From Candidatus Sericytochromatia bacterium (lineage in GTDB: Bacteria; Cyanobacteriota; Sericytochromatia; S15B-MN24; UBA4093), in contig JAKFCT010000080.1 in assembly GCA_036676495.1 (NCBI GenBank), positions 32,001 to 96,000 on the forward strand: a stretch of 64,000 nucleotides of DNA, given 5' to 3'. Positions 1-64,000 of the stretch are shown in pieces; position 1 is the stretch's first letter; the number at the start of each line of letters is the position of its first letter. The position numbers and the translations under genes are program-made. The notes under the pieces were generated by a model, which saw only the letters and a program-made list of their open reading frames with translations, had not been told where the DNA came from and did no database searches.

Positions 1-432
1 CCCCAGAAGGACGAGGTAGCGGCCGAAGTCCGAGCTTCCGGCTCTCAGCGCGATGAGGATGCCCGCGGCTCCGAAGCCCACCAGGGTCGAGGCGATGAGC
101 GTCAGGCTCAGCCCCAGGAACTTGCCGGTCATCACCTCGGAGCGCGTCACCGGCTGCGAAAGCAGCAATTCAAGCGCTCCGCGCTCGCTCGTGAGGCTCG
201 ACGTCCCAAGAAAGAGCGCAATCAGGGGCAAGAGGATCAGGACCAGGTTCAAGAGGCTGGCCGTCGTCCGGGCGAAGCCCGTCACCTCGGCGTAGCCCGC
301 CCCCACGAGGCCGAAGTACGAGAGGCCCATGGCCAGCAGCGCGAAGATGCCCGCGAAGATCCAGATGAGCTTGCTGCGCATGGCATCGACGAGCTCGCGC
401 TGCGCGATCACCCAGACGGCTTGCCAGTCCAT
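1..432 (-). CDS. nosY: NosY ABC transporter permease, running off the left edge of the window
   Basis: Not in the ORF track. Hand translation from ATG at 432 gives MDWQAVWVIAQRELVDAMRSKLIWIFAGIFALL...SLLNLVLILLPLIALFLG...ERGALELLLSQPVTRSEVMTGKFLG, the ABC-2/NosY signature. Starts 1 nt after the nosL stop. Confidence 0.88.
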   Translation of the reverse strand, partial: MDWQAVWVIAQRELVDAMRSKLIWIFAGIFALLAMGLSYFGLVGAGYAEVTGFARTTASLLNLVLILLPLIALFLGTSSLTSERGALELLLSQPVTRSEVMTGKFLGLSLTLIASTLVGFGAAGILIALRAGSSDFGRYLVLLG

Positions 433-433
433 G

Positions 434-874
434 CTACTTGCCCGTCACGAGGGACGACCACGAGACGATCGTGGCCTTGTACTTGGGATCGAGCTTCTTC
501 ACGCCCTCAGGGCCGGCGAAGGCCACGATCCCGGAGCGCATGGGCGTGGGGTAAGAGCTTTTGACGAAGGTCGCCTTCTCGATGGGAAGCCAGGCCTTGG
601 TCGCGAGGTCATGGACCCAGGCGCCCTGGACCTGCGATTCGCGGAGCCGTTTCTGCTTCCAGTAGGCCACCATGCACCCGATGTCGTCGAACTTCGCGAC
701 CGTGCGGTTTTTGAGGATGATCTCGGCGGAAAGCGGGATGCTGGTGATGGCCATGGTGCACGTGGCGCATTCATCGGCCTCGGTCATGATCTCGACGGGC
801 TTGCCCTGGCTGGTGAAGCCCACGAGCAGGAGAGCGGTCAGCGAGACCATCGTCGTTTTGACGAATGACGACAT
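434..874 (-). CDS. nosL: NosL copper chaperone
   Basis: CATCTM and KFDDIGCM motifs, TPMRSGIVAF near the C-terminus; nos cluster context. Confidence 0.9.
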   Translation of the reverse strand: MSSFVKTTMVSLTALLLVGFTSQGKPVEIMTEADECATCTMAITSIPLSAEIILKNRTVAKFDDIGCMVAYWKQKRLRESQVQGAWVHDLATKAWLPIEKATFVKSSYPTPMRSGIVAFAGPEGVKKLDPKYKATIVSWSSLVTGK

Positions 875-877
875 GGG

Positions 878-1810
878 TCACTCCTTTCCGGCGGGCTGTT
901 CCCGCGCGACGATCGCCATGAAGATGTCCTCGAGGGTGGCTTCCTCGGTGCGGAAGTCCTCGATCCGGGCCCCGCGGGCCTCGAGGTTGCGGAGCATGGC
1001 GGCCTTGTGGCGATCGTCGATCACGACCGTGAGGATGCCGTCGTGGAACTCCACCCGCCGCGCTCCGGCCTCGAGGGAGATGCGTTCGAGCGAGACGTCG
1101 CTGCGGGGGACCGTTTCGCGGGCGAGCTTGAGCGTCAAGCGGGTGGGCATCGCGAGGCTGTGGCGAAGGGCCTCCAAGGTGTCGAGCGCGACGATGCGCC
1201 CCTGGTGGCAGACGGCGATGCGGTCCGAGATGGACTCGACCTCGCCGAGCAGGTGCGAACTCAGCAAGATGGTGCTTCCTGCCGCCTGGCGCTCGCGAAT
1301 GATCTCCTTGAAGAGCTTCGAGCCCTCGGGGTCGAGCCCCGCGGTCGGCTCGTCGAGTACCAAGAGCCTGGGATCGCCGAGCAGGGCGACCGCCAGGCCG
1401 AGACGCTGGAGCATGCCTCCCGAGAAGCCCGCCGTGCGACGTTCGGCGACGTCCGCGAGACCGACTTTCCGCAGCAAGGGATCGATCTGGCCGGGAGTCG
1501 TCTTGCGCAGCTTCGCGTAGAAGGCCAGCACCTCGCGCGGGCTGAGGTTTTCGTAGAAGTGCACGCGCTGCGGCAGGTAGCCGATCAGGGCGCGGGCGCG
1601 GCGGGGCTCGCGGGCCACGTCGATGCCGTCGATCGTGATCGTGCCCGCGTCCGGCTGCACCAGCCCCACGATGCATTTGATCGTCGTGCTCTTGCCGGCG
1701 CCATTGGGGCCCAGGAGGGCCAGGACCTCGCCGGCGCGCGTATCGAGATCGAGCTCCCGGAGGGCTTTGACGCTTCCGAACTGCTTGGTGAGTTGGTTGA
1801 GGCTGATCAC
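878..1810 (-). CDS. nosF: NosF ABC transporter ATPase
   Basis: Walker A GPNGAGKST, signature FSGGMLQR, Walker B LVLDEP, SSH loop; lies between nosD and nosL. Confidence 0.92.
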   Translation of the reverse strand: MISLNQLTKQFGSVKALRELDLDTRAGEVLALLGPNGAGKSTTIKCIVGLVQPDAGTITIDGIDVAREPRRARALIGYLPQRVHFYENLSPREVLAFYAKLRKTTPGQIDPLLRKVGLADVAERRTAGFSGGMLQRLGLAVALLGDPRLLVLDEPTAGLDPEGSKLFKEIIRERQAAGSTILLSSHLLGEVESISDRIAVCHQGRIVALDTLEALRHSLAMPTRLTLKLARETVPRSDVSLERISLEAGARRVEFHDGILTVVIDDRHKAAMLRNLEARGARIEDFRTEEATLEDIFMAIVAREQPAGKE

Positions 1811-3159
1811 GCGAAGGCCTTTCTGACGAGGACGAGCGGCAGGATTCCGAGGAGCAAGGCAAGGACTGAGATCCCGAGCATCGCCAGGTCGACGCCACCG
1901 GCGCCCAGGGCTTTGGCGTCGCTCTCGACGGTCGGTTTCATGCTGGGGGACGGATCCTTCACGTTCGGGACGTTGACGATCGGAAAGGTGCGTTCGGCGA
2001 ATTCGAGCGCCTGGATGGCGGGGCTCAGGAGGAAGAGCCGGGCGGGTGGCATGTTCTCGGTGAGGTAGGAGAAGACGCTTCCCGCCATGTGAGAGACGTC
2101 GCCCCGTCCGTTGCCGTCGAGGTCGTAGCCCCGGTAGTCGCTCCAGTAGTTGCCGTCCCAGCGGTTTTCGCTGCGACCGGTCGGAAGGGCGGCGGATACG
2201 GCGTTGCCGGCGATGGTGTTGTTCCGGAAGTCGTTGGCTTCCGAGCTGCCCCGCAGCTCGATGCCGAGATCGTTGCCGACGATCCGGTTACGGGCGACGG
2301 TCAGGCCGATGGCTCCGTCCATGAAGATCCCGACGCGGTTGCCCAGGATGGCGTTGCCCTCGACGACGGACTGCTCGCAATCCTTGATGAGAAGGCCGTA
2401 GTCGCGAAAGCCTCGGTTGCCCGCGAAGATGTTGTCGCGCAGGGTGAGCCGCTGGCTGAACATGACCGCGGAGCCCGCCTCGGATTCGGTGAAGCGGTTA
2501 TTCGAGAAGGTATTGTCGTCCGAGTACATGTAATGAAGGCCGTAGCGCGCCTTCGCCACGGCGTTGCCGGTGAGCGTATTGAAGGGAGAAGCATTGAAGT
2601 AGATGCCGTCGCGCGCCACGGAGATCCGGTTGTTCGAGATGCGGTTGTGCTGAGAGTCGAAGAGGCGGATGCCGTCGCCCCGGTCGCCGGGGGGGAGCTC
2701 GGCGAGGCCGCGGATCTCGTTGTCCAGGATGTCGGCGTTCTGGACGCTCATGAGGTAGATGCCGTAGAGCGACTGATCGAGGAGATTACCCTCGACGAGG
2801 GCTCCGGGAGCCGTGAGCTTGATGGCGGCGGAATCGGTGAGGGCTTCTCGGCCGCTGCCCGTCACGTGCAAGCCGCTGATCCGGCAATTCGGGGCGGTCA
2901 CGAGGATCACGTCTCCGTTGCCTCCCCCGTCGATGCGCGGCATGCCGTCGCCGATCAGGGTCAAGGTCTTGGAGAGGACGACGTTTTCGCGGTACTCCCC
3001 CGGGGCGATGCGCAGGACGTCGCCCGGCGAAGCGGCCTTGCTGGCCGCCGTGATGCTGGGGTAGCCACCCGGACCCACGCGAAGCTCGGCTGCATGGGCG
3101 TTCGCGACGACGAGGGTGCCGAGGAGCGTGGCGGCCAGGGCGAGGACGGTCCGCGTCAT
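1807..3159 (-). CDS. nosD: NosD beta-helix maturation protein with a C-terminal hydrophobic anchor
   Basis: Start MTRTVLAL at 3159 overlaps the nosB stop (ATGA). Motifs RGDGIRLF, RDGIYF, RYGLHYMYSDDN, GNYWSDYRGYDLDGNGRGD. Confidence 0.93.
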   Translation of the reverse strand: MTRTVLALAATLLGTLVVANAHAAELRVGPGGYPSITAASKAASPGDVLRIAPGEYRENVVLSKTLTLIGDGMPRIDGGGNGDVILVTAPNCRISGLHVTGSGREALTDSAAIKLTAPGALVEGNLLDQSLYGIYLMSVQNADILDNEIRGLAELPPGDRGDGIRLFDSQHNRISNNRISVARDGIYFNASPFNTLTGNAVAKARYGLHYMYSDDNTFSNNRFTESEAGSAVMFSQRLTLRDNIFAGNRGFRDYGLLIKDCEQSVVEGNAILGNRVGIFMDGAIGLTVARNRIVGNDLGIELRGSSEANDFRNNTIAGNAVSAALPTGRSENRWDGNYWSDYRGYDLDGNGRGDVSHMAGSVFSYLTENMPPARLFLLSPAIQALEFAERTFPIVNVPNVKDPSPSMKPTVESDAKALGAGGVDLAMLGISVLALLLGILPLVLVRKAFA

Positions 3160-3785
3160 ACCGCTCGCTTCCTGAGGTAGAAGACCAAGGCGACGACGGA
3201 GAGGAGCCAGGCCAGGATGAGCATGTAGCCGCCGATTCCGAAGTACCCGTAGGTCATGAAGTTGACGAGCTTGTTGCTGCCGAGGAGGGGCGGCGTGAAG
3301 CTCGGGACCTTCATCGGAGCATCCGGATCGAGGTTGTGCCCGTACTGGTAGAGCCGGTAATAGGCGGAGGCCAGGCCGCTCACGCCGGTGAAGGAGAGCA
3401 CGATCACGCTCGAGATGAGCGCCCAGGGGGACGCGAAGAGCGCGGCGACGGCGAGCAGGATGCACGCGAAGCCGAGGGCCAAGGGCATCCACGATAGCTC
3501 GCTGAAGTCCTCCTCGTGGATTTCCTTCATGCCGATGTAATGGTTGAGGGTGTTGATCTCGGCGATGTCGTCGATGGCGGGGTTGCCGCTGCCCTCGAAC
3601 TTGTAGGCGTAGACGTAGAGGTTCAGGGTCTCGGGGTACTGCGGCGCTTTCAAGTGGAGGTACCAAAGCGGAAAGGCGAAGGAGGCGAGCACCAGAATCG
3701 CCGCGGCCGCCGTGGCGAGTCGCTGCTTGGGTCCTAGCCGCAGGGGCTTCTCGTCGGAAGTGGGATGGTCAGTCGATTCGCTCAT
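3156..3785 (-). CDS. nosB: NosB, clade II nos-associated membrane protein (about 4 TM)
   Basis: PLW..L.APQYPE, INTLNHYIGMK and YGHNLDPDAPMKVPSFTPPLLG motifs; immediately downstream of nosZ. Confidence 0.88.
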   Translation of the reverse strand: MSESTDHPTSDEKPLRLGPKQRLATAAAAILVLASFAFPLWYLHLKAPQYPETLNLYVYAYKFEGSGNPAIDDIAEINTLNHYIGMKEIHEEDFSELSWMPLALGFACILLAVAALFASPWALISSVIVLSFTGVSGLASAYYRLYQYGHNLDPDAPMKVPSFTPPLLGSNKLVNFMTYGYFGIGGYMLILAWLLSVVALVFYLRKRAV

Positions 3786-3851
3786 GGGGGCCTCGTTATC
3801 GTGGCTTCCGAAGGGGTGAGGGCCCTGGCCGCGCCAGGACCCTCACGATGC

Positions 3852-5714
3852 TCAGAGGGGCTTGACGGTCAGGTAGCCTTGCATTTCCTGGTGCAATGCC
3901 GAGCAGAAGTTCGTGCAGTAGTAGGCATAGACTCCCGGTTTATTGGCGACGAACTTGACCGTCTTGGTCTCGCCGGGGTCCACGACCACGTTGATGTCGT
4001 ACTCGTTGAGGCCCCAGCCGTGGATCTCGTCGCGGGTTTGCTCCGCGTTGGTCAGGTGCACCGTCACGGTGTCGCCTTGCTGGACCTCGATGTTGCTGGG
4101 AGCGAAGAAGGTCCGGACCATGTAGAGCTTGACGTCGACGTTCTTGCCGCTGCGGGTGACCTTGGCATCGCCTGGAAGCCAGATGGAGTTGGGGTTCTTG
4201 TTCTCGGCCTTGGGGTAGACCTCGAGCACCTTGATGGCGTCCGCCTTCAGGAACTGGGCCGCGTGGGGCTCGGGCTCGGTGAAGGCCTCGTAGAGCATGG
4301 TCATCTTGTTGCCCGTGATGTCGATCAGCTGCGAGGACTCGGGCTTGGAGGGGCCGGTGTTGATCTGCCGTCCCTTGGAGATCTTGTTGAGGGAGACCAT
4401 GTACTTGCCGTAGGGGTTCGCGGTGTTGCCGCCCGCGACGGAGAGGTGGCCGACGTTGTAGGAGACGGGGATCTTGTCGATCACCTCCCAGGTGCCGATC
4501 TTCCACTTGGTGATCGCGCTCTCGAGGAAGAGCGAGGTGTAGCCGAAGCCCTGATCGTCGTACTCGGTGTGCAGGGGCCCCATGCCCACGGGCACCTCGG
4601 CGGTCTTGACGGATTCGAACTTGATGACGGGCACGCCGTCCTCATTGCCGGTGAAGTCCTTGTTGGCGATCGCCTGCTGCATCTTGGCGAACTCGAAGAT
4701 GGTCGTGACGGGAGCGAGCTTGCCCGAGGCAGCCATGTACTTGCCGTCCGGGGTCACGTCGACGCCGTGGGGGCTCGTGGGCGTGGGAAGCAGGTAGACG
4801 ATGTTCGGAACCTTCTTGGGATCCAGCACCGGCACGCCGTTCACCCGGTCGGCCTTCCCGGCCGCGACGGCGGCTGCGGCGGCCTTCCAGTCGAGGGCCA
4901 CGACGTAGTCCTTGGGATTCTTTGAGGCCGTGACCTCCAGGCGCCCGGTGGCGCGCTCGGAGTTGTAACACGTCCAGAAAGCCCAGCCCTCGGAGGGACC
5001 CTTTCCTGGGCTGCCGAGATCGTAGTTGAAGGGCGGCATCAGGACCTGGAAGCCGGTCGACATCTCGCCGGTCGTGTTATCGACCTTCACGCCGGAGACG
5101 ATGCCCTTGTACTTCTGGGCATATTCGCTGACCGGAGCATAGGTGTTCGGCACGGGCACGGAGAAGCGGGCGGCGGATAGGATGTACTCGGTGTTGCCGG
5201 TGACGAAGCTCGAGCCGTGGTTGCCCATCACGTTGGGGATCTTGAGGATCTGGTGGGTCTTCATGTCGTTGAGGTTGATGCGCGCGACCCGGTTGTTGCC
5301 GTTGTCGTTGACGAAGAGCCAGCGACCGTCGTAGTTGCTGTTCGTCTGGGAGAGGGCGGGATGGTGGACGTCGCCCCAGGTATAGCCGCCGAGCATCTGC
5401 TTGGTCTCTTCGTCGTAGCCGTAGCCGGTGGCCGGGTAGGGGGTGAAGACCGGGATGGTGGCGATGTGGCGCATGGAGGGGACGCCTGCCAGGTAGACCT
5501 GACCGGAATGCCCACCCGAGTAGAACAGGTAGTACTCGTCCAGTTGCCCGGGCGGGACGAAGGTGCGCGCGGCGGCATCCGCGGCGACGCGACTCTCCGC
5601 GCCGCCCTCGGCGCCTCGCTGTGCTTGCCGTTCGCCGGACGGTGCGCAACCGGCGAGCGTGAGCATGCCCGCTGCTGTCAGTAGTGCCGCCATTTGCTTC
5701 GAGTGGTCTCTCAT
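3852..5714 (-). CDS. nosZ: Sec-dependent (clade II) nitrous-oxide reductase, predicted lipoprotein
   Basis: Seven CuZ His (DVHH, GNHG, SPHG, PLHT, VGHL, EPHA); CuA site IHGW plus CTNFCSALHQEM; no twin-Arg signal; lipobox LAGC. Confidence 0.97.
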   Translation of the reverse strand: MRDHSKQMAALLTAAGMLTLAGCAPSGERQAQRGAEGGAESRVAADAAARTFVPPGQLDEYYLFYSGGHSGQVYLAGVPSMRHIATIPVFTPYPATGYGYDEETKQMLGGYTWGDVHHPALSQTNSNYDGRWLFVNDNGNNRVARINLNDMKTHQILKIPNVMGNHGSSFVTGNTEYILSAARFSVPVPNTYAPVSEYAQKYKGIVSGVKVDNTTGEMSTGFQVLMPPFNYDLGSPGKGPSEGWAFWTCYNSERATGRLEVTASKNPKDYVVALDWKAAAAAVAAGKADRVNGVPVLDPKKVPNIVYLLPTPTSPHGVDVTPDGKYMAASGKLAPVTTIFEFAKMQQAIANKDFTGNEDGVPVIKFESVKTAEVPVGMGPLHTEYDDQGFGYTSLFLESAITKWKIGTWEVIDKIPVSYNVGHLSVAGGNTANPYGKYMVSLNKISKGRQINTGPSKPESSQLIDITGNKMTMLYEAFTEPEPHAAQFLKADAIKVLEVYPKAENKNPNSIWLPGDAKVTRSGKNVDVKLYMVRTFFAPSNIEVQQGDTVTVHLTNAEQTRDEIHGWGLNEYDINVVVDPGETKTVKFVANKPGVYAYYCTNFCSALHQEMQGYLTVKPL

Positions 5715-6088
5715 TCGACGCCCCTTCTTTATCAGCTGGTTTGATTCCGCGACTCCGGGCTCGACCTTGCTGGACCGTGCTTCGACGCCGGGGACAAGCC
5801 TTCGCGCGCCCCGTGGAACCCCTGTCGAAAGCAGGAACGATGTCAGATTGTCACGTCAAGCAGGTTTTCTGCTTGAATCCTGGACCTGCCATTTGTAACA
5901 AATCTTTTCGATTCATGCAAATACACGATTGAAGGTTGCGCGCAGGGAGGGGCAGCCCTCGGCATGCTTCGGCAGGCGTTTTGCCAGGCCAAGGGAAAGC
6001 AGGCGAGTGGCCGGCTGGGGCGGATTGGGGCGGATTGGTGCAGGTGCTTTGACGGGCAGGGCGCGTCGTGCGTCTCAGGGGACGGGCG

Positions 6089-6970
6089 TCACGGCAGGGG
6101 AATGAAGGCTTCGCGGTCGCCTGGTGGAAGGGCGATGCGGCCGGATTGCCAGTCGGCCTTGGCCTGCTCGATGCGCTCCTTGCTGGACGCCACGAAGTTC
6201 CACCAGATGTGACGGGGGCCGACGGGCTCGCCGCCCAGCAGCATGACGGTGGAGGGCTCGAGGGCTTCGAGGGTGGGGGAGGCGCCGGGGGCGAAGACGA
6301 GCATCTGGCCCCGAGGGTAGGCCTGGCCGGAGACCTCGATGCGGCCCCGGACGACGTACGCGGCGCGCTCTGGGTAGCCGGTCGGAAGCGGGGTCTGCGC
6401 GCCGGTCTGAAGCTCGACGTGAAGGTAGAACAGGGGCGAGTGCGTCTTCACGGGCGCGGTGACGCCGAAGGCCGAGCCCGCGATCAGGCGGCTGAAGGCG
6501 CCCGCGTCGTCGAAGGTCGGCAGAGCGGAGGTCGGGTGGTGGGCGAAGCCGGGCTCGCTTTCTTCGTCCTCGGTGGGAAGCGCCACCCAGGCCTGGAGCA
6601 ATTCGAGCGTGCCGCCATTCGCCTGGAACTCGCCTTCGAGGCGCTCGGAGTGGCTGACGCCCCGGCCCGCGATCATCCAGTTCACGTCTCCGGGCCGGAG
6701 CATCTGCTCGGCGCCGGTGCTGTCCCGGTGCATCATCTCGCCGGCGAGGAGATAGCTCACGGTCGAGAGGCCGGTATGAGGATGCGGCAAGACATCTGCC
6801 GCTGTCCCGAGGTTTGGGGCGACGGCGAGCGGGCCCGCGTGATCCAGGAAGGTGAACGGTCCCACCATCCGCTGTTCGCGGTAGGGCAGGACGCGGGCGA
6901 CCTCCATCGCTCCGATGTCGGCCTTGCGGGCCTGGATGATGCGGTTGAGCATCGGCATGGTTTCGCTCAT
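6089..6970 (-). CDS. Pirin family protein
   Basis: VGPFTFLDH, PHPHTGLSTVSYL, HRDS, MIAGRGVSHSE, WWNFV. Confidence 0.93.
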   Translation of the reverse strand: MSETMPMLNRIIQARKADIGAMEVARVLPYREQRMVGPFTFLDHAGPLAVAPNLGTAADVLPHPHTGLSTVSYLLAGEMMHRDSTGAEQMLRPGDVNWMIAGRGVSHSERLEGEFQANGGTLELLQAWVALPTEDEESEPGFAHHPTSALPTFDDAGAFSRLIAGSAFGVTAPVKTHSPLFYLHVELQTGAQTPLPTGYPERAAYVVRGRIEVSGQAYPRGQMLVFAPGASPTLEALEPSTVMLLGGEPVGPRHIWWNFVASSKERIEQAKADWQSGRIALPPGDREAFIPLP

Positions 6971-7299
6971 GGGGGTGTTTCCTTCGTTTCAGGGGCGCCT
7001 GCCCAGGTGCGAAGGGCGTCCAGGGCGGGGCGCAGGCCTTCCCCGCGTGGCGTCAAGCGGTAGGTGACTGCCAGGGGCGGGCCCGGGTCGACCTCGCGCT
7101 CGACGAGGCTGCATTCGGCGAGCTCGGTCAGGCGCTCATCGAGCATGCGCTTGGAGATCTGCGGAATCGCGCGCGCGATCTCGTTGAACCGCGCGGGCCG
7201 CTGCAGCAAGACGTCGATGATGGGCCCCATCCAGCGTTTCCCCAGCATGCGGAAAACGGCTTCGGTGTACGGACAGGCATGAAGGTCGAACGCAGTCAT
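6967..7299 (-). CDS. HxlR-family winged-helix regulator with N-terminal Cys
   Basis: ACPY...LGKRW, RFNEI, ISKRML..RL.EL, V.Y.LT.RG; stop overlaps the pirin start. Confidence 0.92.
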   Translation of the reverse strand: MTAFDLHACPYTEAVFRMLGKRWMGPIIDVLLQRPARFNEIARAIPQISKRMLDERLTELAECSLVEREVDPGPPLAVTYRLTPRGEGLRPALDALRTWAGAPETKETPP

Positions 7300-7318
7300 A
7301 AGGGTAATTTACCCCACC

Positions 7319-7337
7319 AGGTTACTATTGACAACCT
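7319..7337. promoter_or_regulatory. Candidate HxlR operator between divergent genes
   Basis: Inverted repeat AGGTT-actattgac-AACCT, next to the near-palindrome GGGTAATTTACCC (7302-7314). Confidence 0.4.
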
Positions 7338-7434
7338 CGTTCAGCGGGTGTTTGGATGGTGCTAATCGTCGCGTAATATCCCCATGGTAGACATGGGGGA
7401 AAGCCCGGCCCCGACGTCTCGACGGAGTTTCCAG

Positions 7435-8277
7435 ATGAGCATCGCGTTCTCGCCCCTCCTCCCCACCGTGAATGCCAACCTCGGTGCCGGGTTCTCCGCC
7501 AACCGGATCGTCACGGCGCAGGTGGCGGCCCTGATGCAGCCGGTGATGGGGATGGATCACTTCCTCATGAGTGACGTCACGTTCGCTCCGCATCCGCATG
7601 CGGGCTTCTCGGCGGTCTCCTATGTCTTCGAGAGTTCCCCCGGCCGTCTCCGCAACCGGGACTCCTTGGGCAACGACTTCGAGATGGGGGCCGGCGGGCT
7701 GATCTGGACCCAGGCCGCCCGGGGAGTCGTTCACGACGAGCGCCCCGCCGAGCTGGGCAAAGCCGTGCATGGCGTCCAGATCTTCGTGAACCTCAGCTCC
7801 AAGAGCAAGGGCCTCACCCCGCGGGTCTTCCGGCTCGAGGGGAGTGACGTGCCGGTCTGGAAGGACGACGCGGGCGATCGCGTCCGGGTCGTCGTCGGCG
7901 CCTTCGGGGGCGTGAAGTCGCCCGTCGTGCCCGCGGAGCCCTTTCAGCTGCTGGACATCAAGCTGGAGCGGGAGATCGCGCTTCCCCTGGAGGCGGGCTG
8001 GAACGCCGTTCTTTACGTGCTCTCCGGCGAGGTCGCGCTCGCGACGGAGGGGGTGACGAGCCAGGTGGGGGAAGGGCAGGCGATCGCCCTGAGCGGCGAG
8101 GGGTCGGTCATGCTGACTGCCAAGAAGCCGGCTCAAGTGCTGGTGATGGCGGGCGTCGCGGTCGACGAGCCCATCGTCTCGTACGGCCCGTTCATCATGA
8201 ACACCGAGGCGCAAGTCGCCGAGGCGGTCCATCGCTTCCAGCAAGGGGGGATGGGGCACCTGGAGCCGCTGCCTTAA
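7435..8277 (+). CDS. Pirin family protein (second copy)
   Basis: FAPHPHAGFSAVSY, NRDSLGN, AARGVVHDE, EPIVSYGPFIMNT. Start MSIAF follows a GGAG RBS; the ORF track starts at 7384. Confidence 0.92.
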   Translation: MSIAFSPLLPTVNANLGAGFSANRIVTAQVAALMQPVMGMDHFLMSDVTFAPHPHAGFSAVSYVFESSPGRLRNRDSLGNDFEMGAGGLIWTQAARGVVHDERPAELGKAVHGVQIFVNLSSKSKGLTPRVFRLEGSDVPVWKDDAGDRVRVVVGAFGGVKSPVVPAEPFQLLDIKLEREIALPLEAGWNAVLYVLSGEVALATEGVTSQVGEGQAIALSGEGSVMLTAKKPAQVLVMAGVAVDEPIVSYGPFIMNTEAQVAEAVHRFQQGGMGHLEPLP

Positions 8278-8410
8278 CACGGATCCCTCGCTCCCATGGG
8301 GGGAAGCCCGATCTTTTGGGGATCGGCGCTTTGTGCTACTGTGGCATGAGACGGGTAATCCGTGTCATTGCGGGATTACCGACGTAACTGTAGGTGCAAG
8401 AGCGGAGCCG

Positions 8411-9781
<1,371 letters not shown>

Positions 9782-10017
9782 AGTTAACGTCGTTTCTACA
9801 GGTCAGCTACGCTTTACCACTAAAGCCGCTGGCGCTTCGAAACAGCCGCTGGCGCTAGCCCGTTTCGCGGGCGATGCTCGTGCAGCATGCCCTCGCTTCT
9901 TTGCCGGCTTATGAGTAGCATGGGAGGCGAGCGCTCGCGCCGGTTCCGTCGCGCCCCGGTGGGGACGACAGGCCGAGACGCCCAGCGGAAGCCAGAAGCT
10001 GCCAGAGGAGAGTCACG

Positions 10018-10500
10018 ATGAACCTGCGCGCGGTCTTTTTAGCCTCGACCTTGGCCTTGGGCCTGTCCGGCTGCGGGGATCTGCGGGGGCTTTGGACCTC
10101 GGTATTGCCTCGACCAGCCGATCCGGAAGTCCGGTGGGTTTCCGAGAGCACGGAGATCCTGGACCTGCGGGGGCCGGCGGCAGCGCGGATTGGGACGCCG
10201 GTGGCCTTGACGGTCCAGGTGGTGATCGGCAGCAGCAGTTGCAACCGGGCGGGCGAGGTGCTTCTCGACGTGGACGATGCGGCGCGGACGGTGACGGTGC
10301 GGGCCACGCGGCTGGCGGCGCAGGCGGATCCGCCGATTCCCTGCACGGATGATTACGGCTGGAAGAGCCAGACGGCGTCGTTCACTCCGGCGCAGGCGGG
10401 GACGTACCGGGTCGTGGCGGAGCGGTACAAGCCGGGCTTCGCGGCTCCGGGCGAGCCGGAGCCGCGCGGCGAGCTGTCGATCGTGGTCTCGGCCGAGTAA
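10018..10500 (+). CDS. Lipoprotein of unknown function (small beta-sandwich with a Cys pair)
   Basis: GAGGAG RBS, lipobox LSGC, GSSSC...PCTDD. Confidence 0.75.
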   Translation: MNLRAVFLASTLALGLSGCGDLRGLWTSVLPRPADPEVRWVSESTEILDLRGPAAARIGTPVALTVQVVIGSSSCNRAGEVLLDVDDAARTVTVRATRLAAQADPPIPCTDDYGWKSQTASFTPAQAGTYRVVAERYKPGFAAPGEPEPRGELSIVVSAE

Positions 10501-10685
10501 CTTCGGGGGATCTCCCGGCCCGCGGCGGCGGCCGTCCTTTGCTTGGTTGCTCTGCATGCGGTTCGTGCACGTTGGGCTCGCGTCTTCGCGGGCGCGCGCT
10601 TAGCATAGGGGCAGGACGCGCGCCGGTATCCGGCAGGAGCATCGGCGCGAGCCGGCAGGACGTCCGTTCGCGGGGGAAAGGCGCC

Positions 10686-10874
10686 ATGGAAGAGCCGGAT
10701 GCCACGCCCTGGGGCCTCATGCTGATCATGGCGCTCGTCATGCTCAGCTATCCGTGGCTTGCGATCTTCAATCAACGCTTGCCCCTCCTCGGGGTGCCGC
10801 TGGTCCTGCTCTACGTGTTCGGCGTTTGGGGCGGGCTGATCGTGCTCTCGTTGCTCTACCGCCCGCGACGGTGA
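10686..10874 (+). CDS. Small 2-TM protein (62 aa), CbrX-like partner of the SLC5 kinase
   Basis: MEEPDATPW...LSYPWLAIFN...LLGVPLVLLYVFGVW; its stop overlaps the in-frame GTG of the next gene (GTGA). Confidence 0.78.
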   Translation: MEEPDATPWGLMLIMALVMLSYPWLAIFNQRLPLLGVPLVLLYVFGVWGGLIVLSLLYRPRR

Positions 10875-13800
10875 CGCCCATGGCCGTGCTCGTCGCGCTT
10901 CTCCTGGCCTTCCTCGCCTACCTCGCGCTGCTCTTTCTCGTCGCGTACCGGGTCGAGACGCACCGCGGCTGGCTCGCCAAGCTTCCCGCCCATCCGGGCA
11001 TCTACGCGCTCTCCCTCACGGTCTTTTTCACCGGCTGGGGCTACTTCAGCTCCGGAAGCTCGACCCTCGACGTGGGCTTGCCGTTCACGGCCACCTACGT
11101 CGGAGCCAGCCTCACGCTGCTCTTCGGCTGGCCCATTCTCAGGCGAGCCATTCGAATCGCCAAGATCCACCGGGTCACCACCCTCCCGGGACTCTTGTCC
11201 GTTCGCTTCGGTCACTCGTTCTGGCTCACGAGCCTGGTCGCCATGCTGCTGCTCGTCGGAACGCTGCCTTACCTCGCCTTGCAGATCAGCGCGCTCGGCT
11301 TCGCCCTGAAGACGATCGTGGCGGATCCCGCCCTGCTCGATCCGCGAGAGGAACAGGGCGTGGTGCTCTTGCTGACCTTCGTGCTCGCCCTCTTCGCGAT
11401 TGCCTTTGGCGTGCGCCGAGCCGACCCCACCCAGGGAAACCCGGGAATCGTGGTCTCCCTGGCCATCGACGGCATCGTGAAGCTGTTCGCCCTGCTCGCC
11501 GTGGCCTTCTTCGTCTACGCGAACCAGCCCCAGCTGTTCGCCATGCTCTCGCATCCCGACGCCTGGCCCCACTTGCTCCTCGGCAGCACGCCTCAAAACT
11601 CCTACGCCAACTGGCTCGGCTTCCTGTTGCTCAGCATGGTGGCCATGCCCCTGCTGCCGCACATGTACCACCTCCTGGTGGTGGAAAGCTCCGATGCACA
11701 GCAAGTGGTCGACGTCCGCGGGGTCCTGCCGGCTTACTCCTGGCTCGCTCACCTCCTGACGCTGCTGATCGCCCTCGCGGGCGTGGCGATCGGCCTCCGA
11801 GGGCCGGAAAATCAGATCGCGATCTTGGTGATCCCGCTGTTGGCCGACCAGCCCCTCTTGCTGCTAATCGCTTACCTGGGCGGAATCGCGGCCTCCGCGG
11901 GGATGGCGATCGCCGTCTTCGTCGCCCTGACCAATCTCATCACCGCGGACCTGGTCCTGCCCCTGCTCAGCCGCATGACCACCCGCCTGGGCCCCCTCTT
12001 GATCCCCTTGCGCTGGCTGATCCTCCTGGGAGTCGCGGGGCTGGCCTTCGTCGTCTGGGACTTCACCGACGTCACCTTCCTCAGCCAGTTCGGCTTGATC
12101 TCCTTCGTGGCCGCCGCTCAGCTCGCTCCCGCCTTCTTCTTGGGGCTTTGCTGGGCGCGCCTGCAACGTGGAGCCGTGCTCTGGGGGATCGCGGCGGGTG
12201 CCTTGGCGTGGCTTTACACCTCCTTCTTGCCGAGCTTCGCGGAAGCCTCGCCTTTGATCGCCCGCTGGGTCGCGCAGGGCCCCTTCGGTTGGGCCTTCCT
12301 GCGTCCCCACTCCCTCTTCGGCTTGCAGGGACTGGATCCGGCCGTTCATGCCGTCTACTGGAGCACCTTGCTCAACCTGACGGCGATCGCCGTCTACACC
12401 CTCATTCGCCCCGCCGCCAAGGAGGAGATCGCGCATGTCGAAGCCCTTTTCCAGGGGAAACCCTCCTTGTCCGCGCTCTACCACCGCTTCATCCGGATGC
12501 TCTCCTTCCCCGAACTGGAAGCCGTTCTCGTGAAATACCTCGGCGAGGAGCAGGCACGAGAGCACATGGAGCGGATTCGCCTGGATCTCGAAGGCCTCGA
12601 TCTGCCTCCGGAGTCCAAGCTGCTCATGGCCCGAAACGCCCTCCAGCGAGCCTTGAGCGGGCCGCTCGGCGCCAGCGTGGCGGCCGACATCGTCCGGCGG
12701 GAGTTCCCCGTCTCGGACAAGGTCGTCCCGGATGCGTTCGAGGCCTACCAGAAGCTGGAACTGATGCTGCGCACCAGCCGGGAAGACCTCGCGAGCCGGC
12801 TGCGGGAGCTTTCGCTGATCAATGCCATTTCCGAGCGGCTGGTGGCGGCCCGGGACCGACGTCAGGTCATGGAGGCCGCGATCGGCCAACTCTGGGAAGG
12901 CCTTCACTTCGAGCGGGTCGGAGCCGTGATCGTCGAGCGGGACGAGAGCGCGCTCTGCTACCTCAGGGGCTTCCAGCACTTCGAAGAGGGCCCTTTCGCT
13001 GTCACGGAGGACTCGGCCATGGCGGAGGCCCTGCGGCATCGGCAGCTTCGCGTGCTTTCGGCCGGCCAAAGCGACGATCCGATCCTCGTCGGCGAGGGCG
13101 CCAAGACCCTGATCTACGTGCCGCTCGTCTTCGAGAACGAGAACCTGGGCGTGCTCATCTGCGGCATGGTCACGACGGCGCTGGTCGTCTCGCCCAGCCT
13201 CCGGAGCGTGCTGAGATCGGTCGCCAATACGCTGGCCATTTCGCTGTCGGATGCCCGCCACCGCGAGGAGGAGGAGCGGCTGCGCCGGCAACTGGCCACG
13301 GCGCTCGCCAACCTCGGGGACGCGGTGGTCGTTTTCGATTCCCAGCGCCGGATCATCCTGACCAACCCGGCCTTCCAGCGGCTGGGGCTATTTGCCGCGT
13401 CGGAGGATCCGCGCGGGCGCGATCTCATCACGCTCATCCTGAGCTTGGGGGTTCGGGATCTCTCGGGCCAGCCCCTCACGCGGGAGCGCTTACCCGCATG
13501 CCTGGCTCTCGCCGGAGAAACGGCCCATCTGACGGTTCGTCTCGACAAAGGCGACGGGACGGAGCGCATCCTCTCCATCACCAGCGTTCCCGTGAAGGAT
13601 GCGCAAGGCCGCGTCGTCCAGGCCGTCAGCGTCTACCGGGACATCACGGAGCTGTACCACCTGAAGGAGGATCTGGAGCGACGGGTCCAGGAGCGGACGG
13701 ACGAGCTCGCGCAGGAGCGGGATCTCCTCAAGGCGGCCAATGATAAGCTGGGGCAAGCGCTCGAGGAGCTCCGCAACCTCGATCGCTTGAAGGGAACGTT

Positions 13801-14476
13801 CGTCAATGCCATCTCGCATGATCTCCGGATCCCCCTCACGGGCATCGCCGGGTACGCGGAGTTCCTCGAAGACGAGATCGGGGGCCCGCTGGCGCCGCAA
13901 CAGCGGGAGTTCGCGCGGGAGATTCAGCGGGCTGTGGCGCGCATGGCGCGCCTCCTCAACGATCTTCTCGATTTTGCCCGGGTCGAGGCCGGGAAATTCA
14001 CGATCGAGCCCAGCGAGATCGAGCTGGAGGGACTGCTGCGCGACACGGCGGCCTCGTTCCGGCCCACGGCGGAGAAGAAAGGCCTGCGCCTCGTCCTGGA
14101 CCTGGCGGAGGGGCTGCCGAGAGTCTGGGCGGACCCGGGACGCGTCACGCAGATCGTGAGCAATCTCCTGAGCAATGCCGTCAAGTTCACGCCCGAGGGG
14201 GGCGAGGTGCGTCTCAAGGCCTACCCGGAGGATGCCGTCGTCGCGACCGAGGTCACGGATACGGGGCAAGGCATCCCCCCGGAAGCCATGCCGCATCTCT
14301 TCGAGCGCTTCTTCCAGACCGAAGCCGGCGTCCGGGCCGGTGGAACCGGCCTGGGACTCCCGATAGCCAAGGGGCTGGTCGAGGCGCAAGGGGGGACCAT
14401 GACGGTCGAGTCCGTCGAAGGTGTGGGCTCGACCTTCCGCTTCACGCTGCCGAAGGCTGTCCCCGGTGAGCCTTGA
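10871..14476 (+). CDS. CbrA/CrbS-like hybrid kinase: SLC5 symporter domain + STAC + GAF + PAS + HisKA + HATPase
   Basis: YALSLTVFFTGW, LLPHMYHLLVVE, AQLAPAFFLGLCW; STAC-like LVKYLGEEQA...LSGPLGASVA; SHDLRIPL, NAVKFT, DTGQGI, GTGLGL. Start is GTG 10871 or ATG 10880. Confidence 0.9.
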   Translation: MTPMAVLVALLLAFLAYLALLFLVAYRVETHRGWLAKLPAHPGIYALSLTVFFTGWGYFSSGSSTLDVGLPFTATYVGASLTLLFGWPILRRAIRIAKIHRVTTLPGLLSVRFGHSFWLTSLVAMLLLVGTLPYLALQISALGFALKTIVADPALLDPREEQGVVLLLTFVLALFAIAFGVRRADPTQGNPGIVVSLAIDGIVKLFALLAVAFFVYANQPQLFAMLSHPDAWPHLLLGSTPQNSYANWLGFLLLSMVAMPLLPHMYHLLVVESSDAQQVVDVRGVLPAYSWLAHLLTLLIALAGVAIGLRGPENQIAILVIPLLADQPLLLLIAYLGGIAASAGMAIAVFVALTNLITADLVLPLLSRMTTRLGPLLIPLRWLILLGVAGLAFVVWDFTDVTFLSQFGLISFVAAAQLAPAFFLGLCWARLQRGAVLWGIAAGALAWLYTSFLPSFAEASPLIARWVAQGPFGWAFLRPHSLFGLQGLDPAVHAVYWSTLLNLTAIAVYTLIRPAAKEEIAHVEALFQGKPSLSALYHRFIRMLSFPELEAVLVKYLGEEQAREHMERIRLDLEGLDLPPESKLLMARNALQRALSGPLGASVAADIVRREFPVSDKVVPDAFEAYQKLELMLRTSREDLASRLRELSLINAISERLVAARDRRQVMEAAIGQLWEGLHFERVGAVIVERDESALCYLRGFQHFEEGPFAVTEDSAMAEALRHRQLRVLSAGQSDDPILVGEGAKTLIYVPLVFENENLGVLICGMVTTALVVSPSLRSVLRSVANTLAISLSDARHREEEERLRRQLATALANLGDAVVVFDSQRRIILTNPAFQRLGLFAASEDPRGRDLITLILSLGVRDLSGQPLTRERLPACLALAGETAHLTVRLDKGDGTERILSITSVPVKDAQGRVVQAVSVYRDITELYHLKEDLERRVQERTDELAQERDLLKAANDKLGQALEELRNLDRLKGTFVNAISHDLRIPLTGIAGYAEFLEDEIGGPLAPQQREFAREIQRAVARMARLLNDLLDFARVEAGKFTIEPSEIELEGLLRDTAASFRPTAEKKGLRLVLDLAEGLPRVWADPGRVTQIVSNLLSNAVKFTPEGGEVRLKAYPEDAVVATEVTDTGQGIPPEAMPHLFERFFQTEAGVRAGGTGLGLPIAKGLVEAQGGTMTVESVEGVGSTFRFTLPKAVPGEP

Positions 14477-14515
14477 GCGAGACCCCTGCGGCTGAGCGAC
14501 GGAACGTGCCGGTGC

Positions 14516-15298
14516 TTACTGAGCGGTGTAGCCGCCATCCACGACGACTGCTTGCCCGGTCACTCCTCCGGCCTTGGGGCTGCCCAGGAAGAGGGCGTAG
14601 TCGGCGATTTCCTGGACGTCGAGCAGGCGCTGCTGGGGGACGAGCGGGTAGATGACCTCTTCGAGGACTTTCTCCAGGGGGACGTTGCGGGTCTTCGAGA
14701 GGTCGCTGAGCTGGTTGCGGACGAGCGGGGTGTCGACGTAGCCGGGGCAGAGGGCGTTGACCGTGATGCCGTGGGCGGCCCCTTCCAGGGCGGCCACCTT
14801 GGTCAGGCCGATCACGCCGTGCTTGGCGCTGTTGTAGGCGGCCTTGCCCGCAAAACCCACCAGGCCGTTGATGGATGCGACGTTCAGCACCCGGCCGTAG
14901 CCCTGGCGCTTCATCACCGGGAACGCGTGCTTGATGGCCGTGAACGGGGCCACCAGCAGGACCTTGATCATCTGCTCGAATTTCTCGGTGGGGAAGTCCT
15001 CGATGGGCGAGACGAACTGGAGGCCGGCGTTGTTGATGAGCACGTCCAGTCGCCCGAACACTTCCACCGTGCCCTCGATGGCGGCTTGAAGCTGCGACTC
15101 GTCGGAGACGTCACAGCCCAAGCCCAGTGCTTCGCTGCCTTTGGCCTGGAGTTCGGCGGCGAAAGCTTGGGCTTTGCCGCGATCTAGGTCGGCGATGGCG
15201 AGCTTGGCGCCGGCCGCGGCGAAGCTTTCGGCGAGCGCCTTGCCGATCCCGCTGGCTCCGCCGGTGATGAAGACGACCCGATTCTGATATCCGTACAT
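14516..15298 (-). CDS. bdhA: 3-hydroxybutyrate dehydrogenase (SDR)
   Basis: TGGASGIG, NNAGLQFVSPIEDFP, KAAYNSAKHG, CPGYVDTPLVRNQ, DGGYTAQ. Confidence 0.93.
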   Translation of the reverse strand: MYGYQNRVVFITGGASGIGKALAESFAAAGAKLAIADLDRGKAQAFAAELQAKGSEALGLGCDVSDESQLQAAIEGTVEVFGRLDVLINNAGLQFVSPIEDFPTEKFEQMIKVLLVAPFTAIKHAFPVMKRQGYGRVLNVASINGLVGFAGKAAYNSAKHGVIGLTKVAALEGAAHGITVNALCPGYVDTPLVRNQLSDLSKTRNVPLEKVLEEVIYPLVPQQRLLDVQEIADYALFLGSPKAGGVTGQAVVVDGGYTAQ

Positions 15299-15358
15299 GG
15301 GGTTTCTCCTCGTTGATAGGGTGAGCGCTCGTGGCTGTCCTGAGCCACGCAGGGCGCG

Positions 15359-16750
15359 CTAGTAAAGGCCGAACCAGAGGTAGGCGGCGATCGCCACGAA
15401 GACGGCCGCGGTCTTGATGAGGGTCATGGCGAAGATGTCGCCGTAGGACTGCCGGTGGGTCAAGCCCGTGACCGCGAGCAAGGTGATCACCGCGCCGTTG
15501 TGGGGGAGCGTGTCCATGCCGCCGCTTGCCATCGAGGCCACGCGGTGCAGGACCTCCGGGGGAATGCCCATGGCCGAGGCCTGCTGCAGGTAGGTCTGCC
15601 CCATGGTCGCCAGGGCGATGCTCATGCCGCCGGAGGCCGAGCCGGTCACGCCGGCGAGCGTGGTGGTCGTGACGGCCTCGTTGACCAGGGGATGGCCGAT
15701 GGCCGACCCCAGGGCGGCGCTGATGGTCTTGAAGCCGGGCATGGCCGCGATGATGGCCCCGAACCCGTACTCCGAGGCCGTGTTGAGGGAGGCCAGCATG
15801 GCGCCTCCCACGGCGGCGTTGATCCCGAGGCTGAGCTTGGCTTTCACCCGACCGAAGGAAAGGACGAGCACCAGCAGGATAGCCGCCACTAGGGCGATCT
15901 CCACCGACCAGAGGGCGCTGACCTTGGCGAGGGTGATGCTTTCGCCGGGCAGGCCAAACGCGGAGAGGTCGATGCTGGCGGGATAGAGCTTGGGCATGGC
16001 ATCGGTCAGGCCCTTGTTGAGGGCGGCCACGACGAGCAGTGGCAGCACGGCCAGGGCCGGGTGGGGAAGCGAGGCGGTTTCGACGGCTTCCGGCTCGTTG
16101 CTGTGGTTCGTTCCGTATCCCTCTCCGGCGCTTTGGGCCTTCCGACGTCGCCATTCCAGGTACGTCAGGCCGAAAACCAGCACGAAGGCGGCCCCCAGCA
16201 GGCCCATGCGGGGGGCAGCCCAGGTGGTGGTGTTGAAGAAGGTGGTGGGGATGAGGTTCTGGATTTGCGGGGTGCCGGGCAGGGCGTCCATGGTGAAGGT
16301 GAAGGCGCCGAGGGCGATGGTTCCGGGGATGAGGCGCTTGGGGATGTCGAGTTGCTTGAACATCTCGGCGGCAAAGGGGTAGACGGCGAAGGCGACGACG
16401 AAGAGGGAGACTCCGCCGTAGGTGAGCAGGGCGCAGACCAGGACGATGGTGAGCATGGCGTGTCGGGCGCCCACCAGGCGGATCACGGCCTGGATGATGC
16501 TCTTGGAGAAGCCCGAGAGTTCGATGACCTTGCCGAAGAGGGCTCCCAGGAGGAAGACGGGGAAGTAGAGCTTGATGAAGCCGACCATCTTGCCCATGAA
16601 GAGCTCGGAGTAGAGGGGCATGACGTGGGCGGGGTAGGTCATCAGGACGGCGAGGATCGCGGCGAGCGGCGCGAAGAGGATCACGCTATACCCGCGGTAG
16701 GCGGCCAAGATCAGGATGCCCAGGGCGATGAGGATGGTGAGGACGTCCAT
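15359..16750 (-). CDS. GntP-family permease, probably for 3-hydroxybutyrate
   Basis: LTYGGVSLFVVAF, LPGTPQIQN, GSASGGMSIAL, DTLPHNGAVITLL; directly upstream of bdhA. Confidence 0.88.
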   Translation of the reverse strand: MDVLTILIALGILILAAYRGYSVILFAPLAAILAVLMTYPAHVMPLYSELFMGKMVGFIKLYFPVFLLGALFGKVIELSGFSKSIIQAVIRLVGARHAMLTIVLVCALLTYGGVSLFVVAFAVYPFAAEMFKQLDIPKRLIPGTIALGAFTFTMDALPGTPQIQNLIPTTFFNTTTWAAPRMGLLGAAFVLVFGLTYLEWRRRKAQSAGEGYGTNHSNEPEAVETASLPHPALAVLPLLVVAALNKGLTDAMPKLYPASIDLSAFGLPGESITLAKVSALWSVEIALVAAILLVLVLSFGRVKAKLSLGINAAVGGAMLASLNTASEYGFGAIIAAMPGFKTISAALGSAIGHPLVNEAVTTTTLAGVTGSASGGMSIALATMGQTYLQQASAMGIPPEVLHRVASMASGGMDTLPHNGAVITLLAVTGLTHRQSYGDIFAMTLIKTAAVFVAIAAYLWFGLY

Positions 16751-16751
16751 T

Positions 16752-17885
16752 TCAGGCCCTCCGGGGGGCGTCGAGGCAGGCGCGGATGGCGTCCGAGGCC
16801 TCGGCGATCGCCGAGAGGCCTGCGAGGTGGCCGCCGGCGGCGGAAAGCGCGTGCACGTCGAAGGGGACTCCGGCCTGGGAGAGGGCCGTGACGAGGGGAT
16901 CGTGGTAGCTGGCGGCGGGGAGCAGCTGGTCTCCCTGGGCGGGGATGAGCAGGACGCGGGCCTGGAGGCGGGAGAGGGCGTCGGTCATGGAGCGTTGTCC
17001 GAGGGCGAGGTCCCAGCGCATGTTGGTGCGGAGCATGGCGAGCCAGGCGTTGGCGTCGCAGAACTTGGCGCGGAGGCGGGGTTCCTTGGCGAGCCAGCTT
17101 TCGATGGCCCATTCGCCGGTGCCGAGGGGGGCGGGCATGCGGCCGAACTTTTCTTGAAGTTCGTCCGAGCCGCTCGCCGTGACGATCATGAGCTCGATGG
17201 CGAGGGCGAGGCCGTCGAGGGGTGGGTCTTTGGGGTCGTAGCGGCCGTTCTGGAACTTGGGGTCGAGGCGGATGGCCTGCTCCATGGCGTGGTAGAGGCC
17301 GATTTCGCGGGCGCGGAACTCGGCGAGGCCGATGGCGACGATGCAGCGTTCGACCATGGTGGGGTAGGAGGCGGCCCATGCGAGGGCCTGGATGCCTCCG
17401 AAGGAGGGGCCGGCGACGGCGGCGAGGCGGGTCACGCCGAGTTGTTCGAGCAGGAGGCGCTGGGCGAGGACGGTGTCGCGGACGTCGAGGGCGGGGAAAT
17501 CGGGGCCGTAGGGTTTACCGGTGGCCGGGTCGAGGCTGGCGGGGCCGGTGGTGAGGCCGTGGGGGGCGTCCGTGCGGACGCAGCCGAGGGCGTCGGTGGA
17601 GACGACGAAGTAGCGATCGGTGTCGATGGCCTTGCCGGGTCCGATGATGGCGTCCCACCAGCCGGGGGCGGCATCGGAGTCGGAGTAGCGGCCGGCGGCG
17701 TGGGAGTGGCCGGAGAAGTGGTGGCAGACGAGGACGGCGTTGTCGCCGGCGGCGTTGAGTTGGCCGGCGGTTTCGTAGCCGAGGGTGACGTCGTGAAGCA
17801 TGGCGCCGGAGCGCAAGGCCAGGCGTTCAAGCTGGGCGTGTCGCTTGCGCATGAGCAGAGTGGACGAAGCGGGAGCGGTGGCCAT
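16752..17885 (-). CDS. MetX-like alpha/beta hydrolase
   Basis: LVCHHFSGHSHAAG, GWWDAIIGPGKAIDTDRYFVV, nucleophile GPSFGG, catalytic Asp (GDQL) and His (GHLAG); 1 nt from the permease start. Confidence 0.85.
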   Translation of the reverse strand: MATAPASSTLLMRKRHAQLERLALRSGAMLHDVTLGYETAGQLNAAGDNAVLVCHHFSGHSHAAGRYSDSDAAPGWWDAIIGPGKAIDTDRYFVVSTDALGCVRTDAPHGLTTGPASLDPATGKPYGPDFPALDVRDTVLAQRLLLEQLGVTRLAAVAGPSFGGIQALAWAASYPTMVERCIVAIGLAEFRAREIGLYHAMEQAIRLDPKFQNGRYDPKDPPLDGLALAIELMIVTASGSDELQEKFGRMPAPLGTGEWAIESWLAKEPRLRAKFCDANAWLAMLRTNMRWDLALGQRSMTDALSRLQARVLLIPAQGDQLLPAASYHDPLVTALSQAGVPFDVHALSAAGGHLAGLSAIAEASDAIRACLDAPRRA

Positions 17886-17930
17886 GGCGGTATCCTCATC
17901 GAGAGCGTCCCTTGACAGAGGGAGGGTAGC

Positions 17931-18623
17931 GTGCGGCCGTTACGACGGCGTTACGGGTGGGGGCTGAAGGCCCGTGGCCCGCAGATCTGGAAGGGACTGG
18001 GGGTGGCGTTGCTGGTGGGGGGGGCGATCGCCCTCGCCCTGCGTTACCGCCACCTGATTGACCTGGGGTCGCTGCGCGTCGCGCTGGCGGGCTTGGGGCC
18101 GTGGGCGCCGTTGGGGTTGGTGGCGCTTTTCGTCGTGCAGCAGCTTCTGCCGGTCTTTCCGAATTTTCTCTTGATCGCGCTGTCGGGGTTGTTCTTCGGG
18201 CTTCCGTGGGGGGTGGTCTGGGCGTGGCTGGGGATCGTGGTCTCGGCGGGCGTGCTCTATGGGCTGGGGACGCGCTGGGGGCGGCGCCTGATCGGGGGGA
18301 TGGTCGGCGACGAGCGCCTGCTGATTGCCGAGACGCTGATGCTGCGGCGGGGGGCGTGGGCCTTGTTGGGGATCCGGATGATCCCCGTGCTGCCGTCGTA
18401 CCTGGTGAGTTACCTGGCGGGGATCGTGCGGGTGCCGTTTGGCGTGTACCTGGTGGGGACGGCCATCGGGGTCTTGCCGGGCACCTTGCTTTACGCGCTC
18501 CTGGGGGAGCGCATCACCCGGCCGGCGGATCCGTGGTTCTGGGTGGCGCTCTTGGGGCTCGGGGCCCTGTCGGGAATGGCCCTGGAAATCGATCGCCGGG
18601 TCAAGCGCCAGGGACATCCTTGA
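17931..18623 (+). CDS. TVP38/TMEM64 (DedA/VTT) membrane protein
   Basis: LSGLFFG..WG, RMIPVLP...VSYLAG, GTAIGVLPG. Confidence 0.87.
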   Translation: MRPLRRRYGWGLKARGPQIWKGLGVALLVGGAIALALRYRHLIDLGSLRVALAGLGPWAPLGLVALFVVQQLLPVFPNFLLIALSGLFFGLPWGVVWAWLGIVVSAGVLYGLGTRWGRRLIGGMVGDERLLIAETLMLRRGAWALLGIRMIPVLPSYLVSYLAGIVRVPFGVYLVGTAIGVLPGTLLYALLGERITRPADPWFWVALLGLGALSGMALEIDRRVKRQGHP

Positions 18624-18694
18624 GTCCGCTCGATTCCCATCTTTTCGCTTGAGTCTTCTGCTTGGTTAAGGTAAGTTAGTTTTTGTGTCGCTTA

Positions 18695-18716
18695 ACATTT
18701 CGTGATTCCGAAATGT
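18695..18716. promoter_or_regulatory. IclR-like operator upstream of aceBA
   Basis: Perfect 8-bp inverted repeat ACATTTCG-tgattc-CGAAATGT in the AT-rich promoter region. Confidence 0.55.
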
Positions 18717-18859
18717 GACGTCGCGGTCGCGAGTTGCGCGTGAACGCGTCCCCGTACGGCATTCGAGCTGGCATGAGCCGGCGGTAGAACGGTGCGCCGC
18801 CGCGCGGCGATCCGCAGCCGGAACCGCCTTGCTGCGCGCTGAAGAGGAGGATCTCCCCC

Positions 18860-20431
18860 GTGATTCAGATCGAAGGTTTGACCCTTCGGGCGCCGGTGCG
18901 CCCTGAGGACGAGGATGTCCTGACCCCGGAGGCCCTGTCCTTCGTCCATCGCCTGGCGAAGCGGTTCGAGGCGGATCGCAGGGCCTTGCTGGAGGCCCGC
19001 GATCGCCGACAGGAGCGCCTGCGATCCGGAGAGTTCCCGGACTTCCTGGCAGAGACGGCGGATGTTCGTCAGGCGAACTGGAAGGTTGCCGAGGCGCCCA
19101 AGGATCTGCTCGATCGGCGCGTGGAGATCACGGGCCCCACGGACTGCAAGATGATGATCAACGCCCTCAATTCGGGCGCCAAGGTCTTCATGGCGGATCT
19201 CGAGGACGCGACGACCCCCACCTGGCGCAACATGATCGACGGGCAGCGCCACCTCATGCAGGCCGTCCGCCGCAAGCTCAGGCTGGATACCCCCTCCAAG
19301 GTCTACACGCTCAAGCCCGAGATCGCGACCCTGGTCGTGCGGCCTCGCGGCTGGCACCTGGTCGAGAAGCACGTCGAGATCGAGGGCATGCCCATCTCGG
19401 CCAGCCTCTTCGACTTCGGACTCTACCTCTTCCACAACGCCCACGAGCTGATCCGCCGGGGCTCGGGCCCGTACTTCTACCTGCCCAAGCTGGAGAGCCA
19501 CCTGGAGGCGCGCCTCTGGAACGCGGTCTTCAATACGGCGCAGGACGAGCTGGGGATTCCGCGCGGGACCATCCGCGCGACGGTGCTGATCGAGACCATC
19601 CTCGCGGCCTTCGAGATGGAGGAGATCCTCTACGAGTTGAAGGACCATGCCTCCGGCCTCAACGCCGGCCGCTGGGACTACATCTTCAGCCTGATCAAGA
19701 AATTCTCGCACCGTCCCGACTTCGTGCTTCCCGACCGCGCGATGGTGACGATGACCGTGCCCTTCATGGCGGCCTACGCGGATCTCCTGGTCAAGACCTG
19801 CCACAAGCGGGGCGCCCATGCGATCGGAGGGATGGCGGCATTCGTCCCCAGCCGCAAGGACCAGAAGATCAACGACGTGGCCATGGCCAAGGTCCGCGAG
19901 GACAAGGTTCGCGAGGCCAAGCTCGGCTTCGACGGGACCTGGGTGGCGCACCCGGACCTGGTGCCTCTGGCTCAGCGGGAATTCGACGCCGTGCTGGGCG
20001 ACGCTCCTCACCAGAAGCAGATCCGGCGCGAGGAGGCGAGGGTCGAGGCCCGCAATCTCCTGGATCTGGCGATTCCCGCCGCCCAGGTGACCGAGGAGGG
20101 GCTGCGCAACAACGTGAGCGTGGCGCTCCAGTACCTGGATTCTTGGCTGGGCGGCACCGGTGCGGTGGCCATCTTCAGCCTGATGGAGGACGCCGCGACC
20201 GCCGAGATCTCCCGCGCGCAGATCTGGCAGTGGATCCGGCATGGCGTGAGGCTGCAAGACGGCCGCGCGGTGACGCCCGAGCTCTACAAGAAGCTGCGCG
20301 ACGAGGAGCTGAAGAAGCTCTCGGCTTCCCCGAACCTCTCGAAGGCAGCTGCGCTGCTGGACCGGCTCATCGAGTCGGAGAGGTTCATCGATTTCCTGAC
20401 GTTACCCGCCTACGAGGCGCTCGAGGGTTGA
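18860..20431 (+). CDS. aceB: Malate synthase A
   Basis: [57 protein letters not shown]. Confidence 0.97.
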
Positions 20432-20477
20432 GCGCACGGTTTGCTTCCCCATTCGATTGCGAAGGAGTGACAGGCTG

Positions 20478-21764
20478 ATGGCCAACGAGATGAAAACCCA
20501 GGTGACCGAGCTCTCGCGCACGTGGGCTCAGGATGCCCGCTGGAAAGGGATCCAGCGTGACTATACCGCCGAGGATGTGGTGAAGCTGCGTCCCTCGTTG
20601 ATGGTGGAGCACACCATGGCGAAGGCCGCTTCGGAGCGGCTCTGGAAGCTCTTGACCACCCAGAAGTGCGTCAACACCTTCGGAGCCCTGACGGGCGCGC
20701 AGGCGGTCCAGATGGTGAAGGCCGGCCTTCAATCCATCTACCTGAGTGGCTGGCAGGTGGCCGCCGACAACAACATGGCCGGTCAGACCTACCCCGACCA
20801 GAGCCTCTACCCCTCCAACTCGGTGCCGATGGTGGTGAAGCGCCTCAACAACGCCTTGATGCGCGCCGACCAGATCCATCGCCTCGAGGGCAACACGGAC
20901 ACCCACTGGTACGCACCCATCATCGCGGACGCGGAGGCCGGCTTCGGCGGTCCTCTGCATGCCTTCGAGCTGATGAAGGGCATGATCGAGGCCGGAGCGG
21001 GCGGCGTCCACTTCGAGGACCAGCTCGCCAGCGAGAAGAAATGCGGTCACCTGGGCGGCAAGGTCCTGGTGCCCACCTCGCAGTTCATCCGGACGCTCCA
21101 GGGCGCGCGGCTCGCCGCCGACGTCATGGGAGTCCCCACGGTGATCATCGCCCGGACGGACGCCCTCAACGCCACCTTGCTGACCAGCGACGTGGACGTG
21201 CGCGATCGTTCCTTCCTCACCGGCGAGCGCACCCCGGAGGGCTTCTTCCGGGTCAAGGACGGCATGGAGGCGACCATCACCCGCGCGCTCTCCTACGCCC
21301 CCTACGCCGACGTCCTCTGGTTCGAGACCAGCAAGCCCGACATGCAGGAAGCCAAGATCTTCGCCGACGCCATTCACGCCCAGTTCCCCGGCAAGATCCT
21401 CGCATACAACTGCTCGCCCTCCTTCAACTGGAAGAAGCACCTCGACGACAAGCAAATCGCCCGCTTCCAGGAGGAGTTGGCGACGATGGGCTACAAGTTC
21501 CAGTTCATTACGCTGGCGGGTTGGCACCTCATCAACCTGCATACCTTCGAGCTCGCGCAGGCCTACCGCCAGAAGGGCATGACGGCCTACGTCGACTTGC
21601 AGGAGCGGGAGTTCGCCGCTGAGCCGCAAGGCTACATGGCGACCCGGCACCAGCGCGAGGTCGGCACCTCGTACTTCGACCAGGTGCTCATGGCCATCAC
21701 GGGGGGCCAGGCGTCCACGGCGGCCCTCTCCGGGTCCACGGAAGCCGCCCAGTTCCGTCGCTAG
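20478..21764 (+). CDS. aceA: Isocitrate lyase
   Basis: [36 protein letters not shown]; GAAGGAG RBS before ATG 20478. Confidence 0.97.
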
Positions 21765-21784
21765 CCACCTGATTTCCAGCCAAC

Positions 21785-21808
21785 GGAGGGTCCCCTCGGG
21801 GGCCCTCC
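21785..21808 (+). terminator. Stem-loop after aceA
   Basis: GGAGGGTCCC-ctcg-GGGGCCCTCC. No U-tract, so it may be a stabilising hairpin. Confidence 0.45.
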
Positions 21809-21827
21809 CGCGCATTCGGAGAGCCTC

Positions 21828-22328
21828 ATGACCTCCCCACCCGCGTCGTCCCGGCTGCCGGTCGGTTTGCTGGTCGTCATCACCGCCCTCCTGGCCGTCC
21901 TGGTGATCGGCCTGGTCGTCGGCGGCGTCATGGCGCTGCGCGTCCTCCCCGAGGCCATGGGCATCTTGCGCGAGATGAAGCAGGAATTGAAAGCCACGCG
22001 CCAGGCGACCCAGGAGCTCAGCGCCGAGGTCGACCGGATGAAGGCGATCGCCCAGGAGACCTCCACCGAGGCGGCTCAGCGGCAGCAGGCGTTGAAGAAA
22101 GCGATGCAGGCGCGCGCGCGCCGGACCCAGGAGCAGATGGCGGGCATCCAGCGCCGGCGCTCCAAGATTCCCGAGCCCGCCCCGTTCAATCCCCTGGCCA
22201 AGCTCGACGCGGTCATCGACCTCAACAAGATCATGGCCGACGAACTGCTGATCCTCAGCGGACACCTGGCCGACACCCAGACGGATCTGGCTGAGGCCCT
22301 GGGGCCGCTCCCCGTTCAGAAGAAATAA
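21828..22328 (+). CDS. Hypothetical membrane-anchored coiled-coil protein
   Basis: One N-terminal TM followed by a Q/E/K/A-rich helical region; codon usage typical of the window. Confidence 0.7.
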   Translation: MTSPPASSRLPVGLLVVITALLAVLVIGLVVGGVMALRVLPEAMGILREMKQELKATRQATQELSAEVDRMKAIAQETSTEAAQRQQALKKAMQARARRTQEQMAGIQRRRSKIPEPAPFNPLAKLDAVIDLNKIMADELLILSGHLADTQTDLAEALGPLPVQKK

Positions 22329-22386
22329 CCCGGCAGAAATAGCCCGGTGCTATCGAACTCGCCTGCGCGAGAGACGGCGCCCGGCG

Positions 22387-24666
22387 CTAGCCGGCGTGGT
22401 CGGGAAGCTCGGGCTGGTCGAGGATCACCTCGATCTCGCGGGCCTCGTCCTTGCCGAGGTCCACCACCCAGAGCGAGCGGGTATGCGTGCCGTCGGAGAC
22501 GGTCAGGTGATGCTGCCCGATATCCACGTTCTCGAAGTCCCAGGTGCCCTTCTCGTCCGTCAGGCCCATGGTCCGCACGTTCAAGGTGGCGGTGCCGTTG
22601 GGAACGGCCTCTCCCGAGCGATAGCGAAGCTTGACCGTGAGCCTCGCGGAGGCTGCCTTCGGGGGCTGCAGGCCCTGGAAGATCGCATAAGCCGCCTCGC
22701 GGGCCTGGGCGAGCGAGAGGCGGGCGTCGAAGCGGTCGAGCGGACCGGGGACGACCGTGACGGACGGGCAGGCGGGATGGATGAGCACGTAGCTCGAATA
22801 GGGCTTCGTGGCTCCCTTGGCGCCGGTCGCGCGCTCCAGGGCTCCGCGGATGGCCTCCGAGAGCTGCTTGCCCTTGGCGCTGGTGGGGTAGTGCTCGATC
22901 CGGAAGTCGTCCTCGCCTTCGGCGTTGAGCGCGACCGTCAGGAAGAGGGTGGCGCCGACCTCGTTGGCGAGCCGCACGCGCTGGATGTCGCTGACCATGT
23001 CGTCGCGTTCGCGCGTGAGCACGACGTTGGCTCCCGAGCCTTCCAGGTATTCGCGCAGGGCGTCGGCGATCTGCCAGTTCAGGGCGGAGGCCTGGTAGGC
23101 CCGCGCCGAGACGGGGCCGCGCTCGTCGCCGCCGCCGGCGGGGTTGATGACGATGACCTGATCGTGGAACGCTCCCGCATGGACCGGCTCCATCTGGAGG
23201 TCGACGAAGGCCTTCTGGCGCAGACCGTAGGTCAGCGGCTTGTAGCCGGGGCGTTCGACCCGCAGTTCGGAAAGCTTCGCCGGGACGTCGGTGAACCAGA
23301 AGTAGCCGTCCTCGTTGGAGGTGGCGGTGAAGCGCTGGGTCGGTCCCACGGCCATGACCTGGGCTCCGGGGATGATCTTGCCGTCGCGGGTGGAGACGTA
23401 GCCCATCAAGGCGGGCTTGGCGATCGCCTCGAAGCCGAGCGACGCCGTGGCATTGCCGGTGGCGGCCGTGGCGGTGACGCGCTTGGCCTTTGCGGGTTCG
23501 ACGTTCTCGAGGTAGTTGACCGACTTGCCGCCCGAGGTCACGGTGGCGGAACGGTAGAATTGGCCGGCGGAGGTCGTCCAGGTCACCAACGTGCCATCGG
23601 CGACGGGGTTGCCGTTGGCGTCGTCGAAGCGGGCGACCAGGGGCATCCTTCCGCTCGGAGGCGGCGCGCCCAGCGGGTTGGCGAGGGTGGCGCGGGTGGC
23701 GGGGTTGTTGACGGTGACGAGGGCTTCGGCCTTGGGCGAGGTGTTGCCCTTCACGTTGCGGAAGCTGAGCGTGACGACGTGACTGCCGTTGGTGAGGGGC
23801 TCAGAGGGCTGATAGATGACCGAGCCCGTGACCGGATCGAAGCTGACGGGAACCTTCTTGCCGTCGAGGGTCATGACGATGGAGGCCGGGACCACCGGCG
23901 AGCCGTCCCCGTCGAGCTGGGCGGCGATCACCGGTCGGGCCGGGTCGGATCCTTCCTGCTTGGCGAAGTCCATGACCTTGGGAAGCCCGTTCTTGAAGTA
24001 GTCGGCGATGCCCAGAAAGTAGGACTGGGCTTCGAGCTGGATGGCGGCGGGCTGGCCGAGTTTGCGCTCGACGTCGGGGTGGCTGATGTAGGAGGCTTCG
24101 CCGAGGATGGCGGGGGCCTTCGAGTAGCGAAGCAGGAAGTAGTTGCCGGGGGCGAGCCGCTCCTTGGGCATGGCGAGGTTGCGGATCAGGCGGCGGTGGA
24201 TGCTCGCGCCGAGCTCGTAGGAGGGGCCGGCGTCGTCCATCTTGTAGTAGGTCTGGGTCTCGTCGAGCTGGTTCTTCGGCTCGAGGGTGGCGTTATGGTG
24301 AAGCGAGAGGAAGAGATCCGCGTTCTGGGCGTTGGCGAAGGTGACCCGGTCGGGAAGGCTCATGTCCTGGTCCTTGTCGCGGGTCAGGACGACCTCAGCG
24401 CCGGCCTGCCGCAGCAGCTTCGCCAGCTCCAGGGTGACCGCGAGGTTGACGTCCTTTTCCTTGAGGCCGCCGGGGCCCACCGCGCCGGGCTCCTTGCCGC
24501 CGTGGCCGGCGTCGAGCACGATCCGGCGGCCTGCGAGGCCTTGCCAATCCGTGGAGGGAAGCGCGTCGCGAAGCGCGGAGTAGGTGGCGCCGTCTGCACC
24601 TTTGGCATGAGCGCAGCCGCTCAGGGCCGCGGCGAGGAGAATCATGAGCAGGCGGTTATGGAGCAC
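22387..24666 (-). CDS. N-acetylmuramoyl-L-alanine amidase lipoprotein with two Amidase_3 domains (second degenerate) and Ig-like spacers
   Basis: Lipobox LSGC. Domain 1: LDAGHGG, EKDVN, SLHHNA, LGEASY. Domain 2: INPAGGG, TVALNA. Confidence 0.88.
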   Translation of the reverse strand: MLHNRLLMILLAAALSGCAHAKGADGATYSALRDALPSTDWQGLAGRRIVLDAGHGGKEPGAVGPGGLKEKDVNLAVTLELAKLLRQAGAEVVLTRDKDQDMSLPDRVTFANAQNADLFLSLHHNATLEPKNQLDETQTYYKMDDAGPSYELGASIHRRLIRNLAMPKERLAPGNYFLLRYSKAPAILGEASYISHPDVERKLGQPAAIQLEAQSYFLGIADYFKNGLPKVMDFAKQEGSDPARPVIAAQLDGDGSPVVPASIVMTLDGKKVPVSFDPVTGSVIYQPSEPLTNGSHVVTLSFRNVKGNTSPKAEALVTVNNPATRATLANPLGAPPPSGRMPLVARFDDANGNPVADGTLVTWTTSAGQFYRSATVTSGGKSVNYLENVEPAKAKRVTATAATGNATASLGFEAIAKPALMGYVSTRDGKIIPGAQVMAVGPTQRFTATSNEDGYFWFTDVPAKLSELRVERPGYKPLTYGLRQKAFVDLQMEPVHAGAFHDQVIVINPAGGGDERGPVSARAYQASALNWQIADALREYLEGSGANVVLTRERDDMVSDIQRVRLANEVGATLFLTVALNAEGEDDFRIEHYPTSAKGKQLSEAIRGALERATGAKGATKPYSSYVLIHPACPSVTVVPGPLDRFDARLSLAQAREAAYAIFQGLQPPKAASARLTVKLRYRSGEAVPNGTATLNVRTMGLTDEKGTWDFENVDIGQHHLTVSDGTHTRSLWVVDLGKDEAREIEVILDQPELPDHAG

Positions 24667-24777
24667 GCGTAAATCCTCAAGGCATGGGCGTCGCTTCAGG
24701 GCGGCGTCGCGATTGCTGGACTGAGGACTGTATACCCGTCCCAGGGACGGGAATCAACCACGCGTCGCGGAGGGGCC

Positions 24778-26220
24778 TTACGCCTGGGGCATGGCGGCGA
24801 TCAGGTGCCGCTGCAACTCCTGGAGGGAGACCTCTTCCTCGCGGCCCCAGGGGTTGGTGATGCTGACCGTGCCGCTTTCGGCGTCGTAGCCGGTGACGAG
24901 CAGGTAGTGGGGGCTGGTGTTTGATACGCCGTCTCCGTCCACGCTGTAGTTGACGAGGACGGGAACCTCGCGTCCCGGTTCGGCCTTCGCGAGGGCCGCC
25001 TCGAACTCCGGGCTGACGCGATCGCTCATGAGCGAGTAGGTGACGCCGTAAGAGCGTCCCGTCATGCCTTCGACCAGCTTGACCATCTCCGTGGGGAGCA
25101 TGCCGGGGATGTCGACCTTGAGCGGCCCCACGCTGACCTGGCGGCTGTCCTTGACGTTGCTGTAATCGAACCGGCCGTTCGCGTACTCCATCAGGGCCGA
25201 CTGGAAGAGGCGGTTCGCGACCGAGCGGCGATCGCCGTCCACGTCGTTCCAGTCCGCTTCCCGGTGGATCTCGTCGCCGTTCTGGAGCTTGACGGAGCCC
25301 TCGGGCGAAGCGAGGCCGGCCGCCACGCGCACGTACTCGGCGGGCTCTTGCATCGCAAGGACCACCTGTCCGGTGGTGGGGCCGCAGGTGTTCTGCTGCT
25401 CCTGACTCACATTGATAGGATCCTCCACCTGGGACAGCACGTCAGCGAGCAGGTCTTGCCGGTCGATGCCATCGGCGAGGGGCTGAGAGGCCAGTGCGGA
25501 GAGGTTGGCGAGCAGGCTCTTGCCGGTCGCGAGGTCGTTACCGCCGGGCAGGCGACCGTCCAGTAAGAGATTGCGCAGCTTGAGGCGGGCGACGGGGTCG
25601 GAGTCGAGCTGGGACGCCACGGCCTTGAAGGAGTCGCGGTCCTCGGGCTTCAGCTTCTGCAAAGCCTCCTGCTCGTCGGCGTCGGTTTCTTTCAGGCGCG
25701 CACGGGCGGCGGACGGCGTCACGGCTTCCGGCTCGCGGACGACCTTGGTCTGGAACTTCTCGAAGAAGCCGTTGGTGGCCTTGTTGAGCTGGCCGCCGGC
25801 CCAGGAGATGAAGTCCGAGGCGGCGCGTTTCATCTTGCCGAAGAGGTCGCCGAAGAAGCCCTTGACGGCGTTGTAGGCCGAGGCGATTCCGTCGAGGCCC
25901 TTCTGGAGGAGGGAGTCGTCGTCTCTTGCGGGCTTCGGCTCGGCGAGCGCTTTCGCGAGGGCCTCGAAGCCGGCCTCGGTGTCGATCTGGTCGGCCTGGT
26001 TCGCGGCCGCGGCGTAGGCGCGATTGAGCACGTCGCGCTGGCGCTCGTCGGCGCTTTGATAGGGGATGGACTTCGAGAACTCCGATCGGTCGAGCTTGCC
26101 GTCGCCGTTGGTGTCCAGGCGTTTGAGCTCGTCGACCTTGGTCAGCGACGAATCCTTTGCCGGCTCGGCCGATTGGCGCTGGAGCGGAAGCTTGTCCGCG
26201 ACTTTGTTTTCGATACGCAT
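24778..26220 (-). CDS. EF-hand + C-terminal papain-like (C39-like) cysteine peptidase, no signal peptide
   Basis: EF-hand DTNGDGKLDRSE; QEQQNTCGPTT, PHYLLVTGYD, TNPWG triad motifs. Start MRIENK. Confidence 0.75.
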   Translation of the reverse strand: MRIENKVADKLPLQRQSAEPAKDSSLTKVDELKRLDTNGDGKLDRSEFSKSIPYQSADERQRDVLNRAYAAAANQADQIDTEAGFEALAKALAEPKPARDDDSLLQKGLDGIASAYNAVKGFFGDLFGKMKRAASDFISWAGGQLNKATNGFFEKFQTKVVREPEAVTPSAARARLKETDADEQEALQKLKPEDRDSFKAVASQLDSDPVARLKLRNLLLDGRLPGGNDLATGKSLLANLSALASQPLADGIDRQDLLADVLSQVEDPINVSQEQQNTCGPTTGQVVLAMQEPAEYVRVAAGLASPEGSVKLQNGDEIHREADWNDVDGDRRSVANRLFQSALMEYANGRFDYSNVKDSRQVSVGPLKVDIPGMLPTEMVKLVEGMTGRSYGVTYSLMSDRVSPEFEAALAKAEPGREVPVLVNYSVDGDGVSNTSPHYLLVTGYDAESGTVSITNPWGREEEVSLQELQRHLIAAMPQA

Positions 26221-26475
26221 CGGCGATCCCCCCCGGCGACATGACGGCTGCTTATTGCATGTATTATGCCCAGCTACCCGAGCAAACTGGTGTGCGCAGG
26301 CCAAATCTCCCGGGAAGCGGGGAGGGGGACGGGCCGCAACGCCCCTGGTGACGCGGGCGAGCGTGAAGTTCGAAAGAAAGTGCTATGAGTCCGGAGTTTA
26401 GTCCAGTCCATTTTTCGCGGGCATGACGTACGCTTTTTCGTCGGAGTCGCTGTTCTGGCTGAAGCGAGGTCTGAC

Positions 26476-27528
26476 GTGGTTCGAAAAGGGTACGCCCGCC
26501 TCTTGGTCGCGTGGGGCGTCGCGTTGATGACGGCAGGATGTCCGGGAGCGGCCCCGGAGCTCGCCGCCCTGGACATCACGCGGGTGGCCAAGGTTTCGGT
26601 GGATCAGGGCACCTCCAAGGTGATGGGGACCGTTCGGCTCCCGGCAGGGGCCTTGGATACGCTGGCGACCGATCCTCAGCGCTGGGTCTTCGTGGAGGGG
26701 GCGACGGTCGCGCTCGAGGATGGGAGCGGCAATCCGTTTCCTGGTTTGTCGCGCGTACGGACGGATGCCTCCGGCGCCTTTTCGCTCGATGGGGTTCCCC
26801 GGGGCGTATCCGTCCGGGTTCGGGTGAGCCTCGAGGCCGGGGACCGGATCTTCCGCATGCAGAAGCTGCTCCGGCCCGGTGAGCCGCTGAGTTGCTCCCA
26901 TGTGGACCTGGCGACGACCGTGGTAGCGGACAAGCTGCTGAGCGGCTCGCCGCTGATCCTGCATGACCCGGGGCTCCAGGGGGCCGAACTCGTCGAACTC
27001 TTCAAGCCTGAAGCGCTTGAGGACGTGGAAGCCACGGTCCGGCAGTGGATCGTCGGCAACCCGAGCGATCCGGAGATCTGGCGAGCCGGTTTGTCGCAAG
27101 GGGGCCTTGCTGATCGCTTCGATGCGATCGCCCAGCAGGTTTCCGGTCTGGCCCAGGCTTACCATGGCGTGTTCGATCGGGCGGATAGCTCCTTGACGGT
27201 GCGGATCGCGGCCGTCGGAACGAACATGGTCGGCCAGGCCCCGGACATCCCGTCGGTTTCGGGGATCTTGACCTTCCAGGTCAGCGAGGCGCCGGCCGGG
27301 ACCGAGCGGGTCGAGTACTGGATGCTCGGGAACGGCGTCCGTCAAAAGGTCGGCGAGGGGACCGAGCCCATTGCCTACAAGGTGACGTTCGATTCTTGGG
27401 GCCTGCGCGACGGCTCCTATTCCCTGGTTCCCGTGGTCGTGGGGCGCGACGGCTCGCGCCAGATGCTTAACAACTACCGTTTGATGGTCGACAATTCCGT
27501 CGCGACGCAGTGTCCGTTGCCGCGGTGA
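26476..27528 (+). CDS. Lipoprotein with prealbumin/CarboxypepD-like and C-terminal Ig-like domains
   Basis: Lipobox TAGC; VEGATVAL...RTDASGAFSL; FDSWGLRDGSYSL...VDN. Confidence 0.7.
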   Translation: MVRKGYARLLVAWGVALMTAGCPGAAPELAALDITRVAKVSVDQGTSKVMGTVRLPAGALDTLATDPQRWVFVEGATVALEDGSGNPFPGLSRVRTDASGAFSLDGVPRGVSVRVRVSLEAGDRIFRMQKLLRPGEPLSCSHVDLATTVVADKLLSGSPLILHDPGLQGAELVELFKPEALEDVEATVRQWIVGNPSDPEIWRAGLSQGGLADRFDAIAQQVSGLAQAYHGVFDRADSSLTVRIAAVGTNMVGQAPDIPSVSGILTFQVSEAPAGTERVEYWMLGNGVRQKVGEGTEPIAYKVTFDSWGLRDGSYSLVPVVVGRDGSRQMLNNYRLMVDNSVATQCPLPR

Positions 27529-27540
27529 CGAGGAGGCTCG

Positions 27541-28434
27541 ATGCGTTTTTCACGATACCTGGTCCTTTCTTTGGCCCTCTCGCTGACGGCCTGCGCCCCT
27601 TCGGGCGGTCTGGCGCCCGTTCGCTTCCTCGATGCCGGTGAGGCGCGCCTGCTGGGGGTGATGTCGGATCAGGCCCGCGTCCTGGTGAGCGTTCAGGATG
27701 AGCGAAAGGCCGCTTATCGCGTGCAGGCGGGCGGAAGCCATTCAGTGCGCCTGACCCTGAGCAATGCGGCCCAGGGGATCAATCCCGGCAAGACGGATGC
27801 GCGCTTCGTGAAGGATTTCGATCTGACGGCGCAGGATCAGACCCTCACGGCCTTCAATGCGTTGCGTCCCGAAACGGGTTACGAGCTCGGAGTGGAGTGG
27901 CGTGATGGCGCCACCCTGATGGGCTCGGGCCGCGCCGCGGATATCGCGTTGACCGCCGGGCAGACGACCATGGTGAACGTCGTCATCAACCAGCATGGGA
28001 ACATCGCCCTCGCATACTCCAATGTCGGCAATCCGCTCGCGGACAAGCTCGTCGTCCTGGGCGACACGGTCCGCTTCGGGACCGGCTTCTCGGGAATCTC
28101 TTCCTCGGCCGTGGCCTTGGTCAAGACCTTCAAGGTCACCCTTGGTCCTGAGCTCTTCGCGGATAACCAGCCCCGGGTCATGACCAAGTCGGTCACGCAG
28201 CTCTCCGACTTCTCCCAGTTCGACTGGAATACCGCCGTCACGGATCTCAGCGCCACCTGGGGAGCGGGCGCGGATTCCTTGAACTACAAGGCCTTGAACA
28301 CCCCGACCAACACGAACGTGACCTTCCAGCTCTTGGATACGAACGGGAAGCTGATCGGCGAGTCGGAGATCTCCATCAAGGCCGTCAGCGGGGCGGGGCT
28401 CGGCGTGAACCTCCACCTGCCCCAGACCCTCTAG
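27541..28434 (+). CDS. Beta-rich lipoprotein of unknown function
   Basis: GAGGAGG RBS, lipobox LTAC, T/N/S-rich beta-strand pattern. Confidence 0.78.
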   Translation: MRFSRYLVLSLALSLTACAPSGGLAPVRFLDAGEARLLGVMSDQARVLVSVQDERKAAYRVQAGGSHSVRLTLSNAAQGINPGKTDARFVKDFDLTAQDQTLTAFNALRPETGYELGVEWRDGATLMGSGRAADIALTAGQTTMVNVVINQHGNIALAYSNVGNPLADKLVVLGDTVRFGTGFSGISSSAVALVKTFKVTLGPELFADNQPRVMTKSVTQLSDFSQFDWNTAVTDLSATWGAGADSLNYKALNTPTNTNVTFQLLDTNGKLIGESEISIKAVSGAGLGVNLHLPQTL

Positions 28435-28438
28435 CGCC

Positions 28439-29767
28439 ATGCGGCATCTTGCTCTCGCCCTGGGGGCACTCGGTCTCCTCGTCCAGCCCTTGAATGCAGT
28501 CTCGGCCCAGCCGGTCGAGATTCGCGGCAAGGGGAAGCCCTTCGGGTTTGACGCGCGTACTCAGACCGTCTCGCTGCCCCTGGTGCAGCCCGGACCTCGG
28601 TATCGTTTGCCCGAAGGATCGGCGGCCAGTCGCTTGCCTCTGGATGGCACCTCTACGCTGCCGGGCATGAGCGTACATGCGGATGGTCCCTACGTCGCCT
28701 ACGTGGAGGTCGATTCCCGGCTCATCTCCCCATCGTATCGGCACTGGACCTCCTCGATGAACCTCTCTCAGGGACTCGTCGAGCGGGTGCTCGTGGCCAA
28801 GAACCGGCCTGGCATCGTCCGGATCGCCATCCGGGCCCGCGAGCCCATCCGCTTGCAGACGCACCTCGAGCGGCATGGCGAGACCTGGCGGCTCGCGGTT
28901 CGTCCCATCTCGCGACCCGCGCCGAGCGTCGAGCCCGTCGCGGCGCCTCAGCCCGTTTCGGTCGTGCCTGAGACCGTCGAGCCGACTCCAGAGCCGCTGC
29001 CGAGTCCGGAACTCCAACCGATCGCGTCAGCCGAGCGGGAGCCGATCCTTCCGAGCGCGGCGCCGGTCCCGCTTCCCGAGCCCCTCCGCACCCCGGAAGC
29101 CGCCCATGAGGCGCGCTCGCGCTTCGAGCTGCGGCGCCGGATCATCAGCCTCGCCGAGGACGTCCCGCGCGGCGGGGCCAACGGCATCGAGGCCGCGGGC
29201 CTCGGGGCCTGGGAACTCGACTGGCTCCACGCCTGGACTCCCCGGCTCGCCTCCCGCTTGCGTCTGGGGCTCTGGGACGCCTACACGATCCAGGATCTCG
29301 ACCTGCCGAACTCCACGCACGAGCGCTTTCCCGCTGAACTCTCGGTGGCCTTGCAAACGGAGTCCGCCTGGGGCGCCTTGCGCCTGTCTCCGTATGCAGG
29401 AGCCACCTTGCGCCGGGTCCAGGTGGTCAACTCGTTCGAGAGCCTGGCTCCCATGTACGTCTTCTCCAGTCAGGCCGCCTACTTCGGTCCCGAAATCGGC
29501 AGCCATGCGGCACTCCCCCTCTGGGGCCCGCTGAACCTGGTCGGGACGGCCTTCGTTCGCCCCGTCACCTGGCTGTGGCTCGATCCGGGAGTGCCCTCGG
29601 TCGGCCCGCTGATGGGAGCGGGAGGAACGCTCGGCCTGGAGCTGACTCAAGGCCCCTTGCTAGCACGCCTGGAGCTGGGCTCGGAAGTGCTGCGGGGCAT
29701 GACCACGCGATTCAGACAGGATTTCTGGCCGCCTAGCCTCGGCCTGTCCGTCGGCTATCGGTACTAG
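28439..29767 (+). CDS. Secreted protein: AMIN-like domain + Pro-rich linker + C-terminal outer-membrane beta-barrel
   Basis: Sec signal ending AVSA; VERVLVAKNRPGIVRIAI; amphipathic strands ending LGLSVGYRY. Confidence 0.7.
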   Translation: MRHLALALGALGLLVQPLNAVSAQPVEIRGKGKPFGFDARTQTVSLPLVQPGPRYRLPEGSAASRLPLDGTSTLPGMSVHADGPYVAYVEVDSRLISPSYRHWTSSMNLSQGLVERVLVAKNRPGIVRIAIRAREPIRLQTHLERHGETWRLAVRPISRPAPSVEPVAAPQPVSVVPETVEPTPEPLPSPELQPIASAEREPILPSAAPVPLPEPLRTPEAAHEARSRFELRRRIISLAEDVPRGGANGIEAAGLGAWELDWLHAWTPRLASRLRLGLWDAYTIQDLDLPNSTHERFPAELSVALQTESAWGALRLSPYAGATLRRVQVVNSFESLAPMYVFSSQAAYFGPEIGSHAALPLWGPLNLVGTAFVRPVTWLWLDPGVPSVGPLMGAGGTLGLELTQGPLLARLELGSEVLRGMTTRFRQDFWPPSLGLSVGYRY

Positions 29768-29770
29768 GGA

Positions 29771-31384
29771 GTGGAAACGATGCGCAAATCCTGGATAGCC
29801 CGCTTGGGAATGGCGGCGATGCTCGTCGGGTTGGGCTGTGCCCCTCAAGGGGCCTTGCCGTCGCTGCGCGTGCAAGTGGCCCGGGACGATGCGGCCAGTG
29901 CCGTGGCCGAGAGCAAGGTCTCTTTGCGGATTTCATTGCCCTCGAGCTACCAGGTGCAGTCCCTGAGCTGGGCCAAGGCGCGCCTGACGCTGAGCAACGC
30001 GAACTCCGCGCTGCTGCCGGCTCCTCGCACCCAGAACGTCACGCAGGCGGGCGGCGGCACGGTGACGGAGGCGACGTGGGTCGTGCGGTCGGGCACGGGC
30101 TACGACCTCAAGGTTTGGCTCTACGACGCTCAGGACCGCCTGGTGGCGGCGGGCATGGCCGGGGGGTTCGAGCTGAAGGCCGGCCCCAACTCGGTGACGG
30201 TCCCCATGGGCCCGGCGATCCTGGCGGCGTCCTATCCTCCCGTGGCTTCGACCGGGGACGTGCTGACCTTCGAGGGGAGCTTCGGCCCGGAGGCGACGGT
30301 GACGTTCCCGGGACTGGCGACCCCGGTCGCCGCGACCCTGATGGGCATGCATCGGGCGCAAGTGACGGTCCCGGCGGGCGTCAGCGAGGGCCCCGTCACG
30401 CTCCGCACCGGCGGAAGGGACTTCGCGTCACGGGGGCTCACCGTCATGAACAAGGCTCCGGCGCTCACCTCCTTCAAGCTGGCCGGCAACACCAGCGGTG
30501 CCGGCTTGTTTGTCCTCTATCACACCAGCTTCAACCTGGGAACTCAGTTCTACGTGGCCGGTGACTTCTTGAACGGCCACCTCTACAGGGCTTCCCGCAA
30601 CTCCGACGGGACCCTGGGCGCCTTCCAGACCGTCAGCGGCGTCTCCATGGCGCGCGACATGCATGACGGCCTGCTGCTCGGGAACTATTACTACCTGCTC
30701 GGGGGCACCTGGCCGAGCGGTCAGGAAAGGCGCGTCCTGCGGCTCCCGATCCGCCCGGACGGTCAAAGCATCGACCCCCACGATCCGCACTACGTCAACG
30801 AGCTCCCGCAAAGGACCTCGAAGGCGATGGCCGAAGTGATCGGGCGTTTTGTCTATGTCCTCGGGGGCGGCTTGGGCCGAGACGTTTACCGGGCGCCCAT
30901 CACCAGCGAAAACGGGGATATCGGGGCGTTCGAGAGCGCCCCGGGGCTGCCGTTCCGGGCGAACATGGGGTTTACCTCGGAAGTGATCGGCCGCTACCTC
31001 TACGTGCTGGGGTCGCCATTACAGTCCGAGCCTTCCGTTCGGCGGGCGCGGATCCGGGATGACGGCTCGCTGGAGGAGTTCACGGACCTGAACACGGGGC
31101 TCCCGGCGCTTACCTACCACCAGAGCGTGGTGCTCGGCTCCCACCTCTACGTCTTGGGGGGAGAGAAGGCGGGCCTTGGAGCAGGCATGTCCCCGGACGT
31201 CTGGCGCGCTCCGATCCTGCCCTCCGGCGATCTCGGGACGTTCGCGAAGGTCTTCGCGCTGCCCGCACCCCGGAGCTATCAGTACGTTTCCGTTTCGGGG
31301 CGCTACGTCTACCTCTCCTTGGGAGACAACGCGGACTACACGTTGAACCCCGATATCCACGTCGCGGACGTCGGGGGGCCCTAG
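29771..31384 (+). CDS. Lipoprotein: N-terminal beta-sandwich + IPT/TIG + six Kelch-like blades
   Basis: Lipobox GLGC; TIG-like GDVLTFEG..VTF..VTVPAG; six repeats of the type YLYVLGG...V.RA.I..DG.LG.F. Confidence 0.8.
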   Translation: METMRKSWIARLGMAAMLVGLGCAPQGALPSLRVQVARDDAASAVAESKVSLRISLPSSYQVQSLSWAKARLTLSNANSALLPAPRTQNVTQAGGGTVTEATWVVRSGTGYDLKVWLYDAQDRLVAAGMAGGFELKAGPNSVTVPMGPAILAASYPPVASTGDVLTFEGSFGPEATVTFPGLATPVAATLMGMHRAQVTVPAGVSEGPVTLRTGGRDFASRGLTVMNKAPALTSFKLAGNTSGAGLFVLYHTSFNLGTQFYVAGDFLNGHLYRASRNSDGTLGAFQTVSGVSMARDMHDGLLLGNYYYLLGGTWPSGQERRVLRLPIRPDGQSIDPHDPHYVNELPQRTSKAMAEVIGRFVYVLGGGLGRDVYRAPITSENGDIGAFESAPGLPFRANMGFTSEVIGRYLYVLGSPLQSEPSVRRARIRDDGSLEEFTDLNTGLPALTYHQSVVLGSHLYVLGGEKAGLGAGMSPDVWRAPILPSGDLGTFAKVFALPAPRSYQYVSVSGRYVYLSLGDNADYTLNPDIHVADVGGP

Positions 31385-31418
31385 CGCCCCCCTAGCGCCT
31401 GCAGCAACGGCGATTGTG

Positions 31419-32590
<1,172 letters not shown>

Positions 32591-32594
<4 letters not shown>

Positions 32595-33907
32595 AGCGTG
32601 CCTTCCAGGGAGTTGAACACGATTCCCACGGGAACCTTGGGGGTGAAGTCGACGGAGCCGGCGGGCAGGCGATCGCCGGCCATGGCAACCTCCCAGATCT
32701 GCTCCGGGGGCGTGGGGTTGAGGAAGAAGGCCAGCGGATAGCGCCCCGAGCCCAGCCCCACGAGGATTTCGCGGAAGTCCGGGGTTTTGGCGATGGTTTC
32801 CGTGCGGGTCCAGTCCGCGTCCGTCATGCCGAGCATGCGCTCGAGGATGACCGCGCGCAGCCGGGAGAGGTCGAGCCGCTTCCAGGCGTCCGAGTGCTTG
32901 CCGGGGACCGGCACGCCGTCGTGCATGGTGAGGATGAAGAAATGGGGCTCTCCGGCGACGAGCATGCCGATCCGGGTCTTGCGCTCGGCAGCCTCGGAGA
33001 GGTCGTAGAGGCCTTCCTCGATCTGGGCGACCTCGGGGATGGGGCCCTCGAGCGCTTTTTCGCCCACGATGAAGGAGGCCTCCAGGCGGCTCAGGAAGTC
33101 CTTGTCGAGCTTTTCGGGGTTGACCAGGAGGTGCTGGGGCTGGATCCGCAGGCCGGGATCCTCGACGTCCACCAGGAGCATGAGCGCGTAGTTCCAGGCT
33201 TCGTCTCCGGTCCAGCCGGGGGTCTGGGCGCGCATCGCGTCGCGGTAGGCGAGGGCGGCGGCGTAGCGGTCATGACCGTCGGCGAGGACCAGCGGGCTTT
33301 CGGCCAGCTCTTCCTGGATGGTTTCCAGGGCCATGGGGTCGTTGACGTACCAGAGGTGGATGGCCGCGCCGGATTCGTCATGGACGTCGACCAGGGGAAG
33401 GGCCTCGCTGGTGAGGTCGAAGAAGAGCTCGGCGACAATCTGGTGCGGGTCCTGGTAGAGGGCCATGATCGGGCTGATGTTGGCCTTGGTGGCCTCCAAG
33501 AGCGCGAGGCGGTCCGCGACGGCGGCCTGCGACGTCTCTTGATGCGGCCGGATCACCTGGGTTTCCGTGTCTTCGAGCTTGACGACGGCGAAGATGCCGC
33601 GGCGGATGCCGGCGGGGTGGGCCTGCTCGAAGAGGTAGACTCCGGGCACCGAGTCGCGCCGCAACACGCCCTGGTCGCGCCAGCCGCGCCAGAAGTCTCC
33701 CGCGCGGACGTTGCGGTTCTCGACGGCGTCGTCCTCGGGCTGTTCCTGGCCGAACTCAAGGCGCACGGCGTTGAGGGGGTTCCTCAAGTGGAGCCGGAGC
33801 TGGTCCTCGGTGGACAGGGCATCGAAGGGGGGGCTGAGCACCTCGTTGAGGCGCGGGGCGCGGGAGTGAACGTAGCGAAGGGCGCGAAACGGTTTGACGA
33901 CTGCCAT
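32591..33907 (-). CDS. DUF1015 family protein
   Basis: VKPFRALRY, SPPFD, IRPHQET, LADGHDRY, FTPKVPVG. Confidence 0.85.
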
Positions 33908-33993
33908 GGAAGCCTCTCTAGATGGGACGCCCTATCTTACCATGCCGCTTCCGGCGGCTGCTTTCGGGGCGGGCGCCCGATCATGGGAGAAGC

Positions 33994-34027
33994 AAACAGG
34001 GCCGGGCTCCAGCGGCCCGGCCCTTTT
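33994..34027. terminator. Rho-independent terminator downstream of the glycosyltransferase
   Basis: AGGGCCGGGC-N7-GCCCGGCCCT flanked by AAAC and TTT. Confidence 0.6.
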
Positions 34028-34161
34028 CGATTTCTGATCGCTCAGAACTCCCTGATGATACCCCTTTGAGGCTGCTCGCGCTTCGGGCATCCTGCACAGG
34101 GTCTCTGCGGGATCCCTTGGCCAGTTCCGCGCTTGACCCGGGGGGCGTGACGCCCGAGGGG

Positions 34162-35415
34162 CTAGAGCCCGCGCCGGATGATCCGCTCGGCTCCCAGGGG
34201 AATCGGGGTGGCCTGGGACTTGGCGGCCAGCAACCTGAGGATCTCCGCTTCCATCTGCTGGCTGCGGGCTTCCCAGCAGTGGGCCTGGGCCCGTTTGACG
34301 CGCTCGACGGACTCGCGCACGGACGGTGCGAGGGCCTGGTCCAGGGCCGCGAGGAAGGCATGGCGATCGGAGGCGGCCAGGGCCATGCCCGCGAGATCCG
34401 CCAGGGGCGCGAAGTCGGTCATGACCACGGGCTTGCCCGCCGCCAGGTACTCGTTGACCTTGAGCGGGTAGATGTGCCGGGTCTGCTCGCTGTAGACGAA
34501 GGGGATGGTGGCCACGTCGAAGGCCTTGAGGTAGCCCGGCATGGCCGCGCGTGGCCGCAAGCCCAGGAAGTGGCAGTTGGGCAGGCGGATGGCGTCGATT
34601 TCGGCCTGGCGGCTGGGTGCGATGGGCCCGAGGGCCACGAACGACCAGTGGGGGCGCGCCTGGGCGAGCCAGGCCCAGAGCTCGGCGTCGAAGCGCTCCT
34701 CGAGGTTTCCCGCGAAGCCGATGATCGGGCGCGGCAAGTCCGCGATGTCCGGAGGGATGGCCGTCTGCGGGTGCACCGCCTGATTGAAGAGCGCGAAGTC
34801 CACTCCGTTGGGCACCATCAGGCAGCGCTTCGAGTAGGGAGCCTTGCCCTCGAAGAGCGCGGGGCTGGACGTGAACGTGAGATCCGCCTTGGCCAGCAAG
34901 CGGCGCTCGATCCGCCCCGCATGCGGGGAGATGCCCGGAAGCGCCGTGACCTCGTCCGTGCAGTGGTAGACCAAGAGCCGCTCGTCCAGCGCTCCGATGG
35001 CTCCTTCGCTCATCATGACGTCGAAGGAGATCCAGAGGATCGGCTCGCGGATCGCGAGCGCCCGCGAGACCCGCCGCAGCCCGTGCCGCAGGGCGGCGTG
35101 GTTGAAGCGGTAGACCGCCTCGAAGAGCGAAGGGGAGCGGATCTGCCCCATGGGCAGCACCGGAGGCGGCGTCCAGACCCAGAGGTTGGCCTCCACCTGC
35201 CGCGGGTTGTCCCGGCCGCGCCATGCCTGCCATTTGCGCCGGAAGCGCTCCTCCGTGCGCCCCCGCCACGCGTCCACGGGATTGGCGGACGCATCCACGA
35301 AGAGCACCCGGTTGCGGGACGAAAGCTCCCGCATCAGGTGGTGACGACTCGACTGGAACGGGTGGTCCCAGTCCATGACCGAGAGGCATACCACGTCATG
35401 GCCAACCAAGCGCAT
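34162..35415 (-). CDS. Glycosyltransferase (GT4/TuaH-like)
   Basis: SRHHLM, YHCTDE, VPNGVD, FDVATIPF, PLKVNEYLAAGKPVV; CAGGAGG RBS before MRLVG. Confidence 0.9.
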   Translation of the reverse strand: MRLVGHDVVCLSVMDWDHPFQSSRHHLMRELSSRNRVLFVDASANPVDAWRGRTEERFRRKWQAWRGRDNPRQVEANLWVWTPPPVLPMGQIRSPSLFEAVYRFNHAALRHGLRRVSRALAIREPILWISFDVMMSEGAIGALDERLLVYHCTDEVTALPGISPHAGRIERRLLAKADLTFTSSPALFEGKAPYSKRCLMVPNGVDFALFNQAVHPQTAIPPDIADLPRPIIGFAGNLEERFDAELWAWLAQARPHWSFVALGPIAPSRQAEIDAIRLPNCHFLGLRPRAAMPGYLKAFDVATIPFVYSEQTRHIYPLKVNEYLAAGKPVVMTDFAPLADLAGMALAASDRHAFLAALDQALAPSVRESVERVKRAQAHCWEARSQQMEAEILRLLAAKSQATPIPLGAERIIRRGL

Positions 35416-35560
35416 CGCCGACACCTCCTGTGCTTTCAGTCTAGCCAGGGGAGCACGGGGTGGCTTGACCACTTTGACCAAGGAGCGTCGTCGGGTCGCC
35501 AAGCGTCCGGCCGTCTGCTAGCATGGAAACCCGCCCCGCTTCCCCTCGAACGAATGGACC

Positions 35561-36763
35561 ATGATGCTCGATTTCGCTCCGCCCCCAGCGCCCTGGCGAA
35601 CCTGCTTCTCCCTTCTTCCCAAGGTCTCCCGAACCTTCGCCCTCTCGATCACCCTGCTCAAGCCCCCCATGCGCCATTCGGTCTGCCTGGGCTACCTGCT
35701 CTGCCGCCTGATCGACACCTTCGAGGACGCCGAGACCCTCGACACCCCCCGCAAGGCCCATTACATCCAGGCCCTGCAAGCCTTCGTCGCAGGAGAGGCC
35801 ATTCCCGAGCCCGACTGGGCCCGCCGCGCCGCCCATGCCCTCGGCGACGGCGCCAGCCCCGCCGACCGCGAGCTGCTCGAAAGCCTGGAAGCGGTCCTCG
35901 CGGCCCTATCCAGCCTCCCGCTTCACGATCGCCAGGCCCTCGTTCGCTGCTTCCAGGAAATGGCCACCGGCATGATCGAGATGCAAACCCTGCTCGATCA
36001 GCCGCCAATCCAGCCCGACCCGCCGCAGGCGCTGCTCGACCCGTCGCCAACGCCGCAGCCGCCGCCCGCACGAGCGCTGCGCATCCTCCCGACCATGCCC
36101 AGTCTCGGCCGCTACTGCCATTACGTCGCGGGAGTCGTGGGCCAATTGCTCACCGAGCTGCTCTTCCTGAACTCCGAGGCCCTGTCCAAGGAACGCTACT
36201 TCGACCTGCTCGAGCGCTCGGAGGCCTTCGGCCAGTTCCTCCAGAAGATCAACATCCTCAAGGACCTCCCGGTCGATCACGCCAAGGGCTGGTGCTTCAT
36301 CCCCCGAGACGCCATCCTGGACGCGGGCGTGCAGCCCGAGCGCCTGCTCATGGCCGATCCCGCGCGCCGCGTCGGGGCGATCGCCCCGATCATGCGCGAC
36401 GTACTCGACCACCTCGCGCACGCCTGGCAATACTTGCAGCGGGTGCCGGTTGCCGAGCGGGAGTACCGGCTCTTCCTCGGGTATAGCTTGTTCTTCGGGG
36501 TGAAAACCCTGGAGCTGGGCCTGAAAGAGCCCGATCGGTCCTTCGAGGGCGATCGCCCCCTCAAGATTGGCCGGCTCGACGTCGCCGCTCTCATCGAAAA
36601 GGTCAACCGCCTGATCGACGACCCGGGCCGCCTCGACGCCGCCCTCGCGGCCTTGCTCGCCGCCGCGCGCCAGGGGCTCGACTCCCGCTGGCCCGCGGCC
36701 ATCGACTCCGCCCTGGCCAGCCTGCTCGGAACCCTGGAGCGACCTGCCCCGGCCGCCCGCTAA
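35561..36763 (+). CDS. Squalene synthase-like isoprenoid synthase
   Basis: VSRTFALSI, YLLCRLIDTFED, YCHYVAGVVG, LQKINILKD. Confidence 0.88.
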   Translation: MMLDFAPPPAPWRTCFSLLPKVSRTFALSITLLKPPMRHSVCLGYLLCRLIDTFEDAETLDTPRKAHYIQALQAFVAGEAIPEPDWARRAAHALGDGASPADRELLESLEAVLAALSSLPLHDRQALVRCFQEMATGMIEMQTLLDQPPIQPDPPQALLDPSPTPQPPPARALRILPTMPSLGRYCHYVAGVVGQLLTELLFLNSEALSKERYFDLLERSEAFGQFLQKINILKDLPVDHAKGWCFIPRDAILDAGVQPERLLMADPARRVGAIAPIMRDVLDHLAHAWQYLQRVPVAEREYRLFLGYSLFFGVKTLELGLKEPDRSFEGDRPLKIGRLDVAALIEKVNRLIDDPGRLDAALAALLAAARQGLDSRWPAAIDSALASLLGTLERPAPAAR

Positions 36764-36774
36764 GCGGATGCCCC

Positions 36775-38679
36775 CTAGGCGGGGTTGGCGGGTTGCCGCC
36801 GCCGGACCTCCAGGTGCACCAGCAGCAAGGAGACGTCCGCCGGCGTGACGCCGCCGATCCGCGAGGCCTGGCCGATCGTGCGCGGCCGGATCCGGCTCAG
36901 CTTGTCCTGGGACTCCCGCGAGAGCCCCTTGATCGTGCTGTAGTCGAGATCATCGGGGAGCGCCTTCTCATCGAAGCGCCGCAAGCGGTCGATCTGATCC
37001 TGCTGGCGCGCGATGTACCCCGCGTACTTCACCCCGATCGCGACTTGCTCCATCACCTCGGCGTCCTCGTCGCGCCCGCCCAGCCGCCAGACCAGCTCCG
37101 CGGGCACCGGCGGGCGACGCAAGAGGTCGATCAGGAAGACGGTCCGATCGATCGGATCGCAGCCCCCCTCCGCCAGGATCCGGTTCGTCTCCGCGCTGGG
37201 AGCGACCTTGGTCGCTTCCAGCCAGCGCGTGGCGGCTTCCATGGCTTCGCGCTTGCGGCAGAACGTCTCCCAGCGGGCATCGTCGACCAGACCCAGCTCG
37301 CGGCCCAAGGGCGTGAGGCGCTGGTCGGCGTTGCCATGGCGCAACGTGAGCCGGTGCTCGGAGCGCGAGGTCAGCATCCGGTACGGCTCCTGGATTTCCT
37401 TGGTGACCAGGTCGTCGATAAGGACCCCGATGTAGGAATCCTGGCGCGGGAAGACCACCATCTCCTGGCCCTTGGCGTAGCGAGCCGCGTTGAGCCCAGC
37501 GACCAGCCCTTGAGCGGCGGCTTCCTCGTAGCCCGAGGTGCCGTTGATCTGGCCCGCGGTGAAGAGCCCCGGGACGCGCTTGGATTGAAGGGTGGGATGC
37601 AGCTGGGTGGCCGGCAGGTAATCGTACTCGACGGCGTAGCCGGGGCGGATCATCTGGACGTCGCGCAGGCCCGGCAGGGTCCGCAGCATCGCCAGCTGCA
37701 CGTCCTCGGGTAGGCTGCTCGACATGCCCTGGACGTACCATTGGTGGGTGTCGAGCCCCTCGGGCTCCAGGAAGACCGGGTGCGAGTCCTTGTCCGGGAA
37801 GCGGAAGACCTTGTCCTCGATGCTCGGGCAGTAGCGGGGACCCACGCCCTCGATCATGCCCGTGAACATCGGGGAGCGATCGAGCCCGCCGCGGATCACG
37901 GCGTGGGTCTCGGGCGTGGTCTGCGTCAGGTAGCACGGCACCTGGGGAATCGGCTGCGCGGGAGGCATGAACGAGAAGTGCAGGCCCCGATCTTCGCCCG
38001 GCGCGAGCGCGACCTCGTCGAAGGCGATGCTCCGGGCGTCGATGCGCGCCGGGGTGCCGGTCTTGAGGCGGCCCGTCGTGAAGCCCATCGCCAGGAGGCT
38101 GTCGGTCAGGGTCATCGCGGGTGCCTCCCCGGCCCTTCCCCCCGGCTGGCTCTCCAGGCCCGTGAAGAGCTTGCCGCGCAGGAAGGTCCCGGTGGTGAGC
38201 ACGGCGGCGGCCGTCCGGATCGTGGATCCGTCGGCACAGCGCAGGAGCATGCCGCCGTCCTCGGTGGGCTCCATGCCCTCCACCAGGGCCTCATGCACCG
38301 TGAGGTTCGCCTGGGCCTCCAGGACCTCCTGCATGGCGCGGGCGTACTGCGTCTTGTCGGACTGCGCGCGCAGGGCCTGGACGGCGGGACCCTTCGAGGA
38401 GTTGAGGACCTTGATCTGGATGGCGGTCCGGTCGGTGACCTTGGCCATTTCGCCGCCCAGGGCGTCGATCTCGCGGACGAGATTGCCTTTGGCGGGGCCG
38501 CCGATGGCGGGGTTGCAAGGCATCGAGGCGATGGTCTCGCGCGAGCCCGTGACCATGAGCGTGCGGCAGCCGAGGCGCGCCGCCGCCAGCGCCGCCTCGC
38601 AGCCCGCATGGCCTCCGCCGATCACCGCAACGTCCCAGCGATCCGATCCCGTTACCCTCTCCACGAGCCCTCCTCCCAT
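36775..38679 (-). CDS. mnmG: tRNA U34 modification enzyme MnmG/GidA
   Basis: [47 protein letters not shown]. Confidence 0.97.
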
Positions 38680-38784
38680 TCAGCGTTTCGCGCGCGTGAA
38701 GAGCATTATATCTCCCGCAAGTTTCCCCTCCCAGGCGCCGATACGAGTCATGATCCGATCGAGTCCTCCAAGGAGCGTGAAACG

Positions 38785-39732
38785 ATGCCGAATTCCATCT
38801 CGGGCAAGAAGATTTCCGTCCCCGCGGCGCCGCCCGCTCCGCGGACCTACAAGGTCCAGGCCGGGGACACCCTTTTCAGCATCGCCAAGAAGACCCTCGG
38901 AGACGGCAAGCGCTGGCCCGAGATCCAGGCCCTCAACCAGGATATCCTTCCCGACGCGAACAAGCTCAAGGTCGGCATGGTGCTCAAGCTGCCTGCCGGT
39001 GCCACGGCCCAGCCGCCGGTCGCCGAGCCGGCAAAGCCCGCTCCGCAGCCCGCCAAGCCGGATCCCAAGCCCGCCCCCAAGCCTTCTCCCAAGCCCGCCG
39101 AATCGGTGAAGGGCCTGTTCTTCAACGACCGCTTCGAAAAGCAGGTCGCCCTGACCTTCGACGACGGGCCTCACCCCGTGAATACCCCCAAGGTCCTCGA
39201 CATCCTCAAGGAGTACGGCGTCAAGGGCACCTTCTTCGTGACGGGCGCCAACGCCGAGCGCTACCCCGAACTCATCAAGCGGATCGCCGCCGAAGGCCAT
39301 ACTCTGGGCAACCACACCTTCGCGCATCCCGACCTCGCCAAGCTGAGCGAGGCGGACGTCCTCAACGAGCTCGCCCGCACCCAGCGCGCCGTCGACAAGG
39401 CGCTGGGCAAGCACTACGAGCTGGCTCAGGTGCGCCCGCCGTACGGCTCGATGGACTCCGAGGTCAAGTCCGCCATCACCAAGGGCGACGACACCGCCAT
39501 CCTCTGGAACGTCGATTCCAACGACTGGCGCCATCGCGACGACGACGCCAAGATCCTGGACAACATCTTCGCCGGATCCAGCTCGGTCTACGTCCGGGGC
39601 GGCGTGATCCTCTTCCATGACATCCATCCCCAGACGGTCCGCGTCCTCGATGACGTGATCGCGCGCCTCCAGAAGGAGAAGTTCACGATCACCAAGACCG
39701 ACGACTTCCTCGATCGGAAGTACTCCAAGTAA
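38785..39732 (+). CDS. LysM + Pro/Lys linker + polysaccharide (peptidoglycan) deacetylase
   Basis: YKVQAGDTLFSIA; ALTFDDGP, GNHTFAHP, RPPYG, LFHD; AAGGAG RBS before ATG 38785. Confidence 0.92.
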   Translation: MPNSISGKKISVPAAPPAPRTYKVQAGDTLFSIAKKTLGDGKRWPEIQALNQDILPDANKLKVGMVLKLPAGATAQPPVAEPAKPAPQPAKPDPKPAPKPSPKPAESVKGLFFNDRFEKQVALTFDDGPHPVNTPKVLDILKEYGVKGTFFVTGANAERYPELIKRIAAEGHTLGNHTFAHPDLAKLSEADVLNELARTQRAVDKALGKHYELAQVRPPYGSMDSEVKSAITKGDDTAILWNVDSNDWRHRDDDAKILDNIFAGSSSVYVRGGVILFHDIHPQTVRVLDDVIARLQKEKFTITKTDDFLDRKYSK

Positions 39733-39751
39733 GCGCGCCCCGCGCCCCCCT

Positions 39752-39785
39752 AAAAAGGAACAGGCCCCTCGGCAAGAGGGGCCTG
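39752..39785 (-). terminator. Rho-independent terminator with its U-tract on the minus strand
   Basis: CAGGCCCCTC-N5-GAGGGGCCTG followed on the minus strand by TTCCTTTTT; no T-tract on the plus strand. Confidence 0.75.
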
Positions 39786-40070
39786 CAATGCTACCGGATG
39801 TTGGACTATCGGATGAAAGAGCCAGAGATCGCTTGCTCTCGGCAATTTTAATTAAGTCCTCACCAAGTAGGCTTACCTTTGACCGTCAGTACACCATTTC
39901 CTTCTTAAGAACCACCTTTCTATTCAAACGAACTGAAAGCTGTCTTAGAAAGGTCCTCCTTTCGGGTGCAGAACGGATCGACACTTGTTGGGGCGGAAAC
40001 CTCTACCGAAGGGCCGGCTCATCATTAGTTGAGCACGCAATTGGCGCGCATCGGGTGGTTTCGCTCCAAG
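39752..40070 (-). ncRNA. Candidate structured ncRNA of about 315 nt, family unassigned
   Basis: Low-GC intergenic island with nested complementary segments, several G-U pairs that work only on the minus strand, and a minus-oriented terminator. No credible ORF. Confidence 0.6.
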
Positions 40071-40166
40071 ATGGATATACCCACTGAAACGGGTTTTTCT
40101 TGTGATCTGCACCACCAATTTGAAAGTTTTTTTGGGTCGCCTCGCGAAGCCCGGGCGCTAGCCGCG

Positions 40167-40195
40167 TTGACAAGCGGAGGGGGATCCCTTAGAGT
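40167..40195 (+). promoter_or_regulatory. Sigma70-type promoter of iscS
   Basis: TTGACA-N17-TAGAGT. Confidence 0.75.
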
Positions 40196-40204
40196 GAAGG
40201 CGGC

Positions 40205-40229
40205 AAATCAGACCATTTTGGTCGGGTTT
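40205..40229. promoter_or_regulatory. IscR/Rrf2 type-1-like operator
   Basis: AAATCAGACCATTTTGGTCGGGTTT: 25 bp with a GAC-N7-GTC core, resembling the IscR type 1 box, just downstream of the promoter. Confidence 0.65.
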
Positions 40230-40288
40230 TGTCGCCGGAGCGCCCGGCCTCGGCGCCGTCCCCCGTTTCGATCGATCTTCGGCCGGCC

Positions 40289-41452
40289 ATGATCTACCTC
40301 GACCATCACGCCACCACTCCCGTGGACCCCCGGGTCCTCGAGGCGATGCTTCCCACCTTCACCACGCTGTACGGCAACGCCGCCAGCCGCAACCACGCCT
40401 TCGGCTGGGCTGCCGAGGAAGCCGTGGAGCAGGCCCGCAGCCAGGTGGCGCGGATCCTCGGGGCCACGGCCAAGGAAATCGTCTTCACGTCCGGGGCCAC
40501 GGAGTCCATCAACCTCGCCCTCAAGGGCGCCGCCGAGATCTACGCCCCCAAGGGCAAGCACCTGATCACCACCGCCGTCGAGCACAAGGCCACCCTGGAC
40601 ACCTGCGCCTACCTCGAGACCCAGGGCTTCCGCGTGACCGTCCTGGGCGTCGACCGCTACGGGCGCGTCCGCCCCGAGGAGCTCGAAGCGGCCCTGACCC
40701 CCGAGACCCTCCTCTTCTCCGTGATCCACGGCAACAACGAGGTCGGCACCCTTCACGACCTGGCCGAGCTCGGCGCGATCTGCCGCGCGCGGGGCGTGCT
40801 TTTCCATGTGGACGCCGCGCAGACCGTGGGCAAGGTGCCGATCGACGTCGACGCCATGCGTATCGACCTGCTCTCACTCTCCGGCCACAAGCTCTATGCC
40901 CCCAAGGGCGTCGGCGCCCTCTACGTCCGGCGCAAGAGCCCCCGCGTCCGCCTGGCCCCCCAGATGCACGGCGGCGGCCACGAGCGGGGCCTGCGCTCGG
41001 GAACCCTCAACGTGCCGGGTATCGTCGGCCTCGGGAAGGCCTGCGCGCTCGCCATGGCCGAGATGAGCGAGGAAGCCGCCCGCGTCGGAGCCCTGCGCGA
41101 TCGCCTCTACCAGGGCCTCCTGGCCGCCCTGCCGGGCGTCGCCCTTAACGGCCACCCGATCGACCGCCTGCCCGGAAACCTCAACGTCTCCTTCGAGGGA
41201 GTCGCCGGCGAGAACCTCATGAGCGGCCTCGCGGGGATCGCCGTCTCCTCGGGCTCGGCCTGCACCTCGGCCAGCCTCGAGCCCTCCCACGTGCTTTCGG
41301 CGATGGGAGTGCCCGATGCCTTGATCCATGGGTCGATTCGCTTCGGCCTCGGCCGCGGCACGACCGAAGCCGAGATCGACCGGACGCTGGAGATCGTCGT
41401 CGGCCAGGTTCGCAAGGTCCAAGAGGCGTCCCCTCTCAAGCTCGCGCCTTAG
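40289..41452 (+). CDS. iscS: Cysteine desulfurase (group I)
   Basis: [36 protein letters not shown]. Confidence 0.95.
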
Positions 41453-41464
41453 AAAGGATTCCCC

Positions 41465-42577
41465 ATGCCAAGCACCCCCTTCCACGATGCTGAAACGATC
41501 ATCGGGGCGACCTTCGGTGAGTTCTCGGGCTGGCAACTGCCCCGTCACTTCGCGTCCCTCGAGGACGAGGTGGCCCGGGCCCGCCGGGCCGGCGGGATCG
41601 TCGACCTCTCGAACTGGAGCAAGCTCAAGATCTCGGGAGCGGACGCCGCGACCTTCCTTCACAACTACACCTCCCAGAACATCAAGGCCCTCGCCGAGAA
41701 GGAGGGCCTCCAGACGGCCGTCACCACCTGGAAGGGCACGATGCTCGACCATGTCTTCGTCTACCGCCTCGAAGACGGCCTGCGCGTGATCGGACACCCC
41801 GAGACGGCCCCGCTGATCCGCAAGGCGCTGGAGAAGTACCTCTTCGGCGTGGACGTGGAGATCGAGGACGTCACCGAGGCGCGCGGCTTGCTCTACGTCT
41901 TCGGCCCCCATGCCGCCGCGATCCTGGACGCGGCCGGAGACGAGAAGGTCTCGGAGCTGCCCATGCACGCCTTCCACCTGGTGGACCTCGACGGCTCCGA
42001 CTCCCTGATTGCCCGCACCTGGCCCCTGGGCGGAGACGGCTTCCTCGTCCTGATCCCCGCAGAGCAGGCGGTCGAGGCCTTCGAGGCCATCCGCAAGGCC
42101 GCCGAACCCTTCGAGACCCCCTTCATCGGGATGGAAGCCTACGAGATCCTGCGCATCGAGGAAGGAATCCCCTCCTTCCCCCAGGAGATCAACGAGGATC
42201 GCAACCCCTGGGAGGTGCGGCTCGCCGACTCGGTCTCGATGAACAAGGGCTGCTACCTCGGCCAGGAAGTCATCGCGCGGCTGGCCAACTACCAGAAGGT
42301 CCAGCGCCACCTGGTCGGCCTGCGCCTGAGCCGGCCCGTGGAGGCGGGCCTCTCCCTCCTGGACGAGAACGGCAAGGCCGTCGGCCAACTCACCAGCGTG
42401 GCGTTCGCTCCGGATGCCGACCATCCCGTGGCCCTGGGCTTCGTCAAGACGACCTGGGCCGCGCCGGGCCAAACCCTGAAGGTCGCTTCCGGCGAGATCG
42501 CCGTGGAGGCCGAGGTGCGCGACTTGCCGTTCTGGCGCGACGCGGCGGGCGGAGGCGTCACGCCGCGCCACTCCTGA
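41465..42577 (+). CDS. ygfZ: YgfZ/GcvT-family folate-binding Fe-S maturation protein
   Basis: KGCYLGQE signature and GcvT-like fold. Confidence 0.9.
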   Translation: MPSTPFHDAETIIGATFGEFSGWQLPRHFASLEDEVARARRAGGIVDLSNWSKLKISGADAATFLHNYTSQNIKALAEKEGLQTAVTTWKGTMLDHVFVYRLEDGLRVIGHPETAPLIRKALEKYLFGVDVEIEDVTEARGLLYVFGPHAAAILDAAGDEKVSELPMHAFHLVDLDGSDSLIARTWPLGGDGFLVLIPAEQAVEAFEAIRKAAEPFETPFIGMEAYEILRIEEGIPSFPQEINEDRNPWEVRLADSVSMNKGCYLGQEVIARLANYQKVQRHLVGLRLSRPVEAGLSLLDENGKAVGQLTSVAFAPDADHPVALGFVKTTWAAPGQTLKVASGEIAVEAEVRDLPFWRDAAGGGVTPRHS

Positions 42578-42675
42578 CGCCAGGCCCCGGGCCCGCGCTA
42601 TTTGCCTTGCTCTCACCTTGATCCGGGCCCCGGCCGGGGCTAAGATCTTTTCAAAGTGTAGAGAGGGGGCTGCTC

Positions 42676-42870
42676 ATGGCGGATGTCTTCTGCGAAGTCT
42701 GTGAACAACGGCTGCCGATCGAGACGACGCACCGAGCGTCGGACTTCATGGGGCATACGTACTTCTTCTGTTCGCTCGAAGATCAGGAGAAGTTCCTGGC
42801 CAACCCGGATACGTACATCAAGCGGGACAAGGAAACGCAGCAGCAAGTCTCAGGCAATCTCGAACGTTAG
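42676..42870 (+). CDS. YHS-domain protein
   Basis: CEVC...GHTYFFCS...FLANPDTY. Confidence 0.8.
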   Translation: MADVFCEVCEQRLPIETTHRASDFMGHTYFFCSLEDQEKFLANPDTYIKRDKETQQQVSGNLER

Positions 42871-42881
42871 TCGCAAGCAAT

Positions 42882-42922
42882 CTCGGAGGCCCCCGCCGAG
42901 AGGCCGGGGCCTCCGAGTCTTT
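42882..42922 (+). terminator. Terminator after the YHS gene
   Basis: CTCGGAGGCCCC...GGGGCCTCCGAG-TCTTT. Confidence 0.6.
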
Positions 42923-42944
42923 CCGGAAGGATTCCAAGGATTCC

Positions 42945-43319
42945 ATGAAACACCGTATCATCTGGTTCACCGAGTTGATGGAAGGCGTTCCCGTCGTCAG
43001 GGGGCAGCGCGAGGAAGATACCCTCGCCGCCTGGGATCTCGCCGAGGCCTTCCGCCTCGAGTTCGGGATCAACCTCGAGGCCTTCGTGCCGGTCGTGGAC
43101 GCTCCCGACGAGATCGCGCCCGAGGACCTGCCCCAGCCCGAGCGCGCCCTGGAGGTCGTTTCCGCCGAGAGCCTGGAGGCGATGCGTCCGGAGACCTACA
43201 AGATCAAGGACCGCCACGGCATGCCGCGCGAGGTCAAGGGCGCCGATCTCGCGTCCTGGCTGGAGGGCTACCGGGAACTCTGGCAGCAGGGCTTCATGGT
43301 GGTGAGGACGGGCAGCTAG
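42945..43319 (+). CDS. Hypothetical protein
   Basis: AAGGA RBS and window-typical codon usage; no family recognised. Confidence 0.65.
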   Translation: MKHRIIWFTELMEGVPVVRGQREEDTLAAWDLAEAFRLEFGINLEAFVPVVDAPDEIAPEDLPQPERALEVVSAESLEAMRPETYKIKDRHGMPREVKGADLASWLEGYRELWQQGFMVVRTGS

Positions 43320-43320
43320 A

Positions 43321-44766
43321 TCAACCGTCCGTGCGGAGCGCGCCCAAGTGGCGCGCCAGCTCTCGCTTCGCCGTCGGGCTCAGGGGCAAGAACCGGACTC
43401 CGAGCCGCAGGTGATCCGGCGCGGCTTTCGCGCATGACGCCACGACTCCGGGAAGCCAGACCGGGCCGCTTTCCGCCGACTCGAGCGACAGCAGGATCGG
43501 CGTGCCGACGGCGAGAGCACGGCGGGTCGCCACGCTCGCGCCCCCGAGGCTCAGGTCGGCGATCTGTGCCGCCTGCGTCTCCTCGGTGCCGACCCGGGCA
43601 ATCTGGGCGGGGATCTGGACGGGCAGCCGCGGGTGCAGCCGGGGCATGAGCTGCTTGACGATCTCCGGGCTTCCCGGCTGGCCGAGGTCGAGGAAGCCCT
43701 CGCCGCTGCCGAGGTGGACGATCGGGTGCTCGGGATCGCTTCCTTGCCGGATGACATGCCCGATCTTTCCGGAGGCCAACAGCAGCAGGCTCTGGTTGGG
43801 GTAGGGGACGATCACGCGCCGGAACGCGTCGATCACCTGGGGATCGAAGGCCTCTCCCGAGAGGGAGAGGATTTCCCGGTACGCTTCTCCCGACAGGCGG
43901 CGGGCCCGATAGGGCCGGTCCGTCGTCATGGTCTCGTAGGCGTCCGCGACCGCCAGGATGCGCGCCGCCAGCGGGATCTTGTGCTTTTTCAGGCCACGGG
44001 GGTAGCCCGTGCCGTCCCAGCGCTCATGGTGACATTGAACGGCGGCGATCACCTCGCCTCCCAGCCCCAGCGCGCTGGCCCGATGCCCCAGCAGGGCGTC
44101 GACCCCGAACTCGACATGGCGTTCGAGGACGCGCCGCTCGGCGGACGTCAGCTGATCCGACTTGTTCACCAGCCGCGGATCCAGGCTGTGCTTGCCGATG
44201 TCGTGAAGCATGGCCGCTTGCCCCAGCCGCACCAGTTGCTCGTGGGAACGGTTCATGGCCATGCCGATCCGGATGGAGAACATGGCGACATTGAGGGGAT
44301 GGGCGGATTCCCCTCCGCCGTAGACCCGCAGTGCCTGGTAGGAGGGAAGATCCAGCTGCCGCAGGCGCTGGATGATCGTCTTGACGGCGGCCAGGACCAT
44401 GGCCAGCGACGGGGTGCCGCCTCCGTCCGAGGTCAGGAAGGTTTGGATACTCTTGTCGAACGTCGGCTCAAGGTCGCGCCGGGGGGTGGGGATGGCGTGC
44501 GGCAGCGCCGGGACGGGGGGCGGCGGCGCCGCGGCCGGACGGGGAGCCGCCTTCAGGCATTCGAGCGTCTCCGCTTCCAGACCGAGCTTCCGGATCCGGT
44601 TGACCAGCTGGTCGGTGAGGACGGCTCCGGCCGGCAGGAAGGTCTGGCCCGAGGTCGGGTGCAGGAGCGGGCGATTCAGGGTCTGTCCGCTTTCCAGGCT
44701 GAAGATGAGCGGAGTGCTCTCCTCGGTGTCGAAGGGAGCCTCGAGCGGGGATCCGGCGCGCGTCAT
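43321..44766 (-). CDS. HD-GYP phosphodiesterase with C-terminal PilZ domain
   Basis: LHDIGK, HHERWDGTGYP, DRPYR; PilZ motifs RLHPR and DLSLGG. Confidence 0.9.
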   Translation of the reverse strand: MTRAGSPLEAPFDTEESTPLIFSLESGQTLNRPLLHPTSGQTFLPAGAVLTDQLVNRIRKLGLEAETLECLKAAPRPAAAPPPPVPALPHAIPTPRRDLEPTFDKSIQTFLTSDGGGTPSLAMVLAAVKTIIQRLRQLDLPSYQALRVYGGGESAHPLNVAMFSIRIGMAMNRSHEQLVRLGQAAMLHDIGKHSLDPRLVNKSDQLTSAERRVLERHVEFGVDALLGHRASALGLGGEVIAAVQCHHERWDGTGYPRGLKKHKIPLAARILAVADAYETMTTDRPYRARRLSGEAYREILSLSGEAFDPQVIDAFRRVIVPYPNQSLLLLASGKIGHVIRQGSDPEHPIVHLGSGEGFLDLGQPGSPEIVKQLMPRLHPRLPVQIPAQIARVGTEETQAAQIADLSLGGASVATRRALAVGTPILLSLESAESGPVWLPGVVASCAKAAPDHLRLGVRFLPLSPTAKRELARHLGALRTDG

Positions 44767-45599
44767 CGGGAGGTCGGCCCCTGCGAGAGCCAGCGCTGGG
44801 TGAAAACGTCGGCCGGGACGGGATGACCGATCCAGTGGCCCTGGAGCGTGTCGAAGCCCGCTTCAACCAGCTTCTCGAGGGTCTCTGCACTCTCCACCCC
44901 GGTGGCGATCGCCTGGCAGCCCAGGGCATGGGCCATGGTGCGGAGGGCTTCCGCGATGGCGCGGTCGACCGGGTTCGTCACGAAGCCTCTCACGTAGGAA
45001 CCATCGATTTTCAGGCTGTCGATCGGAAGCGCCCTCAGTCGGCGCAGGGTGGAGTGGCCGTGCCCGAAGCTGTCGAGGCCGATGCGGATGCCCATGTCGC
45101 GCAAGGCCTGGAGCATCCGGGCGGCGTGATTGAGATCCTCGAGAATCTCGCTTTCGGTCAGCTCGAGTTCGAGGCACTCCGGGGGCATGGCCCATGCCTT
45201 GAGCAGGGCGGCGACGCGCTGGGGGAACTTGGGGTCCTGGAGGCAGACGGGTGAGAGGTTGACCGAGATCCGCAAGGGGCGGCTCGTTCGGTGCCATTGC
45301 TGGCCTTGCCGTAGCGCCTGGTTGAGGACCTCGAGGGTGAGCGCGTGAATCAAGCCGCTTTGTTCGGCCAGCGGGATCAGGGACGCCGGAGGAATCGGTC
45401 CGATTTCGGGGGCGTGCCAGCGCAGCAGGGCCTCGGTGCCGATCAGGCGCATGGTCGTGGCATCGACGAGGGGTTGAAAGTGAAGGGTGAGCTCCTCGCG
45501 GACGATGGCGCGGCGCAGACGCGCCGCGAGCGGGTCGTTGCGCAGCATGTCGAAGGAGCCTTCACTAGCGAGGAGGCGCTCCGAGAGAGGGGCGGCCAT
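44763..45599 (-). CDS. Stand-alone EAL-domain protein, degenerate
   Basis: FQP, EALLRW, SVNLS, ELTE, DSFGHG, LKID, ATGVE, LQG. Start uncertain (45599 or 45548). Confidence 0.87.
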   Translation of the reverse strand: MAAPLSERLLASEGSFDMLRNDPLAARLRRAIVREELTLHFQPLVDATTMRLIGTEALLRWHAPEIGPIPPASLIPLAEQSGLIHALTLEVLNQALRQGQQWHRTSRPLRISVNLSPVCLQDPKFPQRVAALLKAWAMPPECLELELTESEILEDLNHAARMLQALRDMGIRIGLDSFGHGHSTLRRLRALPIDSLKIDGSYVRGFVTNPVDRAIAEALRTMAHALGCQAIATGVESAETLEKLVEAGFDTLQGHWIGHPVPADVFTQRWLSQGPTSR

Positions 45600-45805
45600 C
45601 GGGCGCTGGGGGCGGTGCCGACGGCCATGCGTCCGACTGAACGGGCCGGGGCCTGCTACCACGCTGTCGATACGGGGCGGGGGATCCCCGGCAGAGCCTC
45701 GGTTTGACACGGGCGCACTCCTTGCGGGTGTGACGTTCGGGCGTTCCGCCCCCATGGTAGGCGCCAGGGCTTGCGGTTGAGGAGGGGGCTTTTCCCTGTT
45801 CGGGT

Positions 45806-45821
45806 TAGGGGGAATTACCTA
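45806..45821. promoter_or_regulatory. Candidate NarL/LuxR-type operator upstream of the EAL/HD-GYP operon
   Basis: TAGG-gggaatta-CCTA palindrome in an AT-richer intergenic region. Confidence 0.35.
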
Positions 45822-45915
45822 AACATGGGAATGAACGGGTGCTATTGGGTTGAAGATAGCGTGAGCATGCCCCACCCCCTCCGTGAGGAGGCGGGGCGTC
45901 CGCGGGATGCGCAGG

Positions 45916-46527
45916 CTAGAGCAGGCCGAGGGCTTGGCAGACGTTGACGGCCTGGATGCGGTTGTTGACCTTGAGCTTCTCGTAGATGCGCGTGAGGTGG
46001 TTCTGCACGGTCTTCTCGCTCAGGACGAGGCGGGAGGCGATTTCGCGGTTCTCGAGGCCCAGGGCCACCAGCCCCATGATTTCGGTTTCACGAGGGGAGA
46101 GGGCCTCGACACTCGGGGAGGCGGCGACTCTCGGCGCGTTCGTCGCGGCGCGGCGCGCCAGAGCCCGCTCGAGGACCTGGTTGAGATGCTCGAGGTCGTG
46201 AAGGGGCTTCTCGAGGAAGTCGAAGGCTCGGCCTTCGCGCAAGGTGGCGATCGCGTCCTGCATGGTGCCTTGACCGGTCAGGATGATGACCATGATCGTC
46301 GGATCCAGGGCCTTCAACATGGCGAGCAGCTGCAGGCCGGTGACTCCCGGCATGTGGAGGTCCGAGATCGCGAGGTCGAAGCGGTGCTCCTTCGCCAGGG
46401 CGATCGCCTCCATCCCGCTCGTGGCCGTCCGGACCTGGTAGCCGGAAAGGGTGAGCCACTCGCTCAAGACGTCGAGCACGTCCGTTTCATCATCTACGAG
46501 CAGGACCTTGGCGCTCGTGGGCTGCAA
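45916..46527 (-). CDS. Response regulator, REC + LuxR/NarL HTH
   Basis: LLVDDE, SDLHMP, EKP; LSPRE...GLENREIA..L.LSEKTV. Confidence 0.92.
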   Translation of the reverse strand: MQPTSAKVLLVDDETDVLDVLSEWLTLSGYQVRTATSGMEAIALAKEHRFDLAISDLHMPGVTGLQLLAMLKALDPTIMVIILTGQGTMQDAIATLREGRAFDFLEKPLHDLEHLNQVLERALARRAATNAPRVAASPSVEALSPRETEIMGLVALGLENREIASRLVLSEKTVQNHLTRIYEKLKVNNRIQAVNVCQALGLL

Positions 46528-46661
46528 TGGGGGCGTCTCCTGTGTGAAGGGCTCCCGGCCCCGTGCCGGGAATGGTTGTCGAAATCTAAAGAATTAGTGA
46601 ATTTCTGCTTGGGAGTCAAGTATAACTGATTCATGGTAAGAAAGAACCATGGGAGTGGCAG

Positions 46662-47039
46662 ATGACGCGCAAGCTGGTCTTGATAATCGATGACGATCCG
46701 GATATCCGCGACCTGGTGCGGATGAGCCTCGAGACCGTGACAGGCTGGACGGTCCTGGTGGCCGCATCGGGCGCGCAGGGAGTCCAGACGGCGCGGGAGC
46801 GGAGCCCCGATGCCATCCTGCTCGACGTGAGGATGCCGGGCCTGGATGGGCCTTCCACTTTCCAGGCGCTCCGAGAGCATGCCGTCACGCGGGACATCCC
46901 CGTGGTCCTGCTGACCGCCAATCCGCAGGCCGACGAGCGCTACCGGGCCTCGCTGAGGCTTTCGGGCATGATCGTGAAGCCGTTCGACCCCTTTGCGCTC
47001 CCCCACCGCATGGCCGACCTCTTGGACTGGACCATATGA
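46662..47039 (+). CDS. Single-domain response regulator
   Basis: IIDDD, LLDVRMP, LTA, KPF. Confidence 0.92.
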   Translation: MTRKLVLIIDDDPDIRDLVRMSLETVTGWTVLVAASGAQGVQTARERSPDAILLDVRMPGLDGPSTFQALREHAVTRDIPVVLLTANPQADERYRASLRLSGMIVKPFDPFALPHRMADLLDWTI

Positions 47040-49078
47040 TGCCCTGGGCGCTGGTCTCTGGGTTACTGGGAGTCACCGCCGCGGTGCCGCTCGTCATCTT
47101 GCTCAGCGAGCGCAAGCGGGTCCGGCGGGAGCTGGCCGAGAACCAGCAGATCATCGAGAGCGCCTTCGCCTCCTCGGCGAGCGGCATGGCCTTGCTGGAT
47201 CTCTCGGGCCGCTGGCATCGGGTCAACCGGGCGCTTTGCGAGATGACGGGGTATCCCGAGCAGGAGTTGCGAAAGCAGAGCTACCTGGACCTCACCTATC
47301 CGGACGACCTGAACGTCTCGCAGGCGCAGTTCCAGCGCCTGGTCGCCGGGGAGATCGACAGCTACCAGCTTCAGAAGCGCTACGTTCACCGCAGCGGCCA
47401 TTTGTTCTGGGCCTTGCTGACCAATTCGCTGGTCCGGGACGAGCGGGGAGTCCCGCGCTACTGCGTGGTGCATGTCCAGGAGATCACGGCCCTCAAGGAA
47501 GAGCACGACGCGCTCGCGCTGCGGGAGCGTCAGATGGCGAAGGCGCAGGAGCTGGCCCGCCTGGTGAGCTGGGACTGGGATCTGCGTTCGGGAGTGATCA
47601 CCTGGTCCGAGGCGCTCTTCCGGATCTTCGGCGTGGATCCCGCGGACTTCGTGCCGCGATTCGAGACGTACCTGGAGTTCGTGCATCCCGAGGACCGGGA
47701 GCTGATCCAGGGGGCGGTCGAGCGGGCCCAGCGCGATCACCGGTCGTTTTCCATCGAGCAGCGGATCCGGCGCCGGAACGGCGAGCAGCGGATCCTGCAC
47801 GTCCGCGGCGAGGCGGTGGTCGGGCCGCAGGGCCAGGCCGTGCGCTTGCGGGGCTCGGCGCAGGACGTCACCGAGAGCCGGCGGGAGATGGATGCGATCT
47901 TCCGGCAGGCCGAGGAGTTCCGCGAGGCCAGCGCGGTCCTGCAGCGGAGGATGGCGGAGCGCGACCGGGAGCTTGCGGCGCGCGACCAGATGTTCCAGCG
48001 GATCGTCCATCATGTGCCGGCGGCGATCGTCTACTTCGACCGGACGTTCTCCTGCCAGTGGATGAGTCCGGAGGCCCTGGCGCGCTTCGGGATCGCCCCC
48101 GAGGCCGTGAGCCGCCTGGAGGCCGAGGAGGTTCCGCTCTTCGGCCAGAGCGCCTCCCGCTTCGCGGCCGTGATGGCCGGAGCCGAGCCCTACCGCGAGA
48201 CGGGCGTCCCCCTGATGCTGGTGCAGGAGGGCCAAGAGCATCTCACGCACTGGGATATCACGCTGATTCCGTGCCGCGATCCCGAGGGAGAGCCCGAAGG
48301 CCTGCTGGCGTTCGCCCGCGACGTCACCGATCGCCTCGAGAGCCTGAAGTGGCAGGAGCAGCAGATCAAGACCCTCGAGCTCTCCGAGGCCTTCAAGGAC
48401 CACTTCCTCAACTCCCTCTCCCATGAGATCCGCTCTCCCTTGACGGTCATCCTGGGAGTCGCGCTCTTGTTCCAGGGAGAGTCGCTGGGCCCGCTCACCG
48501 ACAAGCAGCGCAGCTTCATCGGGAAGCTGCTCCGGAGCGGGCGGGAGCTGCTGAGGCTCGTCAACAACGTGCTCGAGACCAATCTCGTGCGGTCGGGCCG
48601 GCTCGAACTCCTGACGGAGCCTGTCGCCATGGAGGCGCTGATCCGCGAGGCGATCGCCGAGTTCGGGGAAGCCGTGAGCCAGAAGGGCCAGCAGGTCTCC
48701 GTCGAGGTGGAGGGCGATCTGCCGCGGGTGATGGCCGATCGGAGGCGCCTCGCGCAGGTCTGGCTCAACCTCGTCGCCAACGCCGTCCAGTATGCTCCCG
48801 AGGGGGCGCGCATCATCGTGCGGGCCTGGAGGGACGCGGATCGGCTCTGCTGCGAGGTTTTCAACACGGAGAGCGAGATCCCGCCGTCGAAGCTTCCGGA
48901 CTTGTTCTCGGCCCTCGACCATCCGGTGAGGGAGCTGCAGGGACTGGGCCTCGGTCTTGGGCTCAGCAAGGCGCTGGTCGAGGCGCACGGGGGCCGCATC
49001 GGGGCCGAGAGCGGGGCCGAGGGGGTCACGCTCAGGTTCTCCCTGCCGATGGACTCCGCGATCCCCGAAACCGTCTAG
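47036..49078 (+). CDS. Multi-PAS histidine kinase with a degenerate G1 box
   Basis: N-terminal TM, three PAS/PAC domains, SHEIRSPL, NAVQY, FNTESEI in place of DxGxG, GLGLGL. Confidence 0.9.
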   Translation: MMPWALVSGLLGVTAAVPLVILLSERKRVRRELAENQQIIESAFASSASGMALLDLSGRWHRVNRALCEMTGYPEQELRKQSYLDLTYPDDLNVSQAQFQRLVAGEIDSYQLQKRYVHRSGHLFWALLTNSLVRDERGVPRYCVVHVQEITALKEEHDALALRERQMAKAQELARLVSWDWDLRSGVITWSEALFRIFGVDPADFVPRFETYLEFVHPEDRELIQGAVERAQRDHRSFSIEQRIRRRNGEQRILHVRGEAVVGPQGQAVRLRGSAQDVTESRREMDAIFRQAEEFREASAVLQRRMAERDRELAARDQMFQRIVHHVPAAIVYFDRTFSCQWMSPEALARFGIAPEAVSRLEAEEVPLFGQSASRFAAVMAGAEPYRETGVPLMLVQEGQEHLTHWDITLIPCRDPEGEPEGLLAFARDVTDRLESLKWQEQQIKTLELSEAFKDHFLNSLSHEIRSPLTVILGVALLFQGESLGPLTDKQRSFIGKLLRSGRELLRLVNNVLETNLVRSGRLELLTEPVAMEALIREAIAEFGEAVSQKGQQVSVEVEGDLPRVMADRRRLAQVWLNLVANAVQYAPEGARIIVRAWRDADRLCCEVFNTESEIPPSKLPDLFSALDHPVRELQGLGLGLGLSKALVEAHGGRIGAESGAEGVTLRFSLPMDSAIPETV

Positions 49079-49425
49079 GTCGCTTCGAGGGCTTCGAGGG
49101 CCTCGGCCAGCCGTGCCTCGAGCTCGGCGAGGAGGAGGGCGATCGTTTCGCGCTCCCCATGCTGGGCGGCGGCTTCGAGGGAGCTTCCGATCCGGCTCAG
49201 CTCCGGAAAGCCGTAGGCGCCCCCGGATCCTGCCAGGCGATGCCCGAGATCCTGGATCGTTTCGAGCGCGTCGCGCCGGAGGGCGTCGCGCAGCGTCTCG
49301 AGGTCTTGCCGGCGCTTGAGAAGGTAGCCGGGGATCAGCTTCGTGACGGCCTCCTCGAAGGCCTGTTCAGCGTCGTCCTCGGGTCGCGGGAGCTGGCGGC
49401 GGGCGGGCGGGTGATGGGGGGTCAT
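49075..49425 (-). CDS. Stand-alone Hpt protein
   Basis: LGHRLAGSGGAYGF..L...G..LE. Confidence 0.88.
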   Translation of the reverse strand: MTPHHPPARRQLPRPEDDAEQAFEEAVTKLIPGYLLKRRQDLETLRDALRRDALETIQDLGHRLAGSGGAYGFPELSRIGSSLEAAAQHGERETIALLLAELEARLAEALEALEAT

Positions 49426-49819
49426 GGCGCCTCCTCGTCAGGATGGGCCGGAGGTTCTCCGGAGTCGCTGAGTCGATGCCCTGCTCGGCAGGCATATGCT
49501 TGTACCCGCCCCCGCGGCCGCGAAACGGCGGGCGGCGGCCGGGACCATGATCCCCCCTCACGAGGCGATCGAGTAATACGTTCTCCGCGTCCCGAGGTCA
49601 AACCTTGCTTGGCCCGATCGAGGCCGCGCGGGGCGCCGTTCTCGCTTGCCGTTCGAGCGTGCGTCAGGGCGTCCGAGCGAGGCTTGGAGCAATGAAGCGA
49701 CGATTGCAGCCCCCCGTTCGCATGACTAGACTCCTCTCAGCAGAGCAAGAGCGAGCCCTTGAAATGCTGGCCGAGCGCCCGCAATTGTCGCCGGGCTCCC
49801 CTGCTGAGGAGGAAAGAAC

Positions 49820-51121
49820 ATGCGAAACGTGCTGCGCTACGGGTCACTCGGACTGGCCGCGACGCTGCTGATATCGGCATGCACCCCAGCGATGACCGCA
49901 CCTCCGGCCGAGGGTCCTGCCGCTCCCACTCCCCTGGCGCCGGCTGCCGGGGAGTTCCCCGAGGATCTCGCCCCGGAGTTCCCGAGCGACGTGCAGCCGC
50001 TGCAACTGGCTCCCGAAGCCCCGCAGCCTCCCCTCACCGTCAATGATCAAAGGCTGGTCCTTCCGACTGGCGGAAACGTCTCGCTGGATCAGCTTTACCA
50101 GGATCTTCCGGCCTCCATTCCCCAGGACGAAGCCTCCGAGTGGCTCGGCCCCATGCCCGGAGCGATTCCTCAGGGGTTCGGCCAGCCCGGCGCGATTGGC
50201 CCGGGCGCCCTGGGGCCCGGCGGTTACGGGGCTTTTCCCGGCGCCATTCCCGAACTCTTGACCTACAACGCCCTGGCGCGATGCCTCTACTTCCGCTACC
50301 TCAACTTCTACATCCCGTACTACCTGGTGGGGAACGCCTATTACCCTTATGCCTACTCGCCCTACTACAATCCGGGCCTGAGGGGCCTCTACGCCTACCC
50401 GATCTTCTACGGCTACGGAGATTACTGTTATCCCTACACCTTCCTGTCGTCGAGCTACCGCTACGGCTACCCGGATTGGGAGTACTACTGGCCCCTTTAC
50501 CGCTCGCGTTTCACCCACCATTACGATGACGACTTCCGTTCCTACCGGCGCCACTGGGGCCGCCGGGAGTTCCATGGCTGGCTGGATAACCGCCGGCGCG
50601 ACCGCAACCATGAGAACTGGCGCGAGCGGGCCCGCGAGCATCGGCGGGGCGATCGCCCCGGCAACCATGGCAACCGCCCGGGGCCGGACTGGAACGACCG
50701 GCCCGGCAACCATGGCAACCGCCCGGGGCCGGACTGGAACGACCGTCCCGGCAACCATGGCAACCGCCCGGGCCCGGACTGGAACGATCGCCCCGGCAAC
50801 CACGGCAACCGCCCGGGCCCGGACGGGAACGACCGGCCGGGAAAGCATGATCGTCCGGATCGCGACGGCGGCAAGCGCGACGGCGATCGCCCGAACCGGG
50901 GCGGGGAGTCGCATAAGCAGCGGGGCGATGAGCACCGCGGCAAGGGTTCGGATGGCGAACGCAAGTACTCCCGCGGCGAGGGCCAGCAGGTCCGGAGAGG
51001 TGGCGAGCAGCAGGCCAGGCAGCATGAGCGCCGGGATCGCGAGCCGCGGGTCGCGCGGGGCAACCATGAGTCCCGCAAGGGCGGGGATCGCGGGGGGCGC
51101 GGGGATCGCCGCCGGGGCTAG
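49820..51121 (+). CDS. Lipoprotein with Pro-rich, Tyr-rich and R/G/D/H low-complexity repeat regions
   Basis: GAGGAG RBS, lipobox ISAC, composition. Confidence 0.75.
   Translation: MRNVLRYGSLGLAATLLISACTPAMTAPPAEGPAAPTPLAPAAGEFPEDLAPEFPSDVQPLQLAPEAPQPPLTVNDQRLVLPTGGNVSLDQLYQDLPASIPQDEASEWLGPMPGAIPQGFGQPGAIGPGALGPGGYGAFPGAIPELLTYNALARCLYFRYLNFYIPYYLVGNAYYPYAYSPYYNPGLRGLYAYPIFYGYGDYCYPYTFLSSSYRYGYPDWEYYWPLYRSRFTHHYDDDFRSYRRHWGRREFHGWLDNRRRDRNHENWRERAREHRRGDRPGNHGNRPGPDWNDRPGNHGNRPGPDWNDRPGNHGNRPGPDWNDRPGNHGNRPGPDGNDRPGKHDRPDRDGGKRDGDRPNRGGESHKQRGDEHRGKGSDGERKYSRGEGQQVRRGGEQQARQHERRDREPRVARGNHESRKGGDRGGRGDRRRG
50651..50848 (+). repeat. 45-bp tandem repeat, about 4.4 copies (DRPGNHGNRPGPDWN)
   Basis: Units start at 50651, 50696, 50741, 50786; differences are mostly synonymous. 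Confidence 0.92.
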
Positions 51122-51486
51122 CTTCCCGTGTCCAAGGCCTTGAGCATCCGCTTCAAGGCGACGTTACGGTAACTCAGGGTGACCATGCGCTCGATTTCTT
51201 CCCAGGCGAAGCCTCGGTCGAGTTGCAGGGTCACCCAGCCGTGCTGGCCGACGTAGGCCGTCCGCGAGATGCGTGGGTCCTCCAGGTAAAGCGGCTGGTC
51301 ATGCAGGGGCATCTTCACCGACAAGCTCGGATCCCGGGGCTCGGTCCCCACGATCAGGAAGGGCTTCTTGCCTGCTCGGTACGCCGGGTGCGGCGGGTCG
51401 AAGTTCATGGTGTAGGCCTCGACTTCCGGCAGCTTCCGGCAGAAGGAGTCGAGCTTTTCGGCGAACGCCGCGAGATCGAAGGACAT
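51118..51486 (-). CDS. MmcQ/YjbR family protein
   Basis: FCRKLPE...HPAYRAGKKPF...YVGQHGWV...SYR. Start MSFDL. Confidence 0.85.
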   Translation of the reverse strand: MSFDLAAFAEKLDSFCRKLPEVEAYTMNFDPPHPAYRAGKKPFLIVGTEPRDPSLSVKMPLHDQPLYLEDPRISRTAYVGQHGWVTLQLDRGFAWEEIERMVTLSYRNVALKRMLKALDTGS

Positions 51487-51496
51487 GGGCGCCGCC

Positions 51497-52387
51497 TCAG
51501 TAGGTCTCGGCATGCCAGCGGTGGGCCTTTTTGAGTTGCGGCAGCAGCATCTCCCAGTCGGCGCCATGCTTGGCGGCCATGGCGGCGAAGGCTTCCTCGA
51601 CGCCCTTTTCCATGCCCTTGATGCCGCACATGTAGACGATGGCTTGCCGTTCGGCCAGGAGCGGCCAGAGGGCGTCGGCATGCTCGGCCAGGCGGTGCTG
51701 CACGTAGACCCGCTTGCCGTCGGCGGTCTGCTGCTCGCGGCTGATGGCGAGGCTCAGTTTGAGGGCACCGGACTCGGCCAGGGGGCGGATCTCCTCATGG
51801 TAGAGTATCTCGGGGCTGGTCGGGACCCCGAAGAAGAGCCATGCTTCCGTCACGTCCTGGTGGGCGGCCAGCTGCTCCCAGAAGGCGCGGAAGGGGGCGA
51901 TGCCCGTCCCCGTGGCGATCATGATGAGCGGGATCGTGGGATCTTCCGGCAGCAGGAAGGTTCGGCCCACCGGTCCGGTGGTCTGGACCTGCGCGCCGGG
52001 CTGCAGGTCGCAGAGATAGTTCGTGGCGACTCCCAGGCGCTCGACGCCGGTCTCGGGATCCGTGTAGCGAACCCGCTTGACGCAGAGCGAGACGGTATCG
52101 CCCTTGCCGTCGTCGCCCGCCCGCTTCGAGGCCACCGAGTAAAGCCGGAGCTTGTGCGGCTTTCCGGCGTCATCCGTGCCGGGGGGCAGGACGCCGATGC
52201 TCTGGCCTTCCAGGTAGCGGAAAGCGCCCTCGGGATACTGGAGGACCAGGTGCTGGACGTCGCTGGGATGGCCCTCGGGGGTGAGCCGCGTCTTCGAGAC
52301 GAGGGTCATGGGCAGGGGCTCCTGCGGCTTGAAGAGGTTGATGGGGATGTCGCGCTTGGCCGGCGTGGGGTTCGTCGTGGTATCCAT
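51497..52387 (-). CDS. petH: Ferredoxin-NADP+ reductase, plastidic/PetH type, no CpcD domain
   Basis: YLEGQSIGVLPPG, HKLRLYSVAS, VSLCVKR, ATGTGIAPFR, YMCGIKGME, terminal ETY. Confidence 0.88.
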   Translation of the reverse strand: MDTTTNPTPAKRDIPINLFKPQEPLPMTLVSKTRLTPEGHPSDVQHLVLQYPEGAFRYLEGQSIGVLPPGTDDAGKPHKLRLYSVASKRAGDDGKGDTVSLCVKRVRYTDPETGVERLGVATNYLCDLQPGAQVQTTGPVGRTFLLPEDPTIPLIMIATGTGIAPFRAFWEQLAAHQDVTEAWLFFGVPTSPEILYHEEIRPLAESGALKLSLAISREQQTADGKRVYVQHRLAEHADALWPLLAERQAIVYMCGIKGMEKGVEEAFAAMAAKHGADWEMLLPQLKKAHRWHAETY

Positions 52388-52553
52388 CGGGCACCTCCAA
52401 ATATCCTAGAGCGAACGTCGGATCTTCCGGGCGGCGAGTGCTGGAGTCTCCTCCTCCCGTTAAGCCTGAGGGGCGCGCGGGGTTTTGTCAAACCCTCGCG
52501 GCTTGCGTCGGCGCCGCGCTCCTGCGAGCATGGATCCAGAAAGGTAGGAATGC

Positions 52554-53072
52554 ATGCCGAACGCGATTCAATCCCCCCTCCGGGTCCGCTACGCCGAGAC
52601 CGACGCCCAGCAGGTGGTCTATCACTCGAACTACCTGGTCTACTTCGAGGTCGGCCGCGGCGACTTCCTGCGCGCCGTGGGCGTGGACTACAACGCGATG
52701 GAGGCGTCCGGGGCCTTCGTGGTGGTGGTCGAGGCCAACGTGCGCTACCATGCGCCGGCCCGCTACGATGACGAGCTGGTCGTTCATACCTGGTTGGACG
52801 AGGTCCGGACCCGCAGCATGCGCTTCGCGTACCGGGTGACCCGCGGCTCCGGGGCCGAGGAGACGACGATCGCGTCCGGCTGGACGGCGCATGTGGTGGT
52901 CAATCGGGAGGGCCGGCCGGTGCCGATTCCACAGGCGCTGCGTCAGGCGATCGCCGAGGCGGGACTCGCCCCTGTGGGGATCGCCCCTGTGGGGATCGCC
53001 CCTGTGGGGATCGCCCCTGAGGCCCCGGAAGCCGAGTTCAAGGGCGACGCCGTCATCTCCCCGCAGGCCTAG
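52554..53072 (+). CDS. YbgC-family acyl-CoA thioesterase
   Basis: RVRYAETDAQQVVYHSNYLVYFEVGR. Confidence 0.9.
   Translation: MPNAIQSPLRVRYAETDAQQVVYHSNYLVYFEVGRGDFLRAVGVDYNAMEASGAFVVVVEANVRYHAPARYDDELVVHTWLDEVRTRSMRFAYRVTRGSGAEETTIASGWTAHVVVNREGRPVPIPQALRQAIAEAGLAPVGIAPVGIAPVGIAPEAPEAEFKGDAVISPQA
52966..53019 (+). repeat. Perfect 15-bp tandem repeat, 3.6 copies (TCGCCCCTGTGGGGA)
   Basis: Identical units encoding APVGI in the thioesterase tail. Confidence 0.92.
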
Positions 53073-53776
53073 CCGCGCCGGGGTTTTCCCCCTTTGGGAG
53101 CCCGTCCCTTGGGCCCAGGTCCTTTGGGGCGTGGCCCCTTGGCATGCGGGCTCTTGGCGGCGGAGCGCTGGGAAGTGCCCCGGCTTTCCGCCTGCTCGGC
53201 CGCCGTTCGAGACAGTTGCTTCAGGGCGACGACCTCGTCGGGGCTCAGTTCCCGCCAGTCTCCCGGGGCGAGATCTCTCAGGGAGACCGGCCCCAGGGCG
53301 ACGCGGTAGATGCGCAGGGTGGGGAAGCCCACCGCCGCGGTCATGCGCCGGATCTGGCGGTTGCGTCCCTCGCGGAGCCGGATTTCCAGCCACGCGGTGG
53401 GCACGTTCTTGCGGAAGCGCACCGGCACGGGACGCTCAGGAAGCTCGGGCGCATCCGCGAGCAGCCTCACCTCCGCGGGGCGGGTCCGCTCACCCTGGAT
53501 CACGACGCCATGGCGCAGGTGTTCGAGCGCGGCCTCGTCGGGAACGCGCTCGACCTGGACCCAGTAGGTCTTGGGATGCTCGTAGCGGGGATCCGTGAGG
53601 CGATGCGCCAGGGGGCCGTCATCGGTCAGGAGCAGCAAGCCCTCCGAGTCCATGTCGAGCCTTCCCACCGGGTAGACCCCGGGGACGGGGACGTAGCCCT
53701 TGAGGGTCTTGGCGGGATCGTCTCCGGAGAACTGGGAGAGGACGTCGTAGGGCTTGTTCAGCATCAGGTAGCGCAT
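53069..53776 (-). CDS. RsuA/RluE-family pseudouridine synthase
   Basis: NKPYDVLSQF, GRLDMDSEGLLLLTDDG, EGRNRQIRRM. Confidence 0.93.
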   Translation of the reverse strand: MRYLMLNKPYDVLSQFSGDDPAKTLKGYVPVPGVYPVGRLDMDSEGLLLLTDDGPLAHRLTDPRYEHPKTYWVQVERVPDEAALEHLRHGVVIQGERTRPAEVRLLADAPELPERPVPVRFRKNVPTAWLEIRLREGRNRQIRRMTAAVGFPTLRIYRVALGPVSLRDLAPGDWRELSPDEVVALKQLSRTAAEQAESRGTSQRSAAKSPHAKGPRPKGPGPKGRAPKGGKPRRG

Positions 53777-53837
53777 GGGGTTCCATGCTAGAGCATCACG
53801 GCGCGAGACGCCAGTGTTTTCGCCGTCGACGCCAGCG

Positions 53838-53869
53838 AAGAGGCCGTCCCCCGAGGGGGACGGCCTCTT
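53838..53869 (-). terminator. Strong hairpin after the RND gene
   Basis: Perfect 14-bp stem AAGAGGCCGTCCCC-cgag-GGGGACGGCCTCTT. Confidence 0.6.
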
Positions 53870-53878
53870 GCGTTCCGG

Positions 53879-56800
53879 CTAGGCCGGGGTTTCGGCGGTA
53901 TCGACCACGGCGGTCCGGGTCTTGGGTCCCTCCAGGTGAAGGAACTTCTTCCGGTACCAGGTCTCGAAGTCATCCATGAGCGAGAACGCCACGGGGACGA
54001 CGATCAGGGTGAGCAGGGTCGAGGTGATGAGGCCGCCCACGACGACGACCGCCATGGGGTAGCGGAACTCGGCGCCCGCGCCGATGCCCGCCGCCATCGG
54101 GGCCATGCCCATGACCATCGCGGCGGTGGTCATGAGGATCGGCCGCAGCCGGACCGGGCCGGCCTCGAGGAGGGCTTCCAAGGTGCCGTAGCCCTTGTCC
54201 TTGAGCTGAAGGGTGAAGTCGACCACCAAGATGGCGTTCTTGGTGACGATGCCCATCAGCATGATCACGCCGATCATGGCCATCATGCCGAGCTCCGACT
54301 GGGTCAGCAGCAGGGCGAGGAACGCGCCCGCGATGGACAGCGGGAGGCTGAACATGATGGTGAAGGGGTGAACGAAGCTCTCGAACTGGACCGCCAGGAT
54401 GATGTAGATGAAGACGATGGCCAGGGCCAGGGCGCCCAGCAGGCCGGTGAAGGCCTCTTGCATCTGTTCGGCTTCACCACCCTGGACCAGCTCCACGCCC
54501 TCGGGCAGGTCGAGCTCCTTCTTGAGCTTCTCGACGACCTGGAAGGCTTCGCCGGTCGAGACGCCCGGCATGAGGTTGGCGAGCACGTTCACCACGCGCT
54601 CGCGGTCCTCGCGCCGGATCGACGAGACGCCGGAGCCGACCTGTTCGTTGACGACCGCCGAGACCGGGACCAGGCCGCGGGCGCCGGGGACGCTCAGGGC
54701 CTTGACGGCGGTCAGGCTTTGCCGGGACTCGGGAGCGACCTGGAGGCGGATGTCGAGCTCGTCGTCTCCCTGGATCAGGGTGCCCACGACATCGCCGGTG
54801 GTGGCGAGCCGCAGGGTGTTGGCGAGGTTGGCGGCGGAGACGCCCTCGGCGGCCGCGCGGGCGCGGTCGAACTGGAGCTGGATCTCCGGCCGGGTCAACG
54901 ACAGCGAGGTGTCGACGTCGGCGTAGAGGTCCGACCGGCTACGCAGCAGATCGGCCATCTTCTCGCCGTAGATGCGCAACTCGTCGAGGTTGGGGCCGCG
55001 CAGCGCGATGTTGATCGGGGTGTTCATCTCGCTGGCGCCGCCGACCATGCCGGCGATCATGATCTTGGCGCGGATGCCGGGGATGGCGGCAACCTCGTTG
55101 CGGATCTTCTCGGCGAGCACGGTGTCCTTGATGTTGCGCTTGCTCTTGTCGACCAGGAGGACGCCCAGGGTGGCGGAGTCGATCTCCTCGCGGCCGCCGA
55201 TGGTGGTGAAGACGTTCTCCACCTCGGGGTGCTTCTTGATGATCTCGACGACGCGCTTGGACATCTCGCCGGTCTCGGTGAGGGTCGCGCCCTTGGGCAA
55301 TTGGACCTTGAGGTTGAACTCGCCGCGGTCGGCCGAGGTCATGAAGGTCTTGGGGATGAAGGGCACGAGGGCCATGCCGAAGATGAAGGAGGCCGTGGCG
55401 AGGCCCATGACCTTCCAGCGGTTCTTCAGCGACCATGCGAGGATCCGGCGGTAGGGCTTGGCGAGCGGGAAGGACGTTTCGGCGTCCTCGCTCATGCCGC
55501 CCTTGCCGTGCGAGACCTTGAGGAAGCGCGCCGAGATCATCGGGGTGATGGTGCGCGCGACCAGGAGGGAGAAGAGCACGGCGAAGGCGACGGTGAGGCC
55601 GAATTCCTTGAAGAACTTGCCGATCATGCCCGTCATGAAGGCGACGGGCACGAAGACCGCCACGATCGTGAGGGTACATGCGGTGACGGCCAGCTGGATC
55701 TCGCCGGTGGCGTTGATGGCGGCGCGCAGGGGCGGCTCGCCCTTCTCCATGTGCCGGTAGATGTTCTCGAGGTCCACGACCGCGTCGTCGACCACGATGC
55801 CGACCACCAGGGTCAGGGCCAGGGTGGTGAGCATGTTGAACGAGAAGCCCATGAGATCCATCGCCCAGAAGGTGGAGACGATCGAGATGGGGATGGCCAT
55901 GCCGCCGATCAGGGTGGCGCGCCAGTTCCGCAGGAAGGCGAAGAGGATCACGACGGCCAGGAAGCCGCCGACGATCAGGTGCTCCCAGACGGACATGTTG
56001 GATTCTTTGATGTACTCCGAGGTGTCCTGGACGGTGGTGAACTTGGCGCCGGGAGGCAGGGTGGCTTCCAGCTTGTGGAACTGCTTCTCGACGTTCGAGA
56101 CCACCTGGACGGTGTTGGCGCCGGCCTGCTTGAAGAGCGTGAACATGACCGCGGGCTCGTTGTTGACGAAGCCCAGGGAGCGCGGCTCCTCGATGCTCTG
56201 CCAGACCTTGCCGAGGTCGCCGATGCGCACGCGGTTGCCGGTGGGGGTGGAGACCTGGAAGTTGCTGATGTCCTCGACCGACTGGAACTTGCCCATCGCG
56301 CGCAGCGAGAGCTCCTGGCCGTGCTCGGTGATGCGGCCGCCGGGTAGGTTCATGCTGTCGGCCTTGAGGGTCTGGAACAAGCCCGCGACGGAGAGCCCGT
56401 AGGTCTTGAGGCGGGTGGGATCCAGGTCGATGTGGATCTCGCGGACCCGGCCGCCGAGGATGTCCACCGAGCCGACGCCGCTGATGCGCTCGAGCCGGGG
56501 CTTGAGCACGTCCTCGACGTAGTCGGTGAGCTCCTGGGGCGACTGGGGACCGTTGATGGCGAAGCTGGCGATCGGAGCGCTGGAGGGGTCGAAGAGCAGG
56601 ATCGTCGGCTCGATGATGTCCTTGGGCAGGGTGCCGCGGATGAGCGACACCTTCTCCCGGACGTCCTGGGCGGCGACCTTGTTATCGATCTCGATCTTGA
56701 ACTGGGCGACGACCGTCGAAACGCCCTCGTTCGAGTAGGAGTGAAGCGTGTCGAGGCCGTTGATCGAGGAGATGGCCTCCTCGAGCGGCTTCGAGATCAG

Positions 56801-56983
56801 CTCCTCGATCTCGGCGGGAGCCGCCCCGGGGTAGACGGTGCTGACCACGACCACCGGGAACTCCACGTCGGGGAAGAGGTCCATGTTCAGCTTGCTGAAG
56901 CCCATCATCCCCAGGATGAGCAAGAGGGTCATCAGCATGGTGGTGGTGACGGGCCTGCGAATGAAGAGTTCGGAGAAGTTCAT
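53879..56983 (-). CDS. RND efflux permease (AcrB/HAE1 family)
   Basis: FIRRPV, GIVVDDAVV..ENI, GIVTKNAIL, RLRPILMT. Confidence 0.95.
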   Translation of the reverse strand: MNFSELFIRRPVTTTMLMTLLLILGMMGFSKLNMDLFPDVEFPVVVVSTVYPGAAPAEIEELISKPLEEAISSINGLDTLHSYSNEGVSTVVAQFKIEIDNKVAAQDVREKVSLIRGTLPKDIIEPTILLFDPSSAPIASFAINGPQSPQELTDYVEDVLKPRLERISGVGSVDILGGRVREIHIDLDPTRLKTYGLSVAGLFQTLKADSMNLPGGRITEHGQELSLRAMGKFQSVEDISNFQVSTPTGNRVRIGDLGKVWQSIEEPRSLGFVNNEPAVMFTLFKQAGANTVQVVSNVEKQFHKLEATLPPGAKFTTVQDTSEYIKESNMSVWEHLIVGGFLAVVILFAFLRNWRATLIGGMAIPISIVSTFWAMDLMGFSFNMLTTLALTLVVGIVVDDAVVDLENIYRHMEKGEPPLRAAINATGEIQLAVTACTLTIVAVFVPVAFMTGMIGKFFKEFGLTVAFAVLFSLLVARTITPMISARFLKVSHGKGGMSEDAETSFPLAKPYRRILAWSLKNRWKVMGLATASFIFGMALVPFIPKTFMTSADRGEFNLKVQLPKGATLTETGEMSKRVVEIIKKHPEVENVFTTIGGREEIDSATLGVLLVDKSKRNIKDTVLAEKIRNEVAAIPGIRAKIMIAGMVGGASEMNTPINIALRGPNLDELRIYGEKMADLLRSRSDLYADVDTSLSLTRPEIQLQFDRARAAAEGVSAANLANTLRLATTGDVVGTLIQGDDELDIRLQVAPESRQSLTAVKALSVPGARGLVPVSAVVNEQVGSGVSSIRREDRERVVNVLANLMPGVSTGEAFQVVEKLKKELDLPEGVELVQGGEAEQMQEAFTGLLGALALAIVFIYIILAVQFESFVHPFTIMFSLPLSIAGAFLALLLTQSELGMMAMIGVIMLMGIVTKNAILVVDFTLQLKDKGYGTLEALLEAGPVRLRPILMTTAAMVMGMAPMAAGIGAGAEFRYPMAVVVVGGLITSTLLTLIVVPVAFSLMDDFETWYRKKFLHLEGPKTRTAVVDTAETPA

Positions 56984-56986
56984 CGG

Positions 56987-58060
56987 TTATCTCCGCGCGA
57001 TCTTGGAGCCGTCCTTGAGGAAGGCCCCCCCCTCGGAGACGACCGGCGCGCCGGCATCGAGGCCCGAGAGGATTTCGACCTGAGCGCCCTCGCGGATGCC
57101 GGTCTGGATGTTGACGCGCTTGGCCTTGCCTTCGTTTTCGAGGTAGACGAAGGCCTGGGATCCGTCGGTCTGGACCGCGCTGGCGGGAAGCACCAGGGCC
57201 TTGCGGCTCTGGGTCTGGATGGTGCCGCGGACGAACATGCCCACTTTGAGCTGGCCGCCCTTGCCGAGATCGATCTTGGCCTTGATCTGGCGGGTCTGTG
57301 GGTCGACCGAAGGGCTGACCTCGCGGATCTTGCCGGTGAAGATCTCCCCAGGGAAGGCGGCCGACTCGACCTGCACGGGAGCGCCGACCCTCAGGTGGGC
57401 CATCTCCTGCTCGGGCACGTTGACCTGCAGCTCCAGGGGGCCCGCCTCGGCGATGGTGAAGAGCGGGTTGCTGGGCATGGCCATGACGCCGATCTCGGCG
57501 GCCCGGTCGATCACGACGCCCGAGATGGGAGAGGTGACCGTGGCGTTCTCCCGCTGGGTTTCGAGCAGGCGAATGGCGGCCTTGATCTGCTTGGTCTGAG
57601 CTTCCGCGACCTTTAGCTGGGTGAGAGCGCCCTCGTACTGCTGCTGGCTCACCGCGCCCTGGTCCACCAGGGTCCGCATGCGATCCAGGTTGCTCTTGGC
57701 ATTCTCGAGGTTGGCCTGAGCCGTGAGAAGGGAGGCCTTCTGCTGCTGCATCTGCCATTCCATCTCGGGGCTCTCGATCTGGGCGAGGGTCTGACCCGCC
57801 TTCACGGCGGATCCTTCGTCCACCATTACCGCGAGGACCCGCCCGGAGAGCTTGGGCAGGATCTTGACCTCGGAGCGGGCGGCGATGTTGCCTTCGACCA
57901 CCAGCGGCCGGGAGATCTGGCCCTGCTCCGCGGAGACGACGGCGACCGAGACGGCCTGCTCCTGCACCTTATCGGCGTTCGAGTTTTTGGACTCCCCCTT
58001 TTGGCAACCGACGACGCCGATCACCAGCAGCGGGACGAGACCCCAAGCGATACGCTTCAC
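56987..58060 (-). CDS. RND periplasmic adaptor (lipoprotein)
   Basis: Lipobox VVGC; V.EG..VKAGQ.L, SPISG, GMF, VEILSGL. Confidence 0.94.
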   Translation of the reverse strand: MKRIAWGLVPLLVIGVVGCQKGESKNSNADKVQEQAVSVAVVSAEQGQISRPLVVEGNIAARSEVKILPKLSGRVLAVMVDEGSAVKAGQTLAQIESPEMEWQMQQQKASLLTAQANLENAKSNLDRMRTLVDQGAVSQQQYEGALTQLKVAEAQTKQIKAAIRLLETQRENATVTSPISGVVIDRAAEIGVMAMPSNPLFTIAEAGPLELQVNVPEQEMAHLRVGAPVQVESAAFPGEIFTGKIREVSPSVDPQTRQIKAKIDLGKGGQLKVGMFVRGTIQTQSRKALVLPASAVQTDGSQAFVYLENEGKAKRVNIQTGIREGAQVEILSGLDAGAPVVSEGGAFLKDGSKIARR

Positions 58061-59541
58061 GACTCGCTTCCTTTCTTGGCTAACACGGTTTGGAGCTCCA
58101 GACCGAGGGCCTGAGTCACCCGCAATTCCGCGGCTTGGACATCATACTGAGCCTGCACCAGATTGCTTTGCGCCTGGGCAAGGGAGGTTTGGGCATCGAT
58201 CACTTCGAGACCGGTGCCCACTCCGGCCTGAAACCGGACCTGGGCGAGACGGTAGCCTTCGGCGGCGGCGGCGACCCCTTGCTGGGCGATCGCCACCCGA
58301 TCGACGGCCTCGGATCGCGCGGAGAGGGCGTTCTGGATGTCCAGCGCCACCTGCCGACGCACCGATTCCAGCTGCTGGCGATCCTTGGCGACTTCCGCCT
58401 CGGCCTGCGCGATCTTGGCCTGGGTCTGGTTGCCGTTGAGCAAGGTCCAGCTCATCGAGGCGCCCAGCAGGTAATAGCTGGACCCGCCGGGCTGGTACGA
58501 GTACTGCCCGATCCCCGCCACCGTGGGCAGGTAGGCCCGGCTCTGGAGGGTCACGTTGGTCTCGTCCATCTCCTGCTTGAGGCCCACCTGCTGGACTTCC
58601 AGGCGGCTGGCGATCGCCGTTTCATACGTCGCGGCGCTCACCTGAGCTCTTGGCAACGCCACGTTCCGCTCCAGCGGGACGTTCATGGCGGAGGTGCCCA
58701 GGGCCGTGCCCAGGGCGAGGCGCGCGAGCTCGACGCCGTTCTGGGCGCGCGAGAACTGGCCTTGCGTGTTGGCAAGCTGGGTCTGCGCCTGCAGGACCTC
58801 GAAACGGGTTCCGACGCCGCTGCGCTCCCGGATCTGCGCCTGCTCGACATGGGCGCGGGCCTGCTCCAGCGCCGCGCGCGAGACGTCCAGCAGGCTTTCG
58901 GCCCTGAGGACTCCGACGTAGGCGTTGGCGGCCTCGAACTGCGCCCGCCGGCGGGCGTTGACGATCTCGATGCGGGCCAGATCCAGGCTGACGTCGGCCA
59001 TCTGGAGGCCGTCGCGGGTCCGGAAGGCATCGAACAAGACCTGGTTGGCGCTCAGCTGGACCTGGGCCATGGTGCTGCCACCCCCGCCGAGGCCGCCCAG
59101 CCCGCCGAGGCCTCCCAGGCCACCGAGCCCGCCGAGGCCGCCCAGGCTGCTCATGCCGCCGAGGCCTCCCATGCTCAGCATGTTGGCGCTGCCGCCGCTG
59201 CCGAGCATCTGGAAGCTGAAAGCGCTGGTGCTGAGGCTGAGCTGGGGGAAGGCTCCGCCCGTGAGCTCTCCGATGCGGGCTTCCGCCCCTTGCAGGCCGG
59301 CTTCCGCGGAGCGGACGGAGGGAGCGTTGATCTCGGCGATCCGGATGGCGTCGGCGAGGCTCATGCGCTCCTGGGCCAGCGCCGCGTCTCCCAGGGAGAG
59401 GACGCCGAGCGGGCTCAAACACAGAGCATCTAACAAAACCAGGCATGTTACGACCAGTGGCCGCCGACGGCGGCTCGAAGGAACAGTTTTGTCAGACGCT
59501 CTGAGGGCCGTGAGGCCCGAGAGGAGGATCCGTCGGGTCAT
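58057..59541 (-). CDS. TolC-family outer membrane channel with a Gly-rich loop and an interrupted signal peptide
   Basis: Two OEP repeats (G.GT..EV..AQ), P.L/V motifs; overlaps both neighbours. Confidence 0.92.
   Translation of the reverse strand: MTRRILLSGLTALRASDKTVPSSRRRRPLVVTCLVLLDALCLSPLGVLSLGDAALAQERMSLADAIRIAEINAPSVRSAEAGLQGAEARIGELTGGAFPQLSLSTSAFSFQMLGSGGSANMLSMGGLGGMSSLGGLGGLGGLGGLGGLGGLGGGGSTMAQVQLSANQVLFDAFRTRDGLQMADVSLDLARIEIVNARRRAQFEAANAYVGVLRAESLLDVSRAALEQARAHVEQAQIRERSGVGTRFEVLQAQTQLANTQGQFSRAQNGVELARLALGTALGTSAMNVPLERNVALPRAQVSAATYETAIASRLEVQQVGLKQEMDETNVTLQSRAYLPTVAGIGQYSYQPGGSSYYLLGASMSWTLLNGNQTQAKIAQAEAEVAKDRQQLESVRRQVALDIQNALSARSEAVDRVAIAQQGVAAAAEGYRLAQVRFQAGVGTGLEVIDAQTSLAQAQSNLVQAQYDVQAAELRVTQALGLELQTVLAKKGSES
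59082..59173 (-). repeat. Degenerate 9-bp repeats encoding (GGL)n
   Basis: MGGLGGMSSLGGLGGLGGLGGLGGLGGLGGG with mixed codons. Confidence 0.85.
59422..59503. mobile_element. MITE-like element inserted in frame in the tolC signal peptide
   Basis: 18-bp inverted repeats, 16/18 matching: CAGAGCATCTAACAAAAC and GTTTTGTCAGACGCTCTG. Removing 81 bp restores a typical signal peptide. No clear target-site duplication. Confidence 0.65.
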
Positions 59542-60566
59542 TTACCTTCCTCCGTGCGCTCGGGACGGTACGTGACGCCGAGGCCCCAGATGTCCGAGGT
59601 CTCCTGGAAGCCGCCGTTGCTCCAGCGCTGGGTGGCGTAGCTCAGCTCCGCCCGGACCACGGGGGTCACGCGGAAGCCGATTCCCGCCTTCAGATCGACG
59701 CGCTGGGGCGAGCCGACGCCGTAGGGCGCGTTCTGGAGGGTGGTGGTGGTCCAGGGGTACCATGCGCCCTCGCCCAGCAGCTCGAACCGGCCCAGGGAGA
59801 CGATCCCAGGGATGACGAGGCCGACGCCCCGGCGGGTGTGGGTGAAGTCGAGGACGGTCCCGGAGTAGGGGACGCCGGAGTTGCCGGCCGTGACGTTCTG
59901 CTGGAAGACCGAGAGGCTGGGTGCGATCTCCATGATCGGGTTGCTGAAGACGAGGCCGCCGCGCAGCTTCACGTCGGTCACCTCGGGGGTGGCGACCGAG
60001 GAGGAGGTCGTCGTGTTGGGCAGCGTCATCGGAACCTTGTAGCGGGAGGCTTCGAGGCCGATCAGGGCGTTGCCGGCGCGAAGCTGGCCATGGCCGAAGA
60101 GCGCATTGTCGATCCAGCCCTCGACGGCCTGGCTGCCCTGGCTCAGGCGCAGGTTCTGCAGCTGATAGGCGATGCCCACCTGGGTGTCCATGAGCGGGAT
60201 CCGGGGGGTGACGCGCTCGGGCACGACCGGGGTGTAGGTCGGCTGATAGGTGGGGATCAGCTCGAGCTGGACGGGGCGGTTGAGGGCGTCGACGGGGACG
60301 ATCTTGGACTGGTAGCCGACCGCGCTGAGCTCGACGGCGCGCCGGCCGTTGGCATCCAGCACGATCGTGAAGCGGCCCTGCTCATCGGTGAAGGCCGTGG
60401 CGAGCGAACCCTGCTGCTGGACGAAGACCTGCGAGAGGGGCTGGCCCTTCTCGCCGACGACGCGGCCGGCGGTCCGGGTCTGGGCGTCCGCGGGAGCCTG
60501 GAGCAGGATCGGGCTTGCGAGGGCCGACAGGAGGAGGGCGGCGGGGATGAAGCGATTTCCGTGCAT
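59538..60566 (-). CDS. CarboxypepD_reg-like domain + outer-membrane beta-barrel
   Basis: Signal peptide ending ADA; GRVVGEKGQPL...TDEQGRF...SAVGY; amphipathic strands ending LGVTYR. Confidence 0.75.
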   Translation of the reverse strand: MHGNRFIPAALLLSALASPILLQAPADAQTRTAGRVVGEKGQPLSQVFVQQQGSLATAFTDEQGRFTIVLDANGRRAVELSAVGYQSKIVPVDALNRPVQLELIPTYQPTYTPVVPERVTPRIPLMDTQVGIAYQLQNLRLSQGSQAVEGWIDNALFGHGQLRAGNALIGLEASRYKVPMTLPNTTTSSSVATPEVTDVKLRGGLVFSNPIMEIAPSLSVFQQNVTAGNSGVPYSGTVLDFTHTRRGVGLVIPGIVSLGRFELLGEGAWYPWTTTTLQNAPYGVGSPQRVDLKAGIGFRVTPVVRAELSYATQRWSNGGFQETSDIWGLGVTYRPERTEEGK

Positions 60567-60592
60567 GCGTGTTTGTCCTTACTGCGTCCGCG

Positions 60593-60994
60593 CTAGGGGG
60601 CCGACGTGATAGCGACCTTGACCACCTGGCTCTTGGAGCGGTCGAGGATGAAGACGAAATTCTGCGTGCCATTCAGATCCGGATCCAGGCCCATGCCCTG
60701 GGGCACGGGGGCGGTGACGCCTTCGGCGGGAGCCGTGACCTTGGTCATGGGGACGGGGTTGCTGCCGAGGAGGATCTTCAGGCTGGAGGCCTGCTTCATC
60801 TCGTCCGTCAGGGTGGCCTGCGGGAAGAACAGGGTCATGGCCCCCGTCGGGGCGACGGTCAGCGTCGCGGGGACGGTGGAGATCTTGCTTTCCGTGGCCG
60901 GGTTGGCGATCAGCGAGGCCTGGGAGTCGCAGCCTGCCAGGAGCCCTGTAGAGACGAGGGCACCCGCGAGGAGGAGCGGTGCAATGCGTTTCAT
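60593..60994 (-). CDS. Small lipoprotein (133 aa)
   Basis: MKRIAPLLLAGALVSTGLLAGC; ATG overlaps the MerR stop. The ORF track extends it upstream to 61750. Confidence 0.8.
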   Translation of the reverse strand: MKRIAPLLLAGALVSTGLLAGCDSQASLIANPATESKISTVPATLTVAPTGAMTLFFPQATLTDEMKQASSLKILLGSNPVPMTKVTAPAEGVTAPVPQGMGLDPDLNGTQNFVFILDRSKSQVVKVAITSAP

Positions 60995-61803
60995 GATTTC
61001 TTCGCTTTCTGGGTGTTCTTGGCTACTGCCGTTTGGAACTCGTGTTCCCGCGTGAGGCGTTCCCCCACGGCGAGATAGGCTTGATGGTAGATGATGCGCA
61101 TCAGCTCCTGGCCCAGCTCGTTGAGGACCTTGACCTTGGAGGCTTGCTGCTGGGGCGGGATCTGGGTGTAAAGCTTGTCGAAGTAGTAGCGGTACTGCAA
61201 TTCGACCAGTTGGTTGGTCAACTCGCAGGCTTCGCGGAAATCCTCGGGGGCGATCCCGTAGGGGGAGAGCTCCTGGAAAATTTCGGCGACCCGGAGGCCG
61301 TCCTCGTCGAAGCGGGGTTCGCCGCGCTGCGGCTCGCCGCTTTGCGGATCGCCGCCGTGCGACGCTTCGATGCAGGGGGGCGCGGGAGGGACGTGGACCG
61401 GGCGGAGGGCGCCGGCTTCCTGGAGGGCCGTCAGGGTCTGGGGGGAGAGGCCGGTCCGGGCGGCGAGCTCGTCCTGGGTCAGGGGCTCGAAGGTGGGGTC
61501 GTAGCGCAGCGGGCGGTAGAAGCTCTCGTTGAACTCGGCGATCGCCGCCAGCTCCTCGGTGGAGTGGACCGACTGGCAGAGCTTGCGAATCTTCTCCAGC
61601 GGCATGTAGCGCTGGGTCTGAAGCTGCTTGATGATCCGGATGCGGCTCAGGTCGTCCTCGGTGAAGACGCGATGTCCGCCGGGCGTTCGGCGCGAGGAAA
61701 TCAGCCCCATCTTCTCCCAGAAGCGCAGGGTGGATTCCGTCACGTCGCAATCCGGATGGAGGAGGCGCACGACTTCGCCGATGGAGTACGTAATCTCAGC
61801 CAT
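60991..61803 (-). CDS. MerR-family regulator with a second HTH-like segment (FtsR/Rv1828-like architecture)
   Basis: YSIGEV...TLRFWEKMGLI..RRTPGGHRVF...RYMPLEKIR; second segment LTQDELAARTGLS...LQEAGAL. Confidence 0.87.
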   Translation of the reverse strand: MAEITYSIGEVVRLLHPDCDVTESTLRFWEKMGLISSRRTPGGHRVFTEDDLSRIRIIKQLQTQRYMPLEKIRKLCQSVHSTEELAAIAEFNESFYRPLRYDPTFEPLTQDELAARTGLSPQTLTALQEAGALRPVHVPPAPPCIEASHGGDPQSGEPQRGEPRFDEDGLRVAEIFQELSPYGIAPEDFREACELTNQLVELQYRYYFDKLYTQIPPQQQASKVKVLNELGQELMRIIYHQAYLAVGERLTREHEFQTAVAKNTQKAKKS

Positions 61804-61807
61804 GGAA

Positions 61808-61868
61808 CCTAAAGTTGAAGTGGAAGTTCAGACTCATTAACGCTAGCACCGGGGGGCAAGAGCGTCAA
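61808..61868 (-). promoter_or_regulatory. Sigma70 promoter and candidate operator of the MerR-RND operon
   Basis: Minus strand TTGACG (61868-61863)-N17-TAGCGT (61845-61840); downstream AAGTTG-AAGTGG-AAGTTC repeats inside the imperfect inverted repeat CTAAAGTT..AAGTTCAG. Confidence 0.6.
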
Positions 61869-62048
61869 GCTCCCGAACCTGTCAGCATGCGGGGAGAGGG
61901 CGATCCGGAGTCCCGGGTCGGGGCGTCCGTCGCTTCAGCTTAGTTCGGGATTGTTTCGGTAGTTTTTCGGTAGCTTCCGCGGCGCGAAATCCGGCTCAAA
62001 CGACGCGCGCCCCCCGTGACGCATCACGGAGGGCCAGGCGGGGCCGGA

Positions 62049-63266
62049 TCAGGGCGTGGAGTCGGGGCCGGGGGTCTGGAGCGTGCCCGTCCGTCGTTTC
62101 GGGGCCGTCACCACCATGAGGACCACGCCGACGCCGGTGAAGAGCGCCAGGGCCGAGACGTAGAAGGGAAGGGAGACCTGCAGGGCGTAGAGGACGCCGG
62201 CGAGCATCGGTCCCAGCACGCGCGCCAGGCTGTCGAAGGAGCTCATCATCCCGAGCGCCGCCCCTTGGGCCGAACCGGCCCCCTTGGAGATGCCGCTGGA
62301 GATGGCGGGGCGCAGGACGCCGTGGGCGATGCCCATGATGGCGAGGATGCAGGCGAAGGCGAAGGCCGATGCGCTGGTCGCGCTGATCGAGAGCATGGTG
62401 AGGGCCATGAGCCCCAGGCCGAGGGCGAGGACCAGCCGTTCTCCCGACTGGGTGATCAGGCGTCCGACCAGGCCACCCTGGACGAGCGCCGAGACCAGCC
62501 CCATGACGGCCAGCAGCATGCCGACCGTGCGGGCGCTCGCCTGGGGATCGAGAAAGAGGCGATCCTGCACGAAGAGCGCGAAGACCGTCTCGAAGCCGGC
62601 GAAGGCGAAGGTGGAGAGGAAGGTGACGGTCAGCAGGCCCCAGGCGGCCTTCGGGGTTTCCCGGAGGTTCTGGAAGAAGCCGGCGCGGGCCGGAGCGGGG
62701 GCGTCGGAGTCGCGGCGGGGCAGCGACTCGGGAAGCATCACGAAGGCGAGGAGCGCCGCCAGGAGGGCGATGCCGGAAGCCGCGAAGAAGGGGACGGAGA
62801 GGCCGTAGTGGCCGAGCCACCCGCCAATCGCCGGCCCGAAGACCATGCCGAGTCCCATGGCGGCTCCGACCACGCCCATGCCCTTGGCCCGGTTCTCCTC
62901 GGTGGTCAGGTCGGAGACGGTCGCGAAGGCCGCCGGCAGGGCCGCCGCCGACAGCAGGCCGCCCAGCGCGCGGGACGCCATCAGGCCGACGAGGCTATTC
63001 GAGAGGCCGAACCAGAGGAAGGAGATGGCGAAGCCGAGCAGTCCGAGGATCAGGAACGGCTTGCGGCCGTAGCGATCCGAGAGCCGCCCCCAGAATGGAG
63101 CAATCAGGAACTGCGCGAGCGAGTAGGAGGCCATCATGGCCCCGATGAAGACGGCATCGCCATGAAGGGTGCGGGCGTAGTAGGGCATGGCGGGGATGAC
63201 CACGCCGAAGCCCATCATCACCGTGAAGATCGCGATGAAGAGGACGAAGAGCGGCTTACGTGACAC
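62049..63266 (-). CDS. MFS drug:H+ antiporter (DHA1/TetA-like)
   Basis: Motif A GRLSDRYGRKP, GMVFGPAIGG; about 12 TM. Confidence 0.93.
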   Translation of the reverse strand: MSRKPLFVLFIAIFTVMMGFGVVIPAMPYYARTLHGDAVFIGAMMASYSLAQFLIAPFWGRLSDRYGRKPFLILGLLGFAISFLWFGLSNSLVGLMASRALGGLLSAAALPAAFATVSDLTTEENRAKGMGVVGAAMGLGMVFGPAIGGWLGHYGLSVPFFAASGIALLAALLAFVMLPESLPRRDSDAPAPARAGFFQNLRETPKAAWGLLTVTFLSTFAFAGFETVFALFVQDRLFLDPQASARTVGMLLAVMGLVSALVQGGLVGRLITQSGERLVLALGLGLMALTMLSISATSASAFAFACILAIMGIAHGVLRPAISSGISKGAGSAQGAALGMMSSFDSLARVLGPMLAGVLYALQVSLPFYVSALALFTGVGVVLMVVTAPKRRTGTLQTPGPDSTP

Positions 63267-63488
63267 GGAAACTCCTGATGCATGGAGCCGCAGGCGCCAG
63301 GGGGCTGCGGGGGCTGGAAAAAAGGCGTCCTCACCCTAACAAAGATCCGGGGGGGCGTCAAATCCGGGCGTGGCTTCCGGCGCGCGCCCGGAGGCCCGGA
63401 TCGGCGAAAGCGATCGGGTCGGGGGGCCGAATTGGGGTGCTCGAATTCGCTGGGGGTGCTAAGATGGAAGAAGTAGAGTGGAGGCCCC

Positions 63489-63998
63489 GTGTCCAAGGTC
63501 AAGCATCAGGTTTCATCCGGTGGAGTCATCTTCCGCCAGCACAACGGCAAAGTCGAGATCGGTCTCATCGCCCTGCGGGGGGGACGCATCTGGGCCCTGC
63601 CCAAAGGCCGTCTCGAGGAGGGGGAAACCCTCGAGCAGGCGGCTTGCCGCGAAGTCATGGAAGAGACCGGCCTGATCGGCGAGGTGCTTCAGCGGATCGG
63701 CGAGATTTCCTACTGGTTCTACGCCAAGGAAGAAGGCGTCAAGATCCACAAGACCGTCCACTTCTACCTGATTCGCCACCTCCGGGGCGAAACCTCCAAC
63801 GATTCCTGGGAGGTGGACGAGGCCCGCTGGTGGCCGCTGGACGAGGCCCTCAAGGTCCTTACCTACAAGTCCGAGCGTGAAACCGTCGAGCGTGGCGCCG
63901 AGATGATTCGCGCGCTCGGGGAGATGCCCCCCGGGGCGTTGCCTCCTGAGGCCGCGCCTCCGGCCATGCCGCCGGCCAAGCCGGAAGCCTCCTTCTAG
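63489..63998 (+). CDS. NUDIX hydrolase (Ap4A hydrolase-like)
   Basis: SSGGV, WALPKG, GETLEQAACREVMEETG. Confidence 0.92.
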   Translation: MSKVKHQVSSGGVIFRQHNGKVEIGLIALRGGRIWALPKGRLEEGETLEQAACREVMEETGLIGEVLQRIGEISYWFYAKEEGVKIHKTVHFYLIRHLRGETSNDSWEVDEARWWPLDEALKVLTYKSERETVERGAEMIRALGEMPPGALPPEAAPPAMPPAKPEASF

Positions 63999-64000
63999 AG

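Follow-up and report, generated by a model that had tools for sequence, protein, structure and literature searches.

The question raised by this locus is whether an unusually A+T-rich gap between two plus-strand genes of Candidatus Sericytochromatia holds an RNA gene on the opposite strand and, if so, what kind of RNA it specifies. The Sericytochromatia are uncultured, non-photosynthetic sister lineages of the oxygenic cyanobacteria, and our literature search found no paper on their regulatory RNAs. The window, that is the whole 64-kb stretch of DNA analysed here, has a mean GC content of 66.8% (sd 4.8), and its lowest 120-nt segment lies at 39841-39960 with 40.8%, in agreement with the value of about 41% given in a preliminary description of the sequence. 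This description had proposed an independently transcribed non-coding RNA of a possibly new class. The proposal stands: a promoter-like box and a terminator, covariation, a G·U bias and the lack of both a conserved ORF and an Rfam family indicate that the gap encodes a structured ncRNA that stands on its own and belongs to a new family, a conclusion in which we have high confidence. RNAs that exceed 300 nt, comprise several domains, show covariation and fall outside every known family are uncommon.

Setting and transcription signals of the RNA gene

The predicted gene occupies positions 39752-40067 of the minus strand (~316 nt) and is present as a single copy in the source genome. Seven long homologues were found at the same syntenic site, five in the window's genus and two shorter ones in a sister genus, and the 3' module of the RNA stands alone at six further loci of the same order, with the box ahead of it and a separate terminator behind it each time; these are referred to below as long and short forms. 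The gene, its signals and its neighbours are as follows.

ends at 39732, plus strand: LysM/polysaccharide deacetylase gene, flanking the ncRNA
39752-39786, minus strand: intrinsic terminator from the terminator scan, with an 11-bp G+C-rich stem, a 5-nt loop and a U-tract
39752-40067, minus strand: predicted non-coding transcript of ~316 nt, bounded by the box and the terminator
40074-40082, minus strand: promoter-like box, GGG followed by the -10-like hexamer TATATC (40079-40074), conserved in the long forms
starts near 40229-40290, plus strand: class-V aminotransferase gene, flanking the ncRNA

The GGGTATA promoter-like motif noted in the preliminary description proved to be conserved, the box being identical or near-identical in all seven long forms. 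A GGG+NANNNN box is also found 6-9 nt ahead of the module in all six short forms, and such a box stands at a fixed place in 13/13 family members; a -35 consensus is absent, and the hexamer of the long forms ends in C or G, not T. We infer that transcription starts at about 40067±2. At the other end, the terminator stem (39786-39760) comprises 11 pairs, eight of them G-C, and is followed by a T-run on the minus strand only; the terminator scan and the gene calls thus agree with the early observation that the U-tract lies on the minus strand despite plus-strand flanking genes. Across five sequences 100% of the cells of this stem are paired, and one pair is changed on both sides. A stem-loop and T-run, as read by eye, follow the module in all 13 family members, and the eight members outside the window's genus each have their own terminator in the same place.

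Three RNA libraries from two studies yielded contigs of 158-251 nt that map to 39796-40034 only. Neither the strand nor the ends of a transcript can be read from such contigs, some DNA may be carried over into RNA libraries, and stretches without contigs carry no information. None of the eight placed contigs lies on the deacetylase gene or bridges the ncRNA to either flanking gene, and the five among them on the iscS-like gene look like homologues from other organisms. The confinement of the contigs to the element, together with the location of the housekeeping RNAs elsewhere in the genome (see below), further favours an independently transcribed ncRNA of a new class.

A cysteine-desulfurase gene is divergent from the ncRNA in all seven long forms, with a conserved palindrome at the divergent promoter that adjoins it. 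On one side of the ncRNA is the promoter of this divergent (iscS-like) operon, and on the other, in the ancestral arrangement, an mnmG gene that has a promoter of its own. In other genera, the same syntenic site leaves no room for the ncRNA in G005 and G008, and the gene order at the corresponding site of G004 differs. A replication origin, suggested by the mnmG neighbour, was discarded, the cumulative GC skew falling steadily with no turn in the region and no conserved DnaA-box-like word being seen by eye.

An intrinsic terminator directly after a structured domain recalls terminator-type riboswitch leaders, in which a conserved aptamer-sized fold precedes such a terminator. The RNA could on this account be a cis-acting leader whose module senses a ligand and whose terminator gates a downstream gene, ancestrally mnmG. 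This gene does lie downstream on the same strand in two of the five genus loci (L020 and L022), and a gene on the same strand lies 50-150 nt beyond some of the short forms. However, mnmG has its own TATAAT box past the ncRNA terminator in both L020 and L022, the other three genus loci, that of the window included, have a convergent deacetylase gene downstream, and the genes downstream of the short forms are unrelated to each other (an AMP-binding enzyme, an EF-hand protein and an SDR). By eye, no alternative pairing was seen between the 3' strand of the module and the terminator. Unlike riboswitch leaders, the Sericytochromatia RNA has no consistent downstream gene, and mnmG, where it follows, has its own promoter box; we therefore consider cis-control quite unlikely.

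Homologues, fold and coding potential

When covariance models were built from the genus sequences only, the two sister-genus copies were their best non-self matches (E 0.0012 and 0.015 in 6.4 kb; E 0.00084 and 0.0018 in 87 kb). An nhmmer search with the five-sequence profile reached a sister-genus copy at only E=0.16, a lead confirmed by synteny and by the covariance models. The exact-pattern scan of metagenomes returned five loci, among which L020 and L021 are true homologues; L017-L019 were dismissed as chance matches in G+C-rich, coding-looking sequence with no model match. The corresponding scan of the genome collection returned two loci with the model scores of L002 and L003, which were taken as G002 and G001. 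Alignability ends at the terminator and upstream of the promoter box. As the nucleotide identity of the ncRNA (79-90%) is similar to that of the neighbouring coding gene (86-88%), exceptional sequence conservation is not claimed.

The ncRNA folds into three domains, listed here in the 5' to 3' order of the transcript with the apical hairpin of the third.

39988-40069, minus strand: 5' domain of the consensus fold, with closing helix 40057-40067/39990-40001 and internal hairpins
39881-39979, minus strand: central domain, with closing helices 39972-79/39881-87 and 39965-70/39890-95, in both genera
39790-39874, minus strand: 3' module of 85 nt, the family core, found in 13 sequences
39821-39843, minus strand: apical hairpin of the module, invariant within the genus

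Covariation was assessed on 13 sequences in total, all of one order and mutually related. In the core alignment, which like that of the module was fitted to the model's structure and so leans towards pairing, 93.3% of cells are paired and two-sided change is seen in 24 of 56 pairs, as opposed to 6.7±2.2 when shuffled (0/500) and 3-7 when slid. A hand-made table across the two genera shows compensatory pairs in three helices. The G·U asymmetry that had been noticed in the single sequence was recovered across the homologues, with G·U cells outnumbering A·C cells by 30 to 5 in the core, 6 to 2 in the 5' domain and 3 to 0 in the terminator stem, in favour of the minus strand. Single-sequence folding energies (z of -2.37 for minus and -2.96 for plus) do not distinguish the strands.

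The closing stem first drawn for the 5' domain is backed by two-sided change in three of its 10 pairs, with 94% of cells paired in a MAFFT alignment of five sequences. This domain is the most variable part of the RNA (70-86% identity) and is found only in the window's genus, being absent from the sister-genus forms. Both closing helices of the central domain had likewise been drawn from the sequence of the window, and the sister genus keeps both with compensatory changes, while G001 breaks three of the six inner closing pairs. By contrast, a helix proposed at 39864-68/39983-87 had to be abandoned: its five pairs form in the window, by reading of the alignment only one to three of the five do so in the four relatives, and it clashes with a covarying helix.

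The interior of the central domain is uncertain, and may form either a hairpin with a mid-helix or a 9-bp helix (39946-54/39914-22), interior pairs having weak support. The minimum free energy (MFE) and consensus folds choose the hairpin and mid-helix, which compete with the 9-bp helix. That helix had been described as perfect, and it is present in the window with eight of its nine pairs, as read from the alignment, kept in all five genus sequences, but it shows no compensatory change. The conformational switch that had been suggested is not supported as it stood, as the 9-bp helix has neither covariation nor a counterpart in the sister genus.

These alignments also bear on whether the conserved element acts as RNA at all. 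It could instead be a DNA-level regulatory region, such as a shared promoter or operator, or the remnant of a decaying gene or mobile element; it is A+T-rich, as promoter regions are, and adjoins a divergent promoter with its conserved palindrome. DNA sites would not be expected to show compensatory changes, a G·U asymmetry or a conserved terminator, and the element is single-copy, has no conserved frame and is represented by contigs in RNA libraries, so that we find such an origin hardly credible.

Protein coding was rejected, since none of the four relatives keeps the window's 99/107-aa antisense frame intact. The 99-aa ORF has no Pfam match, and no reading frame of at least 25 aa is common to the five genus sequences. 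A very small peptide could still be imagined from the three-codon frame ATG-GTG-TAC-stop at ~39897-39886 or another micro-ORF. The three codons and the stop are kept in all five genus sequences, apart from a single Val to Thr substitution and the exchange of one stop codon for another (TGA to TAA). Yet these bases make up one strand, the 3' one, of a helix that covaries, no more than 1-2 nt separate the purine-rich run from the ATG, there is no sister-genus counterpart and no longer frame is conserved. Such a product is barely conceivable.

The comparison with Rfam 15 gave no match at gathering level in the 64-kb window, and with E values of up to 10 only chance-level matches were found, the best being mir-980 with 19.8 bits against a gathering score of 47. 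No Rfam match was obtained in eight loci, six of them holding short forms, and one short form gave only terminator-like chance matches. The ARAGORN scan for tRNA and tmRNA found nothing in the window. The preliminary description had set aside tmRNA, RNase P, SRP and 6S RNA for want of their motifs, and rightly so, for each is found above cut-off elsewhere in the genome: 6S RNA in C29 (84.3 bits), tmRNA in C47 (130.9 bits), RNase P RNA in C10 (262.6 bits) and SRP RNA in C34 and C75 (68.1 and 63.1 bits). The abundant RNA-polymerase-binding RNAs of the 6S and Ms1-like type are likewise structured, a few hundred nucleotides long and transcribed from their own units, but the Sericytochromatia RNA is multi-domain rather than a rod with a central bubble, and the canonical 6S RNA is encoded elsewhere.

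A 3' module shared with shorter RNA genes

The module folds as an irregular hairpin of three stacked helices (39867-72/39790-94, 39861-64/39797-39800 and 39855-59/39803-07), in which two internal-loop strands are conserved and the apical hairpin varies. In its structure-fitted alignment six of 14 pairs change on both sides, cells with two-sided change number 21 against 8.7±2.7 when shuffled (0/500), and 91.7% of cells are paired, compared with 33-51% when slid. The hairpin that had been placed near 39821-39843 is confirmed in the window's genus, and other family members carry hairpins of different sequence and length in its stead.

The short forms measure ~107-148 nt before their terminators. 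A search of the class with model R3 gave matches at E≤1 in 11 of 47 genomes, eight of which were accepted; those left out were G044 (rejected), G004 (E 0.07, partial) and G041 (E 0.66). By reading of the sequence, the G044 match falls within an open frame that has a histidine-kinase-like motif, and no terminator follows it. A degenerate module pattern run over the 47 class genomes returned five genomes, all already known. Outside the class, R3 matched none of 104 genomes of the phylum when 16 candidates per genome were scored under stricter filters.

Candidatus Sericytochromatia thus possesses a modular RNA family missing from existing catalogues, and the window carries its long form. Although new, the family has a narrow distribution, with 13 copies in one order, which limits the weight of the finding for now. 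Its modular build, with the core alone or with added domains, offers a handle for finding the binding partner of the core. That the module is shared with shorter RNA genes elsewhere lay beyond the view of the preliminary description.

Within the Cyanobacteriota, families of the Yfr2 type likewise comprise related sRNA genes, several to a genome, that share a conserved core. The core here differs in being an 85-nt structured module and not a short unpaired motif, no Rfam match to any cyanobacterial family was found, and R3 finds nothing in the 104 genomes outside the class.

Candidate partners and modes of action

Among the long forms, one further conserved element has to be accommodated.

39955-39963, minus strand: GAAAGGAGG, a Shine-Dalgarno-like nonamer, conserved in the long forms

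This nonamer is invariant in six of the seven long forms, G006 keeping eight of its nine bases, and it is a perfect complement (9/9 pairs) of the 16S rRNA 3' end of the source genome. No ATG, GTG or TTG start codon was found 5-10 nt downstream of it. In the MFE and consensus folds six of its bases are paired in a local hairpin. The short forms do not carry it, and the nonamer therefore cannot explain the family core.

Two ways of acting through other partners were weighed against these features. The preliminary description had suggested a protein sponge, and a CsrA-titrating RNA of the CsrB/RsmZ type would sequester CsrA through its AGGA-loop hairpin and other GGA sites. As in CsrB and RsmZ, we are dealing with a multi-hairpin ncRNA with its own promoter-like box and terminator and one GGA-loop hairpin, in a genome that encodes CsrA; the protein was found above the Pfam cut-off in all five genomes searched, and the AGGA hairpin is conserved in the window's genus. 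In contrast to CsrB and RsmZ, however, GGA is not enriched. The genus sequences contain 4-7 GGA per ~317 nt against 4.9-5.8 expected, with 133-409 of 500 shuffles equalling them, and the seven long forms contain 3-7 against 4.2-5.8 in shuffled sequences, with 133-423 of 500 shuffles reaching the count. Only one GGA falls in a predicted loop, the sister genus does not share the AGGA hairpin, GGA is not a constant feature of the family module, and there is no Rfam match to any Csr/Rsm family. Moreover, fliW stands immediately beside csrA in all five genomes. This adjacency is the protein-antagonist arrangement of Bacillus, and we know of no sponge RNA for a Bacillus-type FliW/CsrA system. CsrA titration is accordingly given only a slight chance, and the sponge proposal is not retained.

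A base-pairing sRNA is a more serious, if doubtful, candidate. Conserved single-stranded stretches, either the loop strands of the module or the nonamer, would pair with mRNAs and alter their translation or decay, with the module acting as a handle for stability or for a chaperone. A promoter box and a terminator of its own are features that it shares with trans-encoded sRNAs, the several copies of the family agree in their 3' part and vary in their 5' parts, and the consensus leaves the conserved loop strands unpaired. On the other hand, what is conserved is a structured module and not a short seed, and Hfq was not found in any of the five genomes searched. Duplexes with the 5' regions of the neighbouring iscS-like and mnmG genes were no better than with shuffled targets, 38, 28 and 15 of 100 shuffles being as good in a search that scored G000 iscS-like, G000 mnmG and L020 mnmG.

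Taken as a whole, the observations are probably best explained by a structured ncRNA of a new family that binds a partner in trans. In the module, the helices and internal-loop strands that do not vary may form a binding platform for a protein or other ligand common to the family, to which the long form would add a domain bearing the 16S-complementary nonamer without a start codon. A module platform combined with such a nonamer makes action in trans by partner binding most likely, rather than coding or cis-control. The partner that we prefer is the 30S subunit, through its 16S tail, and 30S binding could either protect the RNA from RNase J, in the manner of a STAB-SD stabiliser, or hold ribosomal subunits. 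This mechanism, which is read from sequence features, is offered tentatively and has a greater chance of being wrong than right. If an anti-SD complement does engage 30S from within an ncRNA, it would be an unusual mode of acting on translation or RNA stability.

A bolder version is improbable, though less so than CsrA titration: the module would be a new fold recruiting one specific protein or small ligand, and the long form a 30S-binding ncRNA that tunes translation capacity. Were this so, translation might be tuned in concert with the Fe-S and tRNA-modification genes that are transcribed divergently from the ncRNA, and the module would define a riboregulator family peculiar to the non-photosynthetic relatives of cyanobacteria.

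The closest parallel for the nonamer is the STAB-SD of the Bacillus thuringiensis cry3Aa 5' UTR, which, as outlined in PMC12970973, is an SD-like sequence with full complementarity to the 16S 3' end and no start codon, and is proposed there to bind the 30S subunit, block ribonuclease and stabilise the mRNA. The Sericytochromatia nonamer differs from this 5'-proximal stabiliser in lying inside a non-coding RNA, ~105 nt from the predicted 5' end, and in having some of its bases paired in the predicted fold; moreover, it is missing from the short forms. It resembles the STAB-SD in matching the 16S tail without a start codon and in occurring together with RNase J, which is encoded with a score of 569.7 bits (cut-off 400).

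Locus and anatomy of the element

The element (39752-40067, minus strand) occupies a 560-bp intergenic gap flanked by two plus-strand genes, and it was the sole match within the window to R2, a covariance model of the family run with filters off. The low G+C content reported in the preliminary description was reproduced: G+C drops to 40.8% over positions 39841-39960, below any other 120-nt stretch of the window (window mean 66.8%). Likewise, the predicted terminator proved to be a strong intrinsic one (stem 39786-39760), with a T-run on the minus strand only. Two further A+T-rich spots (5811-5950 and 46561-46710; 120-nt G+C of at most 47%) resemble ordinary intergenic regions that carry promoters. 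The genome assembly comprises 4.1 Mb in 106 contigs and is 91.9% complete.

Features of the element and its surroundings
40082-40074, minus: promoter-like box GGGTATATC
near 40067, minus: inferred transcription start
40069-39988, minus: 5' domain
39979-39881, minus: central domain, closed by two helices
39963-39955, minus: GAAAGGAGG, a Shine-Dalgarno (SD)-like nonamer in the central domain
39874-39790, minus: 3' module
39786-39752, minus: terminator
ending at 39732, plus: LysM/polysaccharide-deacetylase gene, left flank
right flank, plus: class-V aminotransferase (cysteine-desulfurase-like) gene, then gcvT
farther left, minus: mnmG

All helices drawn in the preliminary description hold up save one, 39864-68/39983-87, which relatives do not preserve and which is incompatible with a covarying helix. 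The 9-bp helix 39914-22/39946-54, which competes with a hairpin plus mid-helix, could form in all five sequences of the window's genus; it shows no compensatory change, and the sister genus offers no equivalent. The conformational switch once suggested for the element is therefore a possible but unsupported reading.

Homologues, folded strand and the shared 3' module

BLAST and covariance-model searches of relatives located the element in all three genomes of the genus; in the first pass, it was found in none of the order's 24 remaining genomes. Two more copies (L020 and L021) came from scanning metagenome contigs for exact patterns; three other matches, within coding-looking DNA, were rejected as chance. 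In two sister-genus genomes (G003 and G006), synteny revealed a shorter, diverged copy of ~235 nt in the same place and orientation. These copies have no 5' domain and share with the window form the promoter-like box, GAAAGGAGG, the closing helices of the central domain, the 3' domain and the terminator; they were the best non-self matches of models built from the window's genus only. The syntenic site in G005 and G008 leaves no room for the RNA.

No reading frame of at least 25 aa is common to the five genus sequences, and a 99/107-aa antisense frame of the window was rejected as coding, being broken in the others. For the 5' closing helix and terminator (MAFFT, n = 5), 93.1% of cells were paired and six pairs had changed on both sides, versus 2.1 ± 1.1 in shuffles (1/500) and 0-2 with the pairing partners slid. 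In the core common to both genera, 93.3% of cells were paired and 24/56 pairs had changed on both sides, versus 6.7 ± 2.2 shuffled (0/500) and 3-7 slid, in an alignment fitted to the model and so biased towards pairing. Because of this bias, a correspondence table was built by hand from two independent alignments; in it, the outer central helix and two module helices show compensatory changes. Cells with G·U outnumbered those with A·C by 30:5 in the core, 6:2 in the 5' domain and 3:0 in the terminator, so that the pairing pattern identifies the minus strand of the window as the one that folds. Neither strand was remarkable in its single-sequence folding energy.

A search of the class with R3, a covariance model built from all seven long forms, recovered six further loci (in G002, G003, G005, G006, G021 and G023), from two families of one order. 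Little beyond the 3' module is present at these loci, where a GGG+NANNNN box precedes the module by 6-9 nt and a terminator of its own follows directly; the window's genome and its congener G001 showed the long form only. Across the 13 module copies, 91.7% of helix cells were paired versus 33-51% when slid, 6/14 pairs had changed on both sides, and 21 cells had done so versus 8.7 ± 2.7 when shuffled (0/500). Both the sequence and the length of the apical hairpin vary freely; conservation of the helix sequences and of two internal-loop strands suggests a putative binding platform. Elsewhere in the phylum, 104 genomes from beyond the class gave no match to R3, at reduced sensitivity. The family thus looks like a set of independent RNA genes around a common structured core, to which the long form adds domains.

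At all seven long-form loci, the RNA and the cysteine-desulfurase operon point away from each other. Gene context further downstream of the RNA bears on a leader or riboswitch. Next in G001 and L020 comes mnmG, in the RNA's orientation and preceded by a TATAAT box of its own; the window, G002 and L021 have a deacetylase gene, convergent with the RNA, in between; and the genes flanking the short forms are mutually unrelated. A leader or riboswitch reading therefore fails. A conserved GGGGAGATATAATGC box after the terminator (L020:4320-4350, L022:6375-6395) is probably the mnmG promoter.

Known RNA classes and RNA-library contigs

Rfam gave no match in the whole window at gathering thresholds and only chance-level ones at E up to 10, none of the six short-form loci had an Rfam match, and ARAGORN found nothing in the window. 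As the missing motifs had indicated, the element is not 6S RNA, tmRNA, RNase P RNA or SRP RNA: the genome has copies of all four elsewhere, above their cut-offs. A literature search by titles and abstract starts found no paper on RNAs of Sericytochromatia. On sequence grounds, the RNA represents a new family within an ordinary class of genes, those for sRNAs/ncRNAs with a terminator and a predicted promoter of their own. The family as described comprises 13 related sequences from one order; its modular, multi-domain build is unusual. Outside the window (G000:C10:89109-89643), the match to RNase P RNA covers 535 nt versus 367 positions in the model, and this RNA may contain a large insertion.

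One search of public runs turned up three RNA libraries, which belong to two studies (compost and soil) and contain a few words of the window. Each yielded one short contig (251, 182 and 158 nt, on 39796-39986, 39856-40034 and 39856-40008); with 5-10 differences from the window, these contigs appear to be copies of the RNA from relatives. Another five pieces of 36-78 nt fall within the aminotransferase gene, at 40372-40449; they differ at many positions and have loose ends at either side, and so look like homologues from other organisms. None of the pieces bridges the RNA and a neighbouring gene. The contigs, which show neither strand nor ends and come from RNA libraries that can contain DNA, hint at an abundant, discrete transcript.

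Possible function and the divergent operon

All 9 nt of GAAAGGAGG, the single invariant, unpaired-looking word of the long forms, are complementary to the 16S rRNA 3' end of the window's genome; no start codon follows it in either genus. In this it resembles STAB-SD of Bacillus thuringiensis cry3Aa, a start-codon-less SD-like sequence that, according to an excerpt of PMC12970973, binds 30S and protects the RNA. The window's genome encodes RNase J, which is the nuclease that a stabiliser of this type would block. On these grounds we rank first, as a tentative reading, a trans-acting RNA that would bind a partner, probably the 30S subunit, through GAAAGGAGG. Against 30S binding, the nonamer is half-paired in the predicted fold, lies far from the 5' end and is missing from the short forms. 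The main rival, a base-pairing sRNA, is opposed by the failure to find Hfq in the five genomes searched and by duplexes with the neighbours' 5' regions that were no better than chance. The protein sponge proposed earlier, taken as a sponge for the encoded CsrA, is unlikely, as GGA is not enriched in the RNA and fliW adjoins csrA. In each of the five Sericytochromatia genomes searched, the two genes (G000:C23:33737-34284, outside the window) are direct neighbours; a Synechococcus control has neither.

The promoter of the aminotransferase operon is close to consensus (TTGACA, 17 nt, TAGAGT; within 40167-40232, plus). Just after this promoter, a palindromic, hairpin-like site (~40205-40232), kept in four of the five window-genus loci and with similar sites in G003, G005 and G008, is probably an Rrf2/IscR-type operator. 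In sister genera, a regulator gene that reads as Rrf2-type lies directly upstream of the cysteine-desulfurase gene (L027:2690-3113, L029, L030, L032); the window's genus has no such gene at the locus (40100-40290 compared) and retains the operator-like site. Between the divergent promoters, an A7 run followed by TTTC (40106-40125, minus-strand reading) is conserved in the window's genus, and G003 has a similar A6-GTTTC at the corresponding place. The orthologous aminotransferase gene of G002 (G002:C21:94105-95316, L025) has one in-frame TGA in a tblastn-type match, for which assembly error, frameshift and recoding are all candidate explanations.
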